Part shown: piece by piece, positions 1 through 64,000 of the stretch
Numbering within the stretch: the stretch's first letter is position 1
How the letters are laid out: each line of letters starts with the position of its first letter
Assembly (NCBI GenBank): GCA_965204535.1
Contig: CBDBEV010000001.1
Span: 2,048,001-2,112,000, forward strand
Direction: 5' to 3'
Length of the DNA stretch: 64,000 nt
DNA from: a bacterium
Lineage (GTDB): Bacteria; UBA8248
Notes under the pieces: model-generated
Seen by the model: the letters and a program-made list of their open reading frames with translations, nothing else
Databases searched by the model: none
Told to the model about the DNA's origin: nothing
Made by a program: the position numbers and the translations under genes

Positions 1-2016
1 GCCGCCGAACTCGCGAATGAGCGTGCCCAGGTGCCGCGCGCCCAGGCGGGTGTTGATCTCGGGGTCGAACAGGTCGCTCACGGACCTGATGCGGACTTTG
101 TGCTTCCTCGCGAGCCTGCGCCCGGTCGCGGGCATGAGCTGCATCAGCCCCCGGGCGCCGGCGGGGGAGATGGCGCGGGTGTCGAAGGCGCTCTCCGCCC
201 GGATGACGGCGTTCACCAGATAGGGGTTCGCCCCTCCGGGTTCTCTGCGTTTGACGACGAGCGGATATACGGTTTCCCAGAATTCCCTCGGCAGGTCGCT
301 GCCACCCGCGCGCACCGCATCCCAGAAGGATTCGTTGATCAGGTATATGGCGCGGTGGCTCTGGCCCGCCGCCGTGAAGGCGCGCGCCGCCTGGTAGCGC
401 GAATATGGCCATGAGCCGAGGCGGCGGTATTCCTTGGCGGCGAGTTCGTGAAAACCCATGGAGGAGAGCAGCGCGGCCGCCTCGCGAACCGGAGCGCTTT
501 TGGGCGGTGGCCGCAGCCATTTGCGGAAGCCGGTCTTTCTCAGAGGGGGTGGCTTCGGCGCGCCGGATTCTCCCCCGCGCGCGAGACGGCTGATGGCCCG
601 CAGGGCGAGTTGTCCGTAATAGCGGTGGCGGTGATCCCGGGCGCAGGCGCGGTAATGGGCGAGAGCGCTTTTTCGGTCCCCCGTTTTTTCCGCCGAGACG
701 GCGGCCCAGTAAGTGGCGGATGAGACAAGCCAGTGTCCGGGGTAAGCGGCTCTCATCCTGGAGAATCCCTTCTGCGCCCCCCGGTAGTCTTTGGACTGGA
801 AGCGGAGCCAGGCGAGTTGGAACAGCGCCTTGGGCGCCAGGGGTGAGCGCGGGTGTTTGGAGATCACATCCTTGTAATAGCGCGCGGATTTTTTGAAATT
901 GCGGTCGTCCTCATATACGCGGGCGAGGAGGTAGCGCGTCTTCGCCGCCCATTTCCCTTTTCGCGTCTCGGTGAGCAGGCGGTGCGCCTGTTTTTCGAAG
1001 GCGGGTTGATTTCTCTTGCGCAGGTGGTTTCTGGCCAGATAATACCGCGCCTCCGCACGCCCGGCGCTGCCTGCGGCGTAATGTCTGATGGCGTGCCTGA
1101 GGGCGGGGTCCGCCCGTTTCGTTTTGCGCAGGGAGAAAAGGGTGAGCGCTTCGTTGAACACGACGCCCTTGTGGGAGCTGGTGTGTTGATAGAATTTCGG
1201 GAACAGGCGCTTCAAGTCCCCAAACCCTTTCAGTGCCTTTTCGAAGCGATAGCGTTTCCTGAGGAGCCGGGCGCGTTCGTAGTGGGCTATGGGCCCCGGT
1301 TTTTTGAGCGGCGGGGAGAGGGCGGCGCCGATTCGCGTCGAGCGTCGCAGCGCCCGGCGCGCGGCGGGGTGTTCGGGATGCCGCCGCCACAATTTGCGAA
1401 AGGCGAGCGCAGCTTCGCGGTTTCGACGCGCGGCACGGAGTGCTTTGGCGCGCCTGAGCAGAAGATCGGGTGCCTCCAGGCTTTTCGGGAACAGGAGAAG
1501 GTAGCGCTTGGCGATCTTGGCTGCGCGCAGGGGACGCTTTTCCTCGAGGTTTATGTCGACGAGCGCCTTGTAGACGAAAGGAGGCTCGGGCGCTTTTTTC
1601 CCTTTTTTGACCAGTCTTTCGAGCGCGCGCCGGGCGATGGCGTTATCCCTGGCGCCGAGCGCGGCTTTCGCCAGAAACAAGAGCGCGTAGTTCTCGAGCG
1701 CGGGAATCTGCTCGAGCGATTTCTGTAAAGATTTGATCGCCGGACGAAACTGCTCGAGTTTCAAATGGGCGTGGCCCAGCAAAAAAGAACGCCTGCCGGC
1801 CAGGTCCGTTTTTTCCCGGCGCAGGGTGCGAATGAGTTCCTTGTATCGCTCCTTGGCCAGGAGATTTTCGATTCGGGTGGGCAGAGGCGGGCGGGCGGCT
1901 TTTTTTTCGAGCGATGGTTTTATGGCGGGCGCGGGTCGCTCCTTCGGTGCGGATGAGACGAGCGTCGGCAGCAGATACAAGCCGAGAATGGCGGCGATGC
2001 AGGCTCGCGGCTTCAT
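1..2016 (-). CDS. Soluble lytic murein transglycosylase (helical/TPR-like N-terminus plus SLT domain); 3' end runs off the window
   Basis: Not in the ORF track. I translated both ends of the minus strand by hand in one frame. ATG at 2016 gives MKPRACIAAILGLYLLP (signal-like). The window edge reads LVNAVIRAESAFDTRAISPAGARGLMQLMPATG...LFDPEINTRLGARHL (SLT ES and GLMQ motifs). The middle was not fully checked. Confidence 0.85.
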   Translation of the reverse strand, partial: MKPRACIAAILGLYLLPTLVSSAPKERPAPAIKPSLEKKAARPPLPTRIENLLAKERYKELIRTLRREKTDLAGRRSFLLGHAHLKLEQFRPAIKSLQKSLEQIPALENYALLFLAKAALGARDNAIARRALERLVKKGKKAPEPPFVYKALVDINLEEKRPLRAAKIAKRYLLLFPKSLEAPDLLLRRAKALRAARRNREAALAFRKLWRRHPEHPAARRALRRSTRIGAALSPPLKKPGPIAHYERARLLRKRYRFEKALKGFGDLKRLFPKFYQHTSSHKGVVFNEALTLFSLRKTKRADPALRHAIRHYAAGSAGRAEARYYLARNHLRKRNQPAFEKQAHRLLTETRKGKWAAKTRYLLARVYEDDRNFKKSARYYKDVISKHPRSPLAPKALFQLAWLRFQSKDYRGAQKGFSRMRAAYPGHWLVSSATYWAAVSAEKTGDRKSALAHYRACARDHRHRYYGQLALRAISRLARGGESGAPKPPPLRKTGFRKWLRPPPKSAPVREAAALLSSMGFHELAAKEYRRLGSWPYSRYQAARAFTAAGQSHRAIYLINESFWDAVRAGGSDLPREFWETVYPLVVKRREPGGANPYLVNAVIRAESAFDTRAISPAGARGLMQLMPATGRRLARKHKVRIRSVSDLFDPEINTRLGARHLGTLIREFGG

Positions 2017-2039
2017 GTCGATTTTCAGTTTTTTGATTT

Positions 2040-3224
2040 TTACTCCCCCCGTCGCGCGAATTCGGCCTGAACGGCCCGGCGAGCCCCTTCGTCGAGAAGA
2101 AAGTCCACCCCCGTCATCGCCAGCGCCTTGGCGCCTGTGAGCATGACGCGCCTGCCCTCCGCTCCGCCGGATGCTTCGGCGAACTCCGGCGTGTGCGCGG
2201 AAACGCCCGATGGGACCATCTGGATTTGCGGATGAATGGTGGGCGTCTGCTGGCTGACGTTCCCCACGTCGGAGGAGCCCATCCGCAGGGGCGGCGGGGA
2301 GTCGGGCTCGACAACGCCGAGAAGATTCAGGTTTTTCAGGAACAACGACGCCAGGGGCGGGTTGACCCGCATGGGGGCGTAGATGATGGGGTTTTTCTCC
2401 GTCTCGAGTTCCGTTCCCGTGGCCAGGGCGGCGCCTTCCGCGCAGGCGATGACCCGCGGCGCCAGAGCATCGAGTCCCTCCATCGTTTTGCTCCTCACGA
2501 AAAACCACGCGGAGGCTTTATCGGGGATGATGTTGGGCGCCTCCCCGCCCTCGGTGATTACGCCGTGCACGCGGTCGCCGCTGGGCAGTTGTTGGCGTAG
2601 CAAGGAGACGGCATTGAACGTGGCGATGACGGCGTCGAGCGCGTTGACGCCCAGGTCGGGTGCTGCGGAGGCGTGGGCGGTGCGTCCCCTGAAGTGAAAG
2701 CGAAGCTCTGAGAGCGCGAGAAAATCGACATCGGCCCTGGTCTTGTCCGATGGGTGGATCATCATGGCGGCGTCCACATCCCGGAACATGCCGGCCTGCG
2801 CCATCAGCACCTTGCCGCCACCGCCTTCCTCTCCGGGCGTGCCGAAAACGGTGACGCCTCCGCATTCGGGGCCGAGCGCTTTTCTGAGCGCCACGCCGGC
2901 GGCAGCGCTGGCGACCCCGATGACGTTGTGCGCGCAGGCATGCCCGAGGCCGGGCAGCGCGTCGTATTCCGAGAGAAACGAAACGGATGGTTTTTTCTCA
3001 TCCGCGGCGGGCCTGTCCGCGCGAAACGCGGTGGGCAGGTTCGCCACGCCGCGCGCGAGGGCGAATCCGTTTTCCTCGAGATAGGTGCAAAGCCGCTCGG
3101 CCGCGCGGTGTTCTTCGAGGCTGAGTTCAGGGTCTGCGTGAATCGCGAGAGAAAGCGCCCACAGCGCATCCGCCTCATCGTCGATTAGCTTCGAAATGGC
3201 GGTTTTTGCCTCGTGAATATCCAC
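2040..3224 (-). CDS. M20 family amidohydrolase (AbgB/PM20D2-like)
   Basis: Motifs IHADPELSLEE, EYDALPGLGHACAHN, GTPGEEGGGGK, GSSDVGNVS. Confidence 0.9.
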   Translation of the reverse strand: MDIHEAKTAISKLIDDEADALWALSLAIHADPELSLEEHRAAERLCTYLEENGFALARGVANLPTAFRADRPAADEKKPSVSFLSEYDALPGLGHACAHNVIGVASAAAGVALRKALGPECGGVTVFGTPGEEGGGGKVLMAQAGMFRDVDAAMMIHPSDKTRADVDFLALSELRFHFRGRTAHASAAPDLGVNALDAVIATFNAVSLLRQQLPSGDRVHGVITEGGEAPNIIPDKASAWFFVRSKTMEGLDALAPRVIACAEGAALATGTELETEKNPIIYAPMRVNPPLASLFLKNLNLLGVVEPDSPPPLRMGSSDVGNVSQQTPTIHPQIQMVPSGVSAHTPEFAEASGGAEGRRVMLTGAKALAMTGVDFLLDEGARRAVQAEFARRGE

Positions 3225-3369
3225 TCAGGCTACGCCTCCAGGGGCGGGCGGGAGGCTCATTATCACCAGCCTTTCGGGGAGATGTCAACGATTTGCATCG
3301 ACTTGTTTGCATTGACGCGTACCGGCGAAAGGGGCGATACTGCATGCTCCGCCCGGAAGGAGAATAGAC

Positions 3370-4131
3370 TTGCCCCCTTTTTTGGCCGCGGCCGCGTTGC
3401 CGACGGGCGATTCCGCGCCACTTGCACCGCTTCAAGAGGAAATGGATGTCATCACCCTCGCCACCCAATCGGGCGGCATGGTGTTTTTCGTTTTGCTGGT
3501 GCTCGTGTTTTTCTCGCTCTCTTCCTGGGCCATCATCATCTGGAAATTTTGGGAGCTCAGAGGAGCGCGGCGGCGCTCGGCGATGTTCGTCGATGCGTTC
3601 TGGCGTTCCAAGCGCCTCGACAGGCTGTATGCGGAGCTCGCCGAGCATGAGGGCAGTCCGGTGGGCGAGGTGTTCGCCGCAGGCTATCAGGAAGCCGAAC
3701 AAGTGCTGAAGACGCGCTCTCGCGAAGGGGAGGAAGATTCGAGCGTTCTCACCTCGGAAATGACGGGGGTGGACAGCGTCGAGCGCGCGCTGAGGCGCGC
3801 GGCGAACGAGCAGGTGAGCAGGCTCGAGCGCATGCTGACCTTTCTGGCCACCACGGCGAGCGCCACGCCGTTCATCGGGCTCTTCGGCACGGTGTGGGGC
3901 ATCATGAATTCGTTTCGCGAGATCGGCGCCAGGGGTTCCGCCGGGCTCGCCGTCGTTGCGCCGGGCATCAGCGAGGCGCTCATCGCCACGGCGCTCGGGC
4001 TGCTGGCGGCCATTCCCGCCGTGATCGCCTATAATCACTACCAGGGCCGCGTGAAGGTGATCGCGGATGAAATCGAAAACTTTACGGCGGATTTCCTCAA
4101 TCTGGTCGACCGCCATTTCATGCGTTTATGA
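3370..4131 (+). CDS. tolQ: Tol-Pal protein TolQ (MotA/TolQ/ExbB)
   Basis: LATTASATPFIGLFGTVWGIM and APGISEALIATALGL; AAGGAG before the TTG start; first gene of the tol-pal cluster. Confidence 0.93.
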   Translation: MPPFLAAAALPTGDSAPLAPLQEEMDVITLATQSGGMVFFVLLVLVFFSLSSWAIIIWKFWELRGARRRSAMFVDAFWRSKRLDRLYAELAEHEGSPVGEVFAAGYQEAEQVLKTRSREGEEDSSVLTSEMTGVDSVERALRRAANEQVSRLERMLTFLATTASATPFIGLFGTVWGIMNSFREIGARGSAGLAVVAPGISEALIATALGLLAAIPAVIAYNHYQGRVKVIADEIENFTADFLNLVDRHFMRL

Positions 4132-4146
4132 CGAGCGGAGCTTCCC

Positions 4147-4587
4147 GTGGCCGTTAAGCTGAACCGTGGTTCGAGCATCTCGGACATCAACGTCACGCCG
4201 CTCGTGGACGTGATGCTGGTGCTGTTGGTGATTTTCATGGTCACGGCGCCTCTGCTCGAAACGCAGAACCAGGCCGTGAACGTGGATTTGCCGCAGGTGC
4301 AGGCGGCGAAGGCGAACGTGGCCGAGGATGCCGTCGTCATCACGTTGGACAAAAAACGCGACATGTATATAAATGATAACCCGCTGGTCGCCGCCGAGTT
4401 GAAGGAGAAGCTCACGGTGCTCTTCAAAGACAGGAGGCGCAAGGAAATCTTTCTCAGGGCGGATCGCGCGGTTCCTTACGGGGAGGTGGTCGAGGTCATG
4501 GCCATCATTCGCGCGGCGGGCATCAACCGCCTCAACATGGTGACCGACCCCCTGGAGTCCGCTCGGGGCGGGCGGCGCAGACGCTGA
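4147..4587 (+). CDS. tolR: Tol-Pal protein TolR
   Basis: INVTPLVDVMLVLLVIFMVTAP and LRADRAVPYGEV. Confidence 0.93.
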   Translation: MAVKLNRGSSISDINVTPLVDVMLVLLVIFMVTAPLLETQNQAVNVDLPQVQAAKANVAEDAVVITLDKKRDMYINDNPLVAAELKEKLTVLFKDRRRKEIFLRADRAVPYGEVVEVMAIIRAAGINRLNMVTDPLESARGGRRRR

Positions 4588-4602
4588 GAAGTCGATGGCC
4601 CC

Positions 4603-5667
4603 ATGAATAAAAAACGGGAGTTCCCGCAAAATTCCAGTTCCTCCAGCGCGCGCTCACCCCGATCGGGCGCGAGCCTTCGGGGCGCAAACGGCAAGCAGGG
4701 CGGGTTGTTCCGCGACCGCCGGTTTCTCAGGGCGCTGGCGGCTTCCGTTGTTTTGCACGCCTCGCTCTTCGTTTGGGTGAGCCTGGCGCCCTCTCAGCCG
4801 AAATACCGGTTTTTCGGAAGCGGAACGGCCGTCAGCCTGGTGGGGGCGGATGAAATCCCGGGTGGTTCGGCGCGGGGAAAATCCGGCGATCGGCTCGAAG
4901 ACATCGAAGCGCCCATCCCTCGAAAAGGACCGGACGAGGGGACGAGGAAGATAGCGGCGCCGAAGAAAAAAACCGCGCCCGCCAAGGTGAAGAAAAAGAA
5001 GGTCGTCAAGAAGAAAAAGAAACCCGCCAAGAATGTTCGGCGAATCAGTACCGGGAAAGAAAAGAATAACAAAAAGGTCGTTCGGAAAAAGAAAAAGCGC
5101 GACCCCGTTCGCGAGGCGCGCCTCAAGCGGATACGCGATCGGAGGGAACGCGCCAGGCGCTGGCGTTCGCGTTTCAAGAAAAACGAAAAGGACAAACCGG
5201 CTAAAAAGAAAAAGCGTCCCCGCGATGATTGGATGAGCGATGATCGCCTGGCGAAGGCGGACCGCGCGCCCAAGCGCCGGGCGCCTCGTAAGGGATACGC
5301 CGGCGAGGGGGGAGGCGACGGCCAGGGCGGCGGCAGCCGCGCGGGCGGCAGCGGCGGCGTCGCGCGAACCGAAAAGGAGAGATACTATGGGCTTCTGGCG
5401 GAGCGCATTCGGGGTCTCTGGACGGTGCCGCCCGGCATTTCGGATTTGGGTCGACTCAAGACCGACGTCACGATTGACGTAGACAGGCAAGGGAATTATC
5501 GCAATTTGCGGGTCGTGCGCTACAGCGGGAACCACATTTACGATCAGGCGGCGCTGCGCGCCGTGCAGCGGGCCGCCGAACCCTCTTTGCCCAAGCCGCC
5601 CGATACGATCAAGGAAAACTGGCTTTTGCTCGGTTTTCGATTCTGCGGAGAGGATTTTTGCCGTTGA
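4603..5667 (+). CDS. tolA: TolA/TonB-family energy transducer
   Basis: TM anchor SVVLHA, long charged linker, TonB-C-like end (SGNHIYDQAALRAV...LPKPP); lies between tolR and tolB. Confidence 0.8.
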   Translation: MNKKREFPQNSSSSSARSPRSGASLRGANGKQGGLFRDRRFLRALAASVVLHASLFVWVSLAPSQPKYRFFGSGTAVSLVGADEIPGGSARGKSGDRLEDIEAPIPRKGPDEGTRKIAAPKKKTAPAKVKKKKVVKKKKKPAKNVRRISTGKEKNNKKVVRKKKKRDPVREARLKRIRDRRERARRWRSRFKKNEKDKPAKKKKRPRDDWMSDDRLAKADRAPKRRAPRKGYAGEGGGDGQGGGSRAGGSGGVARTEKERYYGLLAERIRGLWTVPPGISDLGRLKTDVTIDVDRQGNYRNLRVVRYSGNHIYDQAALRAVQRAAEPSLPKPPDTIKENWLLLGFRFCGEDFCR

Positions 5668-5711
5668 TGCGAGAAAAAAATCAAACCACACCGAACAGGC
5701 GCGAGGGTCCC

Positions 5712-7028
5712 ATGCTTCATTGGGCGGTTTTTCTCATCGTCATGGTTTTCTCATGGCCTCAAGCTGCGGAAGCCGCGCGCGAGTTCATCGACATCTATTC
5801 CCCCACGGCCAGAAAAATTCGATTGGCTATCCCTGAGTTTCGCCCCCTCGATACCGGGCGCGACCCGCTGGGCCTCAAGATCGCGCAAGTCATCGAATCC
5901 GATCTTGAGCGCAGCGGCCTGTTCTTCATCCCCAACCGCAAAGGCTATCTGGAAAACCCCATGCGCGCGGGGATTCGAAGGGACGAACAGCGCTTCTCCG
6001 ACTGGAGCAAGGTCGTCAAGGTGGATGCCCTCATCAAGGGCGGCTACACCATTTCGGGAAAGACCATCACCGCGGAGGTCTATCTGTACGATACGCAAAG
6101 CGCCGCCCAGGAGTTGGGCAAGCGGTACCGCTACCCGAAGAGCGGGTGGCGCTTGCTGGCCCACCGGTTCGCCAACGCGGTGGTCGAGCACTTCACGGGC
6201 GAGAAGGGAGTGTTCGACACGCAAATCGCATTCGTCTCGAGGCGTTCGCTCAAAGAGCGCGGAGAGATTTACATCATGGACTGGGACGGCGCCGAACTCA
6301 GGCGCGTGACGCGCAACGGCATGGGGAACAACACGCCCGCGTGGTCTCCGGACGGAAGATGGATGGCGTATTCTTCGTTCAAATCCAGGCCGCCCGGCGT
6401 GTTTCTGCTGCCCACGAACGGCGCGCGCGAGTTCAAGGTGAGTTCTTCTCGCGCGCAAGCCATCGGAGGCGCCTTTTCTCCGAATTCACGCTATTTCGCC
6501 TTTGCCGAACTCGTGGGGCGAAACTATGAGATATTCCGCTACGATTTGCGCACCCGCGTGAAGAGGAGACTCACGAAGAGCTTCGGCATCGACGTGTCTC
6601 CCACGTTCTCGCCGGACGGCAAAAGAATCGCCTTTACGTCGAGCCGGTCGGGAAATCCCCACATTTACGTCATGAACGTGGACGGCTCGGGCCCTAAGCG
6701 CATCACGTACAAGGGAAAATACACGAGAAAATACAATACCGAACCCGAGTGGAGTCCACGGGGGGACAGAATCGCCCTGACGAGCCGCATCAAGCGGGGA
6801 AAAGAAATCGACATCATCACCATGACCCCGGACGGCAGGGACGTGCGCCGCCTCACGGGCAGCCAGGGCCGCAACGAATCACCCACCTGGTCCCCCGATG
6901 GACGGCACATCGCCTTCTCCTCCGATCGGAGCGGCCGGAAATATGTATACGTGATGACATCCGCAGGCACGCAACTCAAGCGTCTTCAACCCGGGCAGGA
7001 GCCCGCCTGGTCGCCCACATCGAAATGA
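5712..7028 (+). CDS. tolB: Tol-Pal beta-propeller protein TolB
   Basis: AHRFANAVVEHFTGEKGVFDTQIAFVS and PD40 repeats (PAWSPDG, PTFSPDG, PTWSPDG); start may be 5667. Confidence 0.93.
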   Translation: MLHWAVFLIVMVFSWPQAAEAAREFIDIYSPTARKIRLAIPEFRPLDTGRDPLGLKIAQVIESDLERSGLFFIPNRKGYLENPMRAGIRRDEQRFSDWSKVVKVDALIKGGYTISGKTITAEVYLYDTQSAAQELGKRYRYPKSGWRLLAHRFANAVVEHFTGEKGVFDTQIAFVSRRSLKERGEIYIMDWDGAELRRVTRNGMGNNTPAWSPDGRWMAYSSFKSRPPGVFLLPTNGAREFKVSSSRAQAIGGAFSPNSRYFAFAELVGRNYEIFRYDLRTRVKRRLTKSFGIDVSPTFSPDGKRIAFTSSRSGNPHIYVMNVDGSGPKRITYKGKYTRKYNTEPEWSPRGDRIALTSRIKRGKEIDIITMTPDGRDVRRLTGSQGRNESPTWSPDGRHIAFSSDRSGRKYVYVMTSAGTQLKRLQPGQEPAWSPTSK

Positions 7029-7074
7029 AATCTTGAAAATCGGGAAATAACTCTTGAAAAAGCAGGAAATAGAC

Positions 7075-7103
7075 TTGCTCATCGCGCATTCGCCCATTAT
7101 ACT
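7075..7103 (+). promoter_or_regulatory. Putative sigma70 promoter for pal
   Basis: TTGCTC-17 nt-TATACT in the tolB-pal intergenic region. Confidence 0.5.
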
Positions 7104-7216
7104 TCGCCTGCGTATGCCTGTGAATGAATGAAGAGGGGAAGAGTTTCCGCTCCGTGTAGTATCACGCTTCTCACTCTGAACATATACGAACAAGAGACTC
7201 CGAGGGGGATGTCTGC

Positions 7217-7801
7217 ATGTTGTTATCGGGCCGTATTAAATCTTTTCAATCTTTCTTGATGGCTGCGGTGCTCCTGTTCGCAGTGGGTTGCGTGAAACAG
7301 ACCGTGGAAACGGAAGAACTACCGCCTCCCAAACCGCCTGCTCCCATGGTGAGAAAAAAGCAACCTCCTAAGCCCGTGGTGAAAGAAGACATGATGGAGG
7401 CGGAGCGTCGCCGCAAGCGCGCCGCTTTCAAGCGGTCGTTGGCCGAGTTTGAAAACGATCTGGTGTATTTTGATTTTGATAAATCCGAGGTCCGCCCCGA
7501 TATGCGCGCGATCATGGACGCCAAGGCCCGCTTCCTGCAGGAGTTTCCCAGCATTCGGGTGCAGATCGAAGGACATTGCGACGAGCGAGGCACGGTGGAG
7601 TACAACATCGCGCTCGGGCACAGGCGGTCGCAGAGTTCCAAGGATTACCTCGTCTCGCTCGGCGTCAAGTCTTCCCGGGTCGATACGGTCAGCTATGGCG
7701 AAGAGCGTCCGGCCGATTCGCGCTCCAATGAAGCGGGATGGGCCAAGAACCGGCGAGCGAAGTTCAACGTCATCGGCGGCATTCCGGCGGGCATGAATTA
7801 G
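7217..7801 (+). CDS. pal: Peptidoglycan-associated lipoprotein Pal
   Basis: Lipobox AVGC; VYFDFDKS, IEGHCDERGTVEYNIALGHRR, SYGEERP, KNRR. Confidence 0.96.
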   Translation: MLLSGRIKSFQSFLMAAVLLFAVGCVKQTVETEELPPPKPPAPMVRKKQPPKPVVKEDMMEAERRRKRAAFKRSLAEFENDLVYFDFDKSEVRPDMRAIMDAKARFLQEFPSIRVQIEGHCDERGTVEYNIALGHRRSQSSKDYLVSLGVKSSRVDTVSYGEERPADSRSNEAGWAKNRRAKFNVIGGIPAGMN

Positions 7802-7830
7802 TCGCCCGACAGTCCTGCGCAAAGAAAAGG

Positions 7831-7865
7831 ACTCCCCGTCGGCACGCGCCGTCGGGGAGTTTTTC
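7831..7865 (+). terminator. Intrinsic terminator after pal
   Basis: actccccgtcggc-acgc-gccgtcggggagt hairpin followed by a T run. Confidence 0.7.
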
Positions 7866-7868
7866 TTC

Positions 7869-10959
<3,091 letters not shown>

Positions 10960-11047
10960 CCTTCGTTTATTCCTTTTTCTATGATCTAAATCAAATGTCA
11001 CGTATTCACATGCGGCGATACATCGTTTTTCTTATGGGAACCTTCTC

Positions 11048-11929
11048 ATGAGCCGGGTTCGCAAGGCGGTCTTTCCTGTGGCCGGGCTCGGCACGCGGTT
11101 TTTGCCCGCCACCAAGGTGATCCCGAAAGAGATGCTTCCCATCGTGGACATCCCGCAAATCCAGATCGGCGTGCAGGAGGCCCTGGACGCCGGCATCGAG
11201 GAGATCGTCTTCATCACCGGACGCGGGAAGGTTTCGATGGTGGACCACTTTGATGTCGCGTTCGAGGTGGAATCTTATTTGCGTGACAGGGGCGAGGAGA
11301 GGTCATTGGCCGTGGTGGAGGAAATCTCGCAAAAAGCGCGTATTACGTCCATCCGCCAGAAGCGTCCTTTGGGTTTGGGTCATGCGATATTGTGCGCCAA
11401 GCCGGCCGTGGGTGATGAGCCTTTCGCCGTCATATTGCCCGATGACGTCATCAGGAGCGAAGAGCCCGCCATCGGCCAGTTGGTTCGTGTGTTCAATGCG
11501 CATGGCGGCGGCGTGGTCGCGGGGCTGCGGGTTGAGAAGCACGCGCTCTCCAAATACGGCGTCATCGATCCTTCCGGCGAACCGTCGCCCGCCCCCGGCG
11601 TCACGCCGCTCAAGGGGATGGTGGAAAAGCCGAAGCCCGAAGATGCGCCCTCGGACATCGCCATTATCGGGCGCTACGTTTTGCCGCCGGAGATTTTCCC
11701 GATCCTCGAGCGTATGAAGCCGGATGCGAAAGGGGAGATTCAGCTCACCGACGGGTTGCAAGGTCTGCTGGAGCATACCAGGCTTTACGCTTATGAGTAT
11801 GAAGGAAAGCGCTTTGACGCGGGCGACAAGCTGGGTTTCTTGGAAGCGACGGTCGAGTTCGCTCTGGATCGCGAGGACATCGGTCCCGCGTTTCGGAATT
11901 ATCTGAGGAGATTGACAGACTCATGGTAG
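11048..11929 (+). CDS. galU: UTP-glucose-1-phosphate uridylyltransferase
   Basis: KAVFPVAGLGTRFLPATKVIPKEMLP, GLGHA, VEKP, EIQLTD. Confidence 0.96.
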   Translation: MSRVRKAVFPVAGLGTRFLPATKVIPKEMLPIVDIPQIQIGVQEALDAGIEEIVFITGRGKVSMVDHFDVAFEVESYLRDRGEERSLAVVEEISQKARITSIRQKRPLGLGHAILCAKPAVGDEPFAVILPDDVIRSEEPAIGQLVRVFNAHGGGVVAGLRVEKHALSKYGVIDPSGEPSPAPGVTPLKGMVEKPKPEDAPSDIAIIGRYVLPPEIFPILERMKPDAKGEIQLTDGLQGLLEHTRLYAYEYEGKRFDAGDKLGFLEATVEFALDREDIGPAFRNYLRRLTDSW

Positions 11930-12005
11930 CGGAAGAACCTGCGTCTGACCCCGAACCTCCGGGGCGAAAACATCTTTATGATAGTCAGCCGGGAGGCATG
12001 GACTG

Positions 12006-13277
12006 ATGGATGCCGACCTGCTCTTCCGGTTCGTCGCCTTCGTCTTCCTCATGCTCTGTTCCGCCGGATTCTCGGCCAGCGAAACGGCTCTTTTTTCCCT
12101 TCCGCGCCCCAGGGTACGCGCCATGCGCCGGGAAGGCGGCATGGGTGAACGGGTGTCCGACCTTCTGGACAGGCCCAGGCGGCTGATTACTTCCATATTG
12201 ATGGGCAACGAAATCGTGAACATCGCCTCCTCCGCGCTGTTCACCGGCGTTGTTGTTGCATATCTGGAACCTGAGCAGAGGTGGCTCGCGCCCGTGTTCA
12301 TGACGCCGCTCTTGATGATATTCGGCGAGATCACGCCTAAATCCCTGGCGGCCCGGTATCCGGAACGGTTCTCGCGATTCCTGGCGTATCCCATATCCGG
12401 CTTCGCGCGCGTCATCTCTCCGCTGCGCTGGGTCTTCTTGCAGGTGGCGAACGGCGTGCTCACCTTGATGGGAGCGCCGTCGCGCGATCCGCAAAGCATT
12501 CTCATGGAGGACGAGTTCCTCCACCTCGTGGACGCGGGCCACGCCGAGGGCGAACTCGAAGAGGGCGAGCGAGAACTCATTCACAACGTCTTCGGCTTTC
12601 ACGATAGAACCGTCTCGGAAGTGACGGTGCCGCGCACGGATCTGGAGTGTTGGGAGATGAACCTGCCCATCGCCGAAGTGATCGAGCGCGTCCGAACGGC
12701 GGCGCATTCGCGCATTCCGATTTTCGGGCAAGACCGGGACCAGATAGTGGGCATCCTGTATGTCAAGGATTTCCTGCGCCAGGCGGGGCGGAAGAACTTC
12801 GGTCCCGAGGAGCGCATGACGAAACAGATGCTGCGCCCCCCCCTCGTGGTTCCGGGCGGGATGAAGCTCGACCGCCTGTTCCGCCGGTTCCGGCATGAGC
12901 GGACCCACGTCGCCATCGTTCAGGACGAGTTCGGCGGCACCCTCGGCCTGGTGTCGATGACGGATCTGCTCGAGGAGATTTTCGGCGAAATCAAGGATGA
13001 ACACGAAGAGGCCGAGGAAACCTGGATTGCGCAGGAAGGCGAGGATTCATACCTGTGCCAGGGGCGCGTCCCCCTGGCCGAATTCTCGGCGGTGAGCGGC
13101 TGGGAGCTTCCCGACTACGAGGAGGCGAATACGCTGGGCGGTGCGGTCTTCACGTTGCTGGGCCATGTGCCCTCGCTGAACGAACGGGTTCGACTGGGGA
13201 ACGTGGAATTCACGGTTGTAGAGACAAGTGGTTCCCGCGTTCTTCAGGTTCGCGCGCGAAGACGGGAGGATAATTGA
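12006..13277 (+). CDS. CNNM/HlyC-CorC family membrane protein (DUF21, CBS, CorC)
   Basis: FSASETALFSL, GEITPK, HSRIPI, DEFGGTLGLVSMTDLLEEIFGEIKDE. Confidence 0.92.
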   Translation: MDADLLFRFVAFVFLMLCSAGFSASETALFSLPRPRVRAMRREGGMGERVSDLLDRPRRLITSILMGNEIVNIASSALFTGVVVAYLEPEQRWLAPVFMTPLLMIFGEITPKSLAARYPERFSRFLAYPISGFARVISPLRWVFLQVANGVLTLMGAPSRDPQSILMEDEFLHLVDAGHAEGELEEGERELIHNVFGFHDRTVSEVTVPRTDLECWEMNLPIAEVIERVRTAAHSRIPIFGQDRDQIVGILYVKDFLRQAGRKNFGPEERMTKQMLRPPLVVPGGMKLDRLFRRFRHERTHVAIVQDEFGGTLGLVSMTDLLEEIFGEIKDEHEEAEETWIAQEGEDSYLCQGRVPLAEFSAVSGWELPDYEEANTLGGAVFTLLGHVPSLNERVRLGNVEFTVVETSGSRVLQVRARRREDN

Positions 13278-13278
13278 A

Positions 13279-14529
13279 GTGGATATCTTCTCGGTCATCG
13301 TCATCGGCCTACTCCTGCTCCTGTCGGAAGCGTTGTTCTCGGGTGCGGAGATCGCTATCGTTTCCGCGGACCGCGCCCGTCTGCGCGCCAAGGCGGAAGG
13401 AGGGAACAGGGGTGCTTCGCTCGCCCTGGAGCTTCTGGAAAAACCCGAATGGCTCATGGGCACGATTCTCACCTGTCACAACGCGAGTTTCGTGACGAAC
13501 GTTTCCTTGGCCACAATCGCGTCCATCAATTTCGTCGGCCCGGCGTATGGGGAGGCGCTTTCGGTCGCCCTGGTGATCCCGCTGCTCGTGGTGTTCGGCG
13601 AAGTGGTTCCCAAGGGGTATTGCCAGGCCCGCGCCGATGTGCTCGCCCCTTTGCTGGCGCGCGTCGTCTGGGGCGCCAGGCTGATCGTATATCCCCTGGT
13701 CTGGCTCATCAGCGCGCTCATCGGTGCCGTTGTGGGGCTGCGAAAACGAAATGGGGAGAGCACTCCTTTCGTCACGCGGCAGGAACTCGAATCCCTCATG
13801 GAAGAGCAAAGCGATGGGGACGTGCAGGTTCTCGAACGCCAGATGATCGGCCGCATCTTCACGTTCGGTGAGTTGGACATGGAAAACGTGCTGGTACCCA
13901 TCGTGGACCTCTCCGCGGTGGAAGAAGAGAGCACGGTGGAGGAGGTAATTGAAAAAATCGAGGATGACGGCCACTCGAGGATTCTGATCTACAGGGAGAA
14001 CCTCCACCACATCGTCGGTGTCGTGCACGCGAGGGACATTATCGGACTGGGACCTGACGCCTCGGGACGCCTCAAGGATAAGGATGGTCTCATCCGAAGC
14101 GCCTATTTCGTGCCGGAGACGAAGCCGGCCGATAGTCTTCTTGATGAGTTGATGAGCCGAAAGGATAAAATGGCCGTGGTGGTGGATGAATACGGGGCCT
14201 GCACCGGCATCGTGACCATGGAGGATTTGGTGGAGGAGATCGTGGGCGACATCGCTGACGAGTATGACGTCGACGAAGTCCGCATGTTCCACAAGTTGGG
14301 TGAAGATCAATACATGGTCGATGCACGCATGGAGGTCGAGGATGTAAGAGAGGCGCTCGAGTTGCCCGTGCCCGATGGGGATTACGAGACGTTGTCGGGC
14401 TATCTCCTGGAGCGGTTCGAGCGCATCCCGAAAGAAGGGGAGCACTTGTCCCTGGAGGGTTGGACGCTCACCGTGCAATCGGCGAACGAGCGGCAGATAG
14501 AAACCGTTCGCCTGGAGCGTGATGCCTAG
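13279..14529 (+). CDS. CNNM/HlyC-CorC family membrane protein (second, tandem)
   Basis: FSGAEIAIVS, GEVVPK, VVDEYGACTGIVTMEDLVEEIVGDIADEYD. Confidence 0.92.
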   Translation: MDIFSVIVIGLLLLLSEALFSGAEIAIVSADRARLRAKAEGGNRGASLALELLEKPEWLMGTILTCHNASFVTNVSLATIASINFVGPAYGEALSVALVIPLLVVFGEVVPKGYCQARADVLAPLLARVVWGARLIVYPLVWLISALIGAVVGLRKRNGESTPFVTRQELESLMEEQSDGDVQVLERQMIGRIFTFGELDMENVLVPIVDLSAVEEESTVEEVIEKIEDDGHSRILIYRENLHHIVGVVHARDIIGLGPDASGRLKDKDGLIRSAYFVPETKPADSLLDELMSRKDKMAVVVDEYGACTGIVTMEDLVEEIVGDIADEYDVDEVRMFHKLGEDQYMVDARMEVEDVREALELPVPDGDYETLSGYLLERFERIPKEGEHLSLEGWTLTVQSANERQIETVRLERDA

Positions 14530-14600
14530 AAGTTAGTTTGCGGGTGAAACTCCAGCGCGTGCTCTTGGGTTGTCGCCCTGAAAACGACTGATTCAGCGAA

Positions 14601-15674
14601 TCAGTTCTCCTGAATGGCTTCGGGCGGTTCGACGCCCAGCCAGCCCCCAATCGTTTTGAGCGTGTCCCACTGGCTGGCTTCATAGGGGATTCCGTTTTTC
14701 TCCGCGTCCGCCTTTTTGCGCGCCTCGCGCTCTCCCGGAAGCAGCATCTCCACCCCTCCGCAGTTTTTGATGTCTCTCACCGCCTCGGCCAAGCGGTTCT
14801 TCGCATCCTCTATGGGGTAGAGCGCGTCCAGCCTCCAGGCCTCTATCGTCTGGGTGATGCGTGCATCGGGTTGGACGCGCAGCGTCGGAATATGCTCCGT
14901 CGCGCCGCCGCCGATGACGCCGTCCAGGTCCACCAGCACGGCGAGCCCGGAACCCTTGTAGCCGAACTGCGTTCCCCCCAGAGGCAGAACGGAGCCTTTG
15001 ATCAGCTCGTCATACGGTACGTGACCGGAAATGACCTCTCCGTTTTCATCGAGAAAATAATCGTCCGGAATCGCCTCTCCCGCGCGGCTGGCGCGGATGG
15101 CGGGACTGACGGCGCGCTGCGTCATGGCCGCGTCGATGACGATGGCCTCATTCCCCGCAGGCACCCCCCATGCGATGGGGTTCGTGCCCAGGCGAATCCT
15201 GTTCCCCCCGAAAGGCTTCATCCAGGCGCCGGAGGTGCATGTGGCGCGGCCGGCCAGACCCCGTTCGATGAGCGCCTCGACGTAGACGCACGCCGCCCCG
15301 AAGTGATTCGCGTTGTGCACATAGACTTTTCCGATGCCGTATTCTTCCGCCAGATCGCCTGAAAGGCGGGTCGCATCCATCGCCGCTGCCGGGCCGATGC
15401 CGGCTCGCGCGTCCATGGTGGCGATCGCCCAGTTTTCGTTTCGCTCGACGCCGGGGACGGCTTTCGGGTCGATGGCGTCTTTTTGAATGCGCTCGACGAG
15501 CTCGCGCAAGCCCGTCCCGCCCGCCACGCCGTGGCTCGATATTCCGCGCATATCCGCCGCTGCGAGGATTTCCGCCGTCACCTGGGCGCGCTCCTCGGGA
15601 GCTCCCAGGGCCATGATGATTTTCGTGGCGAAACGAACGAGCGCTTCTTCGGAAATTCGCTTCTTCTCGGTCAT
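14601..15674 (-). CDS. Ldh_2 family oxidoreductase (malate/L-sulfolactate dehydrogenase-like)
   Basis: ADMRGISSHG, NHFGAA, LGTNPIAWGVP, GYKGSGLA, PGERE. Confidence 0.9.
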   Translation of the reverse strand: MTEKKRISEEALVRFATKIIMALGAPEERAQVTAEILAAADMRGISSHGVAGGTGLRELVERIQKDAIDPKAVPGVERNENWAIATMDARAGIGPAAAMDATRLSGDLAEEYGIGKVYVHNANHFGAACVYVEALIERGLAGRATCTSGAWMKPFGGNRIRLGTNPIAWGVPAGNEAIVIDAAMTQRAVSPAIRASRAGEAIPDDYFLDENGEVISGHVPYDELIKGSVLPLGGTQFGYKGSGLAVLVDLDGVIGGGATEHIPTLRVQPDARITQTIEAWRLDALYPIEDAKNRLAEAVRDIKNCGGVEMLLPGEREARKKADAEKNGIPYEASQWDTLKTIGGWLGVEPPEAIQEN

Positions 15675-15686
15675 GTAGATGGATTC

Positions 15687-16409
15687 CTATGAGAGATCGG
15701 AATGTTGTGAATGATGTGCGGGGAACTCGACGATGAAGGATACGCCGCCCTCGGGAGGCGTCGTGATCTCCAGACGCCCGCCCAGCATGAGGGCCGTGAG
15801 ATGGCTTCGATAGAGGCTGATTCCGATTCCCCGGAGCGCGCCCGGATTTTCCAGATCCTTCGCCATCCAGTCGATGAACGAATCGAAAGAAAAAGGCGGG
15901 ATTTCGGCGTCGCGGTTGGTGGTCGATAAAACGATTCGATCGTTTTCCCCCCTGAGAAGCGCGTAAATAATGCCGCCCTCAGGAGCGATGTGAATGGCCG
16001 CATCCAGCAGATCGTCAATGAGAAAGATGAACCTTGCCCTGTCGCCGTATATATCGAGCCGCGACGGCATCTCAGGCAAAAACCGAAAAGAAGGGAAACT
16101 CCAGAGCCGCTTGCCGATGCGTTCGCTGAAAAGATGCGCGAGATTTATGTCGGTGTTTTCCAGGTTTGCGTGGCGCGTTTCGATGTCGGCGGCGTCGGAG
16201 AGCGTTTCGATGAGGCGGCTCAAGCGATAGATGTTTTCGGATAAATCCCGAATTTCCTCTCGCGCCTTCCAGGGGTCTGACTCCTCCCCCAGTTCGAGAA
16301 ATTTTTCTTTGAGGTGAGATACGGGTGCCTGGAGTTCGCGAGCTGCGAGACGCAAAAACAGAGTGGCGAACTGCTCGTCTGAAGGCTGTTTCTCCCCGTT
16401 GTCTTTCAT
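15687..16409 (-). CDS. Degenerate histidine-kinase-like protein (HisKA/HATPase fold, catalytic residues missing)
   Basis: HK layout (ARELQAPV, RLSRLIETLSD, GDRARF, GIGISL, LGGRLEI...GGVSFIVEFP) without the canonical His, Asn or DxGxG. Confidence 0.65.
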   Translation of the reverse strand: MKDNGEKQPSDEQFATLFLRLAARELQAPVSHLKEKFLELGEESDPWKAREEIRDLSENIYRLSRLIETLSDAADIETRHANLENTDINLAHLFSERIGKRLWSFPSFRFLPEMPSRLDIYGDRARFIFLIDDLLDAAIHIAPEGGIIYALLRGENDRIVLSTTNRDAEIPPFSFDSFIDWMAKDLENPGALRGIGISLYRSHLTALMLGGRLEITTPPEGGVSFIVEFPAHHSQHSDLS

Positions 16410-16870
16410 ATGCTTTCCCGGCTATTCCGGTGCGACAACAGGTTGAGCGTGGCGACCGATTCCAGTATGAATTCCGCCGTTCCGCTCGTCATCGGACTCA
16501 AAGAAGACACTTCGCTCAACGGAACCCACGTGGCTTCCGAAATATCGCTCGCCGCCTGAAGCACGCCTCCGGTGGGTCGGCATACGAAATCGATGAGCAC
16601 GTAATGGAACTGCACCCGCCCCCATTCGTCCCGGGTGACGCGGTTCAAAACTCTTCCCTCGGAGAGAATCTCCACGTCCAGGCCGGTCTCTTCCCTGACC
16701 TCTCGCATACAGGCTTGCTCCAGGTCTTCACCCAAGTGAACGCCGCCGCCCGGAATGCTCCAGGCGCCCATTTTGGGAGGCTGCCCCCGGCGGACGATGA
16801 GGACGTTTTCGTTCTCGATGATGATGGCCCCTACGCCGACAATCGGGCGAAGCGGATATTCACGACCCAA
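16406..16870 (-). CDS. NUDIX hydrolase
   Basis: Nudix box GGGVHLGEDLEQACMREVREETG; start uncertain (TTG at 16870). Confidence 0.88.
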   Translation of the reverse strand: MGREYPLRPIVGVGAIIIENENVLIVRRGQPPKMGAWSIPGGGVHLGEDLEQACMREVREETGLDVEILSEGRVLNRVTRDEWGRVQFHYVLIDFVCRPTGGVLQAASDISEATWVPLSEVSSLSPMTSGTAEFILESVATLNLLSHRNSRESI

Positions 16871-17181
16871 CCCTTCGGCTCCCAAATTGAAAGAGAAAAG
16901 AAAAACACACAGTTTTTTGGATTGTAACGGTTTTATCTGGCTTATCGACTCCAAGATAGCATGTTTTACGTCCCAAGGGTTATGGCGAGTCGCTCGGATT
17001 ACTGAAGATGGGGATATTCGTCTTTATTCATTCCGTTGACACGCCGGGGTGGGGGCCGTATCATTTTTTCGGTTTTTGAAGCCTGCCCTTTGTAGCTTCC
17101 CTGAATCGAGGGCGCTTTCATCCCCCCATCAGCCAAGAGGTATGCGTGGCGAGCAGGGACGTCCGCGCCGGGGAGTCGCGT

Positions 17182-18024
17182 ATGCCGCCCGAAGTCGTCT
17201 TCGCGCTCATGTCGTTGTGTTTTCTCGGCGTCAATGACTTTCTCTACAAGTGGGGCCAGCAGTGGGATATGCGCAGCGGGCCCTTCATGTTCCTGCAAAA
17301 CATGGCGTATCTGCCCAACGCGTTCGGCCTGGCCTGGTATCGTGAGGAGTTGCTTTGGAATCCGGGCCTCGCTTTTGGATTCATCAACGGAATTCTGGCG
17401 TTCACCGCGTTTTTATTTGTCTTGCTTGCCCTGCGGCGGGGCGAGGCGGTGGCGCTCGTGCCGATCGTCCGCCTGAACTTCGCGGTAACGGCCGCCCTCA
17501 CGATTTTCTTTTTGGGTGAGAACGTAAACCTCATCAAGGGTCTCGCCCTGGTTCTGGCGGCCCTCGCTGTGACGGCGGGTGGCAGCGTCGCGGCGGCGTC
17601 CGTCGGGGATAAGCGCTCCGTCGGCCTGGCGATCGGCGCCATGTGCATGTTCGGCGTCATCGGACTGTTCTACAAACTGGGACTCGGGATGGGAGCCAAA
17701 CCCGCCATGATGACGGCCATGCAGAGCGTGGGCGTCTTCTGTATGGCCGTGCCCTTCGCGCTCATTCAAAAAGACCCGTTGCCCAGGCGCGGCGTGCCGC
17801 TCTGGCTCCCCTTCGTGTGCGGGGTGCTCACCTCATCGAGTTATGTGGCCATCGCCGTGGGGTTCACCTACGGCGAGGCGGTCGTCGTGGCACCCATCGC
17901 CCAGTTGAGTTTCGTATTGACCGGGGTGCTCGCCATCATCTTCTTGAAGGAGAAGCTGACGCTCAGAAAAGGTGTGGGAGTCATATTCGCCGCGGCGTCC
18001 GTGATTCTGTTTTCCAGAGGGTAA
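17182..18024 (+). CDS. EamA/DMT family transporter
   Basis: About 10 hydrophobic segments in two repeats; FFLGE and FLKEKL motifs. Confidence 0.85.
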   Translation: MPPEVVFALMSLCFLGVNDFLYKWGQQWDMRSGPFMFLQNMAYLPNAFGLAWYREELLWNPGLAFGFINGILAFTAFLFVLLALRRGEAVALVPIVRLNFAVTAALTIFFLGENVNLIKGLALVLAALAVTAGGSVAAASVGDKRSVGLAIGAMCMFGVIGLFYKLGLGMGAKPAMMTAMQSVGVFCMAVPFALIQKDPLPRRGVPLWLPFVCGVLTSSSYVAIAVGFTYGEAVVVAPIAQLSFVLTGVLAIIFLKEKLTLRKGVGVIFAAASVILFSRG

Positions 18025-18027
18025 CTG

Positions 18028-19206
18028 TTACAGCACTTCATCGTTACGAAGGCGCTCGATTTCGGGGGGCGGCATTCCCAGCCATTCGCCGAGTATTTTT
18101 TCGGTGTGTTCCCCCAGGGCAGGTCCCGTCCAGGCGATGTCGAGGGGTGTCTCCGACATTCTCGGAAAAGCGCCCTGCATGGGCACGGAGCCGAAATCCG
18201 CGTCCGGTACGTGGCGCACCAGGTTTCTCGCCTGAAAATGGGGGTCTGAGAGGATGTCTTCGATGTCGTAAACGGGGCTCGCCGTGACGCCACCCGCGTT
18301 GAATCTGTCCATATTTTCGTCGCAGCTATGTTTTCCTATGGCGTCGGCCACGATTTTGTCGAGCGCCTCCTGGTTCACGACGCGCGTCTCGTTGTTCATG
18401 AACCGCTCGTCGGTGATGATGTCTTCACGCCCCAGGGCGCGGGCGAGGCGCTCGTACATCGGCTGGGTGGAAGCGGAAATCGCGATCCACTTCCCGTCGG
18501 TTGTGGGATAAATGTTTCTGGGCGCCGAGTTTTCGGATCGGTTGCCCAGGCGCGGGCGCTTTTCCCCGTCAATGAGATAGCGGGCCGCCTGTGGGCCCAG
18601 AATCGTGAAAAGCGGCTCGTAAAGCGCCAGATCGATCACCTGCCCCTTGCCGCCCCCCAGGGCGTCGCGGTGGTAGAGCGCGAACATAGTGGAGGCGACG
18701 CCCTGGAGCGCGGCCGTCATGTCGGCGAGGGGCTGGGGAGGCGCCAGTGGTGGGGAGTCGGGAAATCCGTTCATGTCGGCGAAGCCGGACATCGCCTCCA
18801 CCAAAGTGCCGAAGCCCGGCCTGTCGCGGTAAGGGCCGTCCTGCCCCCATCCGGATATCCGGACGACGATGAGTCTCGGGTTCACTTCCCATAGCTCATC
18901 CGGCCCGAGCCCCCAGGATTCGAGTTTGCCGGCGAAAAAATTCTCGGCGAGAACGTCCGCATGAGCCGCCAGCTTTCGGATGAGGTCTTGCCCTCGCGAT
19001 GTGGCGAGGTTCACCGTGATGGATCGCTTTCCGCGGCCGTAGACCTTCCACCAATATGGATTCCAGGCTCGCAGCGTATCGCCGTGGCCCGGGGCTTCGA
19101 CCTTGACCACATCGGCGCCGGCGTCGGCCAGCAGCATGCCGTACATCCCGCCCGATACGAGGCGGGTCAGGTCCAATACTTTGACGCCCTCAAGGGGTCT
19201 GCTCAC
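18028..19206 (-). CDS. CoA-transferase family III (CaiB/BaiF)
   Basis: PLEGVKVLDLT, GADVVKVEAPG, ISGWGQDGPY, PALGEHT; GTG start with AGGAG SD. Confidence 0.93.
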   Translation of the reverse strand: MSRPLEGVKVLDLTRLVSGGMYGMLLADAGADVVKVEAPGHGDTLRAWNPYWWKVYGRGKRSITVNLATSRGQDLIRKLAAHADVLAENFFAGKLESWGLGPDELWEVNPRLIVVRISGWGQDGPYRDRPGFGTLVEAMSGFADMNGFPDSPPLAPPQPLADMTAALQGVASTMFALYHRDALGGGKGQVIDLALYEPLFTILGPQAARYLIDGEKRPRLGNRSENSAPRNIYPTTDGKWIAISASTQPMYERLARALGREDIITDERFMNNETRVVNQEALDKIVADAIGKHSCDENMDRFNAGGVTASPVYDIEDILSDPHFQARNLVRHVPDADFGSVPMQGAFPRMSETPLDIAWTGPALGEHTEKILGEWLGMPPPEIERLRNDEVL

Positions 19207-19259
19207 GGCTTTTTCTCCTGCCCGTTCAAATGAGTAGCCTTCATCTACTACTAACAGAA

Positions 19260-19988
19260 TCAATCTTTCAACGTGATCCACAAGGCGGCGTGATCGCTCG
19301 GCGGCCTCGGATTACCCGGCGGCCAATCGATGCGCGCGTCAAGCAGCCTGCCTTGCGCGCGGCGATTGATGAACGCGTGATCCAGCCGGAAGCTCCCTCC
19401 ACCGCCGGGCGCACGCCATGTATAGGCGCGTTTTTGACCGTGGACGCTGCGGTACGCATCCGCCCAGCCCGTTTTCGACATGGTGGTCATGAAATCGTCT
19501 TCGCGCCTGTTGAAGCATTTCACGCTTTCATCCTCGCCGATTCGCCCGGTGTTGAAATCACCCGCCACGATGGCGCCGCCACCGCGCCAGCGAAGCGCCA
19601 AATCCCGAATCGCATCCAGGAAGGGATATTTTTTTCCGCTGACTCGATTAAGTACGTGTACGGCGGCGATGGTGACGGGCGCGGGCGCGCGAACGTGTGC
19701 GAGGAGGCGGCGCTCTTCCGGTTGGGGCGGCCTTTTCCAGTGAATACGCTTGAGCGGCCAGCGCGAGGCGAGGAGAAGAGCGTTTTTAGGCGGTTGGCTT
19801 TTGGACGCCGTGCTCAGTTGGTGGGGCAACCCCAGTTCCCCGATGCGGGAGGCGATCTCCCGGCTGGGCGGGGTGCCACGAAACTCCGTCAGAATGACGA
19901 TACCGGGACTTCCACTACGGATGTACTCTGCGATGGCGGGTACCCGGCGACCGCCGCCGTGCATGATGTTCCAGATGAGAATTTTCAT
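19260..19988 (-). CDS. Endonuclease/exonuclease/phosphatase (ExoIII-like) family protein
   Basis: MKILIWNI, LTE, AGDFN, RLDHAF, SDHA motifs; the longer ORF-track N-terminus overlaps LOG. Confidence 0.85.
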   Translation of the reverse strand: MKILIWNIMHGGGRRVPAIAEYIRSGSPGIVILTEFRGTPPSREIASRIGELGLPHQLSTASKSQPPKNALLLASRWPLKRIHWKRPPQPEERRLLAHVRAPAPVTIAAVHVLNRVSGKKYPFLDAIRDLALRWRGGGAIVAGDFNTGRIGEDESVKCFNRREDDFMTTMSKTGWADAYRSVHGQKRAYTWRAPGGGGSFRLDHAFINRRAQGRLLDARIDWPPGNPRPPSDHAALWITLKD

Positions 19989-20112
19989 GGCGAAGGGAGT
20001 GTAGCGGTAGTAATATGTCTGACGCCAATGGAGGTAGCGTGTCTCCATGAAAAATGAAAGCCGGAAGATGTCGAGCCCCGCCTGGGCGCCGACCCGGCGG
20101 GGAGGAATTTTT

Positions 20113-20655
20113 TTGAAACGGATATGTGTTTTCGCAGGATCATCGAAAGGGGTACGAACCGAATACCAGGAAGCGGCGCGAACCTTGGGCCATACTTTGG
20201 GCGCGCGTGGAATCGGCGTGGTGTATGGCGCAGGGGGTATCGGACTCATGGGCGTTCTGGCCGACGCCGTGCTCGAGAACGGAGGCGAGATCACCGGCGT
20301 GATTCCCGATAGGTTGATGGACATGGAAGTCGCCCATGAGGGGATCACCGAACTTCGCGTCGTACGCACGATGCACGAGAGAAAAGCGTTGATGGCGGAA
20401 CTGTCCGATGGCTTCGTCGCGCTGCCGGGCGGACTCGGCACGCTCGAGGAGACCATGGAGATGCTCACATGGCTTCAACTCGGGTACCACGACAAGCCCG
20501 TCGGCCTGCTCAACATTCGCGGCTATTATGATCCTTTGCTGGCGTTTTTTCGCCACATGAACGAAGAAGGTTTCATCTCGGAGAAAATCCTGCATTCCTT
20601 CACGGTCGACGACACGCCCGAGGGACTGATGCGGCGGATGCTTACTCCCAGGTAA
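20113..20655 (+). CDS. LOG family nucleotide phosphoribohydrolase
   Basis: ICVFAGSS, GLMG, MHERK, PGGLGTLEE. Confidence 0.93.
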   Translation: MKRICVFAGSSKGVRTEYQEAARTLGHTLGARGIGVVYGAGGIGLMGVLADAVLENGGEITGVIPDRLMDMEVAHEGITELRVVRTMHERKALMAELSDGFVALPGGLGTLEETMEMLTWLQLGYHDKPVGLLNIRGYYDPLLAFFRHMNEEGFISEKILHSFTVDDTPEGLMRRMLTPR

Positions 20656-21316
20656 GCGCGGCGAGGTAGCCCATACCCTCATCCAGCGCTACTTTTGCCT
20701 CGATTCCCTGCGCTTGTTTATGCGCCTGGATGGTTTTGAGGTGGGCGTATCCCTCCCAGAGCACATGGCGAAAAGTCCACTCCAGGTTGTAGTGGAAGAC
20801 GTTGTCTTTTTTCTCGTCTCGCCAAAAGCCATCGGGGTGGATTTTGAGCACCACGTTTTCAATCCAGTCGATATACCGATCGCCGGAGGGCCATTCGTAG
20901 TTTCGAGGAACTTCTCTGATTTTGGTTTTTTCCCGTAGTGATTCTCTGGTTTCGTTTTTCAGAATGTCCAACGCCAATCGGCAGCCGTCTTCATAAGCTG
21001 CGAGCAAATCGCCAATCTCATGAAATCTTTCGGGATCGAGGAGACGATCCGCACCACCCGTGTCGTATAGAGATTTCGGCCTCGGCAAGTCTTCTCCGAA
21101 CAAGGATTTTCCCCAGACCTGCAAGAACCACCTGTAATTCACATAACCCATGTGGCTGACCTGCTCGCGGATCGACCACATGCCCCAGCTTTTCCCGGGT
21201 TGTTTTTTATCGAGTTGCTCCCCGGTGAGACCCTCCACCTCACGGGTGTACATCTCGGGCAGCAGGGCGTATTCGGGGAAAATTTCCGCAGCGGGTCTTG
21301 AAGCATCTAGAGACAT
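20642..21316 (-). CDS. DinB/YfiT-like protein
   Basis: WSIREQVSH and C-terminal HVLWEGYAHLKTI. Confidence 0.65.
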   Translation of the reverse strand: MSLDASRPAAEIFPEYALLPEMYTREVEGLTGEQLDKKQPGKSWGMWSIREQVSHMGYVNYRWFLQVWGKSLFGEDLPRPKSLYDTGGADRLLDPERFHEIGDLLAAYEDGCRLALDILKNETRESLREKTKIREVPRNYEWPSGDRYIDWIENVVLKIHPDGFWRDEKKDNVFHYNLEWTFRHVLWEGYAHLKTIQAHKQAQGIEAKVALDEGMGYLAALTWE

Positions 21317-21462
21317 GGTGAATATCCTCAAATGGGAACGGAGTTGAAAATATATCATGCGGCATTCGGTTCTGCTTGGGCCTGCTGATTTCAGTCGGAG
21401 ACTTCTCGTGCCATAATGAAAATCTATCGCTTCGATACATCCCTCTGTCGCTTGGATAGCCT

Positions 21463-22347
21463 TTGATCGAGTCACTCCCTCCGGTTTTTTTGTCTTTTTT
21501 GTCCGCTGTCTTTTTGGCAGTCACGCATACAATTTATCGAGGCGCTCTTCAGTGGATAGGGCCGAAGGCTATCACCTTTGTGACCAATTTAACGCTGGTA
21601 ACTTACGCTTCGACCATATACATACTGGGTGCGGGTCTCGAAAAATGGCCTCTGGTGGGGATTTTCTGGTTCGTGCTGGCGGGGCTTTGCTCTCATTTCC
21701 TGTCGAGAAACCTGAACTTCATCTCGGCCACCCTCATCGGAATGGCGCGCTCCCAGATTTTTCTGCAGGTCCATCCCATATGGAGCGCTTTGCTGGCCAT
21801 GCTCCTTTTCGGCGAGACGATTAATTTCCCGATCGCCCTGGGTACTTTCGCCATCGTGTTGGGCGCGATACTCCTTGTGCAGGAGAGAGGGGCAGGCGGC
21901 AAACGAGCGCCCTTTTTATATTATCTCCTTCCGATTCTCGCGGCCTTTTTCTTCTCCTTCGCCCCGCCCTTGCGAAAGCTCGCTTTTCAGACGATTCCCT
22001 CACCCGCTTTCGGCATCGCCACCACGGCGTTCACGGGTGCGCTTCTCCAACTCGGTTCCATCCCTTTTGTGGAAAATCATGAACTCAACCCCAGGACCTG
22101 GAATCAAAAGAGCCTATGCCTGGTTCTTATCGGAGGGGTTTTCAACATCATATCGGCGTACTGCTTTTGGCTCGCCATCAAGAACGGAAAGCTCATTGAG
22201 GTGATCCCGATAAACCGGCTCTCCATTTTATTCTTGATCTTGTTTTCCTGGGTTTTTTATCAAAGGCTTGAGCGCATCAATTTGCGCGTGATCGCCGGAG
22301 GGGTGCTTGCCGTGGAGGGCGCCGTGCTGATCCTATTGGGCAGGTAG
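21463..22347 (+). CDS. EamA/DMT family transporter
   Basis: Multi-TM two-repeat protein, LLFGE motif. Confidence 0.82.
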   Translation: MIESLPPVFLSFLSAVFLAVTHTIYRGALQWIGPKAITFVTNLTLVTYASTIYILGAGLEKWPLVGIFWFVLAGLCSHFLSRNLNFISATLIGMARSQIFLQVHPIWSALLAMLLFGETINFPIALGTFAIVLGAILLVQERGAGGKRAPFLYYLLPILAAFFFSFAPPLRKLAFQTIPSPAFGIATTAFTGALLQLGSIPFVENHELNPRTWNQKSLCLVLIGGVFNIISAYCFWLAIKNGKLIEVIPINRLSILFLILFSWVFYQRLERINLRVIAGGVLAVEGAVLILLGR

Positions 22348-22497
22348 GTGCTCATACGCCCGGCACTGGATCGCCATTTATTTGAAAAAGGCGAGGGATG
22401 ACACTGTGCATGTCTATCGATTCATTCGCTTGTGTGATGGATTTAGTCGTCCTCATAGAGTCTTTTTCCCGGGCGCTTTTCGGGTTGGGTTTTCGAC

Positions 22498-23379
22498 ATG
22501 TTGAATTTTATCGTAGACGCACCGCCGGAGTTTCGTGCTTTACTGGGCGCCTTTTTGTTCGCGTGTAATCAAATTCTCGTTCGCAGATTGCTCGAGCGGG
22601 CTTCGGCGCTCACGATCATCTTTTGGGTGAATGGATGGATGGCGGTTATCGCCGTCGTTTTCTCGCCATCGTTCGATATTTATGAAGGCGATTGGGTGGT
22701 GGCTCTTATCTTGTATCTCATCACCGGCTTGGTGGGGAATCTCGTAGCCCGCTACAGTGCCCTTCGCTCGAGCGAGTACGTCGGGGTGAGCAGGACGAAC
22801 GCGCTCGTGGCGGCGACTCCCATCGGTTCGGCGTTGATGGGCGTGGTGATTCTGGGCGAGCGCCCGGACGCCGGCGTCTGGTTGGGTATCATGCTCATCG
22901 TCATCGGGATGATCGGGCTCACCGGTGAGCGGGGAGAAGGGGGGTATTCGTTGAAGCGTTACACTTTCGCCTTCATCGCGATGGCGGCGTTCAGCGTCAC
23001 GCCCTATCTCCGAAAAGCCGGACTGGCCGCCATGAATGCGCCCTGGCTGGGAATTCTGGTGGCCACGCTGATAGCCAACGTGGGTTTGTTGGCTTCCTCG
23101 TCCTTCGCCTCGAAAGCCCAGAAATTTCAGTGGAACATGCAGATCGCGGTAGCTTGCATTCCGGCAGGCATGTTTGCGATCTTCTCCGCCGTGCTGTTCT
23201 GGACCTCGCTGCGCGACGGGCAACTCGCGGTGATTTCCCCGCTCGTTCGTATGACCCCCATATTCGTTCTTTTGCTCTCGGTGGTGCTGCTGCGCGACCT
23301 GGAAGTCATCACGAAACGCTTGGTGGTGGGAACGCTCATCGTCGTGGCGGGGGCCGTTTTGGTGACCTCGGGCGGTTAA
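22498..23379 (+). CDS. EamA/DMT family transporter
   Basis: Multi-TM, ILGE motif, similar in layout to the upstream gene. Confidence 0.85.
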   Translation: MLNFIVDAPPEFRALLGAFLFACNQILVRRLLERASALTIIFWVNGWMAVIAVVFSPSFDIYEGDWVVALILYLITGLVGNLVARYSALRSSEYVGVSRTNALVAATPIGSALMGVVILGERPDAGVWLGIMLIVIGMIGLTGERGEGGYSLKRYTFAFIAMAAFSVTPYLRKAGLAAMNAPWLGILVATLIANVGLLASSSFASKAQKFQWNMQIAVACIPAGMFAIFSAVLFWTSLRDGQLAVISPLVRMTPIFVLLLSVVLLRDLEVITKRLVVGTLIVVAGAVLVTSGG

Positions 23380-23538
23380 TTCTTTATGCGCGCGCCCGAA
23401 AATCGGGATTTTGGTTTGACCGGGGTCGTTTGTCTCTGCGAGAATGAATAAGTCTTCATCAATTCAAATAAGTGTTTTCCGTATCAGGATTCATGAGATG
23501 AGATACGGGAAACCCTACCAGAAAATCGTGGGGGCGCG

Positions 23539-24018
23539 ATGAAAATACTCAAGATCATTCCCGAAAAATGTACGGGCTGTATGCGGTGCGAACTCGCTTG
23601 CTCATACGAGCAGACGGGGACGTTTCAGCCCTCGAAAGCGGTAATCCGGGTTTCTGCTTTCGAAGGTCATACGAGCTATGCGCCTTATACCTGTCCGCAG
23701 TGTGACGAGGCATGGTGCCTGACGGCGTGTCCGGTCGAGGCGATCGGCATCTCGCCGGCCGGGGCGAAAGACGTGGCGGATGACATTTGCGTGGGCTGCA
23801 AGCTCTGCACCATCGCGTGTCCCTATGGAACGATGTTCTACGACATCGATACCCACAAGGCGTTTAAGTGCGACTTGTGCGGTGGGAACCCCGCGTGCGC
23901 GTCCGTATGCCCTACCGACGCGATCGTTTTTGAGGAGGCCGATAAGACCGACTGGGTCGGGCCCTTTGCCGCGGAGCGGGCGAAATCACCCGCCGGTCCG
24001 CTTGCGGGGGTGCTCTGA
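23539..24018 (+). CDS. 4Fe-4S dicluster protein (AOR electron-transfer subunit)
   Basis: Four Cys motifs: CTGCMRCELAC, CPQCDEAWCLTACP, CVGCKLCTIACP, CDLC..CASVCP. Confidence 0.93.
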   Translation: MKILKIIPEKCTGCMRCELACSYEQTGTFQPSKAVIRVSAFEGHTSYAPYTCPQCDEAWCLTACPVEAIGISPAGAKDVADDICVGCKLCTIACPYGTMFYDIDTHKAFKCDLCGGNPACASVCPTDAIVFEEADKTDWVGPFAAERAKSPAGPLAGVL

Positions 24019-24020
24019 TT

Positions 24021-25343
24021 ATGGCCAGACACGTCATCGTGGGCGGTGGCACCGCCGGCTGGAACGCCATCACCACACTCAGGGAACTGGATAAAGGCGA
24101 GTCCGAGATCGTCCTCGTCGCGGACGAGACGCCGTATTCGCGGATGGTGTTGCCTTATTATCTGGCGCGCGACATCGCGGAATCACACGTCTACATCGCA
24201 TCACCCCCCAAGCTCGCCGCGTTGAATGTGGATGCGAGGCTCGGCGCACGGGCCGAGAGAATCGACGCATCCGCAAGCAAACTCATCCTCGAGGGGGGCG
24301 ATGAGATTGAATACGACAATCTCTTGATCGCCACTGGCTCCTCTGCTGTGAAAGCCCCCGTGCCCGGCGCGGACGGGAAAAACGTGCACAGCTTCTGGAC
24401 GTTTCCCCAGGCGCGCGCCGTGGCGTCCGGCGTAGGCGAAGGCGCCCGCGTCGCGATGATCGGCGCGGGATTCATCGCCTTCACGATTCTGAACGCCTTG
24501 GTGAATCAGGGCGTGAAGCTCACCGTCGTGGAACTCGAATCGCGCATCCTGCCGCGCATGATAGACGATACGGGCGCCGGAATCGTTCAGGATTGGCTGA
24601 ACGACCGGGGCGTGGAAGTGAGGACCTCGACGCAAGTGACCTCCATTGAGGACAAAGGGGATGCGAAACTCCTCAAATTCAAGGAAGGTCCCGATCTGGA
24701 AGTCGACCTGGTCATCATGGCCACGGGCATCAAGCCCAACATCGACTGGGTGGCGGACAGCGGCCTCGAGACCAACCAGGGTATTCTGGTGGACGAGCAT
24801 TGCCGAACGAACGTGGCGAACATCTACGCGGCGGGAGATATCGCGGAAGGCCCCGACGCGGTCACTGGCGAGAAGGTCGTGCACGCCATCGAACCTACCG
24901 CCATGCAGCATGGCCGCGTGGCGGCGGCCAACATGGCCGGCCAGGAGGTCGCCTACAAGGGCAGTCTGCTCATGAACATCGTGGACGTTCTCGATATGGA
25001 GATCGCGAGCTTCGGCGCCTGGGACGACCCGGACGCCGAAGTCTTCGAGGCCGTGCGGGCGGAGCGGCCCGCCTACAGGAAACTCCTGTTCCACGGCGGG
25101 AGGCTGACCGGCGCGATCATCCTGGGCAAAACCCGGGAAATCTGGACGACGAACGACGTGGGGATGCTAAAAGGCCTCGTGTACACGGGGGTGGACATCT
25201 CGGAATGGAAAGAACATTTGCGCAATAATCCGTTTGATGTCAAACGCGCGTTTTTGGCCTCGGGCGCCGCGGGCGGCCTGCTGCCGGAAACCGTTTTGGG
25301 GCGTCCGTCGATATCTGCGCATGAAATTGCCATTTCTTCATAA
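24021..25343 (+). CDS. FAD/NAD(P)-dependent oxidoreductase (AOR flavoprotein subunit)
   Basis: VIVGGGTAG, LLIATGS, IGAGFIA, IYAAGD. Confidence 0.9.
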   Translation: MARHVIVGGGTAGWNAITTLRELDKGESEIVLVADETPYSRMVLPYYLARDIAESHVYIASPPKLAALNVDARLGARAERIDASASKLILEGGDEIEYDNLLIATGSSAVKAPVPGADGKNVHSFWTFPQARAVASGVGEGARVAMIGAGFIAFTILNALVNQGVKLTVVELESRILPRMIDDTGAGIVQDWLNDRGVEVRTSTQVTSIEDKGDAKLLKFKEGPDLEVDLVIMATGIKPNIDWVADSGLETNQGILVDEHCRTNVANIYAAGDIAEGPDAVTGEKVVHAIEPTAMQHGRVAAANMAGQEVAYKGSLLMNIVDVLDMEIASFGAWDDPDAEVFEAVRAERPAYRKLLFHGGRLTGAIILGKTREIWTTNDVGMLKGLVYTGVDISEWKEHLRNNPFDVKRAFLASGAAGGLLPETVLGRPSISAHEIAISS

Positions 25344-25360
25344 ACAAGGGGGTCGATGCC

Positions 25361-27232
25361 TTGACTGATTACGCATATGCAGGAGAAATCCTCCGGGTCG
25401 ATCTCTCGAGCGGAAAGACCTGGGGAGAGAAATTCGATGTCGCCGACCGCAGAAAATGGGTAGGCGGCGCGGGCCTGGGCGCCAAGATTCTGTGGGAGGA
25501 AGTGCCGCCCGAAGTGGGTTGGGATCACCCCGAAAACCGGCTCGTTCTGGCCACGGGCCCCCTGGCGGGTCTGCCGGTCTGGGGGACGGGCGGGCTTACC
25601 GTGGTGACCCGGGGTGCGATGACCAACGGCGCGACCAACACCCAGGCGAACGGTTTTTTCGGCGCGAACATCAAGTATTGCGGCTATGACGCCATCGTGT
25701 TCCAGGGAGAGTCGTCCGATTGGGTCTATCTCCACATTAGCGATGACGGGGTGGAGCTTCGCGACGCCTCCGGGTTGCTGGGCCAGGACACCTGGGAGAC
25801 GCAGCAATCGCTTGAGAAGACGCTGAATCTGAGCGGCCACAATTTGAGCGTCTACAGCATCGGGCCCGCGGGCGAGAACCTCGTGCGCTTCTCCGCCATA
25901 CAGGGCGATTACGGCCACGTGGCGAGCAAGAACGGCTGCGGCGCCGTCATGGGCAAGAAAAAGGTGAAGGCGGTGGCTATCGAGCGCGGAACGAAGGGAG
26001 TCGCCGCCGCGCATCCCAAGGCGCTATTCGCCGCGGCGGACGACATCGCCCACAGCTTACAGACCGATCCCTCCACCAAGGGGTTGTACCTGTACGGCAC
26101 TCTCGGCGGCGTCCGGAACTTACAGGGCATGGGGGCGCTCCCGATTCGGAACTACACGACGAACGTATGGCCCGAGGAAGTCGAAACGAAGCAATGGGAG
26201 GCCAACGGCCTGCGCGAGGGTTTCGACCACCGGGGTCATCAGTGCAGTGCGTGCGGCATGCACCATTGCCACATGCAGGTCATCTCCTCCGGCCCCTATA
26301 AGGGGCAGGTGGTGGATGAGCCCGAATACGAGGGTTGGTCGGGTGCGGGCTGGACGATTGGCGCCACGGACCCGCAACAGGTCACCTGGATGAACACCCA
26401 GCTCGATCGCGCCTGTGTGGACGTGAACGAGTTCGGCTGGCTCTGCGGCTGGGTGATGGAGTGCCAGCAAAAAGGCTATATCACGGATCAGGACCTCGGC
26501 TTCCGCTTGGAATGGGGCGATATCGACGGAGCGAACAGGTTGCTCGAGATGATCTGCAAGCGCGAGGGCATGGGCGACTTGCTGGCCGAGGGAACGAAGC
26601 TCGCGGCGGAGAAACTAGGCGGCGAGGCGCAGGATTGCGCCATTTACACGGAAGTCGGCAATTCCCCGAGGGGGCACGACCACCGCTCCCGCTGGGAGGA
26701 GATGATCGATACCTGCACGGGTTCGGGCGGAACGATGGATACGGCTCCCCCGGTGTTCCCGACGGATTACGGTCTGCCCGCACGTGTGCACCCCCAGGAC
26801 GCGGTAGAGGTGCCCAAGCATGTGGGCGGCCTCAGGGGACGACGCGCGTATGAGGATTCTCTGGGGGCGTGCGTCTTTACTACGCGCGCGCCGATGGACG
26901 TTTTGTGCCGATCCATTCAGGCGGCTACCGGATGGGACGTGGACAAGGATGAAGCGATGCAGACCGGCCGGCGCATCAACGCCTTGATGCGCGCGTTCAA
27001 CTTGCGCTGCGGCATTGGGCCTGAAGTCGAGAAACCATCCAAACGATACGGTTCCACGCCGGTGGATGGGCCAATCGCGGGCGTCTCGATCATGGAGCAA
27101 TGGGAGAAAATGCTCGATATATGGTACGAGACGACCGGCTACGACAGGGAGACGGGCCGCCCCAAGCCCGAGCTTTTGCGCGAACTTGATCTGGAAGATG
27201 TCGCCGAGGCGCTATGGGGTGCGAACGTATAG
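25361..27232 (+). CDS. Aldehyde ferredoxin oxidoreductase family (tungstopterin) catalytic subunit
   Basis: ILRVDLSSG, SIGPAGENLV, GAVMGKKKVKAV, CSAC..HC, PEYE, DSLGAC. Confidence 0.92.
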   Translation: MTDYAYAGEILRVDLSSGKTWGEKFDVADRRKWVGGAGLGAKILWEEVPPEVGWDHPENRLVLATGPLAGLPVWGTGGLTVVTRGAMTNGATNTQANGFFGANIKYCGYDAIVFQGESSDWVYLHISDDGVELRDASGLLGQDTWETQQSLEKTLNLSGHNLSVYSIGPAGENLVRFSAIQGDYGHVASKNGCGAVMGKKKVKAVAIERGTKGVAAAHPKALFAAADDIAHSLQTDPSTKGLYLYGTLGGVRNLQGMGALPIRNYTTNVWPEEVETKQWEANGLREGFDHRGHQCSACGMHHCHMQVISSGPYKGQVVDEPEYEGWSGAGWTIGATDPQQVTWMNTQLDRACVDVNEFGWLCGWVMECQQKGYITDQDLGFRLEWGDIDGANRLLEMICKREGMGDLLAEGTKLAAEKLGGEAQDCAIYTEVGNSPRGHDHRSRWEEMIDTCTGSGGTMDTAPPVFPTDYGLPARVHPQDAVEVPKHVGGLRGRRAYEDSLGACVFTTRAPMDVLCRSIQAATGWDVDKDEAMQTGRRINALMRAFNLRCGIGPEVEKPSKRYGSTPVDGPIAGVSIMEQWEKMLDIWYETTGYDRETGRPKPELLRELDLEDVAEALWGANV

Positions 27233-27259
27233 CTCACCTTGGAGACAGGGGATGACGCG

Positions 27260-27586
27260 ATGAGCGAGACGAAAAGCGTCAAGGGAATTTGCGTCCGGCT
27301 GGAGTTCATCTCCTGGGCGTCGACTTTCGTGGGCGGTGACGGAAACGAGCGAAAGGTTTTCGATGAGGAAGTCCCCGAAGGCGCCACGCTTCGCGACGTC
27401 CTCAAAAAGATGAGCCGACGCTACAGGTCTCTGGATGAAGCGCTTTGGCACAACGGAACCGGCCAGCTGGCCGAACACCTCGAAATTGCCGTGAATGATG
27501 CGCTCCTGGGCATACACCACACGCTCGATTCCGAGATGAAAGAGGGAGACCTCGTCCTCTTGATGGGACAATACATGGGGGGATAA
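27260..27586 (+). CDS. MoaD/ThiS family sulfur carrier
   Basis: Ubiquitin-like size, C-terminal GG, follows the AOR gene. Confidence 0.85.
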   Translation: MSETKSVKGICVRLEFISWASTFVGGDGNERKVFDEEVPEGATLRDVLKKMSRRYRSLDEALWHNGTGQLAEHLEIAVNDALLGIHHTLDSEMKEGDLVLLMGQYMGG

Positions 27587-27694
27587 ACGAATAACGTCTT
27601 TCGGTATCTACAAAGTTTCCCTGCTCATAAGTCTGGGCATCTGCCTTTAGAACTTCCGAAAAAGCTTTGTATCTGTTTCCTTGAAATAGTCGAG

Positions 27695-28159
27695 TTAAAA
27701 CGGATGATTCGGGTCGAGCATTCCTAAAAATTCACTACAGCGTTTCGTCTCGGCAGATTCTCCGATGGCGTCGGCGCATTGCGCCAAGCCATGAATGGCG
27801 CGCAAAAACGGCTGATTGGCGGGGATTTCCCAGGGGATGCGCCCATCGCCGCGCCAGCCCGAGGCGCGGGCCTTGTCCAGCCCCCTGTGATAGGCGACCC
27901 GAAAGTAGGCGTATGCGCTAATCGTCTCTTCGTTTGCAAGCGCAATCCGCCCCATGGCCACCCAGCCGGACAGGGCGTCCGGGTATCGAGCCACGAGACT
28001 TTGCAGTTTCTCCATATATAGCCTGCGGTTTTCTTCGCTCGATAAAATGGCATCGCAAAGCGAATCCAGCGCGCCGAGTTCTTCCGGTTCAGGTGGAAGC
28101 GCTGTCCTGGGCACTCCATCCGAGGAGATGTCGAGCAAATCATCGGTTTCATTCGGCAT
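27695..28159 (-). CDS. DUF3151-like protein
   Basis: AYAYFRVAYHRGLD..R.SGWRG.G.IPW....NQPFLRA pattern recalled from this family. Confidence 0.7.
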   Translation of the reverse strand: MPNETDDLLDISSDGVPRTALPPEPEELGALDSLCDAILSSEENRRLYMEKLQSLVARYPDALSGWVAMGRIALANEETISAYAYFRVAYHRGLDKARASGWRGDGRIPWEIPANQPFLRAIHGLAQCADAIGESAETKRCSEFLGMLDPNHPF

Positions 28160-28328
28160 TATCCATTCCTTTTCGTGAAGTTTCTGAATGTCATTATACC
28201 TTTTGCGTCATGATGGCACATTTGTCATTTGATATTGACGTCCCGAGGTCGGTTTGTTAGCTTCAATCCGCCCGAGATGTTCCGTAACATTCCCCACGCC
28301 TGAATAAAAAGTCTGGAGGTCCCACTCG

Positions 28329-29585
28329 ATGTCATCGGCACTTTCGCTGAGAGATCCCGATATTTTCGCCGCCATGGAAGATGAAAGAGAACGCCAGGCG
28401 GACGAGCTCGAACTCATCGCTTCGGAGAACTACGTGAGCAAAGCGGTGATGGAGGCGGTAGGCGGCGTGATGACGAACAAATATGCGGAGGGATTTCCGG
28501 GAAGACGCTACTATGGCGGGTGTCAGTTCGTGGATGTGGCCGAATCCCTCGCCATCGAGCGGGCGAAGTCTCTTTTCGGTATGGATCACGCTTCCGTGCA
28601 GCCGCACAGCGGCGCCCAGGCAAACGCCGCGGTGTATTACGGCCTGCTGGAGCCGGGCGATACGCTTTTGGGGATGAACCTCTCGCATGGCGGCCACCTG
28701 ACCCATGGGCATCCTGTCACTTTCTCGGGGCGGTGGTTCAAGGTGGTGGCGTATGGCGTGGATCCCGAGAATCACGTCATCGATTTCGACGAAGTGGAAA
28801 GCCAGGCCAAGGAGCACCGTCCCAAAATCATCGTCGTGGGGGCGAGCGCATATCCGCGGGCGATCGATTATGCGCGCTTCAGGGAGATTGCAGATGAAGT
28901 GGGCGCCGTGGTGATGGCGGATATTGCCCACGTTGCGGGGTTGATCGCGGGCGGCGCGCACTCCAGCCCTGCGGGCCATGCGCAGATTGTAACCACCACG
29001 ACGCACAAGACGCTCCGGGGTCCTCGCGGCGGGATGATTCTTTGCGACGAAGACTACGCGACCGAGATGAATAAAGCTGTTTTCCCCGGCCTTCAAGGCG
29101 GACCCTTGATGCACGTCGTCGCGGCCAAGGCGGTGGCGTTCAAGGAGGCAAGCACCCCGGAGTTCAGGGCCTATTCAGAGCAGATTGTGAAAAATGCAAA
29201 GGCGCTTGCGAATGCACTCTTGGAACGCGGCATCCATCTCGTCTCGGGCGGTACGGACAATCACCTGATTCTACTCGATCTGCGTGAGGCCGGTTTCAGC
29301 GGCAAGAAGGCGGAAGCCGCCTTGGGCCAGGCGGGAATCACGGTGAATAAAAACGCGATTCCTTTCGACACCAGAAAGCCGGCTTTCACGAGCGGGATCC
29401 GCGTCGGGACGCCCGCGTTGACTTCGCGCCACATGAAAGAGGCCGAGATGAAAATCGTGGGCGGCTGGATAGCCGACGTGCTGGCCGATATTACGGATGA
29501 AGCGCGTATCGCCTCGGTGAGGGAAGACGTACGCTCGCTTTGTGAGAAATTTCCGATGGGTCCGGACGGATCCAGGCCGGAGTAA
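28329..29585 (+). CDS. glyA: Serine hydroxymethyltransferase
   Basis: [37 protein letters not shown]. Confidence 0.98.
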
Positions 29586-29600
29586 AGCGGCGCCTCTGAG

Positions 29601-31013
29601 CTACGGAGGCGGTGTTTCCACTTTCACCACACCCATTTTTTCGAGTTGATGCACGAACGCCAGCGTATGGTGGTCCGCAAAAGGCGCACCCATAATTTGC
29701 GCGCCAAGCGGCAGGCCCTCCTCGCTCATGCCCGATGGAAACGCGGTGGACGGCCCGCCGAGGAAATTCCAAAGCCTTGTCAAGGAGATCATGAGCGTTC
29801 GAATCTCGACTTCTTTCCCACGCACCGTTCCGGTCGACTGAGAGTGCAAAGCGGCGGGGACCGGCGTGGCGGCGGAGAGAACGAGGTCTACCTGGCCGTA
29901 TACCTCTTTGCAGATTTGCTTCGTCCATTGCTCTCTGAATCGAAGCGCCTGGATATACGATGTGGCGGAAATGAAAAAACCGGGCCTGATTCTCTCAAGA
30001 ACCGCGGGATCAAAATCTTGCGCGTTTTCTCTTATGTTTTTTTCATGCACGGCCGCCGCTTCGGATACCATCAGCACGGCCGCCGCATGAAACGCGGTTT
30101 CGACATCGGGTATTTCAATATCGACAACTTTGGCGCCCATTTCCTGAAGCGTCTTTGCCAGATTGTTCACCGCTTCCGCCACGGGAGGTTCCGAGCGTTG
30201 TTCATAGTATTTTCGCGCGTGGCCGATGCGGAATTCTTCGATGGGTTTGCTCAGCGCCCCCATGAAGTCGGGTGGCTCACAGGCGATGGATGAGGCGTCG
30301 GCCGGGTCGTGTCCCGCGATGGCGGACATCATGAGCGCGCAGTCCTGGGCGGACCTCGCCAATGGTCCGAAAGAATCGAGCGACCACGACAACGGCGCGC
30401 AGTTTGATTTCGTGACAAGGCCATGCGTGGGTTTATGCCCTATGACGCCGCACAAAGATGCGGGAATCCGAATAGACCCACCCGTATCGGAGCCGATGGC
30501 GATGGAAACCTGGCCCGTCGCCACGCTGTTGCCCGACCCGCCGCTCGACCCGCCCGTGACCCGCTGGGTATCCCACGGGTTTTTCTGATCTCCGTAATGG
30601 GGGTTGTGCCCGGTGGGGCCAAAGGCGAATTCATGCAGGTTGAGTTTTCCGAGTATCACGCCGCCTGCGCGGCGTATCTTTCGGGCCAGCAAAGCATCTG
30701 AGTCCGCGACGTTTTCTTTGTCGATGATGCTGCCCGCCGTGGTCGGCAGGCCCTCCATATCGATCAAGTCTTTCAGTCCTATCGGCGCCCCGGCCATGGA
30801 CCCCGGGTCGTCACCTCGGGAGATGGCGGCGTCCACTTCCTGCGCCGCCTTCATGGCTCCTTCCGAATCGAGCTTGATCCAGGAGTTCAAAGCCTCCCCG
30901 ATTTTCTCAGAGCGTTCCAGATGCGCCTCGGTGACTTCGGCGGCGCTGATAGTTCTCTCTTTGATTCGTGCGGCGATTTCTGCAGCGGTGAGGGTCGTGA
31001 GGATATCGGCCAA
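29601..31013 (-). CDS. Amidase signature family protein
   Basis: GLKDLI, GGSSGGSG, GSDTGGSIRIPASLCG. Confidence 0.93.
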   Translation of the reverse strand: MADILTTLTAAEIAARIKERTISAAEVTEAHLERSEKIGEALNSWIKLDSEGAMKAAQEVDAAISRGDDPGSMAGAPIGLKDLIDMEGLPTTAGSIIDKENVADSDALLARKIRRAGGVILGKLNLHEFAFGPTGHNPHYGDQKNPWDTQRVTGGSSGGSGNSVATGQVSIAIGSDTGGSIRIPASLCGVIGHKPTHGLVTKSNCAPLSWSLDSFGPLARSAQDCALMMSAIAGHDPADASSIACEPPDFMGALSKPIEEFRIGHARKYYEQRSEPPVAEAVNNLAKTLQEMGAKVVDIEIPDVETAFHAAAVLMVSEAAAVHEKNIRENAQDFDPAVLERIRPGFFISATSYIQALRFREQWTKQICKEVYGQVDLVLSAATPVPAALHSQSTGTVRGKEVEIRTLMISLTRLWNFLGGPSTAFPSGMSEEGLPLGAQIMGAPFADHHTLAFVHQLEKMGVVKVETPPP

Positions 31014-31014
31014 T

Positions 31015-31215
31015 TTATTTCTCCCTCGTGAGGGAGCGCAAGAATCCGGAGTGTCCGGCAGGTTCTGTTTTTGGTGATAGGTTTTCCACTAATTGTGGAT
31101 TTCCTTTTTCCATGTTTTCCATTGTGGCGATGATAACGGCGCGGCGCTCGGAGTCGAGTGAATCACCGAACACGTCTTCACACCGGGATATTAGCGAATC
31201 CTCTGAAATCGGCAT
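31015..31215 (-). CDS. Small hypothetical protein coupled to the amidase
   Basis: ATG at 31215 with a CAGGAG SD; stop abuts the amidase start; 66 aa. Confidence 0.55.
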   Translation of the reverse strand: MPISEDSLISRCEDVFGDSLDSERRAVIIATMENMEKGNPQLVENLSPKTEPAGHSGFLRSLTREK

Positions 31216-31447
31216 ATTTTCTCCTGAGCGAAGAAGGACCTTATGAACATTGGATGGTGTGGCGATTGATTCATGAATGGACACATGATGCTTTTTCTCA
31301 AAAAGTATTGCAATTGAAAAAGCGGAATGGTTTCGATAATGGCGCGGAAGCTTTAGAAGGATTTTCGTTTTCCTGTTGGTTGCCTCTGCTCAAGTCTAGA
31401 GGCAAAATAAAGGTGCTTTTGTTCGACTTCGCCCTCCAGGGGAACTC

Positions 31448-32095
31448 TTGAGTAAATTCAACAGGTTCATCTTCATTATCGCGTTTTTGCCACTATGGGT
31501 AAATGGATGTGTGCCCGGAGCGTTTATGGTCGCCCAAAAGGGTATAAAGAGCGCCTTTGAGGACCGCTCTCTGAACCAGCAGCTTGAAGATGCGAAAATA
31601 CATGCGAATTTATTGCAAGAGTATTTGCGTGTGGATAGTGGTTTGCCTGTCGACGTGAATACGGACGTGTGGGAAGGAAGGGTGTTGTTGACCGGCGTGG
31701 TGGATGCGGAGAGAAAGCGAGAAGCTGTTTTGAGTATTGCGAGGGGCGACCCCAGAATCAAGGCTATATATAATCATATCCTTCTCGGCTCTTCGGACGA
31801 GGTCGAACGCAACCGCGCAGCGGCGAAGACGAAACCGGCCGTAGAGCGCGATATCGTCAAGCTCAGCCGGATTGCCAGCGATGCGTGGATAGAAGCCAAG
31901 CTCAAGGGTCAACTCTTGACGGCAGAGGGCGTGAATTCCGTGAATTACCGCTGGCAGTCCGTGAGAAACAAGGTCTATGTACTCGGCCGTGCAAGAACGG
32001 AACTTGAAAAGAATTTGGTCCTCCAGATTATTCGCGGAACAAAGGGTGTGATTCATCTCGAAGAATATATTCAGGTAAAATTGGTTCAGAAATAA
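31448..32095 (+). CDS. BON-domain lipoprotein (YraP/DolP-like)
   Basis: Lipobox VNGC; two BON domains (EDAKI...GRVLLTG; SDAWIEAKLK...VYVLG). Confidence 0.85.
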   Translation: MSKFNRFIFIIAFLPLWVNGCVPGAFMVAQKGIKSAFEDRSLNQQLEDAKIHANLLQEYLRVDSGLPVDVNTDVWEGRVLLTGVVDAERKREAVLSIARGDPRIKAIYNHILLGSSDEVERNRAAAKTKPAVERDIVKLSRIASDAWIEAKLKGQLLTAEGVNSVNYRWQSVRNKVYVLGRARTELEKNLVLQIIRGTKGVIHLEEYIQVKLVQK

Positions 32096-32135
32096 AATTT
32101 CCCCGAAATTCTGCTTTCAAGTGGTTTTCGAATAG

Positions 32136-33149
32136 ATGATTCGTTTGAGTGTTTTGGATCAATCTCCCATCCGATCGGGAGGAACGGCGGCGGACGCCAT
32201 CGGCGAGACCGTCGAGTTGGCGCAAACCGCCGAACGCCTGGGCTATTACCGCTACTGGCTGGCGGAACATCACAGCCATGGGGCGTTCGCCGGCACTTCA
32301 CCCGAAGTCTTGATCGGCCAAATCGCCGCGAAGACGAAGACGATTCGTGTGGGCTCGGGCGGGGTCATGCTCAGCCATTACAGCGCGCTCAAGGTGGCCG
32401 AATCGTTCCGGGTGCTGGAGACGCTCTATCCGGGCCGCGTCGATTTGGGTTTGGGCCGCGCCCCCGGAGCCGACAGGCTCACGTCTGCGGCTTTGGCGCC
32501 TGAGCAGAGTGGTTTTCGCTACGATGATTTCCCGCAAAAAGTCTCTGACCTTCGAGGTTGGATTGATGGGTCGTTGCCGGAGGACCACCCCTTCGCCCGG
32601 ATACGTGCCATGCCCACCGGAGAGACGGCACCCGAAATGTGGCTCTTGGGAACCTCGGACCAAAGCGCGATTCTCGCCGCGCATTTCGGTTGCGCTTTTT
32701 CATTCGCCCATTTCATCAACGCGTATGGCAGCGTCCAGGTGATGGATATGTACCGGAGGGATTTTCGTCCATCGGCCAAGTGGAAAGAGCCCGCGGGAAG
32801 TCTGGCGGTTTTTGTGATTTGCGCACCGAGCGAAGAAGAAGCGCTCTACCATGCGGCCAGCAGGCCTCTGGTCATGCTCAGAAGCCGCCGCGGCGAGGGA
32901 GGAGGCGTACCTACTCCCGAGGAGGCGCTCGCCTATCCATGGACGAACATGGAGCGCGCCTTTGCCGAGGATATCGACAGCAGAACCATCGCGGGAGATC
33001 CGGTGCAGGTCAAGGAAAAGCTTCAGGTACTGGCTTCAGAGCATAAAGTCGAGGAACTCATCGTCGTGAATGTGATGTACAGCTTCGAGGCCAGAGTGAA
33101 ATCCTATGAACTTTTGGCTGAGATTTTCGGGTTGAAGGGAAACCCGTAA
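32136..33149 (+). CDS. LLM class flavin-dependent oxidoreductase (YhbW-like)
   Basis: LSVLDQSPI, YWLAEHH, RVGSGGVML, GLGRAPG. Confidence 0.92.
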   Translation: MIRLSVLDQSPIRSGGTAADAIGETVELAQTAERLGYYRYWLAEHHSHGAFAGTSPEVLIGQIAAKTKTIRVGSGGVMLSHYSALKVAESFRVLETLYPGRVDLGLGRAPGADRLTSAALAPEQSGFRYDDFPQKVSDLRGWIDGSLPEDHPFARIRAMPTGETAPEMWLLGTSDQSAILAAHFGCAFSFAHFINAYGSVQVMDMYRRDFRPSAKWKEPAGSLAVFVICAPSEEEALYHAASRPLVMLRSRRGEGGGVPTPEEALAYPWTNMERAFAEDIDSRTIAGDPVQVKEKLQVLASEHKVEELIVVNVMYSFEARVKSYELLAEIFGLKGNP

Positions 33150-33266
33150 GGCCTTAGACCCGAAAAGATGGTTCTGTTACGCTTCGCCGTCACCATGAGG
33201 CTCATAATTTGTACGGCTATCAGTGACGATGTGTTTTTGCCCACAAGTATTCTAAAGGAGTAGTTC

Positions 33267-33764
33267 ATGGCGCTTTCCGCTGTAATGACAACGAGCCGGG
33301 GTGAGATACGGCTCGATTTGCATGAAGACAAAACCCCGGTGACGGTGGCCAACTTTGCGAACCTCGCGAAACGGGGTTTCTACGATGGTCTTGTTTTTCA
33401 CCGTGTGATCTCCGATTTCATGATTCAAGGCGGCTGTCCATTGGGCGCGGGTACGGGTGGCCCCGGCTACAAATTCGAAGACGAGTGCTCGCCCGATCTT
33501 CCCCATGACGGTCCGGGCGTTCTTTCGATGGCGAACGCAGGCCCGGGCACCAACGGTTCTCAGTTTTTCATAACGCACGTGCCCACCGCCTGGCTCGACG
33601 GCAATCATACCGTTTTTGGACGCGTCACTTCCGGTCAGGAGGTGGTGGATGCGATTGAGCAGGGTGACGGGATTGAGAGAGTCGAGATAGAGGGCGACAC
33701 CTCCGAGTTGTTCGAAGCGCAAAAAGACAGAATTGCAGAGTGGAACAAGATACTGGATGGCTAG
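33267..33764 (+). CDS. Cyclophilin-type peptidyl-prolyl isomerase
   Basis: [36 protein letters not shown]. Confidence 0.96.
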
Positions 33765-33768
33765 AGCG

Positions 33769-35574
33769 TCAGGCGTGTTTTCGGGCCTTTAGTTCTGTTT
33801 TACGCAACCGGAAGATTTCGGGGGTTACTTCCAGGCATTCGCCCTCGCGCAAGAATTCGAGTGCTTCTTCCAGACTGAATCGTTTAGGCGGAATGAGTTG
33901 AGCGGATATATCGGCGTGGGCGGCCCGGATGTTGGTGAGTTTTTTCTCCTTTGAAATGTTCACGAACATGTCCTGTTCGCGGCTGTTCTCGCCGATGATC
34001 ATCCCCTCATAGACTTCTTCCGTCGGCGCGACGAAGAGAATGCCGCGCTCTTGTATGTTTTCCACCGCGTAAGATGTGGCTTTGCCCGCACGGTCCGATA
34101 TCAATGCGCCCGTCGATCTGCCCGGAAGATCGCCCGCCCATTCACTCCATCCGGCGAAAATGTGGGTGAGTATGCCTGTACCCCGTGTCTGGGTGAGGAA
34201 TTCGTTGCGATAGCCGATGAGACCCCGGCTGGGAATGGAAAATTCGAGTCGTGCATGTCCTCTGCCATGGTTGATCATTTTGGTCATTTTACCTTTGCGC
34301 GCGCCCAAGCCCTGTGTAATGGCCCCGATGAATTCTTCCCGAATGTCCACTACCGCGTTTTCCATAGGCTCCATGATTTTGCCGTCTTGTTTGTGCGTGA
34401 TGACCTCGGGTCGGCCGACGGTGAGTTCGTATTGCTCGCGCCTGAGTTGCTCGATGAGCACGGCGAGTTGTAAAGAACCTCGGCCGGATACCCGCAAGGC
34501 GTCCGCAGAGTTGGTCTCCTCGACTTTAATGGCCACATTGTTCCTCGCCTCCCTCAAGAGTCGTTCTCGAATCTGGCGCGAAGTGAGATATTTCCCGCTG
34601 CGACCCGCCAGGGGAGTATCGTTAATTCTGAAATTCATGGCGATGGTGGGTTCATCGACGCTGATGGCGGGAAGCGGGACCGGGTTGTCCACATCTGCTA
34701 TGGTGTCCCCGATTTCCACGTGCTCCAAGCCGGCTACGGCAACGATGTCACCTCCGCGCGCTTCTTGCATCTGGTAGCGGCTCAATCCTTCATAACCGAA
34801 TAATGAAGTGATCTCCCATTTCGTCTTCTTTTCCTCTCTCCCGAGCGCCAAGACATGAGATTTTTCTTTGAGGGAGCCATTCCAGATTCGGCCGATGGAG
34901 AGACGGCCAACATAGCTGTCGTATTCGAGTCGAGAGACGAGCATCTGTAGCGGCATGTCGGTTTTATATGAGGGAGGGGGTATCGCGTTCTCAAGGGTAT
35001 GGAACAAGGGCTTCAAAGTTGGAGATAATTCGTCAGGTTCGAAGCCGGCTTTGCCCTCACGAGCGACGGCGTAGATTACGGGAAAATCGAGCTGGGCTTC
35101 TCCGGCGTCCAGATCGATGAACAGATCGTATATTTCGTCGAGCACTTGCTCGGGTCTTGCGTCTGGGCGATCTATTTTGTTGACGACCACGACGAAGGGG
35201 AGTTTTTGCTCCAGGGCTTTACTGACCACGAACCGTGTTTGCGGCAGTGGCCCTTCCGAAGCGTCGACCAAAAGCATCACGCCATCCACCATGGAGAGGA
35301 CGCGTTCCACCTCTCCGCCGAAATCCGCATGGCCCGGTGTGTCCACGATGTTGTAGCGGATCCCGTTGAAATCAATGGCGCAGTTTTTCGCCATGATGGT
35401 GATTCCCTTTTCCCGTTCGAGATCCATCGAATCAAGAACCCGCTCGGCCACGTCTTGACCTTCGCGGAAGATGCCGCTTTGCCAGAGCATGGAATCCACC
35501 AGGGTGGTTTTGCCGTGATCGACATGAGCGATGATGGCGAGGTTCCTCAGGTCGGTTCGTTCCATGATAGCCAT
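33769..35574 (-). CDS. typA: Translational GTPase TypA/BipA
   Basis: [38 protein letters not shown]-terminal EVTP..FRLRK. Confidence 0.96.
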
Positions 35575-35769
35575 TTCATCCTCGCATCTGGTTTCGCAAC
35601 ATGAATAAAAATCCAAAGCGCGGGGATAATGGAGGAATTAGAAAGCGATGACAAGAGAAGAAAGGTTTCGGTTTTAATTGTGGGATGCTGGAAATTCATA
35701 AATGGGATACTATGACCCGATGGTTTCCTGATTTTCCTGTTCACACTTCAACTGGAGGGGGAACTCGCC

Positions 35770-36978
35770 TTGAAATTCTCTTTTTTCATGATGCCGATTC
35801 ACCATCCTTCTGAAAACCCATCGCTCGCCTATCAGCGCGATATATCACTTATCGAATATGCCGATGAGCTGGATTTTGATGAATTCTATATCGGTGAGCA
35901 CCATTCCGGCGGTTGGGAGACGATGCCGGCACCGGAGATGGCTCTCGCCATGGCTGCGGCCAAGGCGAAGAGAATTCGATTGGGCACTTCCGTGGTCAGT
36001 GTCCCTTTTCATCATCCGTTCCACTTGGCGGAGCGCATGGCGTTTCTGGACCAACTCACCAGGGGACGCGTCATTTTTGGAGTGGGCCCGAGCAATCTGG
36101 TAAGCGACATCAAGCTGTTTGATATCCCATCCGGCGATCTGCGTCCGATGCTGAACGAATCGGTGGATATCATGGTCAAACTCCTGGAATCGCCTGAGCC
36201 TTTCGATTATGAGGGCAGGTTCTGGAAGTTGAGAAATGTGTGTCTCCAGGTGCGCTCCTACCAAAAGCCCAGAATGCCGCTCGCCATCGCATCGGCGGGA
36301 AGCCGGGGAGCAATCGATATGGCTGCGCGATACGAGATGATTTTGCTCTCTTTCGGCGGCAAGAAAATCATGGATAACCTCTCACTCTCCGAGCAATGGC
36401 CCCATATGGAGGAATGCGCCAGAAAATACGGCACGCAAGTGTCGCGTGAAAACTGGAGAATCACCACGTACGTGCATCTTGCCGAAAGCCGTGAAAAAGC
36501 GTGGGCCGATATCGAAAAGTATGCTCTCCGCGACATGAATTATTTTATGGATATCGGCTTGAAGCCTGCGTATGAGGCGTATCCCGATCAGCCGCGCGCC
36601 GAAATCACACCAAAAGTGGCTGCGGAGCAAAGATACTGGATAGTAGGTACCCCGGACGACGCGATAGAGGTAATAGAGAAAATACAGGAGGAATCGGGTG
36701 GATTCGGCGGCCTCATGCTCACGACGCACGAATGGGTGGGTGATCAGAAAATAAGAGACTCGCTCGAGATGTTTGCGCGATACGTGATGCCGCATTTCAG
36801 GGGGCATGCTGAGGATTTTCAAAACGAGTGGCGAAGACTGCAAAAGGATGTGGCGGAAGGCGAGATGCCTTCCCCTGGAGGAGCGCCTTCCTGGGAAACG
36901 CCCGGGTTGGAAGGGCACAGGAGTAATTTGTTCACCTACCCACCAGAGAGCGGGAATTTTCCCAAAGAGGACGGATGA
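35770..36978 (+). CDS. LLM class flavin-dependent oxidoreductase (LimB-like)
   Basis: FMMPIH, IGEHHS, IRLGTSV, PFHHP. Confidence 0.9.
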   Translation: MKFSFFMMPIHHPSENPSLAYQRDISLIEYADELDFDEFYIGEHHSGGWETMPAPEMALAMAAAKAKRIRLGTSVVSVPFHHPFHLAERMAFLDQLTRGRVIFGVGPSNLVSDIKLFDIPSGDLRPMLNESVDIMVKLLESPEPFDYEGRFWKLRNVCLQVRSYQKPRMPLAIASAGSRGAIDMAARYEMILLSFGGKKIMDNLSLSEQWPHMEECARKYGTQVSRENWRITTYVHLAESREKAWADIEKYALRDMNYFMDIGLKPAYEAYPDQPRAEITPKVAAEQRYWIVGTPDDAIEVIEKIQEESGGFGGLMLTTHEWVGDQKIRDSLEMFARYVMPHFRGHAEDFQNEWRRLQKDVAEGEMPSPGGAPSWETPGLEGHRSNLFTYPPESGNFPKEDG

Positions 36979-37080
36979 TAGAAACGAACAAGGGGAGAAC
37001 CTGCCCTGAACATAGCTGGACGGACGGCGTGTTCTCCCTGTTGAATTGGAAAAATTTAGAAATACGATGTCAGACTGGAG

Positions 37081-38007
37081 GTGTTGAATATGGGCGTTAC
37101 GTTTTTCCACAGTGTGGAGGACGCCAACGATCCTTTACTTATCATGGCGTTTTCCGGATGGAACGATGCGGCGGAGTCTGCAACTTCGGCGGCGCGTTAT
37201 CTGGTTCAACACTTCGAGGGGAAACGGGTGGCGCAAATCCAGCCGGACGAATTTTTCCAATTTGCAGATCAGAGGCCTACCGTCAAGCTAAGTGAATCCG
37301 GCGAGCGGCGAATTACCTGGCCGCTGAACGAATTTTTCTATTGTCGAACGCCGGGTCTTGCGCGGGATCTCATTGTCGGAATCGGAACCGAACCCCATTT
37401 GCAATGGAAATACTTTAGCCGCGATGTCCTTGCGATAGGCAGCCGCTACGATGCACGTATGATCGTGACAATGGGAGCGTTGCTCGCGGGAGATTTACAT
37501 ACCCAACCCAGCCGCTTAATGGCCATTGCCACCGATTCGGCATTGGTCGAGCCCTCGGGCGTGGAAATAACGCGCTATGAGGGGCCTACGGGAATTGTGG
37601 GTGTTATCCATACGCTCATGCAGGATAAGGGTTTTCCGGCGGTGAGCTTGTGGGTGAATGTGCCGCATTACATCGCATCTCTATCCAATCCAAAAGCAAC
37701 GTGCGCTCTGTTGGATAAACTAAGCGCCTTGGGTGGTTTCGAAATATCCCTGGAAGATTTCGATGTCGCCATCGATACGTTCGATGGACAGGTTGAGCAA
37801 ATCATCGCCAGAGATCCCCGCATTGCAAAATATGTGGAGGATATTCAGAAGGGGCAGATTCCGGATGAGATTCCAGGCTTCGATTTTGAGGATGCGCCCG
37901 ATGGGGAAACCGAGGAAGAGGAGGAAAAGCTGCCTCCCGGCGCCGAGGTAGCTGATGAGATAGAGCGCTTGCTCCGGAAAAAACCCGATGGGCCGGAGTC
38001 AGATTGA
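37081..38007 (+). CDS. PAC2 (proteasome assembly chaperone-like) family protein
   Basis: AFSGWNDAAESAT, RP, GTEPHLQW, YEGPTGIVG, VPHYI...NPKA. Confidence 0.85.
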   Translation: MLNMGVTFFHSVEDANDPLLIMAFSGWNDAAESATSAARYLVQHFEGKRVAQIQPDEFFQFADQRPTVKLSESGERRITWPLNEFFYCRTPGLARDLIVGIGTEPHLQWKYFSRDVLAIGSRYDARMIVTMGALLAGDLHTQPSRLMAIATDSALVEPSGVEITRYEGPTGIVGVIHTLMQDKGFPAVSLWVNVPHYIASLSNPKATCALLDKLSALGGFEISLEDFDVAIDTFDGQVEQIIARDPRIAKYVEDIQKGQIPDEIPGFDFEDAPDGETEEEEEKLPPGAEVADEIERLLRKKPDGPESD

Positions 38008-38092
38008 GCGATTGGCAACCGTTTCTTTGCAATCTTGCAAATCAATTCAATCATATCGAAAAGCAGGAGTCTTTTGTGAGCGGAGGTTTGTA

Positions 38093-40423
38093 ATGTCGGA
38101 ACGTTTTTATCAAGAGATGTTCGGCGGACCTGATGATGACGGGGATCTCATCGGCGCCGACATGCCCCGGGTAGATGGTCCTCCCAAGGCGGATGGTTCG
38201 CCCGTATTCGCTGCGGACCACAAACTGGTCAATCCGCTGTATGTTGTTCCCGTGACGGCGCCCATCGCTTGTGGAACGCTGGAGCGGGTCGATACGACCG
38301 AGGCGGAAAATGCGCCGGGCGTTGCCTGTGTCCTGACCGCAAAGGACATTCCTGGCCAGAAACTCTACGGCATGTTGATGCCCGATCAGCCGGCTTTGGT
38401 GGAAAAGCGCATCTATTCACTTCAGGATGTGGTGGCCATTGTGGCGGCGGACACGTTGGAGCAGGCGGAGTTTGCGGCCGGGTTGGTGAAAACCAAGGCC
38501 AAAGCGCTTCCTGCTGTTTTTGAAACACAAGACGCCTTGAAAGATGATGCCCCTGTTGTTCAGCCGGACCATCCGGTGGCCAAAGGCAATGTGCTCACTC
38601 ACTTGAAAATTCGAAAAGGAGATGTGGAAGAGGGTTTCGCCGAGGCGGACGTGATTCTGGAGAATACGTACGAAACGCAGTTCATCGATCACGCCTATCT
38701 CGAACCCGATGCGGGTTATGTGGTTCCCAACCCCGATGGCTCCATCACTTGCACGGGGCCCACCCAATGTCCGCATATGGTGAGGCGCGTTATCGCTCCG
38801 GTGCTGGGTTTGGGACAAAACGAGATTCAATTCATCTCAACGCCACCGGGTGGCGGTTTCGGTGGAAAAGAAGAAACCTCCATCGAAATTGCCATGCGGG
38901 CGGGCTTGGTCGCGCTCAAGACACAGCGTCCCGCTATTTACAACTACACGAGGGAAGAGTCCCTAGGCGGGAAGGCGAAACGAGTACCTGCGGTGATCCA
39001 ACATAAAATCGGCGCCAGGAAAAATGGCAAAATCACCGCCATGCGCATCCATATTTATCTCAACAAAGGTCCGTATGCCGCGGTAGGACCCGGTATCATC
39101 AAAAAACTGATTATCCATTCCTCTGGTGCGTATGAATGCGATAACGTCTGGGCCGACGGCTATCTTGTGCTTACGAACAACATCAATACCTGCGCCATGC
39201 GCGGATTGGGCGTTCCCCAGGTTCATTTCGCGATTGAGAGCCAGATGGATGAATTGGCGCTTTCGCTTGGAATGGACCCCTTCGAACTGAGGCGATTGAA
39301 CGGCTACAAACTCGGTTCTTCGACTGCAACCCGCCAGGTGTTGGACCAGAGTGTGGGGTACATGGATTGTCTCGATAAAGCGGAAAAAGCGCTTGGGCCA
39401 CACCCGAGAGAAAACGCAAACGGCGATGGCTTGTTGCATGGCCGCGGTATGGCGGGGTTTTGGTATTCCACGGGCGCCGCATCGCCCTCGGATTCCTGCG
39501 GCGCGCAGATTCATGTCACCGATGATGGAAAAGTGCAGGTGGGTGTTGGAATCATCGAACTCGGTCAGGGTTCGCACACGGTGCTCGCCCAAATAGCGGC
39601 GGAAGCCATGGGCGTGCGTTTTGAGGACGTGCGCATCATGCAGGTGGATACCGATGCCGTTCCCGAGAGTGGTTTTACGGCAGGTTCGCGCTCTACCACG
39701 ATTCCCGGCAACGCGATATGTGAAGCCATTGCGGAAGTTCGGGGAATTCTGTCACCCGTGGCGGCGGAGATGCTCGAAGGTCCGACCGAAGATGTAGCTT
39801 TCAAGAATGGGCGAGTGTTCATCAAAAGCGCGCCCGAGCGTTCAATCTCGTTTGGCGAGGTGGTCTCGCAGGCGCTTTTGATTGGCGAGCAGATTACAGG
39901 TCAGGGTTGGTTCAGTACCGGTCCCTTGACGTTCAACCCTGAAACCGGAGAAGGCAAGCCGTTCATGGTGTACAGCTATGGGGTACAGGTGGCGGACGTC
40001 GCGGTCGACCCGAATACGGGAGAAGTTTGGGTGAGGCGCATGGTTGCCGCCCATGATGTGGGTCGGGCCATCAACCCGCAAGGGGTAATCGGACAGATAC
40101 AAGGGGGTATCGAGATGGGGCTTGGTCAGGCCTTGATCGAGGAAATTGACGTACATGATGGCCGCGTGCTTACGCCGGACCTGGCGCGATACGAGATTCC
40201 CGTCTCTATGGATACACCCGAGTTCACAACCATTATCGTGGAAGCGGCCAATGAGACAGGGCCCTATGGCGCGAAAGGTGTAGGGGAGAGTTCTTTGGTG
40301 CCTACGTTGGCCGCGATTTCCAATGCCATACGCGACGCGGTCGGCCATCGGTTCACCAAGCTGCCCATCACGCCGGAAAGCGTCGCCATGGCCATTCACA
40401 AAGAAGGCGTCGTAGCAAAGTAG
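38093..40423 (+). CDS. Xanthine dehydrogenase family molybdopterin-binding (large) subunit
   Basis: HAYLEP, GGGFGGKEE, AMRGLGVPQ, ELGQG, GSRS, AKGVGE. Confidence 0.93.
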   Translation: MSERFYQEMFGGPDDDGDLIGADMPRVDGPPKADGSPVFAADHKLVNPLYVVPVTAPIACGTLERVDTTEAENAPGVACVLTAKDIPGQKLYGMLMPDQPALVEKRIYSLQDVVAIVAADTLEQAEFAAGLVKTKAKALPAVFETQDALKDDAPVVQPDHPVAKGNVLTHLKIRKGDVEEGFAEADVILENTYETQFIDHAYLEPDAGYVVPNPDGSITCTGPTQCPHMVRRVIAPVLGLGQNEIQFISTPPGGGFGGKEETSIEIAMRAGLVALKTQRPAIYNYTREESLGGKAKRVPAVIQHKIGARKNGKITAMRIHIYLNKGPYAAVGPGIIKKLIIHSSGAYECDNVWADGYLVLTNNINTCAMRGLGVPQVHFAIESQMDELALSLGMDPFELRRLNGYKLGSSTATRQVLDQSVGYMDCLDKAEKALGPHPRENANGDGLLHGRGMAGFWYSTGAASPSDSCGAQIHVTDDGKVQVGVGIIELGQGSHTVLAQIAAEAMGVRFEDVRIMQVDTDAVPESGFTAGSRSTTIPGNAICEAIAEVRGILSPVAAEMLEGPTEDVAFKNGRVFIKSAPERSISFGEVVSQALLIGEQITGQGWFSTGPLTFNPETGEGKPFMVYSYGVQVADVAVDPNTGEVWVRRMVAAHDVGRAINPQGVIGQIQGGIEMGLGQALIEEIDVHDGRVLTPDLARYEIPVSMDTPEFTTIIVEAANETGPYGAKGVGESSLVPTLAAISNAIRDAVGHRFTKLPITPESVAMAIHKEGVVAK

Positions 40424-40441
40424 TCACATAGATAATTGAAC

Positions 40442-40475
40442 AAGCCGGGCGGGACTGTAATGCCCGGTTTTGTTT
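40442..40475 (+). terminator. Putative intrinsic terminator
   Basis: aagccgggc...gcccggttt hairpin plus T-rich tail after the XDH stop. Confidence 0.5.
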
Positions 40476-40528
40476 TGCTCTCAAGGCGAACGGGAACATG
40501 GTTTCCGGCCACTAGAGAGGTGCGTGCA

Positions 40529-41596
40529 ATGCGGGCGTTTGTGATGGCGGCCGGTTATGGGAAAAGATTGGGAGCGTTGGGAGAGGAGATTCCCAAACCG
40601 CTTTTACCCTTGGGTGGCGTGCCGCTTATCGGTTTTGCGCTGGAGAAATTGGCGGCTATCGGTGTGAAAGAAGCCGCAGTCAATTTGCACCATGGCGCGG
40701 AGAAAATTCGCTCTGCTCTGGGCGATTATGCGCATGGGGTCCATATTCACTATTTTCATGAGCCTGAGATTTTGGGCACTGCCGGCGGAATCAAGAATGC
40801 GGAGGCGTTTTTGTGCGAGAAAAACGAGCCTTTTTTCGTCATCAACGCGGATGCGCCGTGTGGTGTAGATTTGAAAATGGCATTGGACCATCATCAGAAA
40901 GGAGATTTCCTCACCACCCTTATTCTCAGGCGTTCGTCCGATGCTCAAGAGTATGGGGTGCTCGAGTTTGATGCGACGGGGCGTTTGAGAAGTTTTTTAG
41001 ATACGCGCGCGCCGGGGATTCCACAAGGCGAACTGAACCAGGCGATGTTCACCGGTCTGAGCATCATGTCTCCTGAAATGTTGAGTCATATCCCCGCGGG
41101 AGTGGCGTCGGATATTTCAACGCAAATTTATCCCCGGTTGATGAAAAAAGACGCGCGGATCGGAGCGGTTTTGAGTGATTCCTATTGGATGGATGTCGGC
41201 ACTCCGTCGCGGTATTTACAGGTGCACTCGGACGTCATGTCTGGTGAATTCGTGCCGGATTTCAGTTGGCCCCCGTCGGAGTTTTTGTTGATAGAAGGCC
41301 CCGTCATGAAATGGGGAGAGGGCAGCATTGAGCCTCCCGTTTTGATGGGCCCCGATGTTGTCATCCAAAAAAATGCGAAAGTGAGCCCCTTCACTGCAAT
41401 CATGGCGGGTGCTACTCTTGGAAATAATGCCGTGGCACGGGAATCCATCGTTTTTCCGGGCGGGATGATCGATGAGAATTCCATTTTGGAAAGATGCATC
41501 GTAGGGCCGGGTGCGTTGGCCTCGTTTTGTGGCGGGGAAGTGAGAGAAATGGTTATTCTCCGTGGTAGAGACCGGTCGAAAATCTGCGACTCATAG
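40529..41596 (+). CDS. NDP-sugar pyrophosphorylase/nucleotidyltransferase
   Basis: MAAGYGKRL..PKPLLP, EILGTAGGI, WMDVGTP, C-terminal left-handed beta-helix-like region. Confidence 0.88.
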   Translation: MRAFVMAAGYGKRLGALGEEIPKPLLPLGGVPLIGFALEKLAAIGVKEAAVNLHHGAEKIRSALGDYAHGVHIHYFHEPEILGTAGGIKNAEAFLCEKNEPFFVINADAPCGVDLKMALDHHQKGDFLTTLILRRSSDAQEYGVLEFDATGRLRSFLDTRAPGIPQGELNQAMFTGLSIMSPEMLSHIPAGVASDISTQIYPRLMKKDARIGAVLSDSYWMDVGTPSRYLQVHSDVMSGEFVPDFSWPPSEFLLIEGPVMKWGEGSIEPPVLMGPDVVIQKNAKVSPFTAIMAGATLGNNAVARESIVFPGGMIDENSILERCIVGPGALASFCGGEVREMVILRGRDRSKICDS

Positions 41597-41628
41597 TTCG
41601 ATAAATTTTGCATATCCTGAGGGAGTAG

Positions 41629-43239
41629 ATGTTGAAAGAGCCGACCACAAGAACATCTTTGACTGCAGGACGTTCTCCCGTATTCGCCACGGGGGGCTTG
41701 GTGGCGACCAGCCAGCCCCTGGCCGCCGAAGCGGGTCTCCAGATATTGAAAGAAGGCGGAAACGCCATGGACGCGGCAATCGCTGCAGCCGCGGCATTGA
41801 ATGTGGTGGAGCCGCAATCCACGGGAGTCGGCGGGGACATGTTCATGCTCTATTGGGATGCCGATGCCAAGGAACTCTTGGGCTTGAACGGCAGCGGAAA
41901 GAGTCCGGCCAAGGCCACGTTCTCACGCTACCGGGAATTTTCCTCCATCCCGGAGACGGGAATTTATTCTTGCACCCTCCCGGGCGCGGTGGATGGCTGG
42001 TTCGCCGCCCACGAGCGATGCGGCAGCGGCAAAAAAACGATGTCGGAGCTTCTACAACCGGCGATTCAGTATGCGGAAGACGGGTTTCCTCTCTCTCCCA
42101 TCATCGGTCGTGCGTGGGCGAATCAGACCGAAAAATTGAAGAAATGCGAATATTCGCGTCGATTCTACCTGCCGGCAGGACGTTCGCCGAAGATCGGAGA
42201 AAGATTCCGGAACCCGAAGCTGGGAGAATCCTTGCGAGTGATTGCCGATGGCGGGCGTGAGGCTTTTTACGAAGGCCCGATAGCCGAGGAGATCGTTCGC
42301 TATACGAAGGAAATCGGGGGTTTGTTCGAGCTCGAGGATTTCGCCGCCACGAAATGCGAATGGGTTGAGCCGATTCGCGCAAACTATCGTGGCTATGAGC
42401 TTTGTGAGATACCCCCCTCGGGGCAGGGCGTCACGGCGCTGATATGCCTGAATCTCATCGACGCATACCCTTTTGGGGAGATGAGCTATGGTTCGGCCGA
42501 ACATCTCCACATCGTGGTCGAGGCGATGAAACTCGCCTTTGCGGACAGAGATCGTTACGTCGCGGATATGGATAAAGCGGATGTGCCCCTGAAAGGACTC
42601 CTTTCTGCGGAATATGCCGATGAGCGGCGAAAGCTCATCGATGAAGCGAAAGCAGGCAGCCCCGGAGCCGGGATTCCCAGCACATGGAACGATACGATTT
42701 ACCTGACCGTGGCGGATTCCCGGGGCAATATGTGCTCATTCATCAACAGCTTGTTCCATCATTTCGGATCCGGCATCACCGGGGGCGAGACGGGCATCAT
42801 GCTCCAGAACAGGGGCAGCGGTTTTGTGCTGGAAGAAGGTCATCCGAACTGCATCGCGCCCGGGAAGCGGCCCCTGCACACCATCATTCCCGGTTTCGTG
42901 ATGAAAGACGGAGAGCCCTGGGTGAGTTTCGGCGTCATGGGAGGCGACATGCAGCCGCAGGGCCACGTGCAGGTGCTCTCGAACATGGTGGATTTCGGCA
43001 TGGACATCCAGGAGGCTATCGAAGCGCCCCGTTTTCGCGTATTGGGTGGCCGTGTGGTGGCGATAGAGAGCGGCGTGCCGGAGGCCGTGCTCCGGCAATT
43101 GGAATCGCGTGGCCACGACGTCCGCCGCGCAGGCGGCTATGAGGGTTTCGGCGGCGGGCAGGGAATCGTCCGGCTCGATGACGGCGTATTCATGGGTGGT
43201 TCCGACCACCGGAGAGATGGATGCGCGGCCGGTTTCTAG
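41629..43239 (+). CDS. ggt: Gamma-glutamyltransferase
   Basis: GGNAMDAAIA, catalytic Thr in DTIYL, LQNRG, PGKRPLHTIIP, GVMGGDMQPQG. Confidence 0.94.
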   Translation: MLKEPTTRTSLTAGRSPVFATGGLVATSQPLAAEAGLQILKEGGNAMDAAIAAAAALNVVEPQSTGVGGDMFMLYWDADAKELLGLNGSGKSPAKATFSRYREFSSIPETGIYSCTLPGAVDGWFAAHERCGSGKKTMSELLQPAIQYAEDGFPLSPIIGRAWANQTEKLKKCEYSRRFYLPAGRSPKIGERFRNPKLGESLRVIADGGREAFYEGPIAEEIVRYTKEIGGLFELEDFAATKCEWVEPIRANYRGYELCEIPPSGQGVTALICLNLIDAYPFGEMSYGSAEHLHIVVEAMKLAFADRDRYVADMDKADVPLKGLLSAEYADERRKLIDEAKAGSPGAGIPSTWNDTIYLTVADSRGNMCSFINSLFHHFGSGITGGETGIMLQNRGSGFVLEEGHPNCIAPGKRPLHTIIPGFVMKDGEPWVSFGVMGGDMQPQGHVQVLSNMVDFGMDIQEAIEAPRFRVLGGRVVAIESGVPEAVLRQLESRGHDVRRAGGYEGFGGGQGIVRLDDGVFMGGSDHRRDGCAAGF

Positions 43240-43295
43240 TCGTTTCGTGCAATCAGATTGAAGTGGGGGTTGGCGGCGTCGAGAGGCTTATTGCC

Positions 43296-44144
43296 ATGAA
43301 GCGTTTGCTGGTGCTGATGTTGATTGTAGGTACTTTCCTGGCTATTCAACCTGCGTTCCCTGCGTCCGATTGTCCTCTCAAGGGCCACCCTGTGGGAGAT
43401 GGCCGCTGGAAGCGGCGGCAATCCCTGCCACTGGATACGCGAGACGTTCGAATCCGGTTCGAAAACGGCACGACCGCGCGGATGAAGGCGGTTCGACTGC
43501 GGCATCAAGATTTTGAAATCAGGCTCCACTGGCGCGATAAATCCGATTGGTTCGTACCTGTCGACTTCGGTGCTCTCGCCGAAAAACTGGGCGCCGCCGT
43601 TATTCTCAACGCCGGCTATTATGATGAAAAAGGCCGGCCGATGGGGTATTTCCGCTCGGGCGGCAAGGTGTTCAACAGCCTTGTATTGCATCGGGGGCGC
43701 AAGACGTTTCTGCACTATGGCGCGCTGTTCGCGGTGGAGCGGAACGACGGGAGGCCCAAAATCGTTTCCCGCGAGAATTTCGAGGATTCGGGCGTCAGTG
43801 AAGCGTTTCAGGCGGGGCCTCTTCTGGTGATGGACGGGAAGCCCGTTCAGGGGCTGTCCCGCTACCGGGAATATCTGCGCGCCTCGAGGAGGACGGTCGT
43901 CGGCTTGGACGCCGAGGACAGGCTGGTCGTTCTGGTGAGCGAGGCCGAGACGCGCGGCATCTCCTGGTGTGAGCTTCAGGCGTTTCTCGTTCTGCCCGAA
44001 TCGAAGGGAGGCCTCGGCGTCCGCGACGCCATGAACCTCGACGGCGGCTCGAGTTCGCAGTTGTGGGTGCGGGGCGCAATTGAGATTCCGGGGCGGGCGG
44101 CGCCCACCTACATCATTGCGGTTCCGAAGCCAAAAACCAGATAA
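43296..44144 (+). CDS. Phosphodiester glycosidase (NAGPA/DUF2233) family exported protein
   Basis: Signal peptide, LNAGYY, QAGPLLV, RTVVG, AMNLDGGSSS. Confidence 0.87.
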   Translation: MKRLLVLMLIVGTFLAIQPAFPASDCPLKGHPVGDGRWKRRQSLPLDTRDVRIRFENGTTARMKAVRLRHQDFEIRLHWRDKSDWFVPVDFGALAEKLGAAVILNAGYYDEKGRPMGYFRSGGKVFNSLVLHRGRKTFLHYGALFAVERNDGRPKIVSRENFEDSGVSEAFQAGPLLVMDGKPVQGLSRYREYLRASRRTVVGLDAEDRLVVLVSEAETRGISWCELQAFLVLPESKGGLGVRDAMNLDGGSSSQLWVRGAIEIPGRAAPTYIIAVPKPKTR

Positions 44145-44190
44145 TTCCTTATATATCAAAGCTATAAATTTTCAGAAATTTATCGGAAGA
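44091..44190 (+). repeat. 100-bp direct repeat, copy 1 (3' end of the NAGPA gene plus downstream sequence)
   Basis: Ungapped 88/100 match to 49481-49580 by manual comparison. Confidence 0.9.
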
Positions 44191-44449
44191 CTCGCTAATC
44201 TCCTCAATGATTGGCGGGGGTTGATATCAAATGCACAAAACAGAAGTTGCGCGCCCTCGCGCACCGGCTCGCTCAACTCGTCCCGTAGGGCTGGATTCGG
44301 GAAAGGAATCGTCGTATCTTCTCTCATGGTGGAGCATCTCCTGTGTGCTGAATGACCGAGCTTTGGACAACTTTATTTCAGCAGGATGCGCCGCCTTCTT
44401 CAATTCAGCTCATACACAACTTCTGACAGTAACTCGTCGGGGAGTGCCC

Positions 44450-46195
44450 ATGGATCCAGGCTGCGACCGAATCACCACCGAGGTCATCGCGCACCGCTTC
44501 GCCGCCGCGGCCGACGAGATGATGGCCACCCTCGTCAAGACCGCGTATTCCCCGAACATCAAGGAGCGGCGTGACTGCTCGGTCGCGATCTTCGACGCTG
44601 CGGGCAACCTCCTCGCCCTGACCGCCATCGCCCCCATTCACCTGAGCTCGCTCCTCGGCCTCGTGGAGAACATCACCCGGCGTTACCCCCTCGACCGCTT
44701 TCGCCCCGGCGACGGCTTCCTGACGAACGATCCGTACGTGGGAGGCGGCTCGCACCTGCCGGACCTGACGCTCGCAAGCCCCGTCTTCTTCGATGGCCGG
44801 CCGGTCGCGTTCGTCGCCAACATCGCCCACCACTCCGACGTCGGCGGCAAGGTGGCGGGCAGCGAGAGCGCCGATTGCACGAGCATCTTCCAGGAAGGGC
44901 TGCGAATCCCTCCCGTCAAGCTGCTGGACGAGGGGGAGCTGTGCACCGACATGCTCGCGTTCGTGCTCCTCAACACGCGCACCCCGCGCGAGCGCGAGGG
45001 CGATCTGCGGGCCCAGATCGCCACCAACGCCATCGGGGTCCGCCGGGTGCAGGAGTGCTTTGCTCGCTTCGGAGCCGATAGCGTGCACCGGGGCGCGAGA
45101 GCGCTCCTCGACTACGCCGAGTCGCGCACGCGCGCCGAGATCGCGAGGCTGCCGGACGGAACCTACGAGAACGAAGAAGTGGTCGACAACGACGGCGTGG
45201 CCGACGGGGTCGTTCGCCTCCGCGTCAAGATCACCATTCGCGTCGATCGCATTCACTTCGACTTCACGGGCACCGACGGGCAGGTCGCAGGGGCCCGGAA
45301 CATGCCGCTCGCGGCCACCCTGTCCGGCGTCTACTACGCGGTCAAGGCGGTGACGGACCCGGCGCTGCCGCCCAACTCCGGGTACTTCCGCGCCATCGGC
45401 GTCACCGCGCCGGAAGGCACGGTCGTCAACTGCCGCCCGCCCGCCGCCGTCGGGGATCGGAGCGCGACCGGCAACGTGCTCGGCGACCTGCTGCTGGGCG
45501 CGATCGCCGACGCGGCGCCGGACCGGGTGATGGCCGGCTGCGGTCCGCTCCACGGGCTTATCTTCAGCGGCGTCGACCCGCGCCGGAACGAGTACTTCGT
45601 CGACTACGAGACCTACGCGGGAGCGTCCGGCGCGCTTTCCGCGCTCGACGGAAAAGACGCGGTCCGGGTCCACGTTTCGGGCGCGGCCAACCTGCCCATC
45701 GAATCCGTGGAGCAGGAGTTCCCGCTGACCGTCGGCCGCTACGAGCTGATCGCCGACTCGGGAGGCCCCGGACGGCATCGCGGCGGCCTCGCGACGCGCC
45801 GCGACGTCACCATCTGGGCGGAGCGGGCGAGGCTCGCGGGCCGCGGACTGCGCCAATCCCGAGGCGCGTCCGGGCTGTTTGGCGGAAGTTCGGGGTGTCC
45901 CGGCGTCTTCGTTCTGGACCCGGGCGGAAACCGCGAGACGAAGCTTCCGGGCTCGTTCTCGGAACTCGTGGTGGACGCGGGAACGACGGTCCGGGTCGAC
46001 ACCCCGTCCGGCGCCGGCTTCGGCGACCCGTGGGAACGCGATCCGGAGAGGGTGCGCGACGACGTGGACGCCGGCAAGGTGACCGCACCCGCGGCGGAGC
46101 AGAGCTACGGCGTCGCGCTCGTCCGCGGAAGCGTCGACGCCTCCCGGACCGCGGCCTTGCGGGAGGCCCGCCAAGGTTCGAACCGTGGCGCCTGA
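44450..46195 (+). CDS. Hydantoinase B/oxoprolinase family protein
   Basis: TAYSPNIKERRDCS, NDPYVGGGSHLPD, HHSDVGG, QEGLRIPP, DSGGPGRHRGG. Confidence 0.93.
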   Translation: MDPGCDRITTEVIAHRFAAAADEMMATLVKTAYSPNIKERRDCSVAIFDAAGNLLALTAIAPIHLSSLLGLVENITRRYPLDRFRPGDGFLTNDPYVGGGSHLPDLTLASPVFFDGRPVAFVANIAHHSDVGGKVAGSESADCTSIFQEGLRIPPVKLLDEGELCTDMLAFVLLNTRTPREREGDLRAQIATNAIGVRRVQECFARFGADSVHRGARALLDYAESRTRAEIARLPDGTYENEEVVDNDGVADGVVRLRVKITIRVDRIHFDFTGTDGQVAGARNMPLAATLSGVYYAVKAVTDPALPPNSGYFRAIGVTAPEGTVVNCRPPAAVGDRSATGNVLGDLLLGAIADAAPDRVMAGCGPLHGLIFSGVDPRRNEYFVDYETYAGASGALSALDGKDAVRVHVSGAANLPIESVEQEFPLTVGRYELIADSGGPGRHRGGLATRRDVTIWAERARLAGRGLRQSRGASGLFGGSSGCPGVFVLDPGGNRETKLPGSFSELVVDAGTTVRVDTPSGAGFGDPWERDPERVRDDVDAGKVTAPAAEQSYGVALVRGSVDASRTAALREARQGSNRGA

Positions 46196-48287
46196 GCGTT
46201 ACGTCCTCGGCGTCGACGTCGGCGGGACGTTCACCGACTTCGCACTCGTCCGCCTCTCGGACGGCAAGACGTGGTTTCTGAAGACACCCTCGACCCCGGA
46301 CGACCCGTCCCGGGCGATTGCGGCCGGCATTCCGGAGCTATTGGACTGTGCAGCCGCCGGTGCCGGGGACGTCCGCTACTTCGGCCACGGAACGACGGTC
46401 GCCACCAACGCGCTCATCACGGGGAACACGGCGGTCACGGGCCTCATCACCACGGGAGGGTTTCGCGACATCCTGGAGATCCGCCGCCAGCGCCAACCCC
46501 ACAACTACGACATTCGGATGCCGAAGCCCCCGCCCCTCGTCGCGCGCCGCCTCCGGCGCGAGATCGAGGAGCGCACCTATCTCCTCGGGCCTTCCGACGT
46601 GCCGCCGGACCTCGAAGCGCTCGATGGAATCCTCGACGACTTCCGCCGCGAAGGCGTGGAGGCGGTGGCCGTCTGCTTCCTGCACAGCTACCACAATCCG
46701 GCCCACGAGGCCGCCGTCGCGGCCGCGGTGCGCGAGCACCTTCCCGGTGCGTTCACCTGCGCATCCCACGAAGTCGTGGCCGAGTTTCGCGAGTACGAGA
46801 GGACCACGACCACCGTGCTGAACGCATCGCTGGGCCCGGTCGTGAGCCGCTATCTCGAGCGCCTCGGGGAACGGTCCCGCGCCCTGGGCATCGTGGTCCC
46901 GAAGATCCTCCAGTCCCACGGCGGCGTCGCCTCGCTTCGGGATGCGGGTGCGATGGCGGGCCGCTGCCTCATGTCGGGGCCGGCGGCGGGAGTCATCGGC
47001 GCGGGCTTTCTCGCCGGAAGAGCCGAGTGTCCTGACGTCATCACCTTCGACGTCGGGGGAACGAGCACCGACGTCTGCCTCATCGAAGGCAACCGGCCGC
47101 TCGTCGCAAAGGAGCGGGAGGTGCGGGGGCATCCCATCCGCTTTCCGATGGTCGACGTGCATTCGGTGGGAGCCGGAGGGGGCAGCATCGCGCGCGTGGA
47201 CACGGGCGGCTTCGTGCACGTGGGCCCCCGGAGCGCCGGCGCCGCGCCCGGCCCCGCCTGCTACGGCCTCGGGGGAACCGAGCCCACCGTGACCGACGCC
47301 AACGTCGTGCTCGGCCGCCTTTCCAGTGAGTCCCTGCTGGGCGGCCGCATGAGCCTCCGTCCCGACCTCGCGCACCGCGCAATCGCCGACAAGGTAGCGG
47401 CCCCGATGGGGCTCGGGGTCGAGGAGGCGGCCGAAGCGGTGCTCACCATCCTCAACGAGAACCTGGTTCAGGCGATACGCGTGATCTCGGTGGAGAAGGG
47501 TTTCGATCCGCGGCACTTCACCCTGGTGGCGTTCGGGGGGGCGGGGCCTCTCCTCGCCTCCGCGCTCGCCCGCGAGCTGAGGATGACCCGGGTCATGGTG
47601 CCGCCCGGACCGGGTCTCCTGTGCGCGCTCGGGCTCCTCGTCGCCGACGTGCGCTCGGATTTCAGCCTGACGCGGATCGCCGATCTCGAGGGAACCGGCG
47701 CCGCCGGCATCAACGCCACCTTCACGGAGGTCGTACAGCGAGCGCTCGAATGGTTCGACCGGGAGGGTGTGGAGCCCGGCGAGCGCACGGTGCAACGCGC
47801 CATCGACATGCGCTACGTCGGACAGAGCCACGAGATCACGGTGGCGGTTCAGGAGCGGGAATTCGCCGACCGCGACCTCTCGGCGCTGGTCGACGCTTTC
47901 CGGCGCGAGCACGAAAGAGTGTACGGCTACGCGCCGGACGCGCCGGTTCAACTGGTTACCTTTCGCGTCACCGCCCTCGCCCGGGTGACGGCGCCCCCGG
48001 TCGCGGGCGCCGCCGGGACGGGCGGCGACCTGCGCGCGGCGGAGCGAGGGAGGCGCCGGGTGCATTTTGCAGAGCTCGGCGGATTCGTCGATTGCCCGGT
48101 CTATGTCCGGGAGGGCCTCCCCCGGGGCGTCGACCTCGAAGGCCCCGCGATCATCGAGCAGATGGACTCGACGACCGTCGTGCTGCCCGGACAGGCCGCC
48201 CGCAGCGACGAGCAGGGCAACCTGAACCTCACGGTCGTGTCGGTCCCGCACGACGCAGGCAGCGGCGGTAGCGGGGGGCTCGCATGA
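46185..48287 (+). CDS. Hydantoinase A/oxoprolinase family protein
   Basis: GVDVGGTFTD, HGTTVATNA, SGPAAG, DVGGTSTD, SAGAAPGPACY. Confidence 0.94.
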   Translation: MAPERYVLGVDVGGTFTDFALVRLSDGKTWFLKTPSTPDDPSRAIAAGIPELLDCAAAGAGDVRYFGHGTTVATNALITGNTAVTGLITTGGFRDILEIRRQRQPHNYDIRMPKPPPLVARRLRREIEERTYLLGPSDVPPDLEALDGILDDFRREGVEAVAVCFLHSYHNPAHEAAVAAAVREHLPGAFTCASHEVVAEFREYERTTTTVLNASLGPVVSRYLERLGERSRALGIVVPKILQSHGGVASLRDAGAMAGRCLMSGPAAGVIGAGFLAGRAECPDVITFDVGGTSTDVCLIEGNRPLVAKEREVRGHPIRFPMVDVHSVGAGGGSIARVDTGGFVHVGPRSAGAAPGPACYGLGGTEPTVTDANVVLGRLSSESLLGGRMSLRPDLAHRAIADKVAAPMGLGVEEAAEAVLTILNENLVQAIRVISVEKGFDPRHFTLVAFGGAGPLLASALARELRMTRVMVPPGPGLLCALGLLVADVRSDFSLTRIADLEGTGAAGINATFTEVVQRALEWFDREGVEPGERTVQRAIDMRYVGQSHEITVAVQEREFADRDLSALVDAFRREHERVYGYAPDAPVQLVTFRVTALARVTAPPVAGAAGTGGDLRAAERGRRRVHFAELGGFVDCPVYVREGLPRGVDLEGPAIIEQMDSTTVVLPGQAARSDEQGNLNLTVVSVPHDAGSGGSGGLA

Positions 48288-48312
48288 CAGGGCCGAGAGA
48301 GACGGCGGGAGC

Positions 48313-48400
48313 ATGAGCAAGGATTCGGAGCGATTCCAGGTCTGGCTCGACGGCGGCATGGTCGCGCCCGAGGACGCCAAGGTGAGCGTCCTCACCGCCG
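48313..48400 (+). pseudogene. 5' fragment of a class IV (IlvE-like) aminotransferase
   Basis: MSKDSERFQVWLDGGMVAPEDAKVSVLT resembles the IlvE N-terminus, after which similarity is lost. Confidence 0.6.
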
Positions 48401-48942
48401 TGCTACCGGTCCGGTGTGTCCCCTCGCGTGCCAAGTCACTGCACGCGTCACGACAGACCGGCCCGGAAAAGAAAAATCGGATCGTTGCCCATGGGTGGCG
48501 CATCTCCTCTTCGCTAAATAACAGATTGTCCGCAACCCAATTCCAGAGAGATGTGCCGCTCCCTTTTCTTCAATTCAGCCCATATGGCAGAGCCGAGGCT
48601 AATTCCAAGGGTCAGGAAACTCGCATCAAAAATCATTCCAGCACTTGACGGTCCCTTCTTGATTTTTTGATGGATGCGTTCATTATAGGAGATGAATTTG
48701 AGAGGGCACCCACTTTTTGATGATCCCGCGATTTTTACCTGGAAGGATAAACCTGCTTGACGCGGAATACGAATAAATGCAGATTCACCAAAGTGAAAGA
48801 GTGTAAGGGATAGAAATGGACGGGTCCCCCGGTCGTTTCAAGGGTTCCGGCTCGTAGATGCTTCAACCAGCACATGGCGTTCGTGGACATGTTCCGATGC
48901 CGATATCGAAGATATCGGCGGGACCATTTGGGAGGAAAGGTC

Positions 48943-49371
48943 ATGCAAACACCGAACACCGATGCCCATGACGGCATCGACAAGCTCGCGTCGCGCTATG
49001 TCGACGTCGACTCCCTGGAATGGCGGCCATCGCCGCTCGAGGGCGTCTCGGTCAAGGTTCTCCTGCAGGACGAGAACGGTGGAGTCCTAACCATGCTGGC
49101 GAAGATGGAGCCGGGCGCCACGATTCCCGATCACGAGCATACCGGACTGGAACAGAGCTATGTCCTTGAGGGCTCGCTCGAGGACCATGAAGGCGTCTGC
49201 GGGCCGGGACAATATGTCTGGCGGCCGGCCGGCAGCCGCCATGTCGCGACATCGCCCAACGGCGCGTTGATTCTGTCGACGTTCGAAAGTCCCAACATCT
49301 TTTTCGACGGCCCCGCCAAAGGCGGAACGATAGAAGAATTCGTGGCCCGAAAGCAGTCGCTCGAAGCCTGA
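48943..49371 (+). CDS. Cupin (ChrR-like) domain protein
   Basis: PGATIPDHEHTGLEQSYVLEGS and WRPAGSRH; GGAGG SD. Confidence 0.88.
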   Translation: MQTPNTDAHDGIDKLASRYVDVDSLEWRPSPLEGVSVKVLLQDENGGVLTMLAKMEPGATIPDHEHTGLEQSYVLEGSLEDHEGVCGPGQYVWRPAGSRHVATSPNGALILSTFESPNIFFDGPAKGGTIEEFVARKQSLEA

Positions 49372-49480
49372 CCGCCGCCGAACGATTCCATGCCGGATCC
49401 GTTGGGTAGCGGTGTTGTAGGAGTGCGGACCATGCGCCGACGACGTAAACGACGTCGCCTCGCCCGGATGTGAAGTCGCC

Positions 49481-49580
49481 GGGCGGGCGGCGCCCACCTA
49501 CATCATCGCCGCTCCGAGGCCGAAAACCGGATAACTCCTTATATATCAAATCTATATACTTTCAGAAATTTACCGGAAAA
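49481..49580 (+). repeat. 100-bp direct repeat, copy 2 (orphan copy of the NAGPA 3' end)
   Basis: Matches 44091-44190 and still encodes GRAAPTYII..P.PKT-stop. Confidence 0.9.
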
Positions 49581-49880
49581 CCCCGTGAATTTATCGGTAT
49601 TTCTCGAATTTTTCAGTAATTCCGATTCGCGGGTCGAACGCGGGTGAGGAGCGGCTGCGGTTTGCCGACCGGAAGAAAGAGGGGCTGCGATTCTCCGATC
49701 GAACCGGATCGCCCTTTCCATTTTCTCCCCTCCTCCCGCCGGTTTGATGCTCCCTTTCCCGCGCGGGATTATCGCCTCCTCCGGGGAATGCCCGATGACG
49801 GCAAATGCGGGGAAATGCGCGGTGGTGTTCTCGGGGGGGGGGGGGACGCCCCCTAGTGACAATATGAATCCTGCAAGCCC

Positions 49881-50114
49881 GTTGTGGATTGCGCGCAGGC
49901 ATCGATCAGCTACAATGAAGGTGCTTGCGCGTCGTTTTGAACTCCGGTTGTGGATTGCGCGCAGGCATCGATCAGCTACAATCGTCTCATTGCCAGCCAC
50001 ATTTTCGATTGTGTTGTGGATTGCGCGCAGGCATCGATCAGCTACAATTAAGAAAGCATCTACGGAATTTACGTTGACGTTGTGGATTGCGCGCAGGCAT
50101 CGATCAGCTACAAT
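49881..50114 (+). CRISPR. Type II-C CRISPR array: 4 identical 36-bp repeats (GTTGTGGATTGCGCGCAGGCATCGATCAGCTACAAT) and 3 spacers of 30 bp
   Basis: Repeats at 49881, 49947, 50013 and 50079. The + orientation is inferred from complementarity to the tracrRNA anti-repeat and the GTTGT...GCTACAAT II-C pattern. Confidence 0.97.
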
Positions 50115-50203
50115 TGGTTCTCTCCAAGTGATTGAACCGATTGGGTCAAGGCTCCCGAAGACAGGTCGGAACAATGTGATCTGCTCGGGAGCCTTTTCCG
50201 TCG
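50115..50203. repeat. Duplicated copy of the cas2 3' end and trailer
   Basis: 50176-50203 is identical to 50923-50950 (28 bp), with further matches upstream (gattgaa, aaggctcccg). Confidence 0.85.
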
Positions 50204-50353
50204 TCCCATGAACTTCTCTCTGTAATGTTTAGCTGGGAAATTTGTTTCTCCGCACATCAAAATATGCGCTAAGTAGATTTGTTCTCATCACTTGTTTTCT
50301 ATGAAACGTAATGTATACTTAAATGGTGAAATCACATTAAATGGGCAATAGGC

Positions 50354-50439
50354 CATCCTTGGCGGGACTCGAACCCGCGAGGCTCGTCTAAGCCGCTAGC
50401 TTCCAAGGCTAGTGTGTATACCGATTCCACCACAGGGAT
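50354..50439 (-). tRNA. Non-canonical tRNA: long-variable-arm (Ser/Leu-type) body with UGG (Pro) anticodon
   Basis: Minus strand folds as ATCCCTG TG GTGGAATCGGTATACAC A CTAGC CTTGGAA GCTAG C GGCTT AGAC GAGCC TC GCGGG TTCGAGT CCCGC CAAGGAT G. Full cloverleaf with one acceptor mismatch; no encoded CCA. Confidence 0.85.
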
Positions 50440-50488
50440 AGCCGGTCGGGGGAGTGTTGCATCCCCGGCCTATTGCCTTGTCTTCAAT

Positions 50489-50700
50489 GACCCGTGGCGC
50501 GGGTAAAATCTATACCCTATTTACAGGGTTTAGGTTTGCTTCGCTTATGTGGATCAACCTGCACCGTTTTAGGCCCAGGTTTTTTGCCAGATCGAACTTG
50601 ACGCGGTTTTTTCTGACAATCAGCCATCGGTTTCTCCTTTCTCCTTCGGCCAATATCCGAAGGTGGTTAGAGTAACGGGAGGATTCCCGCGCCACGGGTC
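50489..50700. repeat. Perfect 15-bp inverted repeat enclosing the sORF
   Basis: gacccgtggcgcggg (50489-50503) / cccgcgccacgggtc (50686-50700). Confidence 0.9.
50517..50627 (-). CDS. 36-aa Lys/Pro-rich small protein MADCQKKPRQVRSGKKPGPKTVQVDPHKRSKPKPCK
   Basis: Manual translation; tandem SD AAGGAGAAAGGAG directly upstream of the ATG; below the ORF-track cutoff. Confidence 0.65.
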   Translation of the reverse strand: MADCQKKPRQVRSGKKPGPKTVQVDPHKRSKPKPCK

Positions 50701-50719
50701 TTTAGACCCAAGAGAGGTT

Positions 50720-50748
50720 AATATATATCACTTCTTGTAAGAAATCAA
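50720..50748 (-). promoter_or_regulatory. Sigma70-type promoter for the sORF-tRNA transcript, containing the putative Cas9 target site
   Basis: Minus strand TTGATT(50748-50743)-17 nt-TATATT(50725-50720); the spacer holds the 12-nt match at 50728-50739. Confidence 0.7.
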
Positions 50749-50765
50749 ATATGTAGTGGCAACAG

Positions 50766-50794
50766 TTGCAAACAAATACCAATTCAACTAGATT
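50766..50794 (+). promoter_or_regulatory. Putative promoter for the crRNA-like RNA
   Basis: TTGCAA-17 nt-TAGATT, back-to-back with the minus-strand promoter; alternative -10 TACAAT at 50794-50799. Confidence 0.55.
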
Positions 50795-50799
50795 ACAAT

Positions 50800-50891
50800 T
50801 TATCGTTACAAGGTCACTTCTTGTAGTTGTGAATTGTAACGAGGCGTCGATCAGCTATGGGTCGATTCATTCTTACCGATTGAATCGACCC
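50800..50891 (+). ncRNA. Stand-alone crRNA-like RNA (spacer, degenerate repeat, hairpin); CreA/scaRNA-like
   Basis: Degenerate repeat GTTGTGAATTGTAACGAGGCGTCGATCAGCTATGGG at 50826-50861 (25/36 identical to the array repeat). It is preceded by TCACTTCTTGTA (50814-50825) and followed by an 11-bp hairpin (50859-50869/50881-50891). Confidence 0.75.
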
Positions 50892-50912
50892 GTCGAAGGC
50901 TCCCGGGACGGA

Positions 50913-51242
50913 TCAGAACAGCGTGATCTGCTCGGGAGCCTTTTCCGTCGCCTTGCGGATCTTCCCGTAGAAAATCTTCATCCGCGAGAACTGCTTGTCG
51001 GTGAAAAGCAGAAGCCGCACCTCCCCGTCCGGGGGAAGCGCGGCGTTGATGCGCCGCTCGTGCACCTCAGCGTTCTCGGAACTCGGGCAATGCCGGGCGT
51101 AGACGGAATACTGGAGCATCGTGAACCCGTCTTCGAGCAGGGAGCCGCGAAACTCCTGGTAGGCCTTGCGCGCCGCCTTCGTGTCCGTCGGCAGATCGAA
51201 CATCACCATGAGCCACATGCTGCGCCACCCCCCGAAGCTCAT
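50913..51242 (-). CDS. cas2: CRISPR-associated endoribonuclease Cas2
   Basis: MWLMVMFDLPT, FRGSLLEDGFTMLQYSVYAR, TDKQF, EQITLF. Confidence 0.97.
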   Translation of the reverse strand: MSFGGWRSMWLMVMFDLPTDTKAARKAYQEFRGSLLEDGFTMLQYSVYARHCPSSENAEVHERRINAALPPDGEVRLLLFTDKQFSRMKIFYGKIRKATEKAPEQITLF

Positions 51243-52132
51243 GGCCGGGGGATTTCCGTCTCCTTCTCCTCCCCGCAGAGGACGCGGCGCACGCCCGCGG
51301 CGTAGTATTGAAGGGCGGTGAGAAGCGGATAGGTCTTTCCGCCGAAGCGCACCTCCTCGGCGAGCACGCCCAGGAGTTCGCGCTTTTCTTCTTTCTCCAG
51401 TTCGAGTTCCTCTCCCCAGAACTCCGGTTCATCCCGCATCCGGCGCACCCGGCGGTCCACCATCGGGCGGAGCGGCTCCATCAGGTCGTCCGCCAGGCAG
51501 AAACCGTCGTACTGGTTGTGGTGGTGCAGGCCGAAGGCGGGGTGCAGACCCGCCGCCACGACCGCCCGCGCCGTGGCCGCGCGGATGAGCGAATAGCCGT
51601 AGTTCAAGAGCCGGTTCACGCCCGGAAGCGCGCGGTTTCTTCTGAAATCCGGCCCGAACATCCTCGGCCAGTACATTCTCGCGGCGCGGGCTTCCGCCTG
51701 GGCGGGGTTTTCACGCCCCGCGCGCCCGGCGATGGCCCGGAGCGGTTCGCCGTATTCCTCGAAGGCGTCGAGCGCGTCGGCCTGGGCGAGAATCTTCGCG
51801 CGCACGACCGCCCGCCAGAGGCGGCTCATCCTGCCGGGGGTGGCGGCGGCCTGTTCCTTCACGATCTTGCTGTGCAGGGTGTGCCCGTCCAGCGGGAGCA
51901 GGACGGAGGCGGGCAGGTGCTTCTCGTCGCACATCACGACGGCGACGTTGTTCTTCATGCACTCCGACAGCAAGCCCTGGGAGGGGCGGATGGCCGGGTG
52001 ATCCAGAATCAGGACGCCGAGGTCCTCCACGGGGAGCGACTCTGCGGCGAACTCCTCCCGCTCCACTTTCAATTGCTTTCGGCTGAGCGAGAGACGGGCG
52101 GGACTTCCGATTTCGACGATTCGTTTAATCAT
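51239..52132 (-). CDS. cas1: Type II CRISPR-associated endonuclease Cas1
   Basis: EARAARMYWPRMFG..FRR, NRLLNYGY, GLHH.NQY..FCLADDLMEPLRP. Confidence 0.97.
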   Translation of the reverse strand: MIKRIVEIGSPARLSLSRKQLKVEREEFAAESLPVEDLGVLILDHPAIRPSQGLLSECMKNNVAVVMCDEKHLPASVLLPLDGHTLHSKIVKEQAAATPGRMSRLWRAVVRAKILAQADALDAFEEYGEPLRAIAGRAGRENPAQAEARAARMYWPRMFGPDFRRNRALPGVNRLLNYGYSLIRAATARAVVAAGLHPAFGLHHHNQYDGFCLADDLMEPLRPMVDRRVRRMRDEPEFWGEELELEKEEKRELLGVLAEEVRFGGKTYPLLTALQYYAAGVRRVLCGEEKETEIPRP

Positions 52133-55085
52133 GGGCGGCCTCCAGGTTTCCCAGGGGATCGACGGACATCTTGCGTCCCCTGAGCGTGTTGGGGGATGTG
52201 ATCAAGCGTGTCGTATTGTCATCCAAGAAAGCGGCCGTATGGGCCCGCAGCGTAATTACTTGTCGTTTCCCTATGGCTGAAATAAGTTGAACGCGGTAAA
52301 GATCGCAGCCGTTCTCCGGCACATCGAGTTTCACCAGATCGTTGATGGAAAGCGACATCACGAACCGCTGGCCCTCTTCGCAATCCCGCCGGACAACGGG
52401 AGTCCGCGCACGCCGGGCGCGCCGGGCCGCTTCCATGGCCGAGACGACGCGGCCCGCGCGCCTGCCCGTCTCTATGTTCTCGATGATCTCGATGTGGTGA
52501 TTGTTCCCCAATGCGTAGTACTTGAAGGGTTTTTCTTCCCCTTCTCTCTTGACGCCGAACAATCCATTCGGGTTCAGGTTCTCGGCGACGCGCACCGTCT
52601 CGATTCGCGTTCTGCCCGTTCCCTTGTTTGAATGCTCCAGATAGAGCGGCTTTGCGAAGGCACCCTTGGTCTTTTCACCGTGAGCCTTCATACGCTCTTC
52701 GATCAACGCCCGGATGCGAGGGTCGACGATTTTTTCCACCTGCTTCGTCGTGAGCGATTCGAGGGAGACTCTTCGGACGAAAACGTCCTCTCCATCGTGC
52801 GAGATGCGCCCGTAGGCGGTCTCCTCGTGAAAGGCCCCGCTTATCTTCCTGAGCGGCTGGTGGGAGACGACGATTTTCTCTATCCTCTCCCGAACCTCGG
52901 CATCGAATCCGGGCCAGGGCGGCGGCAACGGAAAACGCCTCTTGCCCAGAATCTCCCGCGACTCTGCGGAAAGATTCGCGATGGAATAAAACAACTTCCG
53001 GTTCGTGAGAGCGACGACCAGCGCGTCGACTGCGTGGTGGCGATGGTCGGCGCGGTTTTTCTCCATGTCCGAATCGTCGGCCAGAATCGAGTTCAGCCCC
53101 CAGGAGCGGCGCAGGGCGGCGGTGGCCTGTCCCGTCGTCACTTCAATGGTTGTGTCGAGGTGCCCGAGATAATCCCTCACCTCGCGGCTGATGTAGCGCG
53201 TGTCGTTGAGCTGGCGTTCGATGAACTTGTCCACCTCGATTTCTTTCTGATCGAAGCGCCTTTTCTTCGTGTAAGGCATCTCCTTCATGGAGAAAACGCG
53301 CTGGCGCATGTCGGAGTCGCCTCCCTTCCATTCATGAGGCGTTTTGTCCCCCTTCTCCCGGTTGGCCGAAGCCAGGGAGAGCACCTTGTTCATGTAGGAA
53401 TCATCGAGCGTCCGGCTGTAGGGGAGAATGTGATCCACCTCGTATGCCGCGCTGAAGATATCTCGACAGCCGATGCTCGCGCCCGTGTAGGGGCATTGGC
53501 CCTTCTGCTCTTTCCACAGCCGGTATCTGAGTCTGTTCCCCCCGTTGTCGGAAACCCCCACCTCCGCTATCACTTTGCGCGCCTCGTCGTTCAGGTCCTG
53601 GTTCTTCCTGTTCTGAGTGTTGAGCTTTATTTTTTGCTTTTGGCCGAGCTTTAAGTCCCGCGCGAGTTCCACGCGGATGCGCGCGGGCTTCCCGTGTTTT
53701 CGAATGACGGCGTTCACCACCTTCCGCACCTCGTTGATCGCTTTCTGGACGATGGGGTTTCTAAGATCCGGGGCGGGCGGAAGCGCGTCCTTCGCGTCGA
53801 TTCGTTTTTGATCCTCGCGCAAATAGCCCGCCGCCTGATAGGCGTCGTGGTAATTCTTCCCCTGCTCCAAGTAGGGCGTAATTCTGCGAATCGCCCGGAG
53901 GGAAAGGTGGGAGTAGCCCGGTTGAAATTCCGTGTTCAAGAAAGCATCCGCCTGATCGTGCGAGAGCTCCCAATGCTCCGTCAGCCGCTTTAGAAGAGTC
54001 TCTTCCTTATGGGTGCTGAACAACTCATCCAGAAACTCTTCCTGCTTGCTCACCGGCATGGCCTCCCACGCCTTTTTCGTGAGGATTTTCCGGACGTCGA
54101 CGAGCGTACGCGCGCCCATCAGGTTCTTCTTCCCGCCCTCTTCGATGTTGAAGGTCTCGCGAGAGTGCAAACCGAGCGCCTTGCGAGCGCCGTTCCAGGT
54201 GAGCGTTTTCTTCTCCCGAAGCTGTTTCTTGATGACTTCTCTTTCGTCTTGTCCGAGCTGTCGATACCCTCCTGTTTCGGGGACTCTGACTTCGAGATTG
54301 TTCACGTCCTGAAGGGTTCGGAACCATTGCGCCTCCGGTCGGCACCAGGGGCATCGCTTCTTGTGCGGCTCGAAGGTGCATTTTCCGACGAGATTCTTCT
54401 GGAGTTTCAGGGGACGCTGGAAGAACAGGATTTTGCGAATCCGCGCGCGGAGCGCATCGGTGAGCAAATCGGGCTTGAACTCCGCCTGCTTACTCCAGAG
54501 TCTGTCGAACTCCTCCTCGTACATAACGCGCTCCGTGCGGCGGTTCCTCTTCTTGGGCTGGTCGGCCAGAAACTCACCCAGCGTGCGGGAGTGCGACTGC
54601 TCGATTTCCCTCCTGAGCTCTCCGATCTCCTGCTTGACGACGCCGTCCTCTTTTTTCTTTTCCCCGGAATCGCGCACCTTGCGGTTGCTGAGGAATCCAC
54701 GCCTCTGGTTCAGGTGGAAAAGGGCGCGCCCGAACTCGTGGGGAGTCAATTCATTGTCCAGCCCCCGCTTTCTGATCTCGTAGGGGTCGGCGCGGTGGAA
54801 CAACTCCTCCCGATCGTGTTCGTTCTCCGGCATAAGCTCGCACCGAATGAGTTCGCTTTGAAGGGTGTCGCGGCGCATCTTCCGCCTGAAACGCTGGCGG
54901 CGGGCCTGGCGGGCGTCGCGCCGCTTGTGGTTCTTGGGGGTCTTCTTCTGCCTGTCGACCATTTCCTGAAACACGCGGACGCCGATTGCTTCGATGCCCT
55001 GCGGATCGCCGGCTTCGTCCTCTTCGACGAGCGCCCAGCCGATGGAATTCGGGCCCAGATCGAGGCCCAACGTAAGATGGCGCAT
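52125..55085 (-). CDS. cas9: Type II-C Cas9, 986 aa
   Basis: RuvC-I LGLDLGPNSIGWA, Arg-rich bridge helix, RRGF, NPIVQKA/RVELAR, HNH DHILPYSR..DDSYMNKVL....NREK, RQLNDTRY, RuvC-III HHAVDA; no csn2 or cas4. Confidence 0.97.
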   Translation of the reverse strand: MRHLTLGLDLGPNSIGWALVEEDEAGDPQGIEAIGVRVFQEMVDRQKKTPKNHKRRDARQARRQRFRRKMRRDTLQSELIRCELMPENEHDREELFHRADPYEIRKRGLDNELTPHEFGRALFHLNQRRGFLSNRKVRDSGEKKKEDGVVKQEIGELRREIEQSHSRTLGEFLADQPKKRNRRTERVMYEEEFDRLWSKQAEFKPDLLTDALRARIRKILFFQRPLKLQKNLVGKCTFEPHKKRCPWCRPEAQWFRTLQDVNNLEVRVPETGGYRQLGQDEREVIKKQLREKKTLTWNGARKALGLHSRETFNIEEGGKKNLMGARTLVDVRKILTKKAWEAMPVSKQEEFLDELFSTHKEETLLKRLTEHWELSHDQADAFLNTEFQPGYSHLSLRAIRRITPYLEQGKNYHDAYQAAGYLREDQKRIDAKDALPPAPDLRNPIVQKAINEVRKVVNAVIRKHGKPARIRVELARDLKLGQKQKIKLNTQNRKNQDLNDEARKVIAEVGVSDNGGNRLRYRLWKEQKGQCPYTGASIGCRDIFSAAYEVDHILPYSRTLDDSYMNKVLSLASANREKGDKTPHEWKGGDSDMRQRVFSMKEMPYTKKRRFDQKEIEVDKFIERQLNDTRYISREVRDYLGHLDTTIEVTTGQATAALRRSWGLNSILADDSDMEKNRADHRHHAVDALVVALTNRKLFYSIANLSAESREILGKRRFPLPPPWPGFDAEVRERIEKIVVSHQPLRKISGAFHEETAYGRISHDGEDVFVRRVSLESLTTKQVEKIVDPRIRALIEERMKAHGEKTKGAFAKPLYLEHSNKGTGRTRIETVRVAENLNPNGLFGVKREGEEKPFKYYALGNNHHIEIIENIETGRRAGRVVSAMEAARRARRARTPVVRRDCEEGQRFVMSLSINDLVKLDVPENGCDLYRVQLISAIGKRQVITLRAHTAAFLDDNTTRLITSPNTLRGRKMSVDPLGNLEAAHD

Positions 55086-55119
55086 AAGGGTCTCCTTGTT
55101 GCAAACGTATTATAAACAA

Positions 55120-55133
55120 GGTATTATAATACC
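55120..55133. promoter_or_regulatory. 14-bp palindrome giving overlapping divergent TATAAT boxes for cas9 and tracrRNA
   Basis: ggtattataatacc. Confidence 0.55.
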
Positions 55134-55135
55134 AG

Positions 55136-55270
55136 ATTATAGCTGATCGATGCCTGCGTTGCTTTTCATAACAAGAAGATTTCGTAACGAATTCTTCGCA
55201 GGCAATTCCCCGGAACGGGGAAACGACCTAACCCTCGCGACGCCTCGGCCTCTCCGGGGGTTCATTTTTT
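55136..55270 (+). ncRNA. tracrRNA
   Basis: Anti-repeat ATTATAGCTGATCGATGCCTGCGTTGCTTTTCATAAC (55136-55172), then AAG, hairpins (gaagatttcg..cgaattcttc; ttcccc..ggggaa) and a T run; divergent from cas9. Confidence 0.88.
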
Positions 55271-55423
55271 GTTGCGCCCCCTCGTTGGCCCCGACTTGCT
55301 CGCCGAGGTCGAGTGCATCGCCGCGTTGCCCGACTGAGCACGCCCGACTACACTCCCACCCGCCAATTTGTATATGTTTTCATCCGCCCGTTCTGATGAT
55401 GCGCGCGACGAAGGAGACACCAC

Positions 55424-56208
55424 ATGCGTGACATGGAAGGAAAAATCGCCCTGGTGGCGGCGGGCAGCAAGGGCCTGGGCCGCGCGTCGGCGCTCAAGAT
55501 GGCGATGCGTGGCGCGAGCCTCGCCATCTGCGCGCGCGATGAGGCCGCCTGCGCCGCGGCAGCTTCTGAGGTCGCGGAACGAGCCGGCGTGGAGACCTGG
55601 CACTGCGCGGCGGACGTGAGCACAGTGGAAGGCGTCCGCAAATTCATCGGCGGGGCGGCGGAGCGTTTTGGCGGCGTGGACGTTCTGGTATCGAACGCGG
55701 GCGGCCCGCCCCGTGGGGTGTTCGAGGATTTTGAAGACGACGCCTGGTTCGACGCCTTCGAACTGAACGTCATGAGCGCGGTGCGCCTCGTGCGCGAAGC
55801 GCTTCCGCACATGCGGGGGCGCGGCGGCGGGAGAATCCTCTTCATCCTCTCCAGTTCGGTGCGCGAGCCCATCGACGACCTCCTGCTCTCGAACGTCATG
55901 CGGCCCGCCGTGGCCGGCCTGGCGAGTCACTCTCGCGCGCACTCGGCGGGGAGGACATCCTCGTGAATGTCGTCATCCCCGGCGTCATCAAGACCGACCG
56001 CGCGATGCAGGGCCGCGAATCCGCCGCGAAGCGCCTGGGGATATCCCTCGAGGAATCGGTCGCCCGGGTGGAGGGCGAGGTGCCGCTGGGCCGCCTGGGC
56101 GAGCCGGAGGAGTTCGGCGCGATGGTGGCGTTTCTCGCCTCGCCCGAGGCGAGCTACATCTCGGGCGGCGTCTTCGCCGTCGACGGGGGCAGGCTCAAGG
56201 CGATTTGA
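55424..56208 (+). pseudogene. SDR family oxidoreductase split by a 1-nt frameshift near 55925
   Basis: ALVAAGSKGLG...VSNAGGP in one frame and NVVIPG...LGRLGEPEE...VDGG in the next; restoring one A gives GLAKSLSRALGGEDILVN. Confidence 0.8.
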
Positions 56209-56283
56209 GGTCAATCTCGACCGATCAGGGAGGGATTGACGACCCGTGGGGGGTTGCTACAGAAGAAATTTTTACTATAATTA

Positions 56284-56371
56284 GTATTTTCAACAATTGA
56301 TGAAAAAATAAATTAAGTGAAATATATTGACAATTTCATTAAATATGGTATTTTCATCAAATGATGAAATA
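56284..56371. promoter_or_regulatory. Two imperfect palindromic operators flanking a TTGACA promoter
   Basis: gtattttcaacaattgatgaaaa (56284) and gtattttcatcaaatgatgaaata (56348); TTGACA at 56327-56332. Confidence 0.6.
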
Positions 56372-57470
56372 TGATGAAAAATTGAAAGGACAAGATATTG
56401 AGTTTGTCGACGCTGTGCGCGATCTTCTCGAACATGTACCGCATGTGGAAGTTGGTCGGGTTGACTATGCTTCCAATATAGGACGCGAATATCAAATAGA
56501 TTTAAAGATCGGTCTAAGTCGTGACGGGGTAAATTATGAACTCATCATAGAAATGAAATCGAATGGGGCGCCACAGTTTGTGCGCTCCGCGATCTATCAA
56601 CTTAACAGCTATGTTGCGCATTCACTTCAATTTAGACACGCGGATGACAGCCGTCGTTTGATTCCGATGGTTGTCAGCCCCTACCTATCCCCGGAGTCGC
56701 GCGCAATCTGCAAAGCTCACAATGTCGCTTATCTCGATCTTTTCGGGAACGCGCATCTCACTTTCGATAGTGTCTATATTGATCGGGCCGTTGCAGGTAA
56801 GCCGAAGTCCGAAACCCGTGCTCTGCGGTCGATTTTCACCCCGAAGGCAGGCGCTATCCTGCGCGTTATGCTGCGTGATCCGGGCCGCGCATGGCGTGTC
56901 GCAAACTTGGCTGAAACAGCCAATACAAGCCTTGGTCATGTGAGCAATGTTCGCAAAGCTTTATTCGAGCGTGAATGGATCAAACAACAGGACGACGGCG
57001 GAGTCCTTGCCAAGCCGGACGCGCTGCTGAAAACCTGGCGAGAGAATTATCGCCGCCCGTCCGGTCATCGCATCACCGGATACACGCATCTCCACGGTGA
57101 GCAGCTTGAAAAGCGGCTGTTGGGAGCACTTAATTCGTATCCACAGAACCCCCGCGCGATCTACTCATTCCATTCCGCCGCCCAATGGATCGCACCTTAT
57201 GGCCGAGACGGCACATATAATTTCTATTCGGACGAGACAGGTGTTCAAACCTTGACTGAGGCATTGCGACTGGCGTCTGTTGCAAAAGGATCGAATGTCG
57301 TCATTCGTGTTCTCAAGGATGAGAGTCTGTTCGACGACGCGATCGAACCTAGGCCGGATATTTTCTGCACCAGCCCAATCGTCACGTATTTTGATTTGTG
57401 GAATGGCAATGACCGAGACCGTGAAGCTGCCGAGTATATAGCAAGGGAGTCCTTCCCGTGGCTAGAATAG
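56361..57470 (+). CDS. Type IV TA AbiEi-like antitoxin/transcriptional regulator
   Basis: PYLSPESRAIC....YLDLFGN, central wHTH (WRVANLAETANTSLGHVS), C-terminal SPIVTYFDL....RDREAAE; overlaps the downstream NTase gene. Confidence 0.72.
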   Translation: MMKYDEKLKGQDIEFVDAVRDLLEHVPHVEVGRVDYASNIGREYQIDLKIGLSRDGVNYELIIEMKSNGAPQFVRSAIYQLNSYVAHSLQFRHADDSRRLIPMVVSPYLSPESRAICKAHNVAYLDLFGNAHLTFDSVYIDRAVAGKPKSETRALRSIFTPKAGAILRVMLRDPGRAWRVANLAETANTSLGHVSNVRKALFEREWIKQQDDGGVLAKPDALLKTWRENYRRPSGHRITGYTHLHGEQLEKRLLGALNSYPQNPRAIYSFHSAAQWIAPYGRDGTYNFYSDETGVQTLTEALRLASVAKGSNVVIRVLKDESLFDDAIEPRPDIFCTSPIVTYFDLWNGNDRDREAAEYIARESFPWLE

Positions 57471-58315
57471 AACAGCGGTTCGCCCATGATTATGATTTTC
57501 GTTCCACTGCGGCGGTCAAGTCCGTATTGATCGAGATCGGACAGATCCTGGGTAGTTTCCAGGGCAAGTTCGTGGTGATCGGGGGCGCCGTTCCCTGGCT
57601 GTTGCCGAGCGAATCCAATATGTCCCATGTTGGCACTCTAGACGTGGATCTGTGTCTCGACGCCGAGGCCCTTGGCGATCGGGAATACGCCCGGCTCGTC
57701 AAATCCCTTCAGAGGCAGGGTTACAATCAGGACGAAAATTTTCGCCCCTTTCAGCTTATGCGTAACGTGCCTTCTCAAGACGGCGGGGCTGACATCAATG
57801 TCGTCGTGGATTTTCTCATGCCGCGCGGAGTCGAGATAGCGAAGAACATCCCGCCGCTTGTCAGCGAGTTCGCCGTACAGCGCGCCGACGGCGGTGACCT
57901 TGCGCTTAGATTCTACGAGGTGGTCCCCATCGAGGGCGAAATGCCCGGCGGTGGCCGCAATCGCGTGCATATTGCCGTGGCGTCGATCCCGGCGCTGTTG
58001 GCCATGAAAGGATACGCCATCGCCAATCGTTTGAAACAAAAAGACGCCTATGACATTTACTTCTCCGTCCGCAACTTTCTAGGCGGGCTGGACGCTCTCG
58101 TCGAAGCAACGAAGCCGCTCCTCGAAGTCGATTCGGCGCGAGAAGGCTATCGTTTGCTCTCGGAAAAATTCCGCAACGTGGATGATTTCGGTCCGACCAG
58201 CGTGCGGCAATTCTTGGAAGGTTCCGACGCGCTCGGCGAGCGCACTGCGGATCAATGGCAACAGGACGCCTTCGGTCAAGTCGACGCATGGCTCAAAGGA
58301 CTTGGCTTGAGGTAA
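57458..58315 (+). CDS. AbiEii-like nucleotidyltransferase toxin
   Basis: VVIGGAVP, HVGTLDVDL, LLAMK, KQKDAYDI. Confidence 0.75.
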   Translation: MARIEQRFAHDYDFRSTAAVKSVLIEIGQILGSFQGKFVVIGGAVPWLLPSESNMSHVGTLDVDLCLDAEALGDREYARLVKSLQRQGYNQDENFRPFQLMRNVPSQDGGADINVVVDFLMPRGVEIAKNIPPLVSEFAVQRADGGDLALRFYEVVPIEGEMPGGGRNRVHIAVASIPALLAMKGYAIANRLKQKDAYDIYFSVRNFLGGLDALVEATKPLLEVDSAREGYRLLSEKFRNVDDFGPTSVRQFLEGSDALGERTADQWQQDAFGQVDAWLKGLGLR

Positions 58316-58517
58316 TTCACTAGGACTGGTCTGGGCTTGTTTATACTGTCAAACACCTTCACTCCTATGACCCCTCGCCTCTCCGGCACAACCTCAACAG
58401 TGACTATTCGATACCCCTCGATAACAAGAAAACCCCATCTTTCTCCCGCCTCGCGCATGGAATATACTGTTTTTTCATCTGGCAAGATATCGGCAATAGT
58501 GAAAGCAGGAGGCGCCA

Positions 58518-60539
58518 TTGAGCGGCTGGCGGATCGGCGTGGACGTCGGAGGCACCTTTACGGACGTGGCCCTGGTGGAGGAATCCACGGGCCGGACGGG
58601 CGTCTACAAGGTCCCCACGTCTGTCGGCGAGCCGGTTTCCGGCGTGCTGGAAGGCGTGCGCGAAGCGCTCCGTGGCGAAGGCCTCGATCCCCAGGACGTC
58701 GTCTACTTCGGCGCAGGCTCGACGCTTGCGGTCAACACGATCATCCAGCGCACGGGCGAGCCGACCGGGCTTTTGACGACGCAAGGTTTCTGCGACGTCC
58801 TGGAACTCCGCCGGACCCGCCTTCCCGATGCGCCCAGCTTTGAAGCGGCCAGACCCGCCCCGCTCGTCCGCCGCGCCCACGTCCGGGAGGTGAGAGAGCG
58901 CGTCGGCGCGGACGGCGCCGTCCTGCGCCCGTTGGATACGGATTCCGTCCTGCAAGGGGTCGAGGAACTCCTGGCTGCGGGCGTCACGGCGGTGGCCGTC
59001 AGCTTTCTGCACTCCTATCTCAATCCGGCCCATGAGCAGGCGGCCCAGGCGGTCATCGCCGAGCGCCGGCCCGAGCTCTTCGTCTGCGCGTCGTGGGAGA
59101 CCTGGCCCCAGCAGCGCGAATACGAGCGGACGCTCGTCTGCGTGATGAACGCCTACGTCGGCTCCACCATGCGCTCCTACTACCGGCGGCTGGAGGAGGG
59201 TCTGCGGGCGATGGGCGTCGGCTGTCCGATCCTGATCACCCAATCGAACGGCGGGACGGTCTCCATCGACGAGGCGGCGCGGATTCCCGTGCGCACGATG
59301 TTCTCGGGGCCCGCTTCGGGGGTGATGGCGGCGGCCAAGTCCGTCCGGGAATCGGACGAGGCGAAGCTCTTCACCCTGGATATGGGAGGGACCAGCGCCG
59401 ACATGTCCCTCATCGACGGCCGGCCCCGCGTGAGCGTGGAGAGCACGATAGGGGATTTTCCGCTATTCCTTCCTGCCGTCGCCATCGAGACCATCGGCGC
59501 CGGGGGCGGATCGGTCGCGTGGGTCGACCCGCACGGCGTCCTGAAGGTGGGCCCGCGCTCGGCGGGGGCCGATCCGGGACCTGCGTGCTACGGCCGCGGC
59601 GGCCGGGAGCCGACCGTCACGGACGCCTACCTCGTAACAGGCATACTGGGCGAGAACGACCTGCTGGGCGGCCGGATGACGCTTTCGCGGGCGCGGGCGG
59701 AAGACGCCATAGGCTCCCTGGGCGAAGCCCTGGGCGTGGAGACGACCCGGGCGGCCGAAGCCGTCCTGCGGGTCGCGACGGCGAACATGGTCGCCTCGTT
59801 CCTGCCGATGATCGCGCGCTACGGCGTCGATCACCGCGAATTCAGCCTCCAGGCCTTCGGGGGCGCCGGACCGACCCACGCCTTCCTGCTGGCGGCGGAA
59901 GCCGGCATCCGAAGGCTCGTCATCCCCCCTGCGCCGGGTGCGATGTGCGCGGTGGGAGCGGCCGTGGCGGACGTGCAGATGGATTTCGTCCGCAGCGTCC
60001 TCACCGACACCTCGGATGTGGAGGGGATGGAGGAGATGTTCTCGGAGATGGAGGAAACCGCCCGGAGGTGGCTCGTCGAGCAGGGTCTGGAGCCCTCGGC
60101 GGCGGCGTTCGAGCGGAGCGCGGATATGCGCTACAAGGGCCAATCGTTCGAGATCATGGTCGGACTGACCGGGAACGGGGATTATCAGGAAACCTTCCAC
60201 CAAAGATACGAGGAGACCTTCGGCTACCGCGACCCCGAGAGCGAGGTCGAGGTGCTGCAGATCCGGATGCTCGCCAGGGCGCCGAATCAGATGGTCGGCG
60301 CCGCATCTTCCCCAATGCCCGGTGAATCGGATCGGCCCGAACCCATAGAGACCCGCGAGGTGACGCATCAGGGGAAACGGCTCTCGGTTCCCGTCTACCA
60401 AAGAGCCCGGATTCCCGCCGGCCTTCAGCTCTCCGGCCCCGCCGTGCTTCTTCAGTACGACACGACCGTTTTCGTCACGCCCGGGTTCGACTTCCAGGTC
60501 GACCCATCGGGCAACCTTCACGCGGAGGCGACCGGATGA
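58518..60539 (+). CDS. Hydantoinase A/oxoprolinase family protein
   Basis: GVDVGGTFTD, SGPASG, DMGGTSAD, SAGADPGPACYG. Confidence 0.93.
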   Translation: MSGWRIGVDVGGTFTDVALVEESTGRTGVYKVPTSVGEPVSGVLEGVREALRGEGLDPQDVVYFGAGSTLAVNTIIQRTGEPTGLLTTQGFCDVLELRRTRLPDAPSFEAARPAPLVRRAHVREVRERVGADGAVLRPLDTDSVLQGVEELLAAGVTAVAVSFLHSYLNPAHEQAAQAVIAERRPELFVCASWETWPQQREYERTLVCVMNAYVGSTMRSYYRRLEEGLRAMGVGCPILITQSNGGTVSIDEAARIPVRTMFSGPASGVMAAAKSVRESDEAKLFTLDMGGTSADMSLIDGRPRVSVESTIGDFPLFLPAVAIETIGAGGGSVAWVDPHGVLKVGPRSAGADPGPACYGRGGREPTVTDAYLVTGILGENDLLGGRMTLSRARAEDAIGSLGEALGVETTRAAEAVLRVATANMVASFLPMIARYGVDHREFSLQAFGGAGPTHAFLLAAEAGIRRLVIPPAPGAMCAVGAAVADVQMDFVRSVLTDTSDVEGMEEMFSEMEETARRWLVEQGLEPSAAAFERSADMRYKGQSFEIMVGLTGNGDYQETFHQRYEETFGYRDPESEVEVLQIRMLARAPNQMVGAASSPMPGESDRPEPIETREVTHQGKRLSVPVYQRARIPAGLQLSGPAVLLQYDTTVFVTPGFDFQVDPSGNLHAEATG

Positions 60540-62566
60540 GCGAATCCTCACCCCGAACGAATTCCGACCCCGTCCTGCTGGAAATACTCCGGTGCCGGTT
60601 CCAGGGGATCGTGGAGGAGATGGGCGAGCTGCTGACCCGCTGCGGGCATACCGTCTTCGTCAAGGAAACCCAGGATTTCATCGTCGCCCTGGTGACGCCC
60701 CGGGGAGAGGTGGCGGCCTGCTCCGTGGACATCGGGCTCTGGATAGGGGTTGGCCAGAACTTCGGGGCCGTGATCGAAGCCGGCGGGCCGTACCGGCCCG
60801 GCGACGTCTGGTTCACCAACGACCCGGAGCAGAGCAGGGGCCTGGTCACCCATCTGCTCGACGTCTTCTGCTGGCGTCCCGTCTACCACGAGAATGAGCT
60901 CGTCTGCTTCGCGGTCGCCTTCATCCATTGCACGGACGTGGGCGGGCTCGCGCCCGGCTCCATCGCGCCTTCCGCCGTCGACCAGCATCAGGAAGGCGTG
61001 GTCATTCCGGTGACCCGGCTCGTCGCCGAAGACGGGATGCGGGAAGACATCTTGCGGATCTTCCTGCGGAACTGCCGTATTCCGGACAAGAACCGGGGCG
61101 ACGTACTGGCGATGCTCGGGGCGCTCAAGCGCGCGGAATTGCGCGTCACGGGCCTCGCCGAAAAGTACGGCGCGGACCTCTTGCGGACGGCGCTCGACGA
61201 CGTTCTGGATTACGCGGAAGCCCAGGCCCGCTCGCTGATACGGGAGGTCCCCGACGGAGACTATGCGTTCTGGGACTACCTGGAAGGTGATCTGATGCCG
61301 GAGGGACGCCACGTCCGGATACGCCTGACGCTGAGGATCCGGGGGGAGGAGATGCTCCTCGACTTCGAGGGCACGGACCCGCAGGTGGCGGCGGCGTTCA
61401 ACGTCCCCTCCTACAGCACGGACGGCCACTACCTCCTGGTCATGGGCGTGGTCAACTTCATGCGGAGCGTCAAGCCGGACACGGTGTACAACTCAGGCCT
61501 TGTCCGCCCCGTCAAGGTGAACGCGCCGCGTGGGTCCCTCCTCAACCCCGAGCCCGGCGCGCCCTGCGGCGCCAGACAGGCCACGTTTTTCAAGGTGGCC
61601 GATATCGTTCTCGGCGCCCTGGCGCGCGCCTGGCGGGAACGGATGCCCGCCGCGGGCTGCGGCCAGGGTTCCATCATGCTGGTGTCGGCGCCTGACTTCA
61701 CCACCGGGACGAACCTGGTGAGCACCGTCCAGCCTCTCGTGGGCGGGTCGGGGGCGCGGCCCTTCGACGACGGCACGGAGGGAGTCGATTTCACCACAGG
61801 CTTCTACCGGAACATCCCCACCGAGGTGCTGGAGTCGGAGATACCCGTCCTGGTCGAGCGCTACGGGCTCAAACCCGGTTCCGGGGGCGCGGGCCGCTTT
61901 CGCGGCGGGTGCGGGCTGGACTATTCCCTCCGGATTCTCGTGCCCGGCGGGGTGGTGACGGCCCGGGGGCTGGAGCGGTTTCATTTTCAGCCCTGGGGCA
62001 GGGAAGACGGCCGGCCGGGCGAGGCGGGACGCGCGTTCCTGCAAGCCCCTGGCGAGGACCCCGAGCCGATTGAAAAGATAAACGTGCTCGGCGTTCCGGC
62101 CGGCGGCGTCGTCCACGTCCACTCGGCCGGGGGCGGCGGCTTCGGCCCGCCATGGGAGCGCGACCCCATGCTCGTGCTGCGCGACGTCGAGGACGGGCTG
62201 GTGACGCCTGAGAGCGCGGAGGAGGTCTACGGCGTGATCATCCGCGATGGCCGAATCCTGGAAGAAGAGACGGCCGAGCGACGGCGGCTGCTAGCCGATG
62301 GGTGCAGCGGCTCCGAGGCGGCTCTCTTTTCGTTCGGGGCAGGCCGGGAGGCGTTCGAGCGGCTCTGGCCGGATGAGTTGCAACTGGCCGTCAACCGCGT
62401 CACGGAGGGCATCCCCCCCGCCATTCGCCGGCACGTGCGCTTCGAGGCGATGAGGGCCGTGGAGGAGGCCCGCTCGGGAGCGGAGCCGATAGATGAACCC
62501 TGGCTCGAGGCCAGGGTGCGTGAAATCATCGAGGGGATGAGCCCCCAGTCGACGCATTCCGCTTGA
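60536..62566 (+). CDS. Hydantoinase B/oxoprolinase family protein
   Basis: FTNDP, THLLD, HCTDVGG, QEG, GSGGAGRFRGG, GGGGFG. Confidence 0.92.
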   Translation: MSESSPRTNSDPVLLEILRCRFQGIVEEMGELLTRCGHTVFVKETQDFIVALVTPRGEVAACSVDIGLWIGVGQNFGAVIEAGGPYRPGDVWFTNDPEQSRGLVTHLLDVFCWRPVYHENELVCFAVAFIHCTDVGGLAPGSIAPSAVDQHQEGVVIPVTRLVAEDGMREDILRIFLRNCRIPDKNRGDVLAMLGALKRAELRVTGLAEKYGADLLRTALDDVLDYAEAQARSLIREVPDGDYAFWDYLEGDLMPEGRHVRIRLTLRIRGEEMLLDFEGTDPQVAAAFNVPSYSTDGHYLLVMGVVNFMRSVKPDTVYNSGLVRPVKVNAPRGSLLNPEPGAPCGARQATFFKVADIVLGALARAWRERMPAAGCGQGSIMLVSAPDFTTGTNLVSTVQPLVGGSGARPFDDGTEGVDFTTGFYRNIPTEVLESEIPVLVERYGLKPGSGGAGRFRGGCGLDYSLRILVPGGVVTARGLERFHFQPWGREDGRPGEAGRAFLQAPGEDPEPIEKINVLGVPAGGVVHVHSAGGGGFGPPWERDPMLVLRDVEDGLVTPESAEEVYGVIIRDGRILEEETAERRRLLADGCSGSEAALFSFGAGREAFERLWPDELQLAVNRVTEGIPPAIRRHVRFEAMRAVEEARSGAEPIDEPWLEARVREIIEGMSPQSTHSA

Positions 62567-62939
62567 GAAAAAGACAGCGGCCGTTCGTGTTGAGAGTTGC
62601 TCGAGAGTGTTCACAATGGGAGGCATGAAAGCGCGCGTGGCCGCCGTAGGTGGAGGGAGGTTAGATGCGTTTTTGGGCGGTATCTGCGGCCTATAATCTG
62701 GGGATTGGATTATGAAGCGCCGGTCTTGCGGTGTAGCCTTAGGTATTCCTTGTATCGGTAATAAGGGAATTTGATGTTTTAGTGATATGATGGAAATTTG
62801 TGGTGATTGGCTTGGATGTATTATGGATTGCAAATTAAGTTTAGAGCGATTTTTCTTGGGATGAGCAAAGCTGAAATACTATTGGCCTGAATAATCTGGG
62901 ATTCCTCGTTTACTGAGTCCCGAGAGAGGAGGATTTGCA

Positions 62940-63881
62940 ATGAAAACGAATCGATACCAATTGCGAATCAGCGGTCTCCGGGATGACGAGGGGCAAATCA
63001 AGATTATTGATCTTCAGCGCATTTTGGAGGCTTTAATCAGAACGTCGGAACGAGCCACTCGATTGCAGGCTACTGGTGAAGGAAGCGCCAAAGGACCGAA
63101 ACCAAAATGGCTAGATGCAAGTGTTGATTTCACGATAACCGGCTTGAAGTCTGGTTCTACAGTGCTTGATATTGAGGCGCCGCGGCTTGGTGAAACAGCT
63201 TATGAGGAATTCGCCCAACAGGAGTTTTGGCGTGAACAACCAAGTCTTGATGAAACTGCGCTCGACCTTGCCGCATATGCCATTCAAGAAGCCGGGGATG
63301 CAGACTCTGTTGGAGATCGTTTGGACAGTGGCGTTCTTGAGGCGATTCTCAAATTCCGGAGGGCTGCCCGGACCACCGATATTCGCTACGAGTTGACCCC
63401 GAAAGGGTCGGCGCGTGGACGATTCAATTTGGACGAGAATGTTTGCATGCAAGTCAATGAACGATTGAAGAAAATTCCGCCTCCGAAGGCTTTCATCGTG
63501 AGTGGCAGGCTCGATGAGATCAAACACGGTGGTGGCCGCTTTCGACTCATGCTCGACTCGAATTCACAGCTTCTCGGCAAGTTGCGTCCTGATGCGCTTG
63601 AAATTGAAGTCTTGCGGCCTTTGTGGGGCAAGCCGACCACAGTCGAGGGCATGGTTCACTTCAAGGCCAGCGGGCAACCGAGATTAATCGAAGCATACCG
63701 GATAAGTGTTTACGCAAAAGGCGACGATATTTTTAAGGAAATGCCGTCTGTAGAGAAAACAGAGATTCAAAGCTTGGTTGTAACGCAGGGCGAGTGCCTC
63801 CGCTACGCGGATCCCATAGAGCTTTCAGGAGCGTGGCCCGGAGATGAGCCTATCGATGAATTACTTGCTCAACTTGACTGA
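62940..63881 (+). CDS. Hypothetical protein, putative partner/antitoxin of the downstream PIN protein
   Basis: 313-aa ORF with GGAGG SD, AT-richer than the upstream genes; acidic tail AWPGDEPIDELLAQLD; ends 8 nt before the PIN gene. Confidence 0.7.
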   Translation: MKTNRYQLRISGLRDDEGQIKIIDLQRILEALIRTSERATRLQATGEGSAKGPKPKWLDASVDFTITGLKSGSTVLDIEAPRLGETAYEEFAQQEFWREQPSLDETALDLAAYAIQEAGDADSVGDRLDSGVLEAILKFRRAARTTDIRYELTPKGSARGRFNLDENVCMQVNERLKKIPPPKAFIVSGRLDEIKHGGGRFRLMLDSNSQLLGKLRPDALEIEVLRPLWGKPTTVEGMVHFKASGQPRLIEAYRISVYAKGDDIFKEMPSVEKTEIQSLVVTQGECLRYADPIELSGAWPGDEPIDELLAQLD

Positions 63882-63889
63882 TTGACTTC

Positions 63890-64000
63890 ATGGCGAACCG
63901 TTTTTTGCTCGATACAGGGATGCTTCTCGGGTTTAGCCGCGAAGCGCATCGGGCTCTCCGGGTTCACAAGGAGTTTGACCTTGGAAATAGAGAAACGATG
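63890..64000 (+). CDS. PIN domain (VapC-like) protein, 5' part only
   Basis: Manual translation MANRFLLDTGMLLGFSRE..., with the PIN N-terminal LLDT motif. Confidence 0.65.
   Translation, partial: MANRFLLDTGMLLGFSREAHRALRVHKEFDLGNRETM

Follow-up and report, generated by a model that had tools for sequence, protein, structure and literature searches.

Background

In CreTA, described for type I-B loci of haloarchaea and for type I-F loci, a short guide next to a degenerate repeat targets an adjacent promoter, and the toxin, CreT, is an RNA that sequesters a host tRNA. In CrePA, from the type I-F locus of Acinetobacter baylyi ADP1, a small protein gene of mobile or phage origin lies at the cas locus, and its promoter is matched in part by a crRNA-like RNA; according to the accessible text of the source, the protein, CreP, is a phage-derived toxic protein, and inhibition of the effector leads to its derepression (10.1101/2024.01.05.574328). 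With Cas9, repression by short matches is described for the scaRNA and tracr-L RNAs, in which a guide-repeat RNA pairs with tracrRNA; the match measures 11 nt for tracr-L and for the L. hominis scaRNA, and the Cas9 regulatory RNAs in the accessible parts of the literature searched target cas9 or a virulence regulon. Mini-arrays occur in about 6% of type II loci, with targets not named in the accessible text (10.1101/2023.03.03.530964), and a 2025 review (PMC12737573), as far as its accessible text goes, raises the question of CreTA-like safeguards in further CRISPR types.

We analysed a bacterial stretch of 64,000 nt (G000:C2:2048001-2112000, hereafter 'the window'), for which inspection of the letters had led to the prediction of a CreTA-like, Cas9-repressed module with a tRNA and a small peptide as payload, located between cas2 and the CRISPR array.

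Results

A 747-bp insert separates cas2 from the array

The cas9, cas1 and cas2 genes of the window all lie on the minus strand. The main features of the locus are as follows:

55135..55272, plus strand: tracrRNA, with anti-repeat and 3' hairpins (ends predicted)
52125..55085, minus strand: cas9, type II-C, 986 aa, RuvC and HNH catalytic motifs intact
51239..52132, minus strand: cas1
50913..51242, minus strand: cas2, intact; its 3' end likely arrived with the cassette
50896..50942, no strand assigned: inverted repeat in the cas2 3' end, conserved in 8 of 8 aligned ends
50115..50215, minus strand: displaced original cas2 3' end (stop codon lost) and array leader
49881..50114, plus strand: CRISPR array, four repeats of 36 nt

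The anti-repeat at 55135 marks the tracrRNA and thereby sets the plus strand as the crRNA strand. Cas2 and the array are separated by an insert of 747 bp that contains a peptide gene and a guide, and that is flanked on either side by a copy of the cas2 3' end with leader and repeat, the copies being spaced 747 nt apart. The duplicate at 50115-50215 had been overlooked in the original prediction. Misassembly could be ruled out, since positions 50086-50942 were recovered as a single contig with no difference in another sample (run X3); the insert is also bridged by joining contigs in three further runs (X4, X5 and X6). The inverted repeat at 50896..50942 is possibly the 3' hairpin or terminator of the guide RNA.

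Three other elements were recorded nearby or elsewhere in the genome. An AbiEi/AbiEii type IV toxin-antitoxin pair (56361-58315) lies about 1.3 kb upstream of cas9, and a 101-nt direct repeat (44091-44191 and 49481-49581, 88% identical) flanks a 5.4-kb block just past the array. A second II-C locus (G000:C1:198900-205300; L001:8900-15300) has near-identical cas1-cas2 and a tracrRNA of the window's type, with a different Cas9 (1061 aa, 35% identical) and its own repeat; its tracrRNA is predicted to pair better with the window's degenerate repeat (-50.9) than with the array repeat (-43.2).

The lone guide matches the likely promoter of the payload

The insert carries a guide, a degenerate repeat (the mini-repeat) and a candidate target, which were compared to those of a second genome of the same genus (G007):

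50859..50891, plus strand: hairpin of 11 bp, an altered leader copy, at the degenerate repeat's 3' end (sequence, fold)
50826..50861, plus strand: degenerate repeat, 25 of 36 positions identical to the array repeat, 33 bases pairing with the tracrRNA, terminal TACAAT lost
50800..50825, plus strand: lone guide, 26 nt, seed at 50814-50825
50766..50799, plus strand: candidate guide promoter (8/12; weak) and upstream repeat-end remnant TACAAT
50728..50748, plus strand: putative Cas9 target of 12 nt and PAM-side 9 nt, a 21-nt block identical in G007
50720..50748, minus strand: payload promoter, -35 at 50748-50743 and -10 at 50725-50720, same layout in G007

The lone spacer with its degenerate repeat was found as predicted: a mini-array at a cas locus, as in CreTA and CrePA. 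The guide's repeat-proximal 12 nt (50814-50825) are identical to 50728-50739, in the 17-nt spacer of the minus promoter, where about 1e-4 such matches would be expected in the interval; elsewhere in the 4.56-Mb genome, the 12-mer has just one other site. This seed-side partial match to the promoter of an adjacent gene (12 nt, and 13 nt in G007) is again the arrangement of CreTA and CrePA, while the combination of a catalytically intact Cas9 with a short exact seed match close to a transcription start is that of scaRNA. The start of the payload transcript, which would lie near 50713, meets the 5' arm of a long stem. The PAM-side flank of the target (AGAAATCA) is conserved in G007, yet it overlaps the -35 box.

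The two back-to-back promoters of the original prediction fared unequally. The minus one (TTGATT-17-TATATT) scores 9/12 and was the sole promoter-like site called in 49500-52000. Sites of this quality occur once per 2.5 kb, which is the chance level (shuffle mean 1.2), and the promoter call therefore rests on position and conservation. The plus one is weaker than had been stated: the candidates are TTGCAA-17-TAGATT at 50766-50794 (8/12) or the leftover TACAAT at 50794-50799, and promoter calling over 49500-52000 returned no plus-strand guide promoter.

The mini-repeat differs from the array repeat by 11 changes, and its predicted tracrRNA duplex is nearly as stable (-52.0 compared to -53.1 kcal/mol) with more paired bases (33 compared to 30). 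Among random repeats with 11 changes, none of 2000 matched this pairing, whether the changes were put at random positions or at the same positions (0/2000 in each null). The lone repeat is thus predicted to pair with tracrRNA, as in scaRNA. Folded alone, the guide folds back onto its own repeat (-18 kcal/mol); when co-folded, the tracrRNA takes the repeat. A predicted fold-back of the guide on neighbouring sequence is found in both genomes, at 50803-50843 in the window and L013:1013-1062 in G007, and differs between them. The start of the mini-repeat resembles the repeats of G007 and G009, unlike the window's own array.

Autoregulation of cas9 was rejected, because none of the five other guide matches of 10 to 12 nt is located at the cas9 promoter; their flanks also differ from that of the target. 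No protospacer was found for 194 distinct spacers compared to their own genome and all fetched loci, nor for the G014 and G009 arrays compared to 23 related genomes and phage records, all matches being to repeats or arrays. The Cas9 PI region has no relative in the PDB. In viral contigs, the repeat pattern gave 0 matches and the 19-nt target pattern a single one, in an apparent coding region and with no peptide in the 400 nt read, which was taken as chance. Lone repeat-like copies far from cas genes are present in the window's genome (C2:480316-480345, C2:468814-468838 and C1:732874-732904) and in G011, G012 and G016; the three in the window's genome had no convincing seed targets.

Guide and target recur in a second genome

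Among the 61 genomes searched, G007 has an insert of the same arrangement. There, cas2 is followed by a degenerate repeat and the guide; next come the peptide gene, with its two stem arms, and the target promoter, and finally a cas2 remnant, the leader and the array. The seed and the 9-nt flank are those of the window, the peptide gene is inverted, and no intact tRNA is present. Due to the inversion, the guide stands at the 3' end of the very transcript that it would repress. The guide/target match extends over 13 nt (2e-5 expected), and the 12-mer occurs exactly twice in the genome, as guide and as target. The longest exact run common to both payloads is the 21-nt target plus flank, which exceeds any run in the coding region; what the two modules have conserved is exactly the seed and the PAM side, the rest of the guide and the flanks having diverged. 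Among 85 peptide loci, the target block is present in that of G007 alone and in none of the remaining 84 (best 16/21; seed at most 9/12), and it is therefore not a promoter element of the family.

As the same module is present in a second genome, and as the target is found only in the Cas9-linked copy, we consider it likely that Cas9 represses the peptide cassette. This part of the original prediction is thereby strengthened, by the recurrence of guide and target as well as by a tracrRNA pairing kept far beyond chance. Two features of G007 point the other way: its mini-repeat pairs less well with tracrRNA (-43.5 compared to -54.5), and its guide has no promoter of its own.

A search of the cas2-array intervals of related II-C loci, proposed along with the prediction as a way to find tRNA-like genes and guide/promoter covariation, yielded the G007 module and five empty sister loci out of seven (G014, G002, G009, G015 and G017). 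There, cas2 is directly followed by the leader and an array-type repeat, the G017 contig ending at that point; that these five loci persist without a module is a further point against repression as a safeguard. The proven modules are two only, with one ancestor and one seed, and guide-target covariation was not seen because both are of one origin. Among more distant loci, gathered by a Cas2 scan of metagenomes, no insert longer than 220 nt was present in the best 80 of 95 cas2 loci and in L133, with 19 having no array in view. In run X6, one contig has cas2 and the leader together with a degenerate repeat that is preceded by another guide end, and a second contig has a cas2 remnant (contigs 26 and 27); they may be a third module.

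The payload gene is conserved as a protein

The repressed transcript would comprise the following elements:

50686..50712, minus strand: 5' arm of the long stem that surrounds the peptide ORF
50517..50627, minus strand: gene for a 36-aa Lys/Arg/Pro-rich peptide of an unnamed mobile family, Shine-Dalgarno at 50634-50639
50477..50503, minus strand: 3' arm of the long stem
50344..50477, minus strand: tRNA precursor frame, with a hairpin upstream and an outer stem of 11 bp (50467-50477 pairing with 50344-50354); a homologue is present in G044
50354..50439, minus strand: Leu-type tRNA (long variable arm), anticodon UGG, with A1-U72, G73, A15-C48, a C5-A68 mismatch and no encoded CCA
50292..50319, plus strand: weak candidate for an antisense promoter directed towards the tRNA (8/12, chance level)

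A structured transcript with a 36-codon ORF had been predicted, and the fold is indeed stronger than expected (z = -5.2). A search with a three-sequence profile gave 57 representatives, and subsequent scans, which covered 80 of 111 candidates in GTDB, gave at least 75 loci there and 14 in viral sequences. The members, of 33 to 45 aa, are found on phages and islands in many phyla, and share the consensus KPGPKTVxVxxHxRSKP with flanking Cys. Within the phylum, the peptide was detected with confidence in 2 of 51 genomes, which are the two module genomes, and G043 has one weak match containing a stop. The peptide had no match in Pfam, NCBIfam or the PDB, one in PHROG (E 0.069), and none by tblastn in plasmids or phages; its atlas scores did not exceed 0.80, with unnamed matches. 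No Rfam family matched any of 8 flanking loci, and a literature text search with the motif found nothing related.

Between the window and G007, 30 codons of the peptide gene show 14 synonymous and 5 non-synonymous differences. For 77 peptide cores, a set picked by protein search, the third-position differences amount to 0.67, compared to 0.27 and 0.23 at the others. The peptide is conserved as a protein and is under purifying selection in both modules. In CreTA the toxin acts as an RNA and any ORF is irrelevant; here the ORF is what is kept. The CreTA-like classification thus holds for the layout of guide, repeat and promoter, but the conserved payload is a peptide, which places the module nearer to CrePA.

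The stem around the peptide gene is a property of the family. Using the longest-stem length, and leaving out eight near-copies and loci with short flanks, a stem of at least 13 bp between the 5' and 3' UTRs was found in 40 of 81 loci, compared to 44 of 1215 swapped pairs, with arm sequences unrelated between loci. The duplex energy of whole UTRs discriminates weakly (14 of 81 loci below the 5th percentile of swapped pairs), whereas stem length does so clearly. We take such a stem to resemble those of type I toxin mRNAs. The neighbours of the peptide genes vary (phage portal/terminase, Fic, RhuM, Panacea, AbiEi, methylases and housekeeping genes, among 150 of 154 flanking ORFs scanned); an IS1595 transposase gene is within 7 of the 75 GTDB loci, and cas genes are near a single one (G007), the other 74 being without. 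Antisense promoters are not in excess (9 of 77 loci, 15 expected).

Cas9 might repress the cassette without its product being a toxin. The peptide would then be a small protein that does no harm or is of use to the cell, such as an RNA-binding helper or an inducible anti-phage factor, and the system would be a regulon of the scaRNA type or a passenger kept silent. This reading fits all of the regulatory evidence given so far, and also the absence of the module from five of seven sister loci. The peptide genes of the family mostly stand by themselves, without a partner gene and with a strong Shine-Dalgarno, and most have no visible antitoxin, which also counts against a toxic role. However, a neutral silenced passenger should decay, and the peptide is under purifying selection in both modules; moreover, the position at the cas locus is that of CreTA and CrePA. 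We regard this explanation as rather unlikely, and prefer the repression of a harmful product.

The tRNA is an accessory

The chimeric tRNA of the original prediction does exist, with a Leu-type body and the anticodon UGG. The host tRNAs nearest to it are of Leu type, with no Pro tRNA among the best 14, and a normal tRNA-Pro(UGG) is encoded elsewhere in the genome. By the E. coli rules, in the accessible text of PMC9976931, Leu identity lies in A73, A15-U48, G18G19 and A20a, and G73 is an antideterminant for LeuRS. The window tRNA has G73 and C48, whereas the UGG copies of G044 and of phages have A73 and U48. By the same rules, it is also without the Ser bases C72, G2-C71 and C11-G24 and the Pro bases G72, A73 and G37. 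It fits neither Leu, Ser nor Pro well and is likely attenuated. The copies of G044 and phages, with their Leu identity, would by E. coli rules put Leu at Pro codons; the phage copy additionally has the Pro bases G72, A73 and G37. In G044 the same tRNA unit, including the 3' stem arm, lies in a non-CRISPR island with no peptide.

An irregular tRNA on the same strand, at most 135 nt downstream of the peptide gene, was found in four lineages besides the window among 89 family loci: a set of five phage copies (Leu body, UGG), taken as one lineage, L047 (ochre anticodon UUA on a Leu body), L053 and L097. In L053 and L097, where the irregular tRNAs lie 0 to 260 nt past the peptide gene, the anticodon loops are enlarged, and L053 has two tRNA-like genes in tandem. 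A T-arm motif was present downstream in 6 of 78 loci, compared to a single upstream match, none on the reverse strand and 0 of 69 at distant positions; 2 of the 6 matches look like integration-site ends, and L097 was missed. The stems covary: over seven tRNAs of this kind, both partners differ in 13 of 24 base pairs. In viral contigs (80 of at least 121 loci), Leu-type D-arms with non-Leu anticodons are mostly ordinary phage tRNAs, and among these 80 only the known phage set had a peptide upstream, so that this type of tRNA needs no peptide.

Other unusual tRNAs were seen in these genomes. A Leu-type tRNA with anticodon GCG, G73 and an upstream hairpin (G000:C2:1733066-1733157; L002) lies just upstream of a defence cluster with an HmaA-like helicase, and a copy of tRNA-Leu(GAG) has the anticodon GCG (G000:C1:919698-919781). 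In an island after nuoN (G000:C2:2515268-2516894), two irregular tRNAs flank an IS1595-type transposase gene. Leu-type tRNAs with anticodons GUC and CCA are encoded in L030 (G008) and L218 (G022), the G008 tRNA island being flanked by a duplicated nuoN 3' end.

The toxic product could instead be the tRNA, or the whole RNA, putting Leu or Ser at Pro codons or jamming tRNA-handling enzymes, with the peptide secondary. Such a view would account for the peptide and Leu-type tRNA(UGG) pair of the phage lineage, for the unit with its 3' arm in G044, for the irregular tRNAs of four other lineages and for the covarying stems; missense allo-tRNAs, which adjoin toxin-antitoxin genes, killed E. coli, as the accessible text of PMC5389517 reports. 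Yet G007 retains the circuit and one half of the hairpin of the pre-tRNA (equalled in 0 of 500 shuffles), with at most a weak and doubtful trace of the tRNA itself (equalled in 14 of 500, and ARAGORN called none in this interval), and the window copy has the LeuRS antideterminant without Ser or Pro bases. We hold this explanation to be improbable. A tRNA attenuated in the window and lost in G007 is an accessory: the claim of the original prediction that it defines the payload is not borne out, G007 keeping guide, target and peptide gene with no intact tRNA, and the window tRNA having lost Leu identity bases. The conserved payload is the peptide.

History of the insert

The remnant in the window (50079-50203) is identical at 121 of 125 positions to the intact end of the empty locus G014; for the window's intact cas2 end with mini-repeat, the figure is 95 of 126. 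The window Cas9 is 82% identical to that of G014 and 73% to that of G007. This suggests that a replacement cas2 end came with the cassette, and that recombination carried the cassette from locus to locus. A Cas9 tree test rejected the clade of the window genome with G007 (p-AU 0.006), which is only a hint, since 4 of 4 inner branches were unsupported and the outgroup was very long. In G010, where no intact cas2 was found in the genome, an IS1595-like 5' fragment is fused to a cas2 3' remnant, a leader and a decayed repeat beside a tRNA-Arg gene (L015:1430-1615).

A functionless relic, made of a tandem cas2-end duplication and a decayed, once self-targeting spacer against an invading cassette, would fit the duplicated cas2 end, leader and repeat, the lone repeats and cas2-end remnant scattered in these genomes and a single event ancestral to both modules, but it is very doubtful given that exactly the seed and the PAM side are conserved, that tracrRNA pairing outlasted 11 changes, and that the guide-target pair outlasted inversion of the payload.

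Discussion

Direct evidence for the insert comprises its anatomy, the exact seed match in a promoter, the retained predicted pairing with tracrRNA, the recurring guide-target pair and the selection on the peptide. From these elements, the following model may be proposed. The guide would be transcribed toward cas2 and loaded on Cas9 like a crRNA, with tracrRNA. With 12 to 13 nt of pairing, Cas9 would occupy the promoter between its -35 and -10 boxes and leave the DNA uncut. The payload transcript would be freed if cas9 were lost or an anti-CRISPR acted, and the peptide would be a harmful product causing growth arrest once Cas9 is lost or inhibited. The tRNA would be an accessory, likely a miscoding cargo of the same family that has decayed in the window. 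More speculatively, RNase III may cut the long stem, thereby freeing the downstream cargo, which is the tRNA in the window and the guide in G007. The cassette, lying between two copies of the cas2 end, could be gained or lost via recombination.

That derepression harms the cell is slightly favoured, in view of the position, the selection on a repressed gene, the stem presumably like that of toxin mRNAs and the link to miscoding-type tRNAs. Whether the whole amounts to a CrePA-like safeguard run by Cas9 in a type II-C locus is evenly balanced. The broadest version must be more tentative, and falls somewhat short of that: this would be the first Cas9-run toxin-antitoxin, a mobile cassette entering at the cas2 3' end with its own tracrRNA-dependent guide, after which the cell depends on Cas9 or aborts under anti-CRISPR, with a payload family of translation-poisoning cassettes made of a basic peptide and optional missense, ochre or frameshift tRNAs.

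The locus is a compact, clonable test case of less than 1 kb plus cas9 and tracrRNA, and the two modules, one with and one without tRNA, form a natural comparison set with the five empty sister loci. Whatever the role of Cas9, an unnamed peptide family linked to miscoding-type tRNAs is a lead for a new class of toxin or defence.

Comparison with known systems

No type II CreTA or Cas9-repressed toxin was found in the accessible text of the literature searched (including 10.64898/2026.06.01.729453 and 10.1101/2024.10.29.618823), most subscription papers and supplements lying outside it and supplements possibly listing similar loci; nor was a combination of tRNA and peptide, within the same limit for subscription papers.

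Like the allo-tRNAs and irregular tRNA polycistrons (PMC5389517), of which some are toxic according to the accessible text, the module involves a long-arm tRNA with a non-cognate anticodon near toxin-antitoxin genes. The 8/4 or 9/3 acceptor branch described there is absent, the window tRNA having the canonical 7/5 Leu-type fold.

With scaRNA and tracr-L, as described in accessible sources, the module would share a guide-repeat RNA that pairs with tracrRNA and a short match by which Cas9 represses; in G007, where the guide is part of the transcript to be repressed, the layout is similar to that of the L. hominis scaRNA. The targets differ, these being the lipoprotein regulon or cas9 itself in the known systems, and a co-inserted mobile cassette here.

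With CreTA, as far as the accessible accounts go, the module shares a short guide with a degenerate repeat, a target located in the promoter next to it and a connection with tRNA and translation. CreT acts as an RNA, by sequestering a host tRNA, whereas in the window the ORF is selected as a protein and a whole tRNA gene comes along. CrePA, in the accessible text, is closer, with a partial match of a crRNA-like RNA to the promoter of a small mobile protein gene at the cas locus. Unlike CrePA, the window has Cas9 with tracrRNA as the putative effector, and the gene lies between cas2 and the array. Its peptide, a putative toxin, belongs to an unnamed family. Since the effector is a II-C Cas9 and not a type I Cascade, the module of the window is an analogue, not a member, of CreTA/CrePA.

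Follow-up and report, generated by a model that had tools for sequence, protein, structure and literature searches.

In the CreTA and CrePA systems (types I-B and I-F), a degenerate repeat within the cas locus gives rise to a crRNA-like guide, which acts through a short PAM-proximal match on the promoter of a nearby small gene. The toxins described for them are tRNA-sequestering mini-ORF RNAs, the protein CreP, and Pro-codon RNAs; a 2026 preprint, in its accessible part, gives three toxin classes, none of which is a tRNA (10.64898/2026.06.02.729485). Repression without cutting is also described for Cas9, i.e., for the scaRNA of Francisella novicida (type II-B), a standalone repeat-like RNA, and for the tracr-L of Streptococcus pyogenes (type II-A), which use guides of around 11–13 nt against a lipoprotein gene or the cas9 promoter. 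On the other hand, natural tRNAs with mismatched body and anticodon have been found toxic in E. coli (PMC5389517; PMC10404621). Among these, allo-tRNAs (Mukai et al. 2017, PMC5389517) are defined by a 12-bp acceptor branch, arranged 8/4 or 9/3, and a Sec-like D arm, and irregular 7/5 tRNAs in polycistrons are mentioned in the same paper. The tRNA-ProX of Streptomyces, which has a dedicated synthetase, ProRSx, is a dual-identity, mistranslating tRNA with a Pro body, a short variable arm, and a non-Pro anticodon; the word CRISPR is absent from the accessible parts of the papers on it (PMC10404621, PMC11415595). We also draw on PMC7609411, PMC12737573, 10.1101/2023.03.03.530964, 10.1101/2024.01.05.574328, and 10.64898/2026.06.01.729453.

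In the literature surveyed (main texts, with few subscription papers among them), we found no tRNA gene among the toxins that CRISPR represses, no Cas9-based CreTA, and no family of mismatched tRNAs built on a Leu body. The supplements of PMC5389517, for its irregular 7/5 tRNAs, and of a survey of repeat-like RNAs may list such tRNAs or loci. Here, we describe a tRNA gene for which we tentatively propose such a role.

In the stretch of 64,000 nt analysed here (the window), ARAGORN calls a single tRNA, a tRNA-Pro(tgg) at 50351-50440 on the minus strand, and the Rfam model RF00005 matches 50354-50439 with 52.8 bits (E 1.7e-8). The features are:

50354..50439, minus strand: class II tRNA with Leu-type body, UGG anticodon, G73, and no encoded CCA (ARAGORN, Rfam, host-tRNA comparison)
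50353-50440, minus strand: 8-bp acceptor alternative of the tRNA (fold comparison)
50441..50470, minus strand: GC-rich hairpin directly 5' of the tRNA; one also precedes the two other G73 tRNAs

The preliminary description had drawn this gene as a class II cloverleaf with a proline anticodon, and its account of the structure holds in every detail: the anticodon loop reads CU-UGG-AA, with the anticodon at 50403-50405 and A37 after it; the variable arm, of 17 nt, has a stem of five pairs, one of them G.U; the class II D arm, the A1-U72 pair, and G73 are all present; and the alternative acceptor of 8 bp can form, with a U.G pair on top and a G-C-C end. We noted three further oddities, i.e., a C5.A68 mismatch, A15.C48 replacing A15:U48, and the lack of an encoded CCA. 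Apart from C5.A68, all the stems pair. Free folding does not recover the cloverleaf (z 0.24), as is common for tRNAs. The 8-bp fold has some comparative support, three G73 tRNAs sharing an 8-nt 5' strand that starts with U, and likewise an unpaired C6 and a leader hairpin. An assembly error in the anticodon, a risk raised beforehand, is not borne out as far as contigs from four public runs show: three of the runs, which come from two samples and may be the source, each hold one 857-nt contig without any difference across the tRNA, and there is none either in a 151-nt contig from the fourth run, which belongs to another study and spans 50375-50525, including the anticodon.

The mismatch between body and anticodon is also supported. 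The window tRNA lacks the bacterial tRNA-Pro features C1-G72, A73, G37, G15-C48, and a short variable loop, and the anticodon alone fits. It could be read as an extra functional tRNA-Pro, or as the sign of a codon reassignment in the host, and ARAGORN does label it Pro, by its anticodon; yet the host genome already holds canonical tRNA-Pro(UGG), (CGG), and (GGG), and the gene has a match in only one of 22 congeners, with another anticodon, which makes this reading barely credible. The body had been presented as Ser/Leu-type, of which the Leu part stands and the Ser part does not. Indeed, with the anticodon loop left out, it is 58–68% identical to the five host tRNA-Leu (68% and 67% for the two closest), 51–55% to the four tRNA-Ser, and 46–49% to the three tRNA-Pro. 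The geometry of the D loop and of the variable arm is Leu-type, and the D arm is nearly identical to that of the host tRNA-Leu(GAG).

How such a tRNA would be charged is a distinct question. In E. coli, according to PMC9976931, Leu identity involves A73, A15-U48, G18G19, and A20a, the first two being the main determinants; Ser identity involves the long arm, G73 in vivo, and the acceptor pairs G1-C72 and G2-C71; and neither LeuRS nor SerRS reads the anticodon. From the Leu set, the window tRNA has G18G19, A20a in the D loop, and a variable arm like that of host tRNA-Leu, with G73 replacing A73 and C48 instead of U48. From the Ser set, it has the long arm and G73, the two features that would favor serine charging; it lacks G1-C72, G2-C71, C11-G24, and the Ser arm orientation, which all four host tRNA-Ser possess. 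Since the Pro determinants are missing, charging with proline is very unlikely, which leaves serine, leucine, or no charging. Judging from these features, serine, which had been predicted, would be the foremost though doubtful candidate, no charging at all somewhat less probable, leucine unlikely, and any other amino acid more unlikely still. As two Leu determinants and most of the Ser ones are missing, this copy may be decayed. However, the G73, U-starting 8-nt 5' strand, and unpaired C6 common to three tRNAs look like the marks of a subfamily rather than of decay, and C5.A68 is also found in the closest homolog (L133). Relatives carrying A73 would likely be charged with leucine. In the host genome, we found a single SerRS and a single LeuRS, together with one CCA/poly(A)-type nucleotidyltransferase, and CCA and CCG make up 2.6% of the codons in its long ORFs.

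A kinship with allo-tRNAs, which had been suggested, is not borne out. The long arm, G73 (where allo-tRNAs have G73/U73), the conflict between anticodon and identity, the GCG and GUC anticodons among relatives, and the links to toxin-antitoxin genes and mobile DNA are all reminiscent of them, as would be toxicity upon expression. But the T stem has 5 bp and the acceptor 7 or 8, i.e., a 7/5 or 8/5 branch instead of one of 12 bp, and the D arm is Leu-type, without the long stem and tetraloop of the Sec-like one. In contrast to tRNA-ProX, the mismatch runs in the opposite direction.

The first reading had considered the tRNA outside its context, which is that of a CRISPR-Cas9 locus, where the tRNA is part of an insert that separates cas2 from the array:

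49881..50114, plus strand: CRISPR array, 4 repeats of 36 nt and 3 spacers of 30 nt
50826..50861, plus strand: solo degenerate repeat, 11/36 differences, still pairing with the tracrRNA
50862..50950, plus strand: second copy of the array trailer hairpins (first copy 50115-50203), overlapping the 3' end of cas2
50913..51242, minus strand: cas2
51239..52132, minus strand: cas1, NMENI (type II) subtype
52125..55085, minus strand: compact Cas9 of 986 aa, with RuvC and HNH motifs
55136..55271, plus strand: tracrRNA, with its anti-repeat from 55136 and a terminator-like end near 55271

This Cas9 falls short of the type II-D (Cas9d) model NF049971, with 172 bits against a cut-off of 375, and scores 701 bits with TIGR01865; its Cas1 is of the NMENI type, and we take it to be II-C-like. 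As in CreTA, the cas locus contains a degenerate repeat that should be able to load the effector: its computed duplex with the tracrRNA reaches -52.0 kcal/mol, versus -53.1 kcal/mol for an array repeat. A natural single-guide RNA, made of the solo repeat and the hairpins downstream, was considered and set aside: the anti-repeat is located upstream of cas9, and these hairpins belong to the array trailer, also present in congeners. Near the solo repeat, an inverted repeat at 50793-50839 could fold the 5' end of a guide transcript onto its seed and repeat, and positions 50791-50796 are similar to the 3' end of the repeat, suggesting a worn mini-array.

Just before the solo repeat lies a short sequence which recurs within the insert, in a predicted promoter directed toward a small ORF and the tRNA:

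50814..50825, plus strand: 12-nt guide seed of a crRNA-like (CreA/scaRNA-like) RNA, identical to the target
50728..50739, plus strand: predicted target of Cas9, with the -35 and -10 boxes on either side (next 8 nt identical in G007)
50720..50748, minus strand: predicted sigma70 promoter, 9/12 consensus, 17-nt spacer
50517..50627, minus strand: 36-aa ORF, rich in Pro, Lys, and Arg, with a strong SD; unnamed peptide family, candidate second toxin
50490..50699, minus strand: 14-bp inverted repeat (50490-50503, 50686-50699) enclosing the SD and the ORF; also in G007

Guide and target are identical over 12/12 nt, where 1.1e-4 such matches are expected by chance, and the guide 12-mer has one other copy in the genome. 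The promoter is the only such site in 1.9 kb for 1.2 expected, hence at chance level when taken alone; it points away from the cas genes, toward the array. As in CreTA, the match is thus partial, on the seed side, and situated in the promoter of a small gene close by, and our assignment of the cassette to this mode of action is a prediction from sequence. The guide being separate from the tracrRNA, this is not a tracr-L; and, where scaRNA and tracr-L act on a lipoprotein gene or on cas9, the target here would be a predicted toxin cassette within the locus itself. The flank of the target is conserved but overlaps the -35 box, and no credible protospacer from which to read a PAM was found for 201 spacers compared with the host genome and the collected loci, or for an array of 77 spacers compared with 51 genomes. 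From the promoter, the order is the 36-aa ORF inside the 14-bp stem, then the hairpin, then the tRNA, with one weak terminator-like hairpin on the way, overlapping the end of the ORF. We consider it highly probable that the Cas9 guide represses this promoter, and probable that the ORF and the tRNA are co-transcribed.

Comparison within the genus shows how the insert behaves. An orthologous Cas9 (73–82%) occurs in six of the 22 genomes, and in five of these six loci the insert is absent, the trailer running straight to cas2 over 94–95 nt, versus 842 nt in the window. In G007, the insert measures 687 nt in the same way and keeps the guide, a 13-nt target match, the 8-nt flank, and the ORF (around 80% identical), without the tRNA. 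Its ORF and promoter are inverted, the SD and enclosing stem are kept, and the -35 box and target are conserved. From this pattern, we conclude that the cassette corresponds to the insert and that guide and target are under selection. A search for a tRNA remnant in G007 yielded a 12/13-nt match that 167 of 5000 shuffles also reach, and which is only suggestive.

The peptide has its own distribution. Its family comprises nine representatives at E values up to 0.001, usually preceded by a strong SD and with one invariant Pro; no real Pfam family matches it, its Atlas matches, all ≤0.80, are leads only, and a cluster look-up returns "hypothetical protein" alone. Among 82 viral and metagenomic loci encoding the peptide, 71 have no called tRNA, and no cas gene was found, whether by Cas9/Cas1/Cas2 tblastn (a weak screen, which missed the class 1 loci described below) or by Pfam scanning of 49 neighbours, and no array-like repeats appeared; Rfam matches nothing in the 20 of these loci submitted to it. 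The enclosing stem is found at 26 of 49 loci, versus 17.9 in controls, and is thus weak as a family trait. A third version of this unit, enclosing stem included, lies on an 859-nt contig from another study.

As G007 keeps guide, target, and peptide without the tRNA, the peptide by itself can suffice for the guide to be maintained, and it may be toxic on its own. Hence, the module could be repressed by Cas9 with the peptide or its structured mRNA as toxin, the tRNA being a decayed, uncharged passenger. The conservation of SD, ORF, and stem in G007, the many peptide loci without a tRNA, and the A1-U72, C5.A68, A15.C48, G73, and missing CCA of the tRNA all agree with this, and the known CreT RNAs likewise combine an SD, a mini-ORF, and a hairpin, one class having Pro codons. 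We nevertheless regard it as rather unlikely: the other stems of the tRNA pair, its Rfam score is that of a 52.8-bit match, several of its oddities recur in L133 or in the two other G73 tRNAs, and four class 1 loci target such tRNAs without such a peptide.

Peptide and tRNA might also work as a pair: either the UGG tRNA would recode the peptide at its Pro codons and temper it, or the release of the tRNA would be gated by translation of the ORF. At 11 of the 82 peptide loci, all from one phage lineage, a long-arm tRNA(UGG) with A73 follows the ORF at 53 nt and is 64% (56/87) identical to the window tRNA, and the invariant Pro of the peptide would suit such a link. But the association is limited to two lineages, both parts occur alone, and a chance meeting is not remote since UGG is the anticodon of 5 of the 40 tRNAs in the family described next, so that we find a functional pair distinctly improbable. 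At two of the loci (L178, L217), a tRNA-like gene with a CUA (amber) anticodon lies 149 nt after the peptide ORF, behind the UGG tRNA.

We then considered the window tRNA as a member of a family. A scan of one genome per species for a Leu-type D arm combined with a non-A35 anticodon gave 86 stretches, of which 38 were kept by hand; with two from the host genome, this makes 40 rows. The 48 dropped stretches were mostly, in our own reading, intron-split tRNA-Leu-like genes, remnants, and short-arm tRNAs, with one near-duplicate, one truncated, and three having unusual or very long arms. A15, the lack of C11, and the non-Leu anticodon are imposed by the scan pattern and are not findings. The 40 rows carry 15 anticodons; U48 is found in 39, A73 in 35, Leu arm geometry in 34, and six or more pairs in the acceptor, some of them covarying, in 35. 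The window tRNA is the sole one with C48 and one of three with G73. Of 70 neighbouring proteins, five are IS1595 transposases; SocA/Panacea antitoxins, TumE, and restriction and helicase genes also occur nearby. An antisense promoter acting as antitoxin was rejected as a family trait (4/41, for 2.5 expected). Plasmid and phage collections gave no match, and pattern scans of viral sequences returned 2 and 21 stretches, Cas9, Cas1, Cas2, and the peptide being absent from the 21.

Several members deserve mention for themselves. In the host genome, a second Leu-body tRNA, with a GCG anticodon, G73, and the same D arm (C2:1733066-1733157; L004, L005), lies between an SNF2 helicase (PADLOC HmaA) and small ORFs including a DUF2513 one, and no copy of the Cas9 repeat was found near it; a degenerate copy of tRNA-Leu(GAG) read as GCG (C1:919698-919781) looks like an integration-site remnant. 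In L100, a long-arm UGG tRNA stands just upstream of a UUA one, a mismatched tandem beside a SocA/Panacea antitoxin gene. In Patescibacteria (L060, L079, L122, L125, L130, L134), Leu-body tRNAs have CCA, GUA, or UGU anticodons and often adjoin restriction-modification or Schlafen helicase genes.

PADLOC was applied to 190 of 219 long ORFs at 39 loci, namely 35 of the 38 kept (the remaining three were too short) and four of those dropped. It placed cas genes at four of the 35 kept loci, three of type I-G (L099, L114, L138) and one of type I-E (L113), the other 31 having none within 4 kb. All four have a degenerate CreA-like repeat on the strand opposite to the tRNA, with a spacer matching a site 70–79 nt upstream of it. 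The matches cover 18/20, 18/20, 19/20, and 13/15 scored positions, every sixth being ignored and the scoring lengths having been chosen after viewing the matches; the best match elsewhere reaches 11–13, and each score is attained by none of 2000 shuffles. Mismatches fall at 6, 12, 18, and 24, positions that Cascade does not read, and the flanks (TTA, TTC, TTA, AAT) fit the PAMs of types I-G and I-E. The target in L113 overlaps a predicted promoter (8/12), while promoters score just 6/12 in the I-G loci. Window included, the five CRISPR-linked members of the family thus all have a guide aimed upstream of the tRNA; no second Cas9 locus with a mismatched Leu-body tRNA was found among the loci examined. 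The four class 1 tRNAs differ in anticodon (GUA, AGA, CCA, UUA) and keep A73. The three I-G ones are 74–85% alike and may share one origin; the five together are 61–85% alike, perhaps indicating three origins. We found no KPGPKTV peptide at the three I-G loci or at L113. At L138, the end of the cas operon faces the tRNA, and no other gene comes after the tRNA on its strand. The promoter targeted in L099 could also serve cas4/1, and a gene for a TumE toxin lies downstream on the tRNA strand in L113; at these two loci, the other genes could be the regulated ones.

Since IS1595 often lies beside both the tRNAs and the peptides (8 of 49 peptide neighbours), a common pool of cargo may account in part for the co-location. 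In the extreme case, the insert would be neutral mobile cargo with nothing toxic in it, and the guide would merely silence antisense transcription into the array, toward which the promoter is indeed aimed; the five congeners without insert fit such a view. It leaves unexplained, however, the guides directed at the same tRNA class in types I-G and I-E, with other layouts, as well as the kept cloverleaf, the covarying acceptor pairs, and the changing anticodons, and we judge it improbable.

The reading that we prefer for the window, with confidence a little short of even, is that of a CRISPR-repressed toxin-antitoxin cassette, CreTA-like, with Cas9 as effector and a miscoding Leu-body tRNA gene as toxin. 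The correspondence of guide and target, which the first reading had not seen, speaks indirectly for the toxic mistranslator proposed there, though its charging is a prediction and this copy may be decayed. Cas9, with the tracrRNA and the 12-nt guide, would sit on the promoter and block it without cutting, as 12 nt is within the range reported for repression by tracr-L and scaRNA. If Cas9 were lost or inhibited, peptide and tRNA would be released, transcription presumably reading through past the 36-aa ORF into the tRNA, over about 270 nt, and the tRNA would be processed and receive its CCA. Once charged, it would put the wrong amino acid at CCA and CCG codons; growth would be slowed or stopped, as with allo-tRNAs and tRNA-ProX in E. 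coli, and the loss of cas genes as well as anti-CRISPR phages would be punished. Granted repression and co-transcription, we put an active, toxic tRNA copy at somewhat to clearly better than even. The claim for the class is stronger than that for the window copy: we think it slightly favored that three or more CRISPR-Cas types, Cas9, I-G, and I-E among them, have recruited a mobile family of tRNAs, with a Leu body and a swapped anticodon, to act as addiction toxins.

If this is true, a tRNA that makes decoding unfaithful would be freed once cas genes are lost or a phage brings an anti-CRISPR, with missense at the codons for Pro, Tyr, Ser, or Trp, or read-through of UAA, and cell and phage would be stopped together. 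The toxins repressed by CRISPR would thereby gain a new class, a tRNA gene, and would extend to Cas9, I-G, and I-E systems, with Cas9 itself running a CreTA system. It would also offer natural mismatched tRNAs, reported so far with no role known in their hosts, that of programmed mistranslation as a dead-man switch of defence. In annotations, Leu-body mismatched tRNAs stay hidden, being named after their anticodon like ordinary ones; natural ochre and amber anticodons occur in the family and are of interest to code engineering.

Other elements of the host genome are worth recording. Solo copies of the Cas9 repeat lie far from cas genes at C1:732869, C2:480311, and C2:468814 (4, 5, and 11 differences), with similar ones in G010, G023, G041, and G043, possibly further guides or RNA anti-CRISPRs. 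A second, distant Cas9 locus at C1:199-205 kb (L002, L006) has near-identical cas1 and cas2, a different repeat, and, before cas1, a leftover tracrRNA-like anti-repeat of the window type; its array occurs a second time at the beginning of C2 (C2:1.7-4.5 kb), possibly through an assembly overlap. Divergent tRNA calls for Val, Ser (short arm), and Phe cluster at C2:2515268-2519391, perhaps in a mobile element. Finally, near cas9 in the window, two genes at 56361-58315 encode proteins of 369 and 285 aa without NCBIfam match, presumably a pair resembling a type IV toxin-antitoxin system (AbiE-like).

Follow-up and report, generated by a model that had tools for sequence, protein, structure and literature searches.

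The window, a 64,000-nt stretch of a bacterial genome, carries between the cas2 gene and the CRISPR array of an intact type II-C locus a 0.7-kb insert (50204-50912) that is best read, with a probability of roughly one half, as a Cas9-repressed, CreTA-like toxin-antitoxin module serving addiction or anti-anti-CRISPR defence. According to this reading, a scaRNA-type guide encoded on the insert would pair with the host tracrRNA and load Cas9, which would then be parked, likely without cutting, on a 12-nt match between the -35 and -10 boxes of a neighbouring promoter, where it would block RNA polymerase and keep transcription of the cargo off. The core cargo would be a 36-aa basic microprotein, with a leucine-bodied tRNA-like RNA carrying a UGG anticodon as an optional second cistron. 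Loss of Cas9 or the tracrRNA, or their inhibition by an anti-CRISPR, would set off production of the cargo and bring the cell to a halt, so that cas locus and insert alike would be maintained in the population. Because a hairpin-enclosed 36-aa ORF and a tRNA-like gene reside on the same insert, what might otherwise pass for simple regulation becomes a likely CreTA-like module.

Anatomy and distribution of the insert

The locus into which the module is inserted consists of the following elements:

52125..55085, minus strand: cas9, 986 aa, type II-C-like, with RuvC and HNH motifs kept
51239..52132, minus strand: cas1
50913..51242, minus strand: cas2, intact, its 3' end duplicated at 50160-50203
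55134..55270 (ends approximate), plus strand: tracrRNA, with anti-repeat, nexus, hairpins and U-tract, conserved in loci L001-L003
49881..50114, plus strand: CRISPR array, 4 repeats of 36 nt and 3 spacers
50115..50203: original array flank and remnant cas2 3' end, the left copy of a duplication spaced by 747 bp

The best solved relatives of the cas9 product are Cas9s, which we take to be of type II-C. The duplicated stretch comprises the final 44 bp of cas2 together with the flank of the array, and its two copies, 747 bp apart, bound the insert; contigs with an empty site (runs X5 and X11) skip exactly 747 bp. Assemblies of long contigs (runs X1-X3), among which the source sample may be included, cover 50086-50942 with zero differences. 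Close copies of this cas2 number 8 in 7 of 51 genomes; 7 of them adjoin an array, and 2 of these, in the genome of the window (G000) and in a second genome (G023), carry the insert, which is absent from 5 of the 7 array-bearing loci of this cas clade. The array directly follows cas2 with no insert in five related loci (L001, L002, L003, L008 and L021). In addition, short diverged contig pieces that match the left junction of the insert (X7, 50177-50240) and the target promoter (X9, 50718-50754) hint at further lineages of the module.

The insert is not built as an IS1595 transporter IS, which consists of a transposase and terminal inverted repeats around a cargo: no match to an IS1595 transposase was found in the window, and a candidate insert end at 50307-50326 has no match at any other locus. 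It is likely that the cargo was captured from that of a mobile element.

Two further arrangements were noted around this locus and in the same genome. An AbiEi/AbiEii-like type IV toxin-antitoxin pair, recognized by weak Pfam matches, lies at 56361-58315 on the plus strand, about 1 kb past the tracrRNA; AbiEii-type enzymes act on tRNA ends. A second cas1-cas2 copy, 96% identical to that of the window, is found at G000:C1:198963-203683. There an array is lacking, the tracr gene is truncated and the cas9 is a different, convergent one; another cas9-like gene is located at the start of C2.

A putative guide seed matched to the neighbouring predicted promoter

The guide and its presumed target are made up of these elements:

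50814..50825, plus strand: guide seed
50826..50861, plus strand: degenerate repeat, with predicted tracrRNA pairing retained
50859..50891, plus strand: 11-bp hairpin 3' of the repeat (fold prediction)
50766..50799, plus strand: candidate guide promoter, TTGCAA-17-TAGATT, with an overlapping TACAAT
50728..50739, plus strand: 12-nt target, between the -35 and -10 boxes
50740..50747, plus strand: putative PAM AGAAATCA, overlapping the -35 box and identical in G023
50720..50748, minus strand: predicted sigma-70 cargo promoter, TTGATT-17-TATATT, with the -35 box at 50743-50748 and the -10 box at 50720-50725

The original prediction held that the 12-mer TCACTTCTTGTA occurs twice, once directly 5' of a degenerate repeat, in the position of a Cas9 seed, and once inside a promoter, and this is confirmed. 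The 12-mer occupies 50728-50739 and 50814-50825 and has no third copy in the window, even when one mismatch is allowed; two copies contrast with 0.06 expected, none of 100 shuffles reaches two, and dinucleotide shuffles of the insert reproduce the recurrence once in 20,000. The genome contains one further perfect copy (C1:175535), with a different flank, where about 0.5 would be expected by chance by our estimate. The guide copy immediately precedes the degenerate repeat at 50826-50861 and, given that the tracrRNA pairs with plus-strand repeats, so that crRNAs read spacer-then-repeat on the plus strand, it takes the place of the PAM-proximal seed. The target copy falls, as proposed, within TTGATT-17-TATATT on the minus strand; guide/target identity ends after 12 nt, and AGAAATCA overlaps the -35 box. 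Taken by itself, the promoter call does not exceed chance expectation (1 found against 1.4 expected).

The degenerate repeat differs from the array repeat at 11 of 36 positions, and yet retains full predicted pairing with the tracrRNA, with a duplex energy of -52.0 kcal/mol compared with -53.1 for the canonical array repeat. Random mutants of the repeat with 11 changed positions average -24.5, and 0 of 2000 reach -52.0. In common with scaRNAs, the insert has a degenerate repeat that lies away from the array and is predicted to form a duplex with the tracrRNA, and a PAM-proximal match within the range of about 11-15 nt (12 nt here, 13 nt in G023) falls in a predicted promoter. That Cas9 with tracrRNA and this guide binds without cutting and represses the promoter is, in our view, likely. 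A search for RNA data sets with this DNA listed none, an outcome that carries no information on expression. The 11-bp hairpin is a possible 3' end of the guide RNA, going by the fold prediction. At the other end, TTGCAA-17-TAGATT is absent from the calls of the promoter scan, and 50766-50799 is possibly a decayed upstream repeat. Autorepression of cas9 in the manner of tracr-L was considered and rejected: the 12-mer has no additional match in the window at one mismatch, and hence none at the cas9 promoter.

The PAM itself was sought through the spacers. Comparison of 78 and then 196 spacers with the own genome and the fetched loci gave no credible protospacer, and four arrays searched against 51 genomes matched nothing beyond arrays, tracr genes, solitary repeats and GC-rich stretches of weak similarity (4-6 mismatches). 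Four spacer patterns (spacer 1 of the window left out) gave two 20-nt matches in viral contigs, with 7-8 mismatches over 30 nt, which were treated as chance, and BLAST of spacers against phages and plasmids returned only matches with E values of 0.4-0.8. Viral sequences were also scanned for the repeat, for both hairpin arms and for the target with its flank, and no match was found. Conservation of the flank is weak evidence for the putative PAM, since it overlaps the -35 box, which partly explains why it is kept.

Repeat-like sites far from any array were also seen elsewhere, at C1:732904, C2:480346 and C2:468814 of G000 and in L046, L047, L049-L052, L182, L183, L193, L195 and L196, none with a nearby seed match; several lie in genomes without this cas2. 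They may be ectopic insertions or decoy RNAs.

Conservation in a second genome

In G023 the module occupies the same site, flanked by cas2 and the array, and the cas2 end is likewise duplicated. The cassette is inverted there, so that guide and ORF share a strand, with the guide downstream, and the tRNA-like gene is absent. A loss of the 12-mer match in relatives would have spoken against the original prediction; G023 keeps the seed in both guide and target despite the rearrangement, the match extending to 13 nt, and the target with its 9-nt 3' flank AGAAATCAA is identical between the window and G023 over 21 nt. The bases on either side of this block differ, as do the -10 box, the 5' part of the guide and the repeat, and the third codon positions of cas1 are only 66% identical. 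The promoter counterpart reads TTGATT-17-TAGTAT, and the degenerate repeat of G023 pairs less well with the tracrRNA (-43.5 versus -54.5). The 21-mer occurs in 2 of 51 genomes, namely the two with the module. Because the seed is identical in both, this constitutes conservation rather than covariation, between two modules (n = 2) that share an ancestor.

The microprotein and the tRNA-like gene

The cargo downstream of the targeted promoter comprises:

50686..50712, minus strand: 5' arm of a hairpin that encloses the ORF, its core kept in G023
50517..50627, minus strand: ORF for a 36-aa basic microprotein (9 K, 6 P and 3 R; pI 10.5) with a strong Shine-Dalgarno sequence, a candidate toxin
50477..50503, minus strand: 3' arm of the hairpin
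50354..50439, minus strand: tRNA-like gene with a leucine-type body, a UGG (Pro) anticodon, G73, no encoded CCA and extended acceptor pairing

The ORF is thus framed by a 27-nt inverted repeat and followed by the tRNA-like gene, and the cargo transcript folds far better than its shuffles (z = -5.75). Between the window and G023, the ORF differs at 7, 3 and 18 first, second and third codon positions, and among 33 codons 14 changes are synonymous and 8 non-synonymous; of the differences listed between run X4 and the window ORF, 8 of 10 are at third positions. This pattern indicates that the ORF is under purifying selection and constrained as a protein. It would accordingly not be a CreT-type RNA toxin, a very short ORF that acts through toxic codons and not through its protein, because it has 36 codons, is conserved at the protein level with synonymous change and contains no PP pair.

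No match to a Pfam or PHROG family was found for the microprotein, nor a tblastn match for its ORF in plasmids or phages, and AlphaFold2 predicts no secondary structure (pTM 0.18). Matches in an atlas search scored 0.80 or lower, and none had a name. A basic and unfolded peptide rich in Pro, Lys and Arg could, speculatively, bind nucleic acid or the ribosome, and in composition it bears a likeness to proline-rich antimicrobial peptides. At E ≤ 0.001 the family has 9 representatives, and 12 viral stretches and no fewer than 118 metagenomic ones carry its motif. Enclosure by a hairpin is clear in only 8 of 54 close-type members, as classed by a rough pattern that misplaced L064; matches to the arm motif at G023:452332 and in G031 were dismissed as unrelated. 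Among 129 neighbouring proteins, given as raw counts with no background set, there are 6 IS1595 transposases (at 6 loci), 6 TIR, 6 restriction-modification and 3 Panacea proteins, along with single cases of Abi_C, AbiU2, PIN, HigB, Schlafen and WYL. In the available sequence of the 6 loci with an IS1595 transposase no tRNA was seen. No Cas protein is found among these 129 and no array was seen; homologs stand at many loci with neither a cas gene nearby nor an array, so Cas9 control is not required by the protein in every setting. A layout like that of CreTA and the kinds of genes found near the family are the reasons why, if the promoter is repressed, the cargo is somewhat more probably toxic or growth-inhibiting than harmless.

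The tRNA-like gene is closest to tRNA-Leu among ordinary host tRNAs. LeuRS favours A73, and SerRS favours a long arm with G73. An ordinary tRNA-Pro can be rejected, as the genome has its own normal tRNA-Pro(UGG) at C2:2177232. An obligatory partnership with the microprotein was rejected too, since the tRNA-like gene is absent in G023 and stands directly downstream of the ORF in only 2 of 74 unique loci (those with at least 300 nt of downstream sequence; the model search covered 100 loci, and one spurious call at L112 was dropped). In six such tRNA-like genes, with UGG, UUA, GCG or GUC anticodons, the stems are kept, with 92% of cells paired and double changes in 13 of 25 pairs, a covariation that any tRNA-derived set would show.

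Related or odd tRNA genes were encountered in several other places. G000:C2:1733066-1733157 (L011) is a second Leu-bodied tRNA-like gene, with a GCG anticodon and without CCA, and upstream of it are hairpins and an ORF of 102 aa resembling a GIY-YIG nuclease; the downstream end of the tRNA-like gene resembles that of a copy in G030 beside an IS1595 transposase. At G000:C2:2515268-2516894 an IS1595-like transposase is situated between two unusual tRNA genes that are annotated as Val(TAC) and Ser(TGA) and have bodies resembling Arg and Glu tRNAs. G000:C1:919698-919781 is a near-copy of the host tRNA-Leu(GAG) with a GCG anticodon and a damaged acceptor stem, possibly a relic. In a viral contig (L026:1428-1511) a Leu-bodied tRNA whose UUA anticodon reads ochre comes after the microprotein ORF, and the 2.2-kb stretch L035:801-3019 has terminal inverted repeats around a microprotein and a UGG tRNA-like gene, with no match to an IS1595 transposase.

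Relation to known systems

Repression by Cas9 through short matches has been described for scaRNA and tracr-L, and CreTA and CrePA have been described for type I systems (10.1101/2023.03.03.530964; 10.64898/2026.06.01.729453; PMC9458426 for the former; 10.1101/2024.01.05.574328; 10.64898/2026.06.02.729485; PMC12737573; PMC9458426 for the latter), with PMC6199352 and 10.1101/2024.10.29.618823 also among the sources on scaRNA/tracr-L repression and on CreTA, CrePA and CRISIS of type I. With CreTA/CrePA (types I-B and I-F, including the proline-codon CreT of P. aeruginosa), the insert shares a guide built on a degenerate repeat, which partially matches, at its PAM-proximal end, the promoter of a small cargo within the cas locus, a strong Shine-Dalgarno sequence with a GC-rich hairpin, and patchy presence among related loci; in both the window and G023, guide and predicted repressed small gene are linked in this way. 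It differs in that the effector would be Cas9 with tracrRNA, whereas the accounts of CreTA/CrePA consulted have Cascade or Csy with Cas6 processing. Its cargo, too, is distinct: a conserved protein of 36 aa that lacks a PP pair and bears no relation to the KilAC protein CreP, accompanied by an optional tRNA-like gene. Lacking a class 1 effector and a Cas6-processed guide, the module would work like CreTA and not be a member of that group as described.

With the scaRNA of Francisella novicida (II-B), other Cas9-regulating scaRNAs and tracr-L, the insert shares a single degenerate repeat and a short tracrRNA-pairing guide; in those systems active Cas9 is led to a promoter through 11-15 matched bases (PMC9458426; 10.1101/2023.03.03.530964; 10.64898/2026.06.01.729453). 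The difference lies in the target, here a cargo gene on the same 0.7-kb insert instead of a distant host gene or the cas9 promoter. The II-C scaRNA of N. meningitidis is described as acting post-transcriptionally, largely without Cas9 (PMC13431127). In CRISIS, where crlRNAs supervise defence genes, a crRNA-like RNA also represses a linked accessory gene with relatives in defence islands, but the cases consulted concern type I loci and larger defence proteins (10.1101/2024.12.27.630466). The tRNA-like gene recalls allo-tRNAs and irregular tRNAs near toxin-antitoxin systems, which are likewise long-armed, carry mismatched anticodons and occur near toxin-antitoxin or mobile genes (PMC5389517), GCG and GUC anticodons being seen here as well. 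However, its modelled 7/5 fold and leucine-type D arm set it apart from allo-tRNAs, which have an 8/4 or 9/3 acceptor branch and a Sec-like D arm (PMC5389517).

In the literature searched, to which the supplementary tables on mini-arrays, scaRNA and CRISIS did not belong, no CreTA with a non-type I effector and no Cas9-repressed toxin was found; nor did it hold anything on Leu-bodied tRNAs with Pro anticodons in mobile elements, most subscription papers lying outside its scope. In its most far-reaching version, the preferred reading would present the insert as the first toxin-antitoxin module under Cas9 control. Complete in itself, it would recombine into the cas2 end, employ a tracrRNA-dependent guide as antitoxin and silence a new family of basic, translation-targeting microproteins, here along with a tRNA that would wrongly place Leu or Ser at proline codons once an anti-CRISPR disables Cas9. 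This version, taken as a whole, is rather doubtful.

Competing explanations

The explanation that survives best beside the toxin-antitoxin module grants that Cas9 represses the promoter and takes the cargo to be a helper or back-up function and not a suicide toxin: a microprotein that binds nucleic acid or tunes translation, and a tRNA that might recode CCA, both turned on while Cas9 is occupied or inhibited, much like CRISIS or the scaRNA of F. novicida. All of the guide/target evidence fits it. Members of the family are often found next to defence and IS1595 genes with no guide present, and in 8 genes of the window CCA is used least among the Pro codons (5 of 257). The guide of G023, downstream of the ORF and on its strand, would form a self-limiting feedback loop. 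We nonetheless hold it unlikely, as insertion in a cas locus together with a Cas-dependent repressor of its own is the selfish layout of CreTA, and the strong Shine-Dalgarno sequence and hairpin resemble small-RNA and type I toxin messages (10.64898/2026.06.02.729485).

A different origin is suggested by the guide itself. The seed contains CTTCTT, complementary to the conserved nexus of the tracrRNA, and the reverse strand of the tracr gene of G025 reads TCACTTCTTGT, with 11 of 12 seed letters; this complementarity hints that the guide arose from an inverted tracr copy. The changed TAACG segment of the degenerate repeat resembles the anti-repeat. Moreover, in a guide that started at 50800-50810 the 5' part is predicted to fold onto the seed, leaving it partly occluded (unpaired at about 0.4-0.5, rising to 0.83 when trimmed to 12 nt), and in the co-fold of G023 part of the seed pairs with the tracrRNA. 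The repeat-like RNA could, on these grounds, be mainly a decoy for tracrRNA or Cas9, or a relic of an inverted tracrRNA copy, its promoter match inherited and unused. This is quite improbable, because it leaves unexplained why a second exact copy sits between -35 and -10 boxes in two genomes with diverged flanks.

Finally, neutral debris, that is, a mobile cassette that recombined at the cas2 end with one duplicated repeat and a leftover 12-mer, would account for the duplicated cas2 end and flank and agrees with the many solitary repeat-like sites of these genomes without a nearby target (in 27 loci and the own genome, no other seed/target pair was found) and with the view that most solitary type II repeats look non-functional (10.1101/2023.03.03.530964), but it is hard to credit when tracrRNA pairing is kept against 11 changes, both 12-mer copies are retained exactly through an inversion, and the ORF is under purifying selection.

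Biological significance

A 2025 review asks whether modules of the CreTA type exist beyond type I systems (PMC12737573). The insert offers a concrete Cas9 candidate for such a module, one that at under 1 kb could be rebuilt in E. coli with four parts. If its cargo is toxic, the microprotein would represent a new family of toxins with at least 118 metagenomic loci, and the module would be a natural anti-anti-CRISPR layer for Cas9 that could readily serve to select for II-C anti-CRISPRs. A first functional handle would also be gained on the tRNA-like genes of mobile elements that combine a leucine-type body with a proline anticodon.
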